Source: an uncultured Candidatus Saccharibacteria bacterium
GTDB lineage: Bacteria > Patescibacteriota > Saccharimonadia > Saccharimonadales > JAGQNJ01
Direction: 5' to 3'
NCBI GenBank assembly: GCA_964617035.1
Contig: CAZTWB010000001.1
Coordinates: 1-33,527, forward strand
Length of the DNA stretch: 33,527 nt
The notes beneath the pieces were generated by a model, which did no database searches, was not told the origin of the DNA, and saw only the letters and a program-made list of their open reading frames with translations. Positions 1-33,527 of the stretch are shown here, in pieces. The first letter of the stretch is position 1, and every line of letters starts with the position of its first letter. Both the position numbers and the translations under genes were made by a program.

Positions 1-2
1 GG

Positions 3-212
3 AACACCAGAACGTTTGGTAATCCTGGGTCAAGGCTTGAGGTTCAATATGATGGCAATCTGGTTATTTATAACAGATATGGTGGCGCAATTTGGTGGTC
101 GGGGATGAGAGCAAGCTCTAAGCTTCTTTTCATGCAGTCTGACGGAAACCTCGTGCAGTATGATTTATGGTGGAGGCCGTTATGGAATGTCGGCACCAAC
201 GGCAGGTTATAG
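3..212 (+). CDS. 3' end of a gene for a bulb-type (GNA/monocot mannose-binding-like) lectin domain protein; 5' partial at the window edge
   Basis: Frame 3 is open from the window start to TAG at 210-212. It translates to NTRTFGNPGSRLEVQYDGNLVIYNRYGGAIWWSGMRASSKLLFMQSDGNLVQYDLWWRPLWNVGTNGRL. This holds two intact QxDxNxVxY motifs (QYDGNLVIY, QSDGNLVQY), the B-lectin signature. It is absent from the ORF track because it is partial. Confidence 0.6.
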   Translation, partial: NTRTFGNPGSRLEVQYDGNLVIYNRYGGAIWWSGMRASSKLLFMQSDGNLVQYDLWWRPLWNVGTNGRL

Positions 213-216
213 TTTG

Positions 217-1284
217 CTACGGTAAGTGTTTAGCTAACGATGTTTTAAATTCGTCCTGACTGAACTGAGAAGGAAATGGAACCTTCCTGATTGGGTGATA
301 GTTCTCCAAAACTTCCATAAGACTATCAACCGTTTGCTTCACAAAGAAAACACCTGTTTTATCTGGTTTTATATAGTCCAGGGCTCCGCCAGACTGATAG
401 GCGATCACTGGACAACCGGAAGCAATTGCTTCAACTGCTACTATTCCAAAGTCATCAATTCCTGGGAAAATAAAACCTTCGGCTGATTGAAAAGCGTCGA
501 TAAGTTGACTGTCAGATACATTGGTTTTAAAGGTAACTGATGGCCCTGCAAGGTTGCGTAATTTTTGATTTTCTGGACCATCACCTATTACTAACAATGG
601 TTTATTAAGACGTGAACAGGCCTTTACGGCTAAATCAAAACGCTTGTAGGGTGTTTGTCTGCCCGCAATTACAAAACCACTACGCTTATGTTGTTTGTTG
701 GGCTTAAATCTTTCAATATCAACAGGAGGAAAGACTACTAAACTTTCTCGATTGTAGTATTTTTTGATTTGTTTTTGGGTGTATGTAGAGTTGGCGATTA
801 TCACATCTGGACGCTGGCTAGCTTTGTAATCCCATTTTCTTAGTGGAGAAACTAAAATCTTTAACCCTAAACGTGCCAGAGGGTCGAACACTCCAAAACC
901 CGGATGCTTCAAATATTCATCGTATCTGCTCCAATAATAGTGTGTTGGTGCATGTATATAGGCAACATGCTTCGTCTGCTTGTTAGTAATAACACCTTTA
1001 GCTTCGGCTCCACTCGAGGATATGACTAAATCATAATCTGAGAAATCTAACGACTCGAACCACTTAATACGTAGAAAAGGAATAAATTTTCTTAACTTGT
1101 TAAAAGGCCAATTCTGCAAATAACCGGTTATAACTTTGTTGTGAAGTCGTTGGCGCCATTCATCCGTAGCGTAGCTGGTATAGATTGGTGCGTCTGGGTA
1201 CATTTGATGGATTGCTTCAACTACTTTTTCGGCTCCTCCGCCAATAAGCCAGTCGTGAACTATGGCGACTTTTGGTTTGCTCAC
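217..1284 (-). CDS. Glycosyltransferase family 4 (group 1 glycosyltransferase)
   Basis: 355 aa. The N-terminus KVAIVHDWLIGGGAEKV and the C-terminal GFIFPGIDDFGIVAVEAIASGCPVIA (EX7E-like region) are typical of GT4. Its GTG start overlaps the TGA stop of the upstream sugar transferase by 4 nt (GTGA). Confidence 0.85.
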   Translation of the reverse strand: MSKPKVAIVHDWLIGGGAEKVVEAIHQMYPDAPIYTSYATDEWRQRLHNKVITGYLQNWPFNKLRKFIPFLRIKWFESLDFSDYDLVISSSGAEAKGVITNKQTKHVAYIHAPTHYYWSRYDEYLKHPGFGVFDPLARLGLKILVSPLRKWDYKASQRPDVIIANSTYTQKQIKKYYNRESLVVFPPVDIERFKPNKQHKRSGFVIAGRQTPYKRFDLAVKACSRLNKPLLVIGDGPENQKLRNLAGPSVTFKTNVSDSQLIDAFQSAEGFIFPGIDDFGIVAVEAIASGCPVIAYQSGGALDYIKPDKTGVFFVKQTVDSLMEVLENYHPIRKVPFPSQFSQDEFKTSLAKHLP

Positions 1285-2762
1285 TTCGCACCTCGACCGT
1301 TAATAATAATCCGGAATGTTTTTGCTAGAATTATTAAGTCTAACCAGAAATTCCAGTTCTGAACATAATACACGTCCAGTTTGCGACGCTCATCAAAACT
1401 AATATCTTTTCGCCCAGAAACTTGAGCTAAACCGGTAACGCCAGATTTAACGCTCAAAATGTGATGATTATTCTTAGCTTGCTTTATTTCTTCTGGAACT
1501 AATGCTCGTGGACCCACTAAGCTAATATCACCCTTGATAACATTCCAAAGCTGGGGCAGTTCATCAAGACTGGAAACTCGTAAAATATGACCCAGTTTAG
1601 AAATGCGGGGGTCATCTGGTAAATAATCGCCATTTTGCCGATACTGTCTAGCCAGATCTGGTTTGTTAATTTTTGCGAAGGCTTCCTCGGGGCTTATTCC
1701 GCTAAACTTATGTTTCATAGTACGAAATTTATAGATTGTGAAAGTGCGATTATATCTGGTGATTCGTTTTTGTTTAAAAATTGGAGATCCAAAATCGGAT
1801 AAGAACACCAACAGAGCGATAACTAAGTATACCGGAGATAACAAAACCACTAACGGTAGGGCGATCGCCAAATCAAATAATCGTTTGACTATTCTACCCC
1901 ATCCACTCAAGGCAGTTTGACTAACCGCCACAACAGGTATGGATGATCTAAATAATTCGACATCAATATTTCCAACGAAAAGCTCGGTGTTTCCAGGAAT
2001 AAATCGGTACGAAATATGGTTTTGTTGAGCATATTCGAGGACTTCGTTATTTTTGTTCGGGCTATTATATAAGTCGGCCTGTATAATAGCGTGAATATTT
2101 TTTGATGTTAATTGTTTGCAAGCATTTGAAAAGCTGTCGAAGACCTTAACTTTAGTTGGTAAGGTCTCTTTGTAGCCAACGACACCAATAGTTCGATAAC
2201 CTGAATTTTTATCGTTAAATAGATCAAGCAACTCTTTGATTACTGGCGAATCACCAATAAGCAGTAGATTGCTAACACCTATTCCATAACGAAATAACCT
2301 ACTACGAATAAATCTAGCTAGATTACGAAAAATTACTAATAAAGATACTGATAATACAAAGCCATAGGCAGGGACTAATCGTGCCGGAAATATGGTTTCT
2401 TTGCTAACATAGGCAATACTAAGAATGAATAACAGGCCTACGAAGGATCCAATAACAAGACGCCCAAATTCAGAGAATCGCTTTTCATAAATTGAGCTAT
2501 TATATAGGCCAATTAGTGCAAAAATCACGATCCAGAAATATGTAAGAACGATTAGTGTCGCAAAAAATGAACGTGCCGAAACAAATTCTATCAGAGATCT
2601 TTCGTCTATCTTGACTCGTAATATATAGGCAATAACAAAAGAAGATAGAATGGCGAAAAAATCAAGTATTATTAGACAAAAACTGTAAACAAAGGACGCG
2701 TTGTTCTTCATAATCCTAACTGTATAATAACAGCTTAAGGGGTTAATAAGAACCATAAACAT
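1281..2762 (-). CDS. Polyprenyl (undecaprenyl)-phosphate glycosylphosphotransferase, bacterial sugar transferase family (WbaP/WcaJ-like)
   Basis: 493 aa with N-terminal TM helices and a central nucleotide-binding-like domain. The C-terminal catalytic domain contains KRLFDLAIALPLVVLLSPVYLVIALLV...SPIFKQKRITRYNRTFTIYKFRTM...DELPQLWNVIKGDISLVGPRA. The real start is probably the internal ATG at 2711 (MKNNASFVYSF...). Confidence 0.85.
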   Translation of the reverse strand: MFMVLINPLSCYYTVRIMKNNASFVYSFCLIILDFFAILSSFVIAYILRVKIDERSLIEFVSARSFFATLIVLTYFWIVIFALIGLYNSSIYEKRFSEFGRLVIGSFVGLLFILSIAYVSKETIFPARLVPAYGFVLSVSLLVIFRNLARFIRSRLFRYGIGVSNLLLIGDSPVIKELLDLFNDKNSGYRTIGVVGYKETLPTKVKVFDSFSNACKQLTSKNIHAIIQADLYNSPNKNNEVLEYAQQNHISYRFIPGNTELFVGNIDVELFRSSIPVVAVSQTALSGWGRIVKRLFDLAIALPLVVLLSPVYLVIALLVFLSDFGSPIFKQKRITRYNRTFTIYKFRTMKHKFSGISPEEAFAKINKPDLARQYRQNGDYLPDDPRISKLGHILRVSSLDELPQLWNVIKGDISLVGPRALVPEEIKQAKNNHHILSVKSGVTGLAQVSGRKDISFDERRKLDVYYVQNWNFWLDLIILAKTFRIIINGRGAK

Positions 2763-2791
2763 TTCAAAACTGTTATACTATATGTAATCTG

Positions 2792-3286
2792 ATGAAACAA
2801 AAAACTAAGAAAAACAGGCAAAATATTAAACAAATAATTCAGTACTCAATTACTGGGGGAGCTTGGTTTTGGTCTGGTTATGCAATGTTTGCTCTGTGTT
2901 ATTCGTTCCTGGGGCTTGATATTGTTTCGTCAAAGATAATTTCTTACGTTTTTGGACTAGTTGTTAACTTTTTACTTGAACGATTCTGGGTTTTTGAGGA
3001 TAAGAACTCTCGAAAAGATCTTGATAAAGTTACGGTGCGATATGTCTTGCTTTCTATAGTAAATCTAGGGATTGATACTTTTATAGTTTGGGGCTTGAGT
3101 CAAGTTGGTGTTTCTCCGTATATTGGTCAATTTGTATCGGCAGGATTCTTTACGGTTTGGAACTATGTTTGGTATAAACTATGGGTATTCGCACGCAAGA
3201 CAACACCTCATCCACGGCGTGCAGCTTCGCCAACATTAAAGAGACCAAAGATAGTTAAACGAAAAAAATTAAACACTAAGAAATAA
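2792..3286 (+). CDS. GtrA family membrane protein (polyprenol-linked sugar translocation accessory)
   Basis: 164 aa with four predicted TM segments. It shows the GtrA-like pattern (YSITGGAWFWSGYAMF..., NFLLERFWVF, FFTVWNYVWYKLWVF) and a basic C-terminal tail. Confidence 0.75.
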   Translation: MKQKTKKNRQNIKQIIQYSITGGAWFWSGYAMFALCYSFLGLDIVSSKIISYVFGLVVNFLLERFWVFEDKNSRKDLDKVTVRYVLLSIVNLGIDTFIVWGLSQVGVSPYIGQFVSAGFFTVWNYVWYKLWVFARKTTPHPRRAASPTLKRPKIVKRKKLNTKK

Positions 3287-3290
3287 AACT

Positions 3291-3761
3291 ATGGGAAGCA
3301 ATATAAATAAATCAGTAGAAACAACTAGGCCAACTAAAAAACAAAAAGCATTACTGGATTTTATTAGCGAATTTATTACCCAGCATGGTTATAGTCCAAG
3401 CTATCGAGAAATAAAGACCGGCATGAACTATAATTCGGTTGCCACAGTTGCGCTACATATTAATAGTTTAGTAGCAAGAGGGCACTTAATTAAACGTGAT
3501 CACTCAGCTAGATCTTTGGAGCCAGTAAAGGGCGCAGAAGAATCCATAAAAACAAATCGAGTTACAGAAAAAGAAGAAAAGTGGTTGGTTAAAAAAATAG
3601 AATACTATTTCATGACTGCCGAACAAGAACAAGTTCCATCACAAGACCAAATTAATCAACTTTACGTTTTGGTCGGTGCCTTAAAGATCCTTGGTTTTGA
3701 TGGTGCATCACAAAGCTTTATATCCAGATTGAGTAGCTTAAAGAATAAAACCAAAAGGTAA
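3291..3761 (+). CDS. LexA N-terminal winged-helix-like DNA-binding protein lacking the S24 autopeptidase domain
   Basis: Residues ~15-78 (TKKQKALLDFISEFITQHGYSPSYREIKTGMNYNSVATVALHINSLVARGHLIKRDHSARSLEP) follow the LexA DNA-binding domain pattern. The remaining ~75 aa have no Ser/Lys peptidase motifs. The gene lies 4 nt after gtrA and 18 nt before uppP. Confidence 0.55.
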   Translation: MGSNINKSVETTRPTKKQKALLDFISEFITQHGYSPSYREIKTGMNYNSVATVALHINSLVARGHLIKRDHSARSLEPVKGAEESIKTNRVTEKEEKWLVKKIEYYFMTAEQEQVPSQDQINQLYVLVGALKILGFDGASQSFISRLSSLKNKTKR

Positions 3762-3779
3762 TTGAGGTAGTATATTTAT

Positions 3780-4583
3780 ATGGCGATACTGCAGGCAATA
3801 ATACTTGGAATCTTAGAAGGATTTACTGAATTTTTACCAATATCTAGTACAGGACATCTCTTGTTAGCGCAGGACTTGATTGGCTATAAAGATACAGCAG
3901 AAATTTTTGCGGTTGTCGTTCAGATGGGCGCATTGGGTGCGGTGGTTTGGTATTACAAAGATGATCTTGCTAGCAAGACTAAAGATTTACTTAGGGGCAG
4001 TAAACAAGCTAAGCAGTTTTGGATGGTCTGGATTATTGCAACTCTTCCTGCCTGTTTGGGTGGATTACTATTAGTAAAGGCATTTGATTTTAGAGTAAAC
4101 TCGTTGGCTATAGCCCTGGCATTAATTATTGGAGGGGTTATGATTTGGTTAATTGAGAATTACCACAAGGCTAAGCCTTCGAAGATTCAACCCCAGCTTG
4201 ACAAAATAACCACTCGCCAAGCTCTTGGCGTAGGCTTATATCAGGTTTTAGCTTTAGTGCCAGGAGTCTCTCGCTCGGGAGCTACAATTATGGGAGGACT
4301 CCTGTGTGGGTTTGATCGTGTTACGGCAACTGCCTTTTCGTTCTATTTGAGTATTCCAATTTTATTTATTGCAGGAGCTTACAAAATAATAGATGGCTAT
4401 GATGAATTATCAACCATCAGTGGCGGGGGTGTGGCATTATTGGCTGGAGTTGTTGCGTCATTTATTACTTCTTTTGTGGTGATAGGTTGGTTGTTGAAAT
4501 ACGTAGCAAAGCATGATTTCAAGATTTTTGCGTATTATAGAATTATCTTAGGGTTGTTGATACTTATAAGTCTGTTAGTTTAG
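3780..4583 (+). CDS. uppP: Undecaprenyl-diphosphate phosphatase (BacA/UppP)
   Basis: 267 aa polytopic membrane protein with the signature motifs GILEGFTEFLPISSTGHL and PGVSRSGATI. Confidence 0.9.
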   Translation: MAILQAIILGILEGFTEFLPISSTGHLLLAQDLIGYKDTAEIFAVVVQMGALGAVVWYYKDDLASKTKDLLRGSKQAKQFWMVWIIATLPACLGGLLLVKAFDFRVNSLAIALALIIGGVMIWLIENYHKAKPSKIQPQLDKITTRQALGVGLYQVLALVPGVSRSGATIMGGLLCGFDRVTATAFSFYLSIPILFIAGAYKIIDGYDELSTISGGGVALLAGVVASFITSFVVIGWLLKYVAKHDFKIFAYYRIILGLLILISLLV

Positions 4584-4607
4584 AATACTGTATTTGTATC
4601 AACTAGA

Positions 4608-5573
4608 TCACGGTCTTCGATAAGTAAATGATTTATACGCCGACCGACTAGAAAGAACGTCAGCGATTGCTTCCATAGTTTCATGAACATCGTGTTCGTT
4701 TCTCATATGCCTAGGAGTCCCTAGAATTTCAAAAATGAATTCATCGTTTGGCTTATGAATGGCTATTGGCAAAACCTTTGTATTGTCACTCGTTAGGATC
4801 TCAACAGTTCCTCTCGTTACTGGAGCAAGAGTAGACGAGTTTGGGTCTTCAGGAATTACTGATTTATCGACCGTTCCGCTTGGCGCAATTCCAAACAGAT
4901 TGCCGCCTGCTTTTAGTCTGGCTCTAATTCTTTGGCGCAAAGACCAGTTATATGCGGAGACTAATTTCTCTGGAATATTCGTGCCTCTAATAGAATCAGT
5001 TTTTGGAAAGCTAAAGTATTGTTTGTCGCATATTTGAGTAAGAATATCGACTGCCGGGATGCCAGAATATCCCAGATGAGCGATCATTTTACTTAGTATT
5101 ATATTTGTTGAGAATTGATAATCGCGACCACGATCTTGACCTATAGCTTTTATGGCGACATGGCAAGCTCCGAGTGCCTCAGCAATATCTTGAACCTCAC
5201 TGTGGTTAGTTATTACGATGATATTCTGTTTTGACAATAAATCCTCACCCAGAGATGTGACGAGGTTGCGCTCGTGTTCTTCTTGATTGAATACATCTAA
5301 GATTTCTAATGACCTTTCTGGATTCTCGCTATTGACTGCTTTGCCAATAGCAATCATATTGTCAATGTCTGTCGGTGTTCCGTCTATGGATTGAGTGGTT
5401 ATTCTTTGTGCAAGGTGAATGTTGTGGTCAATCGGAAGTGTGGTCAATTTGCCATTAGATCGATCTGCGTGTCGCTGAGCCAATGCGTTTAGTTCATCAG
5501 AAACTGTCTGTTGTTGTTCTCGCCACTGCTCAAGGGGCGCAAACCTGTGATGCTCTCCTTTTTCTAATTCCAT
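4608..5573 (-). CDS. Hypothetical protein, possibly a divergent PlsC/LPLAT-type acyltransferase
   Basis: 321 aa. VITNHSEVQD gives an HX4D block I. LKAGGNLFGIAPSGT resembles block III (FPEGTR context) and VLPIAI resembles block IV. The spacing is atypical and there is a ~115 aa N-terminal extension. Confidence 0.4.
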   Translation of the reverse strand: MELEKGEHHRFAPLEQWREQQQTVSDELNALAQRHADRSNGKLTTLPIDHNIHLAQRITTQSIDGTPTDIDNMIAIGKAVNSENPERSLEILDVFNQEEHERNLVTSLGEDLLSKQNIIVITNHSEVQDIAEALGACHVAIKAIGQDRGRDYQFSTNIILSKMIAHLGYSGIPAVDILTQICDKQYFSFPKTDSIRGTNIPEKLVSAYNWSLRQRIRARLKAGGNLFGIAPSGTVDKSVIPEDPNSSTLAPVTRGTVEILTSDNTKVLPIAIHKPNDEFIFEILGTPRHMRNEHDVHETMEAIADVLSSRSAYKSFTYRRP

Positions 5574-5676
5574 AGCTTTACTATATATCTTTTGACTGCA
5601 TTGTGTGATAAATGAAGTTAATACTACTACATGTAGCGTAGGCGAAGCGTGCTAAACTACTAATACTTAACAACAA

Positions 5677-5776
5677 AGCTGGAAATAGGTGAAATTCCTA
5701 TGCTGTGCCGCAACGGTTAAAGCCCGATACAGTTATTAAATCTCTCGAGCAAGAGTATATTTTTTAATCTCCAGCT
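5677..5776 (+). promoter_or_regulatory. Candidate compact (class II / AdoCbl-variant-like) cobalamin riboswitch in the 5' leader of the 5796 operon
   Basis: The core GGAAATAGGTGAAATTCCTATGCTGTGCCGCAACGGTTAAAGCCCGATACAG resembles the cobalamin riboswitch consensus as I recall it (GGGAA..GGTGnnAAtCC..GCnGnnCCCGCnACnGT.. then a B12-box-like AAGCCCGA.AC). Pairings seen: ATAGG/CCTAT (5685-5701, loop TGAAATT), CCG/CGG (5708-5716), CTGT/ACAG (5703-06/5729-32), CTCT/AGAG (5742-55), and an outer 7-bp helix AGCTGGA/TCCAGCT (5677-83/5770-76). SD AGGGGG and ATG 5796 follow. Confidence 0.5.
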
Positions 5777-5795
5777 CGACAGGCAGGGGGTTAAT

Positions 5796-6935
5796 ATGGA
5801 AACACTTACAGGCGAGACACTTGTAGAGCGACGTTTTGACAGGGGTCATAGGCTTTACGATGATACTACGACATGGTTGGCAGAAGCACTAGATGGCAAT
5901 ATGAGAACCAGTTTCGAGTTTAAGTTTGATGGAAACGAACTTTATGGCCAGGATGGCGGCGCCTTAGGGCCAATTTTTGCAGACTCTTTAGAAAGTGCTA
6001 AAAAATTATCTAATAATTTAAGTTTTGAATTACGTAGACGTAAACATGAAATGGACGAGTATCTAGAGATGATTCAAATGATGAACGGATCTGATTTTAA
6101 TACAATGGTTGTAGTATCTGACTTTCCTGATGAGCTAATGAACGAAACTACAGATGTTGGGGGGTATAATTGTCAGCGAAAACAATCCATGCTTAGGGTT
6201 ATAGCCAAGAAAGAAGATGGGGGGTTGACTATGCAGACTCAATCACTGGACCGTAGCGAAAGACATGCACTGGAATCTATATACCTACAGTTTGGTCATC
6301 AACCATCACCTGGAGAGTTGTTGGGTCAGCGCATCTACCTTAAGCTTGATCATGATGCTCAAAAAAAACTTCTAGATGGCTTAGTTGAAGTTTACGATCA
6401 TTCTCTATATTTACGTTATGGCGGAGAGTGGCAAGCAGGTCGACAAAAATATAAACCTATTAATACCTATGATTTTGTATTACAGCAACAAGATTTGATC
6501 AAGTATTATTCTGAAAGAGCTGACTATTTTGGCGATAATCAAGCTGTGCTTTATGGAGTGGTTGCAACCCTAAAAAGGAGATATGAAGCTATGGGTTTGG
6601 CTGGCGAATCAACCATCACGCCAACTATAGAATTCAACAAGGATAGCGAGTACAACTTAAATTACGAAATAGCTCTTTCAGTGCAACAGTCAATTATGTC
6701 AGGAGAAGATTTTAACGGTTGTGGATTAACTATCAGTATGGGCGACGATACTGCATCTCAACTAGGAGAAGCCGGCTACGGTAATAAAACTGAAACAAAT
6801 CAAACCTACCAGTTCAATAAAAAGATGCACTGTGTAGTCTGTCAGGCACCTCCCAAGGAAGGCGAGTTAAAGAAGATGTGTGGCCCATGTGGAATTTGTC
6901 GCTCGTGTGATTCTAGATTACAGAGTAAAATATAA
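5796..6935 (+). CDS. Hypothetical protein with a C-terminal six-Cys zinc-ribbon-like cluster
   Basis: 379 aa, SD AGGGGG 6 nt upstream of the ATG. I recognise no family. The C-terminus is CVVC-X12-CGPCGICRSC (CX2CX12CX2CX2CX2C). Confidence 0.6.
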   Translation: METLTGETLVERRFDRGHRLYDDTTTWLAEALDGNMRTSFEFKFDGNELYGQDGGALGPIFADSLESAKKLSNNLSFELRRRKHEMDEYLEMIQMMNGSDFNTMVVVSDFPDELMNETTDVGGYNCQRKQSMLRVIAKKEDGGLTMQTQSLDRSERHALESIYLQFGHQPSPGELLGQRIYLKLDHDAQKKLLDGLVEVYDHSLYLRYGGEWQAGRQKYKPINTYDFVLQQQDLIKYYSERADYFGDNQAVLYGVVATLKRRYEAMGLAGESTITPTIEFNKDSEYNLNYEIALSVQQSIMSGEDFNGCGLTISMGDDTASQLGEAGYGNKTETNQTYQFNKKMHCVVCQAPPKEGELKKMCGPCGICRSCDSRLQSKI

Positions 6936-6941
6936 CAAAGT

Positions 6942-7661
6942 ATGAAAAATCTATCACAAAGCAATAAATTGCCAAAAGAATTTAAAGGATTGTTAAGTTT
7001 TCTGCTGTGGTTAATCTTGACAACAGTTTTGCTTCATGTTTTTTGGCAAATTGTGCTCTGGTTTTTACATACCGACAATCGTGTATTAAATGATGTAGTT
7101 AATCGTTTTGGCTCGGATGAGGAGCTTAGCTTTCCTACTTGGGTAAATTCTATGTTGGCACTGATTGCGGGTTGTTTTGCTTGGATTGTTGGTAAACATA
7201 AAGTTAACAAAAGAAATAAAACAACTTGGTACGTAGTTGCCTTGATTGGTGTACTGATATCAATCGATGAGGTCGCATCATTTCATGAGTTGCTTCTACA
7301 AGCTTTACATATTTTGGCGAAATTTGGGGATCGTCAAAATTTTATTGATAATGCATGGTTAATATTACTGCCGTTAATACTAATCGGTGTTATTTATGGA
7401 GTGTATGAACTTCACAAAAATTTACCAAAAAATACATCAAAACGATTAGTAATAGCGTTGTTTGTATATTTGCTTGGCGCTTTAGTGGTTGAGTTCTTGT
7501 CAATTCCATTTGATAAGTCTTTGCTTGTCTACAATTTAGGTATGGTTATACTTGAAGAGACCTTAGAAATGATTGGTGTTTGGCTAGCTCTGCGGGCAGT
7601 TTTGTTACATACAAATGAACACGAACCAGAATTGGGAAAAAAGTTAACAGATATAATTTGA
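6942..7661 (+). CDS. Hypothetical polytopic membrane protein
   Basis: 239 aa with about 6 hydrophobic segments. It starts 6 nt after the previous stop, and its TGA overlaps the start of the next gene. Confidence 0.6.
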   Translation: MKNLSQSNKLPKEFKGLLSFLLWLILTTVLLHVFWQIVLWFLHTDNRVLNDVVNRFGSDEELSFPTWVNSMLALIAGCFAWIVGKHKVNKRNKTTWYVVALIGVLISIDEVASFHELLLQALHILAKFGDRQNFIDNAWLILLPLILIGVIYGVYELHKNLPKNTSKRLVIALFVYLLGALVVEFLSIPFDKSLLVYNLGMVILEETLEMIGVWLALRAVLLHTNEHEPELGKKLTDII

Positions 7662-8263
7662 TGGGAAGCGCTAAAAAGATAGGCATATTCAGCGGTACTT
7701 TTGACCCGTTTCATGAAGGACATCTACAGGCCTGTTTAATGGCAATTCAAAAATGCCAACTAGATAAAGTCGTGGTTTTAATAGAGAAAATACCGTTACA
7801 TAAAACTGGAGTTTCGAGTTATGATCATCGCATGCGCATGATCAAACTGGCGCTCAAAAACCACCAGAACATCGATTTTTTAGATATAAATTCAAACAAC
7901 ATAACCATTGATACAGTATTGCCGATTTTGAGCAAGCAATATGAAGGTAGTGAGTATTGGCTCATAACTGGATCAGATGTTATAAAGAATATTGCAAACT
8001 GGAATAAGGTTGATGAACTGCTTAAAGTTATGGGTTTATGCATAGTTAACAGAAACAACCACAGCCAAAAACAGGACAAGTTACTTATTGATGATTTGCA
8101 GAGAAAATTCGGGATAATTAGATATCGACTAATTCCAGGAATATCGTCCAACGCATCGTCTTCATTAGTACGTAGTCAAATCTATGATTGTTCAGAATCG
8201 AACTTGTTACATCCAAGAGTCTTAGACTATATCAAAACACAACAATTATATAAGACTCAATAG
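7658..8263 (+). CDS. nadD: Nicotinate/nicotinamide-nucleotide adenylyltransferase (NadD-like cytidylyltransferase fold)
   Basis: GIFSGTFDPFHEGHL (GxFxPxHxGH) lies near the N-terminus and SSSLVRSQI (ISSTxxR-like) near the C-terminus. The likely true start is ATG 7661, overlapping the upstream TGA by 1 nt. Confidence 0.75.
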   Translation: MMGSAKKIGIFSGTFDPFHEGHLQACLMAIQKCQLDKVVVLIEKIPLHKTGVSSYDHRMRMIKLALKNHQNIDFLDINSNNITIDTVLPILSKQYEGSEYWLITGSDVIKNIANWNKVDELLKVMGLCIVNRNNHSQKQDKLLIDDLQRKFGIIRYRLIPGISSNASSSLVRSQIYDCSESNLLHPRVLDYIKTQQLYKTQ

Positions 8264-9951
8264 GTGTCGTTTACTTCAAAATGGTTCTGCAAGTAATTTA
8301 AGTGCTTAGTCCTATACTTATTAAACTCAGATTTCTTTAGGCCATTGTGTCTAATAAATCCACTAACCTTCTCGTTGCCTATGTAATGTGGAAGAATCAC
8401 AAAGCTAGCTCCCAGACCATATAGTTCTATAGCTTCAGCAACCGAGTCGGCATGACAAATAACAATACATTTTGGATTGTGCTGGTGAAGATGCTGAAGT
8501 AAAAAGACATTGGTTGCATGATCAGTAATAACCGTAACTACGAATTTCGCTTCATTTACATTGATTTCTTCTAGAAGCTGTAGGTCTGTGGCGTCTCCAT
8601 ATATGTAAGGTATGTTTCGTTGTTCTAGCGACTCTATTACGGACGGATTATAATCGACCACAATAAAGCGCTTATCCATTTCTTTGAAGGCTTTTATAAA
8701 TTCATGGCCACCATGGCTATATCCGAATAATACAAGTGGTATTGAATTATGTTTTCTTTTCTCTTTGTGGGTGATATTTCTATCGAAACGCTTTATTATG
8801 ATTTTCTCAAACAGCTTGCCGTAAATGGTGTCAGAATAATACATCATGTATGTGGATGTAGCGATGGTGGCAATTGCAACAAGTGTCATAACGGCACTTA
8901 CTTGTTCTCCCACTAGACCAACGCCTGAAGCCAAGACTACTAATATAATAGAAAACTCACTGATTTGTGAAAGATTTATACCAGCCAGAAAGCTAACCCG
9001 TTTTGGGTACCCTAAAAGACCCATTGAGGTTGTTACGACCAGTGGTTTTCCGATAATTACTATCATTGACAAGATTATTGCTGGCAATATTGCGCCCGAG
9101 ATATGTGAGACATTTAGACTGCCACCTAACGTTATAAAAAATATCACAACAAAAAAGTCGCGCAATGGTTTAAGTCTAGAGCTAATTTCTTGTGCATAGG
9201 GCGAGGACGCTAACGCAACACCACTGAATAAGGCGCCAACTTCCACAGAGAAACCTACAACCTCAAATAAACTAGCAACTCCAAACCCCCAAGCAATTGC
9301 AAACAAGAACAGCATTTCTTGTGAGGAGGCCATGTATCTTGTAATCTTTGGGAGTATTTTTGTGCTACAAATGACCAATAAACTAATCAATACAACTCCT
9401 TTAACAAGTAACATAAATAAATCGTTTGCTTCAAAACCACCACTCTTATTCGCTACTACAAACAATAATGCTAGGGTGGCCACGAAGTCTTCAACGAGTA
9501 TTACCCCGATTGCTATTTGACCATGTAAGCGATTCTGTTCCTTTTTGTCAGAGAGTATCTTAACTATAATAATAGTACTGCTAAAAAATAGCGACAAACC
9601 TATAACTAACGACTCTGTCTTGCTAAATCCTAGACCAGATGCGGCAAAGGCGCCAATTGAGCCGATTGTCAGTAAGGTAGCCAGGGATGTTGTTACTACT
9701 ACCTTGCCCAGGCTACGAACTTCCTTTACGTTCATACCTAGGCCGATTATGAATAACAACAAAGCGATCCCTAACTTTGAGTATGCCTCAAATGTTTCTG
9801 TGTCATGGATGACGTTTAACAAAGAAGGACCAACCAATAAACCAGATAAAATGTATCCTAGTATTAAGGGTTGTTTGAGACGACGCATTATCAAAGAAAC
9901 AATAGTAGTAATTGCGATTACGATACTGAGTTGGGTGAATGCGTCTTCCAT
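8257..9951 (-). CDS. Monovalent cation:proton antiporter-2 (CPA2/Kef-type) with a C-terminal RCK/TrkA-N domain
   Basis: 564 aa. The N-terminal ~380 aa form a Na+/H+ exchanger-type polytopic domain (LGYILSGLLVGPS...). The C-terminal part is a Rossmann-like domain (VLFGYSHGGHEFIKAF...VVDYNP...GDATD). Confidence 0.85.
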   Translation of the reverse strand: MEDAFTQLSIVIAITTIVSLIMRRLKQPLILGYILSGLLVGPSLLNVIHDTETFEAYSKLGIALLLFIIGLGMNVKEVRSLGKVVVTTSLATLLTIGSIGAFAASGLGFSKTESLVIGLSLFFSSTIIIVKILSDKKEQNRLHGQIAIGVILVEDFVATLALLFVVANKSGGFEANDLFMLLVKGVVLISLLVICSTKILPKITRYMASSQEMLFLFAIAWGFGVASLFEVVGFSVEVGALFSGVALASSPYAQEISSRLKPLRDFFVVIFFITLGGSLNVSHISGAILPAIILSMIVIIGKPLVVTTSMGLLGYPKRVSFLAGINLSQISEFSIILVVLASGVGLVGEQVSAVMTLVAIATIATSTYMMYYSDTIYGKLFEKIIIKRFDRNITHKEKRKHNSIPLVLFGYSHGGHEFIKAFKEMDKRFIVVDYNPSVIESLEQRNIPYIYGDATDLQLLEEINVNEAKFVVTVITDHATNVFLLQHLHQHNPKCIVICHADSVAEAIELYGLGASFVILPHYIGNEKVSGFIRHNGLKKSEFNKYRTKHLNYLQNHFEVNDTY

Positions 9952-10147
9952 GTATGGTTGTATGTTTTTAAAGCTTCTTGTTTATTGCCTTAATAATTAT
10001 AGAGTAGTTCAGTAAACTGGCAAAATTTGAATAATCAAATACAAAGAATCAGTACTTTTTGGATATTCAATTATAGAGAGTGATGGTTTTGTAGTATACT
10101 TATAAAATAAATCTAAAACAACAATTCTTAAGTTAATAGGTATAATA

Positions 10148-11422
10148 ATGAAATTTCCTACAGTAGAAGAAATAAATGATTCCGTAAACACGATACTTCC
10201 AGATATTATTTTTAGGTATGATAAAAGACTGAAGATTTTTCTAGAACAGAATACCGAAAAACAGGCGGAAATATTACGAAAAGCCCCAAAATCAGTACGT
10301 AAAGACCTACTGATTAAGATGCCAGAACCGGATCTTGTTAAGATACTATCTGTTGTTGACCCAGATCAAGCTACAGACATGCTTCAGTTGTTAACTAAGG
10401 CTAAACGAGAAAGTGTTTTGGCACAGGTTAGCGAGGAGATCAAAGAATCCCTTTCGACATTATTAGAGTTTGATGCGAATACCGCGGCTGGTTTGATGAC
10501 ACTTGATTATATTTCAGTTGAAGCAACAGACAATATCAAGACTGTCGCCCAAAAATTTAAGACACATGAAACTAAAACCGGTAGATCTCCGATTATTTTA
10601 GTAAGAAAAGAGGGGAAACTATCTGGTTTTTTGCCCGCTCATGAGCTAGGTTTAGCTGGTCGTAATGAATTAATAGGTAAGTATGTAAAAAGAATACCCA
10701 CAATTTCATATGCCGCAGATCATCAAAAGGTAGTTGATAAATTTAGAGCTCATCCACACAATAAAATAGCAGTATTGAATGACTCAGGAGATGTCATGGG
10801 GATAATCTACTCAGATGATGTCTTGCAGTTGATTGAAGAAAAAGAAGCAGCCACCTTGTACGACTTTGCCGGTGTTAGCTCCGAAGAAGGAGTGTCCGAT
10901 AGTTCAGCGCGTAAAGTGAAGTTCCGATATAAATGGTTGATAATAAACCTTGCAACTGCTTTTTTGGCATCGTTTGTTGTTAGTCAGTTTGAATCAACGA
11001 TATCAGAGTATGTACTTTTGGCAGTTTATATGCCCATAGTTGCTGGTATGGGAGGAAATGCCGCCACCCAAACTTTAGCAGTTTTAGTTAGAGGTATTGC
11101 ACTTAAGCAAATATCTTTGAGGACGGCTTTTAAAACACTCAAGAACGAAGTTGGCGCTGGGGTTATAAATGGTTTAATCAACGGATTTTTAGTTGCTTTC
11201 GTTGTACTGGTTAAGGATCATGACGCCAAGATTGCAATCATTCTAGCACTTGCTATGGTCATTAATATGATAGTTGCCGCAACTTTTGGCACACTAGTGC
11301 CTTTGATTATGGCAAAGCTACGAAAGGATCCTGCAACATCCGCAACAATATTTATTACTACTGCAACTGATGTTCTTGGTTTTTTGGCTTTTCTCGGCCT
11401 AGCCACAATAATCCTAAATTAG
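10148..11422 (+). CDS. mgtE: Magnesium transporter MgtE
   Basis: 424 aa with an MgtE N-domain, a CBS pair (TLDYISVEATDNI..., HNKIAVLNDSGDVMGIIYSDDVL) and a C-terminal TM domain containing PIVAGMGGNAATQT and TTATDVLGF. Confidence 0.9.
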   Translation: MKFPTVEEINDSVNTILPDIIFRYDKRLKIFLEQNTEKQAEILRKAPKSVRKDLLIKMPEPDLVKILSVVDPDQATDMLQLLTKAKRESVLAQVSEEIKESLSTLLEFDANTAAGLMTLDYISVEATDNIKTVAQKFKTHETKTGRSPIILVRKEGKLSGFLPAHELGLAGRNELIGKYVKRIPTISYAADHQKVVDKFRAHPHNKIAVLNDSGDVMGIIYSDDVLQLIEEKEAATLYDFAGVSSEEGVSDSSARKVKFRYKWLIINLATAFLASFVVSQFESTISEYVLLAVYMPIVAGMGGNAATQTLAVLVRGIALKQISLRTAFKTLKNEVGAGVINGLINGFLVAFVVLVKDHDAKIAIILALAMVINMIVAATFGTLVPLIMAKLRKDPATSATIFITTATDVLGFLAFLGLATIILN

Positions 11423-11484
11423 ATAATTATTACAATTGTGATACTATGTTTTCATAGTTAACTAAGCAATAAAAAAACAAAAGA

Positions 11485-12123
11485 GTGAAAAGATCTAAAA
11501 TAAAAGCAACCAACAGGGCAAATTTTTTTAAAAAGCACAAGAAATTTTTTGTATGTCTAGCTGTATTGATTGTTGCAATAGGTGGATTTGTAGCACTTAA
11601 GCTTAGCATGGCAGCGCCTTTTGATGGATGGCAAAGACTTAGAGTGGTGAATGTTGCTACTCAACAAATAGGTCATCGTGAATGGGACGCCCAAGTTCTT
11701 GCATATTCAGAGAATAACAAAGAAAACTGGTGCGCGGATTTTGTTAGTTGGGTTTATGCTACTGCGGGATATCCACTTCCAGGTGGAAGTGTTGCTTATA
11801 AAAGAAGCGCTTGGAGGATACCATTGGTATATAATCGAGTCTCTGGTACACCTAATCTTAGAGATATCTTTATGTTCACTGGAACCTACAAAACTAAAGA
11901 AAGTGGCTATGTTCCGGCTCCAGGTGATATCATAATCTTTGCAAGAGCAGGAGCAAGCCACACTGGAATTGTCGAAAATACCACCCCGGCTTCTAAGAGT
12001 TCACCGGTTATCGTAAACACCATAGAAGGAAATACAGCAAATCAAGTTGCCCGTAGGTCGTATTCTATAAATGACGCCAAGATTGATGGCTACGGGACAA
12101 TTATTGACCTGAAGCGTTGGTGA
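11485..12123 (+). CDS. Membrane-anchored or secreted CHAP-domain protein (putative peptidoglycan amidase/endopeptidase)
   Basis: GTG start and an N-terminal TM or signal segment. The CHAP catalytic context is NWCADFVSWVY (Cys) and GDIIIFARAGASHTGIVE (His). Confidence 0.75.
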   Translation: MKRSKIKATNRANFFKKHKKFFVCLAVLIVAIGGFVALKLSMAAPFDGWQRLRVVNVATQQIGHREWDAQVLAYSENNKENWCADFVSWVYATAGYPLPGGSVAYKRSAWRIPLVYNRVSGTPNLRDIFMFTGTYKTKESGYVPAPGDIIIFARAGASHTGIVENTTPASKSSPVIVNTIEGNTANQVARRSYSINDAKIDGYGTIIDLKRW

Positions 12124-12149
12124 TATGCTCCTATTGATAATAGTAGCTG

Positions 12150-12791
12150 TTAATTTTCGGCTTTTTTAATAGCTTCGTCAATCAGCTTAGAAAAGTCTTC
12201 AATGTTCTTTGGGTCGCTAGTGACTTTTGTGTTGTTAATAAAAAATGTTGGAGTTCCTTCTACGCCAACTTTCTGACCTGCTGCGTAATCGGCATTTATT
12301 AGAGCATTAGTCTCTGTACTTTTATATTCATTTTTAAATTGTTCAACATTCATACCAAGCTCACTGGCATAATCTTCCATCATTTGGGTCGCATTTTTGC
12401 TAGAACTCCAAGCTTGTTGGCGCTGATATAGGAGTTCATACATTTCCCAAAACTTGTTTTGCTTAGCTGAAGCTTCAGCTGCACGGTGTGCGCTCATGGC
12501 ATTCGGGTGTATTTGGGTTATTGGAAAATGCCTAAACTGAAAGGTGATATCGTCACCATACTTTTTTCGAACTTCTTCCACCACAGGGAAATATGCACCA
12601 CATGATGGACACTGAAAATCACCATATTCAAGTAACGTTACCTTCTTATTACCGGCACCCGTTTTGTGCTCTGTGGGCTGAACGCTAGAAGTACCTTGGT
12701 TGTTTTGCTTATCCTTTTGCCCTTTAACGACCACAAAACCAACAAATACCAAGATTAAAACTGCCATTACCACCAAAAAACGTTTGTTCAT
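12150..12791 (-). CDS. DsbA-family thiol:disulfide oxidoreductase (thioredoxin fold)
   Basis: 213 aa with an N-terminal TM anchor, the CPSC active site (GDFQCPSCG) and a C-terminal GTPTFFIN motif. Confidence 0.8.
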   Translation of the reverse strand: MNKRFLVVMAVLILVFVGFVVVKGQKDKQNNQGTSSVQPTEHKTGAGNKKVTLLEYGDFQCPSCGAYFPVVEEVRKKYGDDITFQFRHFPITQIHPNAMSAHRAAEASAKQNKFWEMYELLYQRQQAWSSSKNATQMMEDYASELGMNVEQFKNEYKSTETNALINADYAAGQKVGVEGTPTFFINNTKVTSDPKNIEDFSKLIDEAIKKAEN

Positions 12792-12849
12792 ACTCGCGAC
12801 AAATCTCCCATTACTTTTAGTAGTTTAATAATACCCTAATTTGTAGATT

Positions 12850-13941
12850 TTGAAAAATATCCATAACCACAGTAAGATATTAAGTATGTGGATATCTATT
12901 ATTAGCATTTTGCTGGTTATGGTTTTGTTGTATACGATCATACTTTTAAAGACTTATCGGCATATTTCTGTTAAGGAGTTAAAGAGACAGGCTCGATCTG
13001 GTGATAAACTTGCTAGTTCTTTGTATAGAGTTACGGGTTTTGGATATAGTTTGGATATTTTTCTATGGTTTGTAATTGGAGTGAGTGGAGGCTTATTGTT
13101 TGCGCTACTATCGAGTCATATTAATTTCTGGATATCCGCCGTGCTCATTTCCTTAATGATATGGTTGGGATTTGCATGGTTGCCCAAAAGTCATGGATCT
13201 TATACGGGTAGACTGATAGCTCGATATAGTGCAAAACCACTACAGATAATTATTGATTTTTTGTATCCTTTGCTTTCAAGAATTGAGCGACAAATAATGA
13301 AGTTTACCCCCATTTATTTACATACTGGATTGTACGAAAGGCAGGATTTGCTCGATTTACTTAGTCAGCAAAAAGGTCAACTTGATAATCGTATTCCAAA
13401 AGAAGACTTAATGATTGCCCAGAACGCACTAAGATTTGGCGAAAAAACCATAACAGAAATAATGACACCAAAAAGAGTTATTAAATTTGTGAATATTGAA
13501 GAACAAGTTGGTCCTGTTCTAATGGAAGAACTGCACAAAAGTGGTCACTCTAGGTTCCCGGTATACGAAGGAAAGAAAGATAACTTTGTTGGGATTCTGT
13601 ATTTAAGGGACGCAATTAAGGCGAGAGCTGGTGGATCGGTAAGAAGTTTAATGGTCAATAAACTTCACTATGTTCATGACGAGAGCAGTATTAGCGATGT
13701 TTTACAGGCCTTTATTAAGACTCACCATCACATGTTTTTGGTGGTAAACGGTTTTGAGGAAGTAGTTGGGTTGGTAACTATGGAAGACGTCATAGAGCAG
13801 ATTATCGGTAAGCCAATTCTTGATGAATTTGATGATTATGAGAGTCCGCGTGCAGTCGCTACTCGTTTAGCAATTCAAGACCACAAAGCTAACAATGAAG
13901 TTGTTGGCACGACAGACAATAAATCTAGCAAAAGCAAATAA
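12850..13941 (+). CDS. CNNM/DUF21 transmembrane domain plus CBS-pair protein (hemolysin/CorC-family, no CorC_HlyC domain seen)
   Basis: 363 aa. An N-terminal TM domain is followed by a CBS pair (ITEIMTPKRVIKFV..., SRFPVYEGKKDNFVGILYLRD, HHMFLVVNGFEEVVGLVTMEDVIEQIIG). The track start is TTG; ATG 12886 (MWISII) is more likely. Confidence 0.8.
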   Translation: MKNIHNHSKILSMWISIISILLVMVLLYTIILLKTYRHISVKELKRQARSGDKLASSLYRVTGFGYSLDIFLWFVIGVSGGLLFALLSSHINFWISAVLISLMIWLGFAWLPKSHGSYTGRLIARYSAKPLQIIIDFLYPLLSRIERQIMKFTPIYLHTGLYERQDLLDLLSQQKGQLDNRIPKEDLMIAQNALRFGEKTITEIMTPKRVIKFVNIEEQVGPVLMEELHKSGHSRFPVYEGKKDNFVGILYLRDAIKARAGGSVRSLMVNKLHYVHDESSISDVLQAFIKTHHHMFLVVNGFEEVVGLVTMEDVIEQIIGKPILDEFDDYESPRAVATRLAIQDHKANNEVVGTTDNKSSKSK

Positions 13942-13984
13942 CTCATTCACACAGTAACCAGCAGTAGATAATAACCTACAGAGG

Positions 13985-13993
13985 TGGTATAAT
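13985..13993 (+). promoter_or_regulatory. Extended -10 promoter element TGGTATAAT upstream of aspS
   Basis: Exact TGnTATAAT about 125 nt upstream of the aspS GTG. The same 9-mer recurs at 16078 and 26985. AGGAGG at 14108-14113 serves GTG 14118. Confidence 0.4.
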
Positions 13994-14117
13994 AAATAAT
14001 CTAATGAATTTGACATTACAAAATAATAGAAATTTGTGGGGTGATGGTCGCTCGTGTGAAGCGATTATTGTAGACCCTAAGTAGCACTATTGTAAGAACC
14101 TAAATACAGGAGGAATT

Positions 14118-15428
14118 GTGAGGACTTTAAGCAACAAAATAGCTGAAAAGATAAATAAAGAGGCAACGATTTTAGGCTGGCTTCACAAAAAGCGCGCCAT
14201 GGGCGGAATTAATTTTATAAATATCCGTGATCGCGCCGGTTTGGTTCAGGTGGTAGTAGAAGATAAACAAGAAGTCGAAAAGCTACGGGGTCTGCAAATA
14301 GGTACAGTTTTGGAGGTAACCGGCAAAGTTGTTAAGGAAGAACGAGCCCCCGGAGGTGCTGAACTTCATAATCCCAAGGTGAACGTTATGGTGCCTGTTA
14401 CATCGGAACCTCCAATAGAAATCGATAAGCCACTTAGTCATAAATCAGAACATCTCGATACGTTATTTGATAATCGTGAAGTTGGACTACGAAATTTACA
14501 GGAACAAGCAGTTTTTAAAATTCAATCACAGGTAGCCAAAAGTATTCGCTCATATTTTGAAAAAAATGATTTTACCGAAATAAGAACGCCAAAACTATTA
14601 GCTGAACCCACAGAAGGTGGTGCGGAGGTGTTTAAGTTAGATTATTTTGGAAAAACTGCCACACTTGCACAGAGTCCGCAGTTTTACAAACAAATGATGG
14701 TTGGGGTTTTTGAGAGAGTTTATGAAATTGCTCCCGTTTATCGAGCAGAACCTAGCGCAACCACACGACATATGACCGAATACATATCCGTTGACGGAGA
14801 GATGGGATTTATCAACCTAAATGATCTGCAAGAATTTTTAAGTGGATTAGTTAACGGTGTTGTTGATGATGTTTGGCAAAATTTTGAAGTTGAACTTAAG
14901 AGGTGGAACGCGAATAAGCCTGTGCTTACAAAAAGTTTTCCGTCACTGACAATGGCTGAAATTCACGAAAAATATTCCAAAGCCACCGGACAAAATACTG
15001 TTGGCGAGAAGGATCTACGTCCCGATGAAGAGCGATGGATATGCGAGTACGCCAAGAAAAACTTAGGAAGTGAAGCGGTCTTTGTGACTGAATGGCCAGC
15101 AAACGACATGAAGTTTTATCATAAGGCTAATGAGCAAGATTCAAAAGTTGCCGATCGTGTTGACCTATTATTTAGAGGGATTGAAATTGTAACAGCCAGT
15201 ATGCGCGAAAATCGTTACGAGGTTGTCGTTAAACAACTCAAGACTTTAGCTGGAGGTGACCCAAACGACCCAGGATTCAAGCCTTTATTGACTGCGATGA
15301 GAAATGGAATGCCACCTCACGGGGGTTTTGGTATGGGATTGGAGCGTTTGACCCAAAAAATTATTGGATTCAATAACGTTAAAGAAGCAAGCTTGTTCCC
15401 AAGAGATATAAATCGGTTGGCACCATAA
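14118..15428 (+). CDS. aspS: Aspartate--tRNA ligase, archaeal/eukaryotic type (class IIb)
   Basis: 436 aa with an N-terminal OB fold. Motif 2 region is YEIAPVYRAEPSATTRHMTEYISVDGEM. The C-terminus is GGFGMGLERL...FPRDINRLAP. The length fits the short type-2 AspRS. Confidence 0.9.
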   Translation: MRTLSNKIAEKINKEATILGWLHKKRAMGGINFINIRDRAGLVQVVVEDKQEVEKLRGLQIGTVLEVTGKVVKEERAPGGAELHNPKVNVMVPVTSEPPIEIDKPLSHKSEHLDTLFDNREVGLRNLQEQAVFKIQSQVAKSIRSYFEKNDFTEIRTPKLLAEPTEGGAEVFKLDYFGKTATLAQSPQFYKQMMVGVFERVYEIAPVYRAEPSATTRHMTEYISVDGEMGFINLNDLQEFLSGLVNGVVDDVWQNFEVELKRWNANKPVLTKSFPSLTMAEIHEKYSKATGQNTVGEKDLRPDEERWICEYAKKNLGSEAVFVTEWPANDMKFYHKANEQDSKVADRVDLLFRGIEIVTASMRENRYEVVVKQLKTLAGGDPNDPGFKPLLTAMRNGMPPHGGFGMGLERLTQKIIGFNNVKEASLFPRDINRLAP

Positions 15429-16051
15429 TGAAGCTATATTTGTCTTCTTACAGGGTTCCAGTAGAAAAACCATTATTCGAGCTGTTTGATAAAAAACCAA
15501 AAAAACTAAAAGGTGCAATAATCACCAATGCAAAAGACAGGAAAGAACCAAAAGAACGAGAACAAAAGCTTAATGCTCTTCAGTTAGATTTAGCAAAGAC
15601 AGGCCTAAAAAATACAGTCTTAGTAGATTTACTAGAATACAATAATCCACGCAAACTGGGAAACCATCTAGCTAGTTTTGATTATCTGTATGTTGCTGGT
15701 GGTAACAGTTTTGATTTATTATCGGCTATGCGAAAAAGTGGCTTTGATCATGTAGTTGAAGATCTGTTAGATGTTGGACAGGTGTATATTGGCGAAAGTG
15801 CAGGAGCAGTGGTAGCTGGTCCAAGTATGCGTGGTTTTGAGTGCGTAGACGAGGTATCTAAAAAACATCAAAATAAAGGACTAGGATTAATTGATACAAT
15901 AATTGTTCCACATAACAATAGTCCTGATCCTGCATATAACGGTATAGCTGAATGCGTCAAGCTTCAAAATCCCAGTCACACAATACAGCCCCTAAACGAT
16001 GATCAGTGCTTTGTAAAGAATGGCCGTGACGTAAAAACATATACCGCCTAA
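15428..16051 (+). CDS. Peptidase S51 family (dipeptidase E-like)
   Basis: 207 aa with YVAGGNSFDLLSAMRKSGF and IGESAGAVVAG (nucleophile Ser context). The ATG overlaps the aspS TAA by 1 nt. Confidence 0.75.
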   Translation: MKLYLSSYRVPVEKPLFELFDKKPKKLKGAIITNAKDRKEPKEREQKLNALQLDLAKTGLKNTVLVDLLEYNNPRKLGNHLASFDYLYVAGGNSFDLLSAMRKSGFDHVVEDLLDVGQVYIGESAGAVVAGPSMRGFECVDEVSKKHQNKGLGLIDTIIVPHNNSPDPAYNGIAECVKLQNPSHTIQPLNDDQCFVKNGRDVKTYTA

Positions 16052-16077
16052 CTACCAGGTTTGTGGTCTAGCGGATT

Positions 16078-16086
16078 TGGTATAAT
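16078..16086 (+). promoter_or_regulatory. Extended -10 promoter element TGGTATAAT upstream of the 16104 gene
   Basis: Exact TGGTATAAT, followed by AGAGGA (16094-99) and ATG 16104. Confidence 0.4.
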
Positions 16087-16103
16087 AAACGTTAGAGGAA
16101 TAT

Positions 16104-17843
16104 ATGCAAGATCAAAAAGACGAAGATAAGATAAATCTAGAAGATGACATTGAGGATATTGAGCTTCAAGAAAATAGCCAGTTATTAGATGACCAAGCGG
16201 GGTTCTTGAATGAATCGACAGACCTAAAAGAAGATACTGAAGCTAGTGATCCTAAATCTAGCAATAAGATCACTAGGTTTATAAAAGATTTATGGAGAAA
16301 TCCCAAAAAGCGCTGGGGTATAATTATTGGTTCTACTGTGATTGTTATGATTTTGGCAATTTTACCACAATCAAGATACTTTGTACTTAATAATGTTGGA
16401 GTACGTAGTTCGGCATCCATAAGGGTACTGGATAGTAGCACGGGACAGCCTTTAAAAAACGTTAGTGTAAAGATTGGTAGTGTGGAGTCTAAGACCGGAC
16501 AAGAAGGAGTAGCCAAGCTCGAAAACTTAAAATTAGGAAACACAAAACTCATAATTCACAAGAGAGCTTTTGCAGTGAGTACTTCTGATATTACTATCGG
16601 TTGGGGGAGTAATCCCTTGGGCGAGCAAAGTGTAAAACCAGTTGGCCTTCAATATACCTTCGAAGTTAAGGACTATCTATCTGGTAAGCCAATAGAGAAG
16701 GCAGAAGCTGTGAGTGGTGAATATAGCGCCTTCTCAGATGAAAATGGCAAGGCGGTATTAACCATTGATCAACCAGGAGAGGATACGATAAAAATCACAA
16801 TCAATGCCGATGGTCGAAGAAGTGAAGAAATCAATCAACAAACCGAATCTAAAGAAGCCCAAGAAATTTTAATGGTTCCAGCCAGGAAGCATATATTTGT
16901 CAGCAAAAGGTCGGGTAAGTATGATGTGTACAAAGTAGATTTAGATGGCAAGAATGAAGAATTATTGCTTAGCGGTACAGGCTATGAAACAGATGACATT
17001 AGTTTAGTGCCAAATGCCGATAAAGATATGACGGCACTAGTTAGTACTCGTGAAAATACTAGAAATAAAGATGGGTTTTTGCTTAGCACTTTGACTCTAA
17101 TTGATGCTACGGGTGATGCAGTTTCCACCGAGCCAATTACTAAATCTGAAAAAATACAAGTGATAGGTTGGTCTGGCGATCAACTTGTTTATGTCAAAAT
17201 TGCTGATGGAGCTAGCGCCTCCACTCCTGGTCGGCACAGACTGATGACTTATAATTCTGACACCGGTCAAAGCAAGGAAATTGCTCAGAGCAATTATTTT
17301 AATGATTTATTAATGATTGGCGACGACATATACTATGCTCCTTCATCAGCATTCGAAGAATCCAAAAAGGGATTTTTCAAGGTTAGTAGCAAAGGTGAAG
17401 ACCAGAGGGTGTTATTTGATAATGAGGTCTGGAATATTATTAGAACCGACTACGACACTCTAATGTTTTCTGTAGATAAAGACTGGTACGAGTATGATTT
17501 AACTAGTGGCAAGGTTCTCGCCTCAAACGGACCGCCCGTAAGCCAAATCACAAGAGTATATATTGATGGGCCAGAGAAAAAGAAGAGTCTTTGGATAGAT
17601 CAGCGGGATGGCAAGGGCGCACTGCTTACATACGACACAAATTCAAAAGAAGATAAAGTTATAAAAACACAAAGTGGTTTAACGTATCCAATTCTTTGGC
17701 TGAGCGATAAAGTTACCATATATCGCATTAGTACCGATCAGGAATCAGCCGACTATGCCATTAGTTTAGATAGTGGAGAGGCAAAGAAAATCAGAGACGT
17801 CACCAAAACTAGTGGCATCGATCGTTGGTATTATTACCGTTAA
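16104..17843 (+). CDS. Membrane-anchored extracytoplasmic protein; carboxypeptidase-regulatory-like Ig domains plus a TolB/PD40-like beta-propeller region
   Basis: 579 aa. It has an acidic N-terminus and one TM (WGIIIGSTVIVMILAIL). IRVLDSSTGQPLKNVSVKIGSVESKTGQEGVAKL resembles a CarboxypepD_reg fold. GKYDVYKVDLDGKNEELL... resembles PD40 repeats. Confidence 0.55.
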   Translation: MQDQKDEDKINLEDDIEDIELQENSQLLDDQAGFLNESTDLKEDTEASDPKSSNKITRFIKDLWRNPKKRWGIIIGSTVIVMILAILPQSRYFVLNNVGVRSSASIRVLDSSTGQPLKNVSVKIGSVESKTGQEGVAKLENLKLGNTKLIIHKRAFAVSTSDITIGWGSNPLGEQSVKPVGLQYTFEVKDYLSGKPIEKAEAVSGEYSAFSDENGKAVLTIDQPGEDTIKITINADGRRSEEINQQTESKEAQEILMVPARKHIFVSKRSGKYDVYKVDLDGKNEELLLSGTGYETDDISLVPNADKDMTALVSTRENTRNKDGFLLSTLTLIDATGDAVSTEPITKSEKIQVIGWSGDQLVYVKIADGASASTPGRHRLMTYNSDTGQSKEIAQSNYFNDLLMIGDDIYYAPSSAFEESKKGFFKVSSKGEDQRVLFDNEVWNIIRTDYDTLMFSVDKDWYEYDLTSGKVLASNGPPVSQITRVYIDGPEKKKSLWIDQRDGKGALLTYDTNSKEDKVIKTQSGLTYPILWLSDKVTIYRISTDQESADYAISLDSGEAKKIRDVTKTSGIDRWYYYR

Positions 17844-18007
17844 GTAAATCAGATTACTTTCTTTACCCAAAAAGCAGTCTTTACTCCTCATCCCGTTAAT
17901 GCTAGTATTAAGTAAGTTATTTAACAAGACATGTATTTAAGTTATGTAAGATAGTTAGTCTTATATAGCTAGTTCTAATTACTAAACTGCCATAAATACT
18001 AATAAGC

Positions 18008-19537
18008 GTGAGTGCAATGAACAACTACATATTCAATAAAACTAAAACACTAAATACAACACTACTAAGTATTTCTATACTAGCTATATCACTAATAGGG
18101 CTATTGGCTATAACTAAATCACCTGTCGATGCTTCTGACAATGACTTTAGTAATGGCATAACTGTAGACAGTAAGACTGATGGAGCAGATAGCAATGTTG
18201 GCGACAATATCTGCGATGATGGATCAGGTAACTGTACTCTAAGAGCAGCTATAGAAGAATCAAATGCTACAGCCGGAACTCAAACAATAAACTTCAATAT
18301 TACCGGCACAGCAGACTTCACCAATAGCGGACAAAATGGTTATACCATTCAACCTACATCTGGATTGCCAGTAATTACCGATACAGTAATCATTAATGGC
18401 TATTCACAATCAGGAGCTCAAGCTAACACTGCAGTAGCCCCAAACCCCCTAAACGGAATCTTACTTATAGAGATTGATGGGAGTGGAGCGGGTAATGCGG
18501 ACGGACTCAGGGCTGCTTCAAATAACACAGTAGTGCGAGGATTAATTATTAATGAATTCAATTCAGTAAATAGAAAAGCAATTAGTACAGAAGCGGATGA
18601 CATAATAATACATGGTAATTATCTAGGCACAGAGCCGGATGGCATGACTGCGGCGGCAAATGATTGTGGAGTTTGTATTGGAACGCCGGATCCGGACAAT
18701 ATATTAATTGGTGGCCTTAATCCTGAAAATAGAAATATTATCTCTGGCAACACCTCGACGGGCGCCTCTCCAAACGGCAATGGTGATGGGTGGATCTTTC
18801 AGGGTAACTATGTTGGGGTTGGTAAAGATGGCATGACGGCTGTGCCAAATGCCCAGTCGGGTGGTGCGGGCGCCTTCTCGATAGATAATAGCGATAATCA
18901 CATTGTTGGCGGTAATCAGACAGGAGCAATTAATGTTATCTCTGGCAATTTAGGTATTGGGATAGCTCCCCATAACACTGATAACCTATTGATTGAAGGG
19001 AACTATATTGGACTAGCGTACGATGGAGTAACTGTTGTTGGTAGTGCTCCTGGAGGTGACGGAGGAGGGATTGGATTGTCTGATTCAGATAGCTTCCAGA
19101 TCATTAACAATGATGTCGCCGGTTGGTCTAATGACGGGATTGGTATATATACGAATACCAACGGTACCATTCAAAATAATCGAGTCTTTAGCAATGGCGC
19201 TAACGGAGTGAGTGTATCAAACTCCGATAACGTAACTGTGATTGATAATGAAGTATATAACCAACAGGGTGAAGGTATGAATGTTAATAACTCTAGCAAT
19301 GTCACTATAACCAATAACACCATCCAGAATAATGACCTGGACGGCGTGTATATTAATAGCGGTTCGTCAAATACGGACATAGAGGACAACACAATCGACG
19401 GCAACACCGAAAACGGCATAGAGATCAACAACTCAACAAATACGGACATAGAGGACAACACGATCGACGGCAACACCGAAAACGGCATAGAGATCAACAA
19501 CTCAACTGGTGCCACCGTAACCAATAACACCATCTAG
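18008..19537 (+). CDS. N-terminal portion of a right-handed parallel beta-helix (PbH1/NosD-like) surface protein with a CSLREA-like N-domain; ends at an in-frame TAG
   Basis: Signal peptide (ISILAISLIGLLAITKSPVDA), then GNCTLRAAIEESNATAGTQTINF (CSLREA/choice-of-anchor-Q-like). Repeats of 22-23 aa follow (NNxIxxNxxDGI...). It terminates at TAG 19535-37 in the same frame as ORF 19556. Confidence 0.7.
   Translation: MSAMNNYIFNKTKTLNTTLLSISILAISLIGLLAITKSPVDASDNDFSNGITVDSKTDGADSNVGDNICDDGSGNCTLRAAIEESNATAGTQTINFNITGTADFTNSGQNGYTIQPTSGLPVITDTVIINGYSQSGAQANTAVAPNPLNGILLIEIDGSGAGNADGLRAASNNTVVRGLIINEFNSVNRKAISTEADDIIIHGNYLGTEPDGMTAAANDCGVCIGTPDPDNILIGGLNPENRNIISGNTSTGASPNGNGDGWIFQGNYVGVGKDGMTAVPNAQSGGAGAFSIDNSDNHIVGGNQTGAINVISGNLGIGIAPHNTDNLLIEGNYIGLAYDGVTVVGSAPGGDGGGIGLSDSDSFQIINNDVAGWSNDGIGIYTNTNGTIQNNRVFSNGANGVSVSNSDNVTVIDNEVYNQQGEGMNVNNSSNVTITNNTIQNNDLDGVYINSGSSNTDIEDNTIDGNTENGIEINNSTNTDIEDNTIDGNTENGIEINNSTGATVTNNTI
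19370..19507 (+). repeat. Two tandem 69-bp (23-aa) coding repeats inside the beta-helix gene, part of a larger 210-bp displaced duplication (about 19301-19438 vs 19511-19648)
   Basis: Units 19370-19438 and 19439-19507 both encode NTDIEDNTIDGNTENGIEINNST and differ at 2 synonymous positions. A third copy starts at 19580. Confidence 0.85.
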
Positions 19538-19555
19538 AATAATGACCTGGACGGA

Positions 19556-20860
19556 GTGAGCGTTAATAGCGGTTCGTCAAATACGGACATAGAGTACAAC
19601 ACAATCGACGGCAACACCGAAAACGGCATAGAGATTAACGGCTCATCTGACGTCAGCCTAACCACTAACAACATCCAAAACAACGACTTGGACGGCGTGT
19701 ATATATCCACAACATCAAATAATATATCGCTATTTACCAATGGTATTATTGCTAACGCCCAGAACGGAGTGGCGAGCTATGTTACTAGTGGACTAACCAT
19801 ATTCGGAAATATCATTCATACTAATACACAGTATGGCATTCGGCTTAATGGTGGCTCAGATAGTTTAATAGACAGTAATATAATCTATGATAATTTCTCC
19901 TCGGGAACAGGTGCAAATATATCACTGAACGCTGCATCATTGTTTGGTATCGTCGTAGACGATATATCTATAGCCGGCAATAAGATTGGAGTCCAGGCTA
20001 ACGGTAACATAGCAAGCAATAATCCAACATACGGTATTGTTAGTAGCGGTGATATCACTAATCTCACAATCGGCGGTATCAACACTACTGATAGTAATGA
20101 AATTGCAGGTCATGGCAACATGGGTATAAGCGTATTGTCCGGCGACCTTCAGGTTGTGCCAGCATTTATTCAGGCAAACAAAGTATCTATATTGGGTAAC
20201 TCTATACATGATAATAACTCAGTAGATAGCGGGTTAGGTATCGATTTGTATACTGGTGTAGAGCTAGGTATGCCAGATGGAGTATTCAATAGCTACACCA
20301 ATCTAGGCCCCGATGCTAACGACCCTGGTGACACTGATACAGGCTCCAATAGCCTAATAAACTTCCCGGTCATCAATAGCGCTGATCAGAACAACCTAAA
20401 TTTAAGTGTTAACTTTGACCTAGATGCTCTGGATTCTCCTACCAATCAATACCGAATAGAGTTCTTTTCGAACGACACTGCTGATCCATCAGGCTATGGT
20501 GAAGGACAAACCTATCTAGGTTTCGTCACTGTATCTCCAGGAAACAATCAAATAGCTAATCTTACGCTCCCAGCAAATACTAACCTAACCGGCAAGGTAC
20601 TATCTGCTACCACTACTGCCATAGACGGCACTACAGCTTCAGGCTTCGGTAGTACTAGTGAGTTTAGTTTGGCTAGTAGCATCACCGTCTCATCATTACC
20701 AACAAATAACAATACTACTAATTATCAAAACCAAACAAGTACAAACTTAGCTAATGCTGGAGACAGCAAGATTATTCGACTCGTTCTACTTAGTGTGGTG
20801 ATGATAGTCATCACACTAATTTTGATGGTACATGGACGGCGTCATAAAAAATCAAAATAA
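19556..20860 (+). CDS. C-terminal portion of the same beta-helix surface protein, with a C-terminal LPXTG-like or TM anchor
   Basis: Same frame as 18008..19537 and continues the beta-helix repeats directly. The C-terminus is LANAGDSKIIR-LVLLSVVMIVITLILMV-HGRRHKKSK. The track start is an internal GTG with no signal peptide, so it is unlikely to be an independent gene. Confidence 0.65.
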   Translation: MSVNSGSSNTDIEYNTIDGNTENGIEINGSSDVSLTTNNIQNNDLDGVYISTTSNNISLFTNGIIANAQNGVASYVTSGLTIFGNIIHTNTQYGIRLNGGSDSLIDSNIIYDNFSSGTGANISLNAASLFGIVVDDISIAGNKIGVQANGNIASNNPTYGIVSSGDITNLTIGGINTTDSNEIAGHGNMGISVLSGDLQVVPAFIQANKVSILGNSIHDNNSVDSGLGIDLYTGVELGMPDGVFNSYTNLGPDANDPGDTDTGSNSLINFPVINSADQNNLNLSVNFDLDALDSPTNQYRIEFFSNDTADPSGYGEGQTYLGFVTVSPGNNQIANLTLPANTNLTGKVLSATTTAIDGTTASGFGSTSEFSLASSITVSSLPTNNNTTNYQNQTSTNLANAGDSKIIRLVLLSVVMIVITLILMVHGRRHKKSK

Positions 20861-20917
20861 ATCTTCGTTATCGTTGAGACATTGTGATACAATAGTGCTT
20901 ACGGTAGCTAGTATTTA

Positions 20918-21589
20918 ATGAATAGATATTTTAAATCACTAATTATACTCATTGTTTTGCCAGTAATGGTTGTTCTACCAATGTTTTTGGCACAGACTCT
21001 ATCTATTGATGCTCAAGTTGTGGCTCAGCAAGATACTCTTCAGCAAAGGGTTGAGCAGTACAAAGCAAAGTTGCAAACCCAACCTACAAAATCAGACTTA
21101 ACCAAATTAAAACTTCGTTGTGACGTTGCGCAATCTAAGCTCAAGACTATTAGCGAAAAAGCCGGAAAGGTTCAGGAACAGCGCGTTGCGTCTTATGATA
21201 AGATCAATAAAAAACTAGAAAACTTAACTACTGCACTAAAAGCAAAGAATATTGCTACTACAGACTTAGAAGCTCAAAGCAAGGAGCTAAAAACCAAAAC
21301 CGATACATTTGCTACAGACCTTCAGGCTTTCAAGCAAGCTACAGAAGATGCAGCGAATGCTGATTGTGCAAATGACCCTCTTGCAATGAAGGCATCTTTA
21401 GAGAGTGCCAGGATAAGCTACACTAAATTAATACAAGAAGTTAGCGACATAAGGGCGTATGTAAACAACGTAATCAAAACAACCCTTAAGCAAACCAAAG
21501 ATGATTTACTGACCCAGCAAAAAGCGAGCAGTGCGACCGATAATGGTCAAACACCTACATCAGGAGGGACAACAGATGCAACCCAATAA
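20918..21589 (+). CDS. Secreted coiled-coil hypothetical protein
   Basis: 223 aa with an N-terminal signal/TM segment (LIILIVLPVMVVLPMFLAQT) and long heptad-like K/Q/E/T-rich segments. Confidence 0.55.
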   Translation: MNRYFKSLIILIVLPVMVVLPMFLAQTLSIDAQVVAQQDTLQQRVEQYKAKLQTQPTKSDLTKLKLRCDVAQSKLKTISEKAGKVQEQRVASYDKINKKLENLTTALKAKNIATTDLEAQSKELKTKTDTFATDLQAFKQATEDAANADCANDPLAMKASLESARISYTKLIQEVSDIRAYVNNVIKTTLKQTKDDLLTQQKASSATDNGQTPTSGGTTDATQ

Positions 21590-22103
21590 TAAAGAACAGA
21601 ATAATGTTGCACCAGTAATGGATATACAGCGACCCACACAAACATCTCCTTCTCCACAACCTAGACCTACGACAGTGTTTACTCCCAGTAGTCAACAAAC
21701 TAGACCTGCAACCATGGAGTATACTCGACCACGTATGGACACGAATACTACGTTCGATCAGTCTCCACAAATCAGCCAGCAGGACATTAATATGAATAAG
21801 CCAAAGAAGTCAAAGAAAGGATTAATAATTAGTTTATTCGTCCTATTATTTGTTGGCTTATCAGGAGCCGGAGCTTATTACTACATGGCTGTTTACAAGA
21901 AAGCTGCTTCTCAGCCACAGCCACAACCACAACCTGTAGTTGAAACTCAGCCAACAGAGACAACAACTGATTCATCCACGGTTCCAGCGACACCAGATGG
22001 TGTTGACCAGACTGTTGAAGAGATTGATCAACAATTGAATTCACAAAATGACACTCAGGATTTTCCGTCTAACGACGTCAGTGATAGTAATCTAGGATTG
22101 TAA
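21576..22103 (+). CDS. Pro/Gln/Thr-rich single-pass membrane protein, hypothetical
   Basis: The track ORF begins at 21531, but GGAGGG sits 6 nt before ATG 21576 (MQPNNKEQNN), giving a 14-nt overlap with the upstream gene. It has one TM (GLIISLFVLLFVGLSGAGAYYYMAV) and a QPQPQPQP tract. Confidence 0.55.
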   Translation: MQPNNKEQNNVAPVMDIQRPTQTSPSPQPRPTTVFTPSSQQTRPATMEYTRPRMDTNTTFDQSPQISQQDINMNKPKKSKKGLIISLFVLLFVGLSGAGAYYYMAVYKKAASQPQPQPQPVVETQPTETTTDSSTVPATPDGVDQTVEEIDQQLNSQNDTQDFPSNDVSDSNLGL

Positions 22104-22154
22104 TATTCACTAAGATTATTCAAATTCCTGTAATTAGGTGCTAGTATTAGCATT

Positions 22155-22712
22155 GTGTCATTTTATGATATAAAAATCGAAACACTAAAAGATTTGCCAT
22201 CCTTAGAAGGAGTAACGGTTATTAGTGACTGTGATGGAGCATTGTTTAAGCACGGCACTAGTGATGCATATCCTGATGTCCTGCCAGCTTTAGAATCAGT
22301 AGGAAGTTTAGTTTTAGTATCAGCTTGCCCAGACGCAAAATTAATGGAAGAGAGGCATGCTACGCTAACCGCAGATGCTTCAATCTATGCACATAAAGCA
22401 CGTTGGTACAAAGGCGACATGTTTAAAAAAGTGGCAGACAATATCGCTAGATCTGTGGATAAAGTAGTAATAATTGGTGATAGACCGGTTGCTGACGTAG
22501 GGGTAGCAAAATATGTATTTGGAAGAAAAGGGTATCGCACCTTAGGGGTTAGAATCGATCGCCCCGAACAGCCGTTACCTCACAAGGTAGATTACGTATT
22601 GCATCCAAGTTTTATCATTGGATCAACATTAATAAAAAAATTGAAACGAGACGAATTGTTTCGTCCAAGATTTGAAGATAGTCAAAATATCACAGAAAAC
22701 TTTTTGAAGTAG
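22155..22712 (+). CDS. HAD-superfamily phosphatase-like protein
   Basis: 185 aa, GTG start. DxD motif I (VISDCDGALF) and motif IV-like VVIIGDRPVADV. Confidence 0.5.
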   Translation: MSFYDIKIETLKDLPSLEGVTVISDCDGALFKHGTSDAYPDVLPALESVGSLVLVSACPDAKLMEERHATLTADASIYAHKARWYKGDMFKKVADNIARSVDKVVIIGDRPVADVGVAKYVFGRKGYRTLGVRIDRPEQPLPHKVDYVLHPSFIIGSTLIKKLKRDELFRPRFEDSQNITENFLK

Positions 22713-22720
22713 TAAGCGAG

Positions 22721-23632
22721 CTAATTGGGTAGGTTTTCTGAGGATGCAAGTTTAATGTGATTCTTTTCTAGAGCAGGGAGTAGTTTTTTGTAGAAGATTC
22801 CCCGGATTTTCCATTGTTCACCAGGTGCAGTTTTGCCAAATATTTTAACTCGAACTCCGTTTGAGTTAATGGCATCAACACGATCAAAATATGGTGGTTG
22901 AATAATATTTGCTCCGATTTTTGTGTCATAGACTAGCTCTTCGCCTACGTGATTGATGATGTGTTCAAGCTTGTCGATATCCGTCTTTTTATCAACGACT
23001 ATTTCTTCGTTGAATCCAGCGTAATGCATAGTCATGTTCGAAGCAATCATAATACTCCCGTTTGGTATATGATGAATCCTGCCGTTTATATCTCTCAATG
23101 TTGTAGTTCTGATAGTTATAGCCTCGACAGTGCCAGACACTTTTGCTGCACCAATATTTGTAGTAATTTCGATTGTGTCACCGACCCGATATTGATTTTC
23201 TGTGATGATAAAGAAACCACTCATAAAATCTCGAATCAAATTTTGGGCACCAAAACCCAAAGCAACACCAATTACACCTGCGCTTGCAATCAGCGGAGCA
23301 GTATTAATGCCTAGCTCGCTAATAATCATGACGGTGGCAATTATAAAAATACCTAATCGCAGACCAGCGTTGATTAGGCTGTCAAGAGTTTTGAGTCTTT
23401 TTTTACGGTCTCCGTCTGTAGGAAATAGGTCTGGACGGTATGTTAGTTTATGAAGAACCTGACTGACAGTTTTGTTTAAAACGCGCAATAGTATTTCGGC
23501 ACCAATAACAATAATCAATATTTGTATTAAGTGTGCTGAAGTCCAGTCAACTAACAAATGCCAGACTTCATTAATTCTTGTTCCTAAATTATTAATTGCT
23601 GTTTCCCACATCGTCTTATATGTATAATACAC
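22721..23632 (-). CDS. Small-conductance mechanosensitive channel (MscS family)
   Basis: TM helices followed by the MscS beta-domain signature (GAQNLIRDFMSGFFIITENQYRVGDTIEI...GTVEAITIRTTTLRDINGRIHHIPNG). The likely start is ATG 23611 (MWETAINN). Confidence 0.85.
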   Translation of the reverse strand: MYYTYKTMWETAINNLGTRINEVWHLLVDWTSAHLIQILIIVIGAEILLRVLNKTVSQVLHKLTYRPDLFPTDGDRKKRLKTLDSLINAGLRLGIFIIATVMIISELGINTAPLIASAGVIGVALGFGAQNLIRDFMSGFFIITENQYRVGDTIEITTNIGAAKVSGTVEAITIRTTTLRDINGRIHHIPNGSIMIASNMTMHYAGFNEEIVVDKKTDIDKLEHIINHVGEELVYDTKIGANIIQPPYFDRVDAINSNGVRVKIFGKTAPGEQWKIRGIFYKKLLPALEKNHIKLASSENLPN

Positions 23633-23636
23633 TAAA

Positions 23637-24236
23637 GTGTCAAAAGATTTTATAGCGATAGAAGAAGTTTATAATACGATCCTAAATGGAGGTGTTGGTG
23701 TGCTGCCAACAGATACGTTGTATGGGATCGTGGCCAAAGCAAATAATGTTGATGCCGTTAATAGACTGTATGCATTAAAGGACAGAGAAAATAAGCCGGG
23801 CACTGTAATAGCTCAAAATATAGATCAGCTGGTTGAGTTGGGCCTAAAAAGAAGGTATCTTCAGGTAGTTAATAAATATTGGCCAGGGCCGGTGAGTGCG
23901 GTTATTCCTACTGGCCCAAATTTGTCGTATTTGCACCAAGGTAAGTTTTCAATAGCTGTAAGAATACCTAACGATCCTAGACTAATGAAGCTATTAAACG
24001 TAACAGGGGCATTGTTAACGTCAAGTGCCAACGCGCCGGGAAAACCTCCAGCTACTAATATTGACGAGGCGAAACAATATTTTGGTAATAAAGTTAATTT
24101 TTATGTCGATGGAGGACCAAATAATGGCCAACCATCAACGGTGATTCGGGTAGTTGATGATGCTATAGAGATATTGCGCCAAGGCAAGACTAGAATAAAT
24201 GAACAAACAGGAGAGGTTATAGATCATGACATTTGA
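23637..24236 (+). CDS. tsaC: L-threonylcarbamoyladenylate synthase (YrdC/TsaC domain only)
   Basis: 199 aa with GVGVLPTDTLYGIVA, KDRENKPGTVI, LLTSSANAPGKPP and PSTVIRV. Confidence 0.85.
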   Translation: MSKDFIAIEEVYNTILNGGVGVLPTDTLYGIVAKANNVDAVNRLYALKDRENKPGTVIAQNIDQLVELGLKRRYLQVVNKYWPGPVSAVIPTGPNLSYLHQGKFSIAVRIPNDPRLMKLLNVTGALLTSSANAPGKPPATNIDEAKQYFGNKVNFYVDGGPNNGQPSTVIRVVDDAIEILRQGKTRINEQTGEVIDHDI

Positions 24237-24558
24237 TGAATATCAAAAGCAAGCACTAACAACGGCAATCTTTAATAAAGATCCATTGATGGATAAAACC
24301 ATATGGGCAATGGGTATTGCTGGCGAAGCGGGTGAGGTTATTGAGAAATGGAAGAAAATAGTTGCTTATAACGATGGTGAGATAACGGAAGATGATAAGC
24401 TAGAAATAAAAAAAGAGCTTGGTGATGTCGTTTGGTATGTAGCTTTATTGGCTCATAGCTTAGGGTTGTCACTTAATGAAGTTATGGAACTAAATATTGC
24501 AAAACTAGCTGATCGCAAAAAACGTGGAGTAACCAAAGGGGCGGGTGATAATCGATAA
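24226..24558 (+). CDS. MazG-like nucleotide pyrophosphohydrolase (small all-alpha NTP-PPase)
   Basis: 110 aa with FDEYQKQAL, GIAGEAGEVIEKWKK and ELGDVVWYVALLAHSLG. It overlaps tsaC by 11 nt. Confidence 0.7.
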   Translation: MTFDEYQKQALTTAIFNKDPLMDKTIWAMGIAGEAGEVIEKWKKIVAYNDGEITEDDKLEIKKELGDVVWYVALLAHSLGLSLNEVMELNIAKLADRKKRGVTKGAGDNR

Positions 24559-24570
24559 GACCACTAAAAC

Positions 24571-25854
24571 TTAAAATTCTCGGCGGAGCCATTCGTCAAG
24601 CGATCCACCGCCTCCAGCACTGAGACAAAGCACTAAATCACCATTTTTCACATGTTGAGAAATCATAGTTTTGAGATCATCATTTAATTCTGAAGGTACT
24701 GCATTATCTGGATTTGCTAGAAGTTTTGAAAGTTTTTGTGGAGTAAGAAGCTCAAGTGACTCATCTTCTCGTGCTAGGTAGCTAGGGACAATGTAGACCT
24801 TGCTAGCATCATCAAAAAGATGCTTAAGTTCTTGTTTGATAAAGTGCTGTCTGGTGTTGTGTAATCCTTCGTAAACTACTACAAAGTTATTGTCCGCCAT
24901 TTCTTGGGCTATTTGGATCGCGCCTCGTATTTTTTCTGGGGTGTGGGCGTAATCGCTATAAATATTTTGTGATATTTTTTCAAAACGGCGTGATACACCC
25001 GGAAACTCATTGAGTACATCAGACAACTGCATTATGTCGTGTGAATCTTCAAGGCGAGACAATGCGTTGGCTACAATTTGAGCATCTTCTCGATTAACCT
25101 TTCCAGGTAACTCTTGAGCTATGCTTGCGCAATTTTCTTTGTTTAGGACAAACAATTTATCCGAAGAATTAATATTTAGTTTTACTGCATCTTCTTTCCA
25201 AATATAAGTGGTGGAAGATTGATCAATAAATTGCCCGAATGCTTGATAATATTCATCACGCGTAGGATAGATATCAGGATGATCGTAATCAATGCCGCTA
25301 ATAATACTAATATGAGGCTTAAAGTTCAAAAAATTACGATCAAATTCGTCTGCTTCATACACAAAATATTTTGCATTGGGGTTAAACTCACCCATCTCAC
25401 CAAAGCTTATTTTTGCGCCAACAGAATAACTTACCGGAATTTCTAGTTGTTTTAGTACCCAAATAGCCATAGCTGTGGTGGTGGTTTTTCCATGAGTACC
25501 AGCAATAGCAATTAGTTTGAGGTTTTTTTCTTTGATAATATGATTCAACAATTGATCACGCTTAGTTGACTTAATATGTTTTTCTTTTATAAATTGAAAT
25601 TCTGGTGAATTTGGATTTTCGATAGCTACCGCCGACGAGTAAACATACCAATCAATTGGATTTATTGAATTAACTTGGTCTATCTGCTCTTTACTTTGTC
25701 CGATATGAATATCATCAACACCATGAGTTCTTAGGTATTTAATATAATCAGAATCTTGTTTATCTGACCCAGAAACCTGATAGCCAGCCTGTTTTGCAAT
25801 TAAGGCTAGTGGGCCAATTGCTGTTCCACCAATCGCAGAAAAGAAAATATGCAT
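24571..25854 (-). CDS. Mur ligase family protein (MurC- or Mpl-like UDP-N-acetylmuramate ligase)
   Basis: 427 aa with an N-terminal Rossmann region (IFFSAIGGTAIGPLALIAKQAGYQVSGSD) and P-loop IAGTHGKTTTTAM. It is not in a dcw cluster, and the N-terminus starts directly like Mpl, so the substrate is unresolved. Confidence 0.7.
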   Translation of the reverse strand: MHIFFSAIGGTAIGPLALIAKQAGYQVSGSDKQDSDYIKYLRTHGVDDIHIGQSKEQIDQVNSINPIDWYVYSSAVAIENPNSPEFQFIKEKHIKSTKRDQLLNHIIKEKNLKLIAIAGTHGKTTTTAMAIWVLKQLEIPVSYSVGAKISFGEMGEFNPNAKYFVYEADEFDRNFLNFKPHISIISGIDYDHPDIYPTRDEYYQAFGQFIDQSSTTYIWKEDAVKLNINSSDKLFVLNKENCASIAQELPGKVNREDAQIVANALSRLEDSHDIMQLSDVLNEFPGVSRRFEKISQNIYSDYAHTPEKIRGAIQIAQEMADNNFVVVYEGLHNTRQHFIKQELKHLFDDASKVYIVPSYLAREDESLELLTPQKLSKLLANPDNAVPSELNDDLKTMISQHVKNGDLVLCLSAGGGGSLDEWLRREF

Positions 25855-25900
25855 ACATTTAGTCTACCAGGTTAGACCAAAAAGGTTTAACATAAGAGAT

Positions 25901-26509
25901 ATGAATAAACGTCATCTTAAGCAACTCTGGAGACGTATTGAGCTAGTTAATACGTGGTATTTTTTTGGTCTGTTTGTGATATTTTTAATAATTGGTGGTG
26001 CAGCTGTTAGACAAAATAATCTAAAGTCAATTGAGCTAAGAGAAGCAGTTATCGAGGCAGATAAGCAAAATGGTGATGTTGAGTCTGCTCTTCGTACACT
26101 TCGTAAGCATATTTATGCCCATATGAATGCTGGACTTTCAAATGGAGCCACCCAACAGCCTATACAGCTAAAATATCGATACGAGCGGTTAGTAGAGGCA
26201 GAGAAAAAAAAGTCTGCAGACAGTAATCAAGTCTATTCTGACGCTCAAGCATACTGTGAGCAACGTTTTGGTCAGGGGTCACTACGAGAAGGTAGGGTAC
26301 CGTGCGTTCAGCAATACATAGCTGATCATAGCGCAAACAATGAAGTATCTAAAATTCCTGACGCATTATTTAAGTTTGATTTTGTGAGCCCTGCATGGTC
26401 ACCAGATTTAGCTGGCTGGAGCTTGTTGCTGTCGGGAATATTCCTGGCATTATTTTTGATTCGCTTCCTAACAGAACGCTGGTTTAAGGCCATGGTTAAA
26501 GATATTTAG
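25901..26509 (+). CDS. Hypothetical bitopic membrane protein
   Basis: 202 aa with TM segments near both termini (WYFFGLFVIFLIIGGAAV; WSLLLSGIFLALFLIRF). No family recognised. Confidence 0.5.
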   Translation: MNKRHLKQLWRRIELVNTWYFFGLFVIFLIIGGAAVRQNNLKSIELREAVIEADKQNGDVESALRTLRKHIYAHMNAGLSNGATQQPIQLKYRYERLVEAEKKKSADSNQVYSDAQAYCEQRFGQGSLREGRVPCVQQYIADHSANNEVSKIPDALFKFDFVSPAWSPDLAGWSLLLSGIFLALFLIRFLTERWFKAMVKDI

Positions 26510-26709
26510 ATAAGCGTAAACGTTGTATAAATTATACACAGTACAACTTCGTTTATCAGGGAAAAATTATAGCCACCTCTGTTTATTTCCGGCTATGCCC
26601 TTTAGTCGCTGTAGTATGTGCAGTTTTAGATGAAAAAATAGTTGACAACACCAAAGGTAACAGAGTATGTTAGGGGTACTAATGTAAACCTAAAGAGGGA
26701 GAAGAATAA

Positions 26710-26904
26710 ATGGCTTACAAGCACACGAACAGCAAAGGCGTAACATACTACCTAAACACTAAAGAAGTTACATTGCGCGGTGGCAAACAACAACGAATTT
26801 ACTACTTTAGCAAAGACGAACGACCAGAAGGCACAGATTTGCCAGACGGATACACAGTTAATGAAAACCCACGAAATGGTTTCTTGACTGTTAAAAAGGG
26901 CTAA
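26710..26904 (+). CDS. Small (64 aa) basic hypothetical protein, a stand-alone transcription unit
   Basis: SD GAGGGAG precedes the ATG. Candidate TTGACA at 26643-48 with TATGTT about 18 nt downstream. A strong intrinsic terminator follows. Confidence 0.55.
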   Translation: MAYKHTNSKGVTYYLNTKEVTLRGGKQQRIYYFSKDERPEGTDLPDGYTVNENPRNGFLTVKKG

Positions 26905-26926
26905 TAAGCTTAACGTAAGTGTTACA

Positions 26927-26965
26927 GATAACACCCCTGCTACTAGGGGTGTTATCTTTACTTTG
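26927..26965 (+). terminator. Rho-independent terminator
   Basis: Perfect 12-bp stem GATAACACCCCT (26927-38) / AGGGGTGTTATC (26945-56) with loop GCTACT, followed by TTTACTTTG. Confidence 0.8.
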
Positions 26966-26984
26966 TGCAAAACATTTGAAAGCA

Positions 26985-26993
26985 TGGTATAAT
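26985..26993 (+). promoter_or_regulatory. Extended -10 element TGGTATAAT placed 7 nt before ATG 27001 (candidate leaderless transcript)
   Basis: TATAAT at 26988-93 and ATG at 27001, with no SD between them. TTGTGC sits about 19 nt upstream. Confidence 0.45.
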
Positions 26994-27000
26994 ATTTGAT

Positions 27001-27351
27001 ATGAGCGAAAAATATAATGGCAATACTGGCTGGGAACAGAATGAAGAAGGTGATATTGTGGCTCCTAGCACACAGATATCCTCTGATTTTAGTGCCATAT
27101 ATAAGAATAAGGCTGAATTAGAAGTTGAGCATCCAGAATATAATAACGCAGATAACGCAGATGACGCAGATATTCGTCGTCGAGCAAATGCAAAATCAGA
27201 TAGTGGCGAACATTTAGTGTTAACACAGGAAGAAGCTCATGCACTGAATGAGCAAGCCAGAAAAGATAGACTATCAAACGGCGTGGGTGCAAGAAAGTCA
27301 AGGAAACCAAAAGAAATGCCGAGACCTGGTAAAAGTAACTGGGATTGGTAA
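27001..27351 (+). CDS. Hypothetical highly charged protein (acidic N-half, basic C-tail)
   Basis: 116 aa. No family recognised. The next gene starts 3 nt after its stop. Confidence 0.5.
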   Translation: MSEKYNGNTGWEQNEEGDIVAPSTQISSDFSAIYKNKAELEVEHPEYNNADNADDADIRRRANAKSDSGEHLVLTQEEAHALNEQARKDRLSNGVGARKSRKPKEMPRPGKSNWDW

Positions 27352-27354
27352 ATT

Positions 27355-28170
27355 ATGGCAACAATTCCCGGTCAAGGTTCGTTTGAGTTTGAACCAACAC
27401 CACTAAAACATCCAGAACTTGATATTGATTCCACAAAACGGATCGCCACCAGTGGACTAATTAAGTACATTGCAGAGACAAGGCATCTTGATGTGGCTGA
27501 TGTTGACCATAGGTTTATGGAATTTCTAAAGCCAGCTGTTCTGGAGTCGGGGTTGTACGTTCCGGAAGGAATGACGGATCTTGAGATTGATACTGCGCGT
27601 GGACCAGTCATATTTCCTGCAGACGAGTATCGAATTTTAACAAAGAGTCCACTTCATATTGCCAGTACGGCATCCGTTGGAGTGAAGAATGCTAGGCAAA
27701 ATGATCCAAATAAGGAAGACGTAGATAAGGCCGCCAAACGGGCATCAGGACATGCACTAACAAGTCAGTTAAACAGAACCAACAAACTATTAGATCACCT
27801 TAAAGTTAAGGAGTCTTCACTAAGACTAATAGAGAAGGAAATATTCTCAGCTCGAGGCACAGGGTACTACGCTCATTATTCCGTAGGACGCATGACCCCA
27901 TTAATTACAAACGCAGAAGATGCTATATTTGACGCATTGAATGTTGTTGCTACGACTGGCGGCTGGACAAAAAGACAGTATATAGAATCACGAAAGGCAT
28001 TGCAGTATCAGCTGTTTGGTTTGCATAAAGAAAGGTATAGCTATTGGCGAGGATATGCACCGATGGCCAGGAGGTATGCGTATAAGCGAAGGATTGTTGT
28101 GCAGAGTACAAGAGATCAGTTGGGTCGTGAATTGTTAAAGTATCAACCATTTTTGGATAATGACCAATAA
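27355..28170 (+). CDS. Hypothetical protein
   Basis: 271 aa. No family recognised. Its end overlaps the dus start by 11 nt, so the two appear translationally coupled. Confidence 0.55.
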   Translation: MATIPGQGSFEFEPTPLKHPELDIDSTKRIATSGLIKYIAETRHLDVADVDHRFMEFLKPAVLESGLYVPEGMTDLEIDTARGPVIFPADEYRILTKSPLHIASTASVGVKNARQNDPNKEDVDKAAKRASGHALTSQLNRTNKLLDHLKVKESSLRLIEKEIFSARGTGYYAHYSVGRMTPLITNAEDAIFDALNVVATTGGWTKRQYIESRKALQYQLFGLHKERYSYWRGYAPMARRYAYKRRIVVQSTRDQLGRELLKYQPFLDNDQ

Positions 28171-29119
28171 GCTAAACAGACTTCCAAAGCCGTTTTTTGT
28201 GTTGGCGCCAATGGATGATGTAACTGATACTGTATTTCGCCAGGTGGTTGCTGGTTTGGCGCCTCCTGATTTGTTTTTCACAGAGTTTGTAAATGTTGAT
28301 GGTCTTCAGAGTCCTGGTAGAGATAAGTTATTGCCGAAGCTAAGGTTTATAGATAGAGAGCATCCAATTATTGCTCAAATTTGGGGCAAAAACCCAGATA
28401 ATTTCTACAAAACTACAAAAGATATTATAGCTATGGGGTATGATGGAGTCGATATTAATATGGGTTGCCCAGACAGAGCGGTGGTAAAAAATGGTTGCTG
28501 TAGTGCATTGATTGAGGATAGAGAATTAGCAAAGGATATCATACAGGCAGTTCAGGAGGCGGCTGGAGGCCACTTCCCTGTCTCAGTAAAAACACGTGTA
28601 GGTTTTACAACAGTAGATATGAGTTGGATAGAGTACTTATTTAAGTATAAACTTAACATGTTAACTATTCATTTACGAACCACAAAAGAGATGTCTAAGG
28701 TTCCGGCGCATTGGGATCTAATGAGACAGATTACCGATTTACGTGATGTAACCTCCCCCTCTACGCTGTTGGTGGGTAATGGTGATGTTGTATCTAGAGA
28801 GCATGGTGAACGATTGGCTAGTAAGTTTCATCTAGATGGCATTATGATAGGTCGAGGCATTTTTAATGATCCAAAAGTTTTTATGAGAGATTCTGATTGG
28901 AATTCAGTTACAAAAAGTGAGCGAATCGAGCTGTACCGTAAACATGTAGAATTATTCTCAAGAACTTGGACTAATAATGAGCGTCGCGTACCTACCCTAA
29001 ATAAATTCTGCAAGGTATATATTCAGGGTTTTAATGGAGCAAAAGAGTTGCGAGAAAAATTGATGTCTTGCAAAACAACACAAGAATTGCTCGGGATCCT
29101 AAGTACCGAAAGTAAATGA
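28160..29119 (+). CDS. dus: tRNA-dihydrouridine synthase
   Basis: 319 aa with LAPMDDVTDTVFRQV, DGVDINMGCP (catalytic Cys context), VSVKTRVG and HLRT. Confidence 0.85.
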   Translation: MTNKLNRLPKPFFVLAPMDDVTDTVFRQVVAGLAPPDLFFTEFVNVDGLQSPGRDKLLPKLRFIDREHPIIAQIWGKNPDNFYKTTKDIIAMGYDGVDINMGCPDRAVVKNGCCSALIEDRELAKDIIQAVQEAAGGHFPVSVKTRVGFTTVDMSWIEYLFKYKLNMLTIHLRTTKEMSKVPAHWDLMRQITDLRDVTSPSTLLVGNGDVVSREHGERLASKFHLDGIMIGRGIFNDPKVFMRDSDWNSVTKSERIELYRKHVELFSRTWTNNERRVPTLNKFCKVYIQGFNGAKELREKLMSCKTTQELLGILSTESK

Positions 29120-29155
29120 GCAAAAAAACATAAAAGACGGTATAGTTATTGTTGT

Positions 29156-29416
29156 ATGTCCCCCACTTTTTTACAAATAATTGCTCAGGCAGATAACGCC
29201 AGTGTTTCCTCTGGGGTGCTGGTTGTTACGGCTATTGCTATAGGGGTGCCATTGCTACTTCTTGTTTTGTGGCTAAAAATTGATCAGCTACACCACAAGC
29301 GACCTTTGCAGGCAATTGATCCAAATGTAAAATACACCTTCTGGCATCACATAAAAGTAGTCACAATACCAATGTTTTCATACCGTATTACATTCATGGT
29401 TCAAAAACGCAAATAA
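29156..29416 (+). CDS. Small hypothetical membrane protein
   Basis: 86 aa with one clear TM (GVLVVTAIAIGVPLLLLVLWL). GGTATAGT (-10-like, 29139-46) lies 9 nt before the ATG. Confidence 0.4.
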   Translation: MSPTFLQIIAQADNASVSSGVLVVTAIAIGVPLLLLVLWLKIDQLHHKRPLQAIDPNVKYTFWHHIKVVTIPMFSYRITFMVQKRK

Positions 29417-29470
29417 ACCGGATATCTTTCATGTGATATACTTATGTTTATATATTAATGGGGGTAAAAT

Positions 29471-29926
29471 ATGTCGCATACAATAATAAATGAGAATAGC
29501 AGTAGTACAGACAAGCAGCGTCGTCCGTTGCTAGGTAAACGTGCGCTGTTGATTATGCTAATTGTTATCGCAGAGCTTGCACTATTATTCTCGGTGTTTG
29601 GAGTGGGATATAAAATTGGTCAAGATATTGGACGCAAAGACGCTGCCGTTGCACAAGGATTGAGTGGATTTAATAGTTTACTTGGGAATATTTCGAATCC
29701 ATTTCGGTCCACTACTGGCAAGGTGTCTGCGATCTCAGAGAGTAGTGTAACTATCGATCCCACAAACGGTGAAAGCAAAACTGTAAAAATAACAAAAGAT
29801 ACTCAAATATCTCGACGATCTGAACCAGTATCGGTAACAGCGATCAAGAATGGCACTCGAGCTACGATATTTCTTGATGAATCTGCGAGCGAACCTACTG
29901 CTACTCGTATCATTATTAACGAATAA
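29471..29926 (+). CDS. Membrane-anchored hypothetical protein with a small extracytoplasmic beta domain
   Basis: 151 aa with an N-terminal TM (ALLIMLIVIAELALLFSVFGV). The C-terminal part is GKVSAISESSVTIDPTNGESKTVKITKDTQI...IKNGTRATIFLDE. Confidence 0.5.
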   Translation: MSHTIINENSSSTDKQRRPLLGKRALLIMLIVIAELALLFSVFGVGYKIGQDIGRKDAAVAQGLSGFNSLLGNISNPFRSTTGKVSAISESSVTIDPTNGESKTVKITKDTQISRRSEPVSVTAIKNGTRATIFLDESASEPTATRIIINE

Positions 29927-30063
29927 AAAAAACAACATTAATATCAGAATATTTCTGATGAAACTTAAAGCATTTCGGAATTGTTTTATCAAATATATTT
30001 CCTAGGCAAATAAGCTTGAGTGGTTTAAAATGAACGGTATATTAGATAGTGAGAGATAATATT

Positions 30064-33000
30064 TTGAAGATAAAAAAACTAATTAATGGTCTACCAACTC
30101 CATTTTGGATAAGTTTTTATTTGTTTCTTGTTGTTGTCTCTTTGTCGGTTCTAGCATATATGGGAACATTTAGTAATGCCGCTGATGGTCCAATGATTGG
30201 TTCACGTGATCTATCTGAAGAAAGTTGGGCATTGCGACTTAACGCATCAACTGACCCAGAAGGTATTATTGAAAGGGGATTCCAGTATGGAACTGATACG
30301 AATTATGGGCAGACTATTCAGGGTGACACATCTCTTTATACATATTCACAACTAAAGAGTTGGGGGGTTAGATATGGTAATGGGGATAAAGAATTTAATG
30401 CACCAGTTGATGTCGCAGTAGGCCAGTCTGGCAATATTTACATTGCAGATATGCATAATCGTAGAATTCAGAAATTTGATAGCAACGGTAATTTTTTGAC
30501 AAAATGGGGAAGAGCTGGATCTGGTGAAGGAGAGTTTAATCAGCCTCAAGGTATTGCTGTTGACTCGTCTGAGAACGTATATGTTACAGATACGAGTAAT
30601 AATAATATTCAGAAATTTGATAGCAACGGTAATTTTTTGACAAAATGGGGACAATCAGGGTCTGGAGATGGAGAATTTTCAGGGCCACTGGGTATTGCTG
30701 TTGATGTAACCGGTAATATTTACGTTGCAGACAGCTATAATCATCGCATTCAAAAATTTGATTCCTCTGGTAGTTATGTTTCACAGTGGAGCGGAGGATT
30801 AAGTCATCCCAAAGATTTAATACTTAGTCAAACTGGTGATATTTACATCGTTGAGCCTTACAATAATGCGATTCAAAAAATTGACGTAAGTAACGGACAA
30901 ATATTGCAAGTAAAACACATCTACAATCCATTATCCATAGCACTTGATACCGCAGGATTCATATATGTAAGTAGTAACAACAATATTTATAAAATTGATA
31001 GTAATTGGAATGATATTGCTACGTATGGTAATGGTTTTGGTGATGGCGATGGACAGTTTCAGTCAATGCAAGGCATTGCTGTTAGCCCCATTGGCGTCAT
31101 GTATGCCAGCGATTCTATAAATCATCGAGTTCAGAAATTTGATAGCAATGGTGGTTTTGTTTATAATTTGGGTAAGCAGCCCCCAGATGGTGGGTGGCCG
31201 GGATTGCCGAATGCGTTAGCTTTAGGTGGTGATGGGTCAGTATATACGGTAGATCGTGTCAGAGATCAAGTTATTAAAATAAGCTCTGGTGGGGAGTTGA
31301 TGTTTAGGTGGGGTTCAAGTGGTTCTGGTCAAGGTCAGTTTTCTTCGCCATCTGGCATTGCTGTTGATTCCCAAGATAGTGTATACGTTTCAGACAGATA
31401 TAATAAAAGAATTCAAAAATTTGACAGTGGTGGAAATTTTATATCAACATTTTCTGCGACGTATCCAAATGATACTCAAGGCCAGCCTGATATTGAATAT
31501 TATCCAGAGGATATCGCGATAGATTCAGATGGATATATTTATGTAGTGGAGGGAACTCAAATTATTCAGTACAATTCATCAGGAGCTTATATGCGCAGAT
31601 GGGGTAGCTCGGGCAATGGCGATGGGCAGTTTTCTAATAATGGGGGATCAAAGCCGCTTAAGCTTGCAACTATAGATTCATCTACGGGCGTATACGTTGT
31701 AGACAGCGGCAATTATCGAGTTCAGAAATTTGATAGTGCCGGCAATTATCTTCTGCAATTTGGTAGTCAAGGATCAAATCCTGGTCAGTTTTGGAATTAT
31801 CCCACGGATATATTTGTTCATAATAACGAAGTCTATGTGTCAAGTGCTGCGAGCTTATTTAAGTATGATACGGTAGGTAATCACATTTCTACAATTAATA
31901 GAAGTGACGGAGGATATACGCCTTCAAATTTTGTGATTGGACAGAGTGGCATTGAATACATGACAGATGAAGGCTCTCTAGGTGTCTCTTTGCTTGGTAG
32001 CTCAATGAGTACATGGGTAAACTATAATCAACTAGAATGTGGGGTAGAGTATCATTTTAGGGCATACGCAATAAATCAATATGGCACTAGCTACGGAGAA
32101 GACCAGACCTATACAAATAATGATTATGGAGTATGTTCGCCACCATCAAACGTAATTGGCGAATCTGGAACCAAATATGTTGATTTGAGCTGGGACTTCA
32201 TGTACGGAGTTAATGGTTATGAAGTAGAATATAAAGAGAGTAGCAGTAGCGAATGGGTAGTTCATCAATATTCGGGTAGTGCTAGTGATATATCTCGCCG
32301 GATAGGAGGTTTGTCGCCCAATGTTTCGTATGATTTTAGGGTTAGGGCAATTTCCGACAACCAGACAGCAGGACCATATTCTGATGTGATAACAATTACA
32401 ACTCTTCAGATTCAAACGTATCATATTTCATCTTGCGCAGAGTTACAGGGTATTTTTATCAATCCGTACACCTTTGAACTGGGTGATCTATCAGGGGATT
32501 ATATTTTAGATAACGATATCGATTGTACCGAATCAGCTACATGGACTTGGGAGGATGTATTGCCAGAAGAATTTATCAGTGACAGTCCAATAGGTTTTTT
32601 CCCAATAATGAGCATGGATGGCGAGTTCTTTACAGGCAACTTAGATGGTCAAGGATATACGGTAAGAAACTTGCATCAAAATGCTAACAATTTACCAGTT
32701 GTGGGTGTATTTGGTGGAATTCAAAATGCCAATATAAAGGACGTTATTTTTGAAAATAACAATATGGTAGGTTCGTCTTCTTCTCGGGACGGATCTTCAA
32801 CTGCTTCTGGATTAATTGGTCTTGCGCAATCAAGTCAGTTAACGAACATTAAACTAGAAAATGTTAATATTCAAGGTTTGGCCGAGGGTGTTTCGGGTGG
32901 AATGATTGGACAAGCCGTAGATACTAGGATGGAAAAGCTGTCAGTCACGGGGAATGTTGCACTGGAAACTCCCGCTTCAGAAGTGATGCTTAGCTATCCT

Positions 33001-33527
33001 CGTGGCATCGCCACCGACTCTTCCGGCAATGTCTACGTAGTTGATACTGGCAATAACCGCATCCAAAAGTTAGATAGTAACGGCACCTTCCAAGCCAAGT
33101 GGGGCAGTAATGGCGATAGAGATGGTGAGTTTAACTATCCTACTAGCATCGCCACCGACCCTTCCGGCAATGTCTATGTAGCCGATGCTGACAATAACCG
33201 CATCCAAAAGTTCGATAGTAACGGCACCTTCCAAGCCAAGTGGGGTAGTTATGGCGGTGGCGATGGTGAGTTTAGTTATCCTGCCGGAGTCACCACCGAC
33301 TCTTCCGGCAATGTCTATGTAACTGATGTTAACAATAACCGCATCCAAAAGTTCGATAGTAACGGCACCTTCCAAGCCAAGTGGGGTAGTTATGGCGGTG
33401 GCGATGGTGAGTTTAGTTATCCTGCCGGAGTCACCACCGACTCTTCCGGCAATGTCTATGTAACTGATGTTAACAATAACCGCATCCAAAAGTTCGATAG
33501 TAACGGCACCTTCCAAGCCAAGTGGGG
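30064..33527 (+). CDS. Giant secreted NHL-repeat / FN3 / GLUG-like surface protein, 3' partial (runs off the window)
   Basis: Not in the supplied track. I translated frame 1 codon by codon from 30061 to 33527 and found no stop; the last upstream stop is TAG 30043-45. Candidate starts are TTG 30064 (GAGAG 8 nt upstream), GTG 30049 or ATG 30151. Signal peptide: KIKKLINGLPTPFWISFYLFLVVVSLSVLAYMGTFSNA/AD. More than 12 NHL repeats (e.g. FNQPQGIAVDSSENVYVTDTSNNNIQKFDSNGNFLTKWG). FN3 at about 32140-32403 (LSWDF..GYEVEYK..LSPNVSYDFRVRA). A GLUG-like region lies at about 32640-32950, followed by a second NHL block. Confidence 0.85.
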   Translation, partial: MKIKKLINGLPTPFWISFYLFLVVVSLSVLAYMGTFSNAADGPMIGSRDLSEESWALRLNASTDPEGIIERGFQYGTDTNYGQTIQGDTSLYTYSQLKSWGVRYGNGDKEFNAPVDVAVGQSGNIYIADMHNRRIQKFDSNGNFLTKWGRAGSGEGEFNQPQGIAVDSSENVYVTDTSNNNIQKFDSNGNFLTKWGQSGSGDGEFSGPLGIAVDVTGNIYVADSYNHRIQKFDSSGSYVSQWSGGLSHPKDLILSQTGDIYIVEPYNNAIQKIDVSNGQILQVKHIYNPLSIALDTAGFIYVSSNNNIYKIDSNWNDIATYGNGFGDGDGQFQSMQGIAVSPIGVMYASDSINHRVQKFDSNGGFVYNLGKQPPDGGWPGLPNALALGGDGSVYTVDRVRDQVIKISSGGELMFRWGSSGSGQGQFSSPSGIAVDSQDSVYVSDRYNKRIQKFDSGGNFISTFSATYPNDTQGQPDIEYYPEDIAIDSDGYIYVVEGTQIIQYNSSGAYMRRWGSSGNGDGQFSNNGGSKPLKLATIDSSTGVYVVDSGNYRVQKFDSAGNYLLQFGSQGSNPGQFWNYPTDIFVHNNEVYVSSAASLFKYDTVGNHISTINRSDGGYTPSNFVIGQSGIEYMTDEGSLGVSLLGSSMSTWVNYNQLECGVEYHFRAYAINQYGTSYGEDQTYTNNDYGVCSPPSNVIGESGTKYVDLSWDFMYGVNGYEVEYKESSSSEWVVHQYSGSASDISRRIGGLSPNVSYDFRVRAISDNQTAGPYSDVITITTLQIQTYHISSCAELQGIFINPYTFELGDLSGDYILDNDIDCTESATWTWEDVLPEEFISDSPIGFFPIMSMDGEFFTGNLDGQGYTVRNLHQNANNLPVVGVFGGIQNANIKDVIFENNNMVGSSSSRDGSSTASGLIGLAQSSQLTNIKLENVNIQGLAEGVSGGMIGQAVDTRMEKLSVTGNVALETPASEVMLSYPRGIATDSSGNVYVVDTGNNRIQKLDSNGTFQAKWGSNGDRDGEFNYPTSIATDPSGNVYVADADNNRIQKFDSNGTFQAKWGSYGGGDGEFSYPAGVTTDSSGNVYVTDVNNNRIQKFDSNGTFQAKWGSYGGGDGEFSYPAGVTTDSSGNVYVTDVNNNRIQKFDSNGTFQAKW
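33058..33527 (+). repeat. 141-bp (47-aa) tandem coding repeats (NHL blades); two complete copies are 100% identical
   Basis: Units start at 33058, 33199, 33340 and 33481 (each begins cgcatccaaaag). Units 33199-33339 and 33340-33480 are identical at every base, and the last unit is cut by the window end. Confidence 0.9.

Follow-up and report, generated by a model that had tools for sequence, protein, structure and literature searches.

Among the described systems closest to the element reported here, the class-IIa cobalamin riboswitch env8 (RF01689, PDB 4FRG/4FRN; PMC6158498) combines a compact four-way-junction aptamer, which lacks a P6 extension and carries a T-loop in L4, with a 3' hairpin (P13) that kisses L5 and leaves unpaired purine(s) in the kissing loop. 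Its ribosome-binding site lies in L13 and control is translational. The metE riboswitch of Priestia megaterium has a class-I aptamer, in which L5 (UCCCG) forms a kissing loop of five contiguous pairs that supports a weak P13. Without this support, P13 gives up its 3' side to pairing with the 5' part of the terminator hairpin that follows, a competition verified by mutagenesis, and transcription termination is regulated (PMC10327014). Published L5-L13 kissing loops always contain unpaired nucleotides (PMC5028336). The family RF00174, to which e.g. the E. coli btuB riboswitch belongs, is a member of the same clan.

The DNA stretch analysed here (the window, 33,527 nucleotides from an uncultured Candidatus Saccharibacteria bacterium) contains a 222-nt gap (5574-5795) between two divergent open reading frames at 4608-5573 (- strand) and 5796-6935 (+ strand, termed gene 1). 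It is highly probable that positions 5667-5739 within this gap form a class-II-type aptamer for cobalamin (B12/corrinoid) at the 5' end of the mRNA, most likely as part of a B12-dependent OFF switch for gene 1. Taken by itself, the RNA is a normal representative of a class already known and would be found by a standard Rfam annotation run; its value lies in pointing to the orphan cargo behind it. The elements described below, as well as gene 1 and the genes downstream of it, lie on the + strand.

Identity and conservation of the aptamer

A first-pass annotation, made from the sequence letters alone, had proposed a cobalamin riboswitch core in the gap. Its core string, GGAA-AUAGG-UGAAAUU-CCUAU-GCUGUGCCGCAACGGUUAAAGCCCGAUAC, occupies 5681-5730. 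The comparison with Rfam by Infernal, named beforehand as the test on which the proposal could fail, gave a match to RF01689 (AdoCbl-II, previously named AdoCbl-variant) at 5667-5739 with 40.6 bits, above the curated gathering score of 36.5 bits and far beyond chance (E=1.6e-6 for the whole window, local E=1.9e-8 when a region of 401 nt was scanned). The alignment covers the full length of the model (positions 1-81 of 81) and the element is the sole Rfam match across the 33.5 kb. RF01689 was the best model of its clan in the window, ahead of RF00174. With RF00174 the window element has the B12-box core and the proposed L5-L13 kissing loop in common, but it possesses a minimal L6 of 7 nt and no peripheral P6 extension, so that its earlier description as a short class II type without this extension was right for the window copy.

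A covariance model specific for the clade (R1) scored the window copy with 105.6 bits, the highest score of all matches to this model, and the core nucleotides of the window aptamer all agree with the clade consensus. Using this model, the element was detected on the coding strand upstream of the orthologous gene in 62 of 62 Saccharibacteria loci with upstream sequence, and furthermore before a distant member of the gene 1 family situated in a different neighbourhood. A cobalamin-clan match at gathering score was present ahead of the orthologue in 11 of 18 loci. The related genome loci (66 of 66) derive from Ca. Saccharibacteria/Saccharimonadales MAGs, which fits the reduced-genome organism assumed at first pass.

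The aptamer consists of P3 (5678-81/5730-33), P4 (5685-89/5697-5701) with the L4 sequence UGAAAUU, P5 (5704-05/5711-12) with the L5 sequence UGCCG (5706-10), P6 (5714-16/5724-26) with the minimal L6, the junction J6/3 (AUA, 5727-29) and a weak outer P1 (5667-69/5737-39). Alignment of the orthologous leaders showed these helices to be conserved with compensatory changes, and covariation is strong in P3, P4, P6 and in the hairpin P13 described below. In a 64-sequence alignment 98.8% of the cells are paired and 15 of the 20 pairs exhibit compensatory changes. These values were reached by none of 500 shuffles, and slid controls were only 30-46% paired. For P3, P4 and P6, compensatory changes were observed on the structure-fitted alignment as well as on a MAFFT alignment fitted to no structure; P5 is invariant on the unfitted alignment, and in the larger alignment 7 sequences have A-U in place of U-A. 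The outer three pairs of P1 are 72% paired without covariation, and the Rfam P1 contains one non-standard pair in the window. Differences from env8 are this weak P1 beside an invariant UUAACAA on the 5' side, which could be J1/3, and an L5 that is UGCCG instead of CCU-type as in the Rfam consensus.

The T-loop of L4 (GUGAAAUUC, 5689-5697), a further likeness to env8, and a B12-box-like segment of L6 and J6/3 (AAGYCMGAUAC, 5720-5730) are nearly invariant across 25 and 64 orthologues. A 7-nt L6 like that of the window is found in 19 of 63 orthologues; the remaining ones carry L6 insertions of 10-101 nt and are then scored as RF00174 by Rfam. The orthologous series thus presents one riboswitch lineage drifting over the class-I/class-II boundary of Rfam via L6 insertions. 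The MFE fold of the single sequence 5660-5815 was no better than that of shuffles (z = -0.37).

P13 hairpin and proposed kissing loop

Downstream of the aptamer, the hairpin CUCU-CGAGCA-AGAG (5742-5755, loop L13 at 5746-5751) is followed by TATATTTTTT. The first-pass annotation had listed this hairpin together with the sequence behind it, which would imply a terminator. The hairpin exists and is conserved almost throughout, but it is to be read as the kissing-loop hairpin P13 and not as a terminator. Its stem covaries among the orthologues (CUCC/GGAG, CUUC/GAAG, CUCU/AGAG), 53 of the 64 sequences have the loop CGAGCA, and the L5 sequence GUGCCGC is invariant. We propose the L5-L13 pairs U5706-A5751, G5707-C5750, C5708-G5749, C5709-G5747 and G5710-C5746 with A5748 bulged; at these five positions, with one bulged A, 99.2% of the cells are complementary between the two loops. 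Since L5 and L13 are both invariant, covariation is silent on the kissing loop. A covarying stem topped by an invariant loop agrees with such a contact, and the architecture matches that of published kissing loops with unpaired nucleotides (PMC5028336, PMC10327014), including the unpaired purine of env8. Compared to metE, the window combines a class-II aptamer with the double change UGCCG / CG(A)GCA and the bulged A. P13 alone has an energy of -2.1 kcal/mol.

Expression platform and switching model

The expression platform, absent from the first-pass description, is a hairpin at 5764-5794 that sequesters the Shine-Dalgarno (SD) sequence, in which 5764-5772 pair with 5786-5794 above which an upper stem (5774-76/5782-84) is formed. 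The SD sequence GGGGG (5786-5790) is paired with UCUCC (5768-5772), and the start codon of gene 1 lies at 5796. This is the MFE hairpin with -12.3 kcal/mol. An equivalent SD-pairing hairpin is present in nearly all orthologues, its end lying 6 nt (median) ahead of the start codon. At least 5 U occur in the 9 nt after the hairpin in 38 of 50 orthologues, which resembles a terminator, and in most orthologues the hairpin with its U-tract is probably a transcription terminator, too. In the window, the 7 nt between the hairpin and the end of the start codon contain 3 U, and no terminator was called. Because the U-tract is missing, control in the window is probably translational as in env8, with a hairpin that buries the SD sequence in place of the terminator of metE. 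Unlike in env8, L13 of the window is CGAGCA and the SD sequence resides in a hairpin of its own further downstream, which an anti-sequester pairing couples to P13. The direct SD-in-P13 arrangement of env8 was seen only in one orthologue (L037). The range of platforms from this design to three-hairpin terminator designs makes the series useful for studying the evolution of expression platforms.

The anti-sequester pairing (5746-5778), which would represent the ligand-free ON state, joins CGAGCAAGAG (5746-5755) to the anti-SD strand CUCCAGCUCG (5769-5778) by the pairs 5746-5778 to 5750-5774 and 5753-5771 to 5755-5769, and carries a 2x2 internal mismatch in the window. With -10.0 kcal/mol compared to -2.1 kcal/mol for P13, it is the MFE structure of the partial transcript 5740-5779, and this applies to 44 of 50 orthologues as well. 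In 46 of 58 orthologues the site of the best duplex shares positions with the anti-SD strand, with modest z-scores against shuffled duplexes (mean -1.5). The L13 variants CUAGCA, CGAGCUA and CGAGCUAAG are matched downstream by UGCUAG, UAGCUCG and CUUAGCUC, respectively. Compensated loop variants occur in L001, L025 and L054, and some other variants (L020, L016) have no compensation downstream.

These complementarities suggest a switch in which a bound corrinoid would organise the P3-P6 four-way junction, so that L5 (UGCCG, 5706-10) could kiss L13 (CG[A]GCA, 5746-51) and lock the intrinsically weak P13 (5742-55). With P13 locked, CUCCAGCUCG would be free to pair with the GGGGG SD sequence in the hairpin 5764-94 and translation initiation would be blocked. 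In the unbound state P13 would loosen and its loop and 3' strand would capture the anti-SD strand once this is transcribed, leaving the SD sequence open for translation of gene 1. The likeness to metE would thus extend to a kissing loop that holds a weak P13 together, the 3' side of which is otherwise taken up by the 5' strand of the hairpin behind it. Even without ligand, the OFF state of the window is the more stable one (-14.4 vs -10.0 kcal/mol for the ON state), and the model therefore needs kinetic, co-transcriptional control.

Gene 1 and its genomic slot

Gene 1 (5796-6935), putatively regulated by the riboswitch, encodes a protein of 379 aa. The first-pass annotation had spoken of unknown genes downstream of the element, and indeed no Pfam-A or NCBIfam match was obtained for 48 members of the gene 1 family. 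Pfam searches of distant and longer relatives failed to give a name, too, and the gene 1 profile found PDB sequences with a best E of 0.33. The AF2 model, although confident (pLDDT 84), yielded nothing at E<=0.001 in Foldseek searches of the PDB (best E 0.093, TM about 0.1) and nothing at this threshold in BFVD (best E 0.0043, TM 0.10). Among 407 homologues one is named for a lineage (Ca. Saccharimonadales), and a profile search of 1.84 billion representatives gave 452 relatives, from which no name was obtained. Hhalign comparisons of the profile with the single-sequence orphan groups L092, L120, L142, L098 and L125 were not significant. The relatives comprise 350-575 aa and have in common a Gly-rich Cys loop and a C-terminal CxxC ribbon, represented in gene 1 by the invariant C309-G310 in the Gly-rich loop and by a ribbon of six cysteines (C346, C349, C362, C365, C368, C371). 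Gene 1 belongs to a divergent superfamily that stands behind riboswitches of this type in numerous metagenome contigs. The riboswitch stands consistently ahead of this orphan family and therefore marks it as B12-related. On balance we favour the view that gene 1 and its divergent relatives constitute an undescribed B12-linked superfamily specific for Saccharibacteria, with a fold not in the PDB.

In related Saccharibacteria the slot has the order lexA..[riboswitch-X]..nadD..kefB, and some relatives hold a DUF4430/DUF6580 pair in it instead of gene 1. Transcobalamin-type B12 binders have DUF4430 as their C-terminal domain (PMC4350170). The same riboswitch type appears to control these genes in the slot as well, which would link the element to B12. 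The uptake genes for DUF4430 (transcobalamin-like binder) and DUF6580 (membrane protein) share riboswitch type and slot with gene 1; gene 1, however, shows no similarity to either and has neither a known domain nor a signal peptide or TM segment. Gene 1 might be a cytoplasmic corrinoid-binding or -processing factor that replaces the DUF4430/DUF6580 system. Another possibility is that it replaces a B12-dependent step without needing B12 itself.

Gene 1 is followed by gene 2 (6942-7661), encoding a multi-TM protein of 239 aa without a Pfam family. Gene 2 is probably co-transcribed as an accessory passenger of the operon and separates gene 1 from nadD in no more than 6 of 66 loci; a comparison with DUF6580 showed the two to be unrelated. 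The end of gene 2 is overlapped by nadD (nicotinate-nucleotide adenylyltransferase, 7658-8263; TIGR00482 with 114.9 bits, cut-off 112.45), a syntenic neighbour that follows gene 1 in 50 of 66 loci, and a nadD-like gene stands behind gene 1 in 12 of 22 metagenome loci, too. Since nadD also stands behind DUF4430/DUF6580 in the same slot, its adjacency reflects conserved gene order, and functional coupling to gene 1 was set aside. We discarded a control of the divergent gene at 4608-5573 by the element, because the RNA lies on the opposite strand and this gene occurs in only 7 of 66 loci. Neither a B12-dependent enzyme nor a known B12 transporter was detected in the 33.5-kb window.

Saccharibacteria episymbionts possess very few recognisable regulatory or vitamin-related functions. 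In the library searched there was no paper joining Saccharibacteria with a cobalamin riboswitch, or with cobalamin and ribonucleotide reductase, and a broader search combining Patescibacteria/Candidate Phyla Radiation with cobalamin, B12 and riboswitch gave nothing relevant. The locus presents one conserved B12 sensor in one conserved chromosomal slot, whose cargo is either a recognisable candidate pair for B12 capture (DUF4430/DUF6580) or an orphan protein that evolves fast and has a confidently predicted fold without a match. For several hundred 'hypothetical proteins' the locus offers a functional hypothesis open to direct testing. It suggests that Saccharibacteria sense the availability of corrinoids, presumably from the host or the community. 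If this is true, these ultrasmall, host-dependent bacteria would have an important signal in their B12 status, whichever of the two roles gene 1 plays. Riboswitches have been proposed as genetic tools in Patescibacteria (PMC11665869), a use to which a natural and compact OFF switch originating in this phylum could be put.

Alternative readings of the leader

The first-pass annotation had also drawn an outer 7-bp helix between AGCTGGA (5677-83) and TCCAGCT (5770-76). Both strands are present as exact reverse complements, but in 113 of 1000 shuffles (11%) the flanks showed a perfect complement of 7 nt or longer, and one of at least 6 nt between these regions exists in only 5 of 52 orthologous leaders. 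The helix was rejected on these grounds; the true partner of GCUG (5678-81) is CAGU (5730-33) in the covarying P3. The same figures weigh against a switch in which, without ligand, AGCUGGA as the 5' strand of P3 pairs with UCCAGCU of the anti-SD strand and frees the SD sequence until the ligand returns the strand to the aptamer. As a perfect duplex of -10.3 kcal/mol overlapping both P3 and the anti-SD strand, the helix could add to the ON state in this one sequence. Class-II cobalamin riboswitches are described, however, as switching via L5-L13 and not via aptamer helices (PMC5028336, PMC10327014), and we regard this mechanism as unlikely. It is very unlikely that a real aptamer acts by termination at the small CUCU-CGAGCA-AGAG hairpin and the following UAUAUUUUUU, the platform implied at first pass. 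Hairpin and downstream U-rich stretch are both found in the window, and one orthologue (L013) has a U-run past the equivalent hairpin as well. Yet the stem has only 4 bp at the low energy given above and is separated from the U-run by UAUA, a consensus scan of 5400-6000 detected no intrinsic terminator, and in most orthologues the U-run is missing, whereas hairpin and 6-nt loop sequence are retained. For termination there would be no need of an invariant loop that complements L5. With the empty scan, the weak stem and the conserved loop, we rejected P13 as a terminator.

Activating corrinoid riboswitches exist (PMC10327014), and gene 1 could be switched on by B12 as in the A. halodurans cobT riboswitch, P13 itself being the antiterminator. 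In the window, however, P13 and the sequester hairpin do not exclude each other but are compatible. It is the 3' strand of P13 that competes with the SD sequence for the anti-SD strand, and stabilisation of P13 therefore favours sequestration. Moreover, a protein with the DUF4430 B12-binder domain is among the sister cargo of this slot, and B12-uptake genes are classically repressed by B12. An ON switch thus seems very improbable. That the aptamer is a decaying relic or senses a non-corrinoid ligand might be suspected from an Rfam score just 4 bits over the gathering score and from the lack of B12 genes nearby. Against this stand the top rank of the window copy with the clade model, its consensus core, the maintenance of the element with compensatory substitutions across 62 species and its position before DUF4430 proteins, a domain known in B12 binders. 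We consider such a relic or change of ligand extremely unlikely, and a B12-dependent OFF switch remains the preferred reading of the leader.

Elements upstream of the aptamer

About 40 nt 5' of the aptamer the window contains a box (AATACTAyATnTAGCGT, 5623-5639, in the AATACTACTACATGTAGCGT region) with the perfect palindrome CTACATGTAG at 5627-5636. Its strict core ACTAyATnTAG was found at this distance on the + strand in 40 of 68 sources and is usually the sole copy in the locus; in one locus (L051) the sole copy lies elsewhere, and four sources contain a second match. The box matches the sigma-70 -35 element poorly and may be an operator or a lineage-specific promoter element. With lexA nearby, a LexA box was considered but found no support, since there is no second copy near lexA and the window match at 2776-2789 is weak and at chance level. 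Closer to the aptamer lies a conserved putative extended -10 element, TGCTAAACT (TGn + TAAACT, 5650-5658), which a generic promoter scan had missed because a -35 element is absent. The corresponding sequence TGCTAnACT(ACTA) keeps a constant distance from the aptamer across the orthologous leaders, and it would place the transcription start at about 5665-5667, i.e. at the 5' edge of the aptamer.

A class-II cobalamin riboswitch in front of an orphan gene

The first-pass annotation had proposed a compact cobalamin riboswitch at 5660-5795 and named a covariance-model match as the decisive check. The divergent ORFs 4608-5573(-) and 5796-6935(+) are separated by 222 nt (5574-5795), and within this intergenic region RF01689 (AdoCbl-II, formerly AdoCbl-variant) matched at 5667-5739 on the + strand over model positions 1-81 of 81, with 40.6 bits compared to a gathering score of 36.5 (E=1.6e-6). 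This was the single match in the entire window at the gathering thresholds of Rfam 15. On a 401-nt region the E-value was 1.9e-8, and RF01689 outscored the other clan members there. The proposal is thus borne out, and the motif string on which it was built is found at 5681-5730. The RNA is a genuine class-II member of the cobalamin riboswitch family, its platform is of published design, and a routine Rfam pass detects it. No connection between Saccharibacteria and cobalamin riboswitches was found in the literature searched.

Conservation and covariation in orthologous leaders

Gene 1 (5796-6935, +) encodes an orphan protein of 379 amino acids with 407 homologues, none of them informatively named and one labelled Ca. 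Saccharimonadales. An alignment of 48 homologues (A1), used to scan species-representative genomes, yielded 66 related loci. All belong to Ca. Saccharibacteria/Saccharimonadales/Saccharimonadia or to unclassified MAGs, so that the earlier description as a reduced-genome organism holds. At Rfam gathering thresholds, 11 of 18 loci had a cobalamin-clan element immediately 5' of the homologue (6 RF01689, 5 RF00174). A clade covariance model (R1), built from 25 leaders and comprising the aptamer and the following hairpin, matched all 62 loci with upstream sequence, each time on the coding strand; the remaining 4 end at the gene. The window copy had the best score (105.6 bits), and the riboswitch was still present in front of a distant family member in another neighbourhood (L067).

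In a 64-sequence alignment, 98.8% of cells were paired in the standard way, and two-sided changes occurred at 15 of the 20 pairs. None of 500 shuffles matched these values, and with the 3' partners shifted by 1-3 columns 30-46% remained paired. This alignment was fitted to the model. A MAFFT alignment without structure fitting was concordant and again showed covariation in P3, P4, P6 and the post-aptamer hairpin, with double changes in 4 of 5 P4 pairs and a G-C to U-A exchange in P6 in 8 of 25 sequences.

Aptamer anatomy and class boundary

The aptamer (+ strand) consists of P3 (5678-81/5730-33), P4 (5685-89/5697-5701) with the L4 loop UGAAAUU, P5 (5704-05/5711-12) with the L5 loop UGCCG (5706-10), P6 (5714-16/5724-26) with a 7-nt L6 (5717-5723), and J6/3 (AUA, 5727-29). 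It is followed by P13 (5742-45/5752-55) with the L13 loop CGAGCA (5746-51). An outer 7-bp helix, AGCTGGA/TCCAGCT (5677-83/5770-76), had also been drawn by hand. The exact complement exists, but it is at chance level and rarely kept: perfect complements of at least 7 nt between the flanks arose in 113 of 1000 shuffles, and only 5 of 52 orthologues possess a complement of at least 6 nt between the same regions. GCUG (5678-81) is instead the 5' strand of P3, with its covarying partner at 5730-33.

The outer P1 assigned by Rfam is weak, its three outer pairs being 72% paired and free of covariation. The 5'-terminal UUAACAA (5667-5673) is nearly invariant in the orthologues, although the P1 partner assigned to it by Rfam varies and is frequently unpaired. 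This sequence may be the J1/3 T-loop element described for class-II aptamers (PMC6158498) or an element near the transcription start.

Among 63 orthologous elements (alignment A3), L6 comprises 7 nt in 19, including the window, 10-36 nt in 36 and 47-101 nt in 8. One orthologous riboswitch lineage straddles the class boundary of Rfam, a 7-nt L6 being RF01689-like and insertions of 10-101 nt RF00174-like; Rfam divides this set because L6 length varies. Class-II members cover the full selectivity range (PMC6158498), and the preference of the window RNA for AdoCbl or MeCbl/HyCbl cannot be read from its sequence.

The P13 stem covaries (CUCC/GGAG, CUUC/GAAG, CUCU/AGAG). The loop CGAGCA occurs in 53 of 64 sequences, and L5 GUGCCGC is invariant. 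With A5748 bulged out, five positions of UGCCG (L5) can pair with CG(A)GCA (L13), and 99.2% of cells are complementary. The two loops would thus form the kissing loop that defines cobalamin riboswitch regulation, a contact which covariation cannot confirm since both loops are invariant in the clade. In the published consensus, L5 UCCCG pairs with CGGGA-type L13 loops (PMC10327014). Compared to this, the Saccharibacteria exhibit a matched double change, L5 position 2 from C to G and its L13 partner from G to C.

Expression platform

The first-pass annotation had also pointed to a CTCT-CGAGCA-AGAG hairpin (5742-55) followed by TATATTTTTT. The hairpin is present as P13, but a terminator role was ruled out: it has 4 bp and -2.1 kcal/mol, the terminator scan was empty and the U-run is not conserved. 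Further downstream, a sequester hairpin (5764-5772/5786-5794, upper stem 5774-76/5782-84, + strand, -12.3 kcal/mol) buries the Shine-Dalgarno (SD) sequence GGGGG (5786-90), which lies six nt 5' of the ATG at 5796. The loop and 3' strand of P13, CGAGCAAGAG (5746-55), are complementary to the anti-SD strand CUCCAGCUCG (5769-78; -10.0 kcal/mol), and this alternative helix is the MFE structure of the partial transcript 5740-5779, before the SD strand is made.

For the orthologues, start codons were assigned heuristically in some loci, and a few mis-assigned ones were excluded. The SD is paired inside the hairpin in nearly all orthologues. In 46 of 58, the site at which the P13 loop and 3' strand form their best duplex shares positions with the anti-SD strand, and the alternative helix is the partial-transcript MFE in 44 of 50. 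Median energies are -2.25 kcal/mol for P13 alone and -13.25 kcal/mol for the sequester hairpin; the median distance from the end of this hairpin to the start codon is 6 nt. The loop variants CUAGCA (L001), CGAGCUA (L025) and GAGCUAAG (L054) are compensated downstream by UGCUAG, UAGCUCG and CUUAGCUC, respectively; such compensation is absent for the variants of L020 and L016.

Our reading of the window element is a B12-dependent OFF switch, chiefly translational: by stabilising the weak P13, the kissing loop would keep the 3' side of P13 from invading the 5' side of the downstream hairpin. The same logic was established by mutagenesis for the P. megaterium metE riboswitch (PMC10327014). With ligand absent, the energies favour the OFF state (SD buried, -14.4 kcal/mol) over the ON state (P13 strand paired with the anti-SD strand, -10.0 kcal/mol); therefore, the decision must be kinetic. 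At least 5 U follow within 9 nt of the sequester hairpin in 38 of 50 orthologues, where it also looks like an intrinsic terminator; the window has 3 U only. In one locus (L037:3336-3460) the 3' strand of P13 doubles as the SD (CCUCCGAGCAGAGGGuauuuuAUG), as in the class-IIa riboswitch env8, and a separate sequester hairpin is absent, indicating that the platform varies inside one gene family. A sub-clade (L023, L024, L031-L035, L040, L041) carries an extra hairpin with the conserved loop CAACUCGUAAGG between P13 and the sequester hairpin.

Putative promoter region

Common to the orthologous leaders is a predicted extended -10 element, TGCTAnACT (5650-58, + strand), whose position would place the transcription start at about 5665-67. 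A 17-nt box, AATACTAyATnTAGCGT (5623-39, + strand), with the palindrome CTACATGTAG at 5627-5636, is shared as well. In 40 of 68 sources, the strict core of the box is found some 40 nt 5' of the aptamer and is usually the sole copy in the locus. The box is a poor match to a sigma-70 -35 element and was not found near lexA. Judged by sequence and position, it may be a lineage-specific promoter element or an operator; in the latter case, some transcription factor would provide a second level of control.

Gene 1 and its neighbours

For gene 1, no Pfam or NCBIfam family was found, nor were Pfam domains in its longer distant members. AlphaFold, given the 48-sequence alignment, produced a confident model (pLDDT 84, pTM 0.74). 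Foldseek gave a best E of 0.093 (TM ~0.1) in the PDB and likewise no match in BFVD, and a profile search of PDB sequences found nothing. Among 1.84 billion cluster representatives, the profile retrieved only 452 proteins. Among the conserved features, a set of acidic and basic residues is invariant, as is the Cys-Gly pair C309-G310 within a Gly-rich loop; a ribbon of six Cys at the C-terminus is conserved as well.

Gene 2 (6942-7661, +), located between gene 1 and nadD (7658-8263, +), encodes a 239-aa multi-TM protein without family, unrelated to DUF6580 and present in 6 of 66 loci; it may be an accessory transporter or membrane partner. The nadD gene follows gene 1 in 50 of 66 loci. The divergent 321-aa protein (4608-5573, -), also without Pfam or NCBIfam family, occupies that position in 7 of 66 loci.

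A swappable slot behind the riboswitch

A metagenome scan for the L5 anchor, B12 box and P13 loop gave at least 120 stretches, with 80 loci listed; contigs were assigned to taxa by synteny only. Among the matches listed, 61 downstream ORFs were usable. At least 13 match the gene-1 HMM, at least 33 fall into one BLASTP single-linkage cluster containing the gene-1 family, and at least 7 are small TM-anchored DUF4430 proteins. The remaining ones are mostly orphans, several ending with a Gly/Cys motif and CxxC ribbons. By hhalign, L122-type proteins align with gene 1 over 354 columns (97.4% probability) and L099-type proteins are linked to it via the C-terminal module (92.4%); other orphan groups were not significant. 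Behind the same pattern, L084:3257-4925 encodes a reductive dehalogenase-like protein (by eye, a twin-arginine signal and two Cys-rich ferredoxin-like motifs), and the pattern may accordingly not be exclusive to Saccharibacteria.

Transcobalamin-type B12 binders carry DUF4430 as their C-terminal domain (PMC4350170). In the DUF4430 loci, the gene is followed by an overlapping gene for a DUF6580 membrane protein, a candidate B12 transporter component. In related Saccharibacteria (L076:607-2358, L133:2045-6166, L110, L111, L112, L117, L086), this pair occupies the slot of gene 1, lexA..[riboswitch-X]..nadD..kefB(-). The adjacency to nadD therefore reflects conserved gene order, and the riboswitch cargo is interchangeable, either a candidate B12-capture system or the orphan superfamily. 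This supports, without proving, a B12-related role for gene 1. Our guess is corrinoid handling, at a little below an even chance; a B12-independent substitute enzyme is a rather doubtful guess, and the remainder falls to something else. The riboswitch is ordinary as RNA and useful as a functional handle, its value lying in the steady link to an orphan superfamily of apparently unmatched fold and in the swappable slot, putatively B12-controlled.

Elsewhere in the window, two adjacent right-handed beta-helix (NosD-like) proteins (18008-20860, 20918-22712) precede three small ORFs that lack Pfam families. The two are probably surface or secreted episymbiont proteins, unrelated to the riboswitch.
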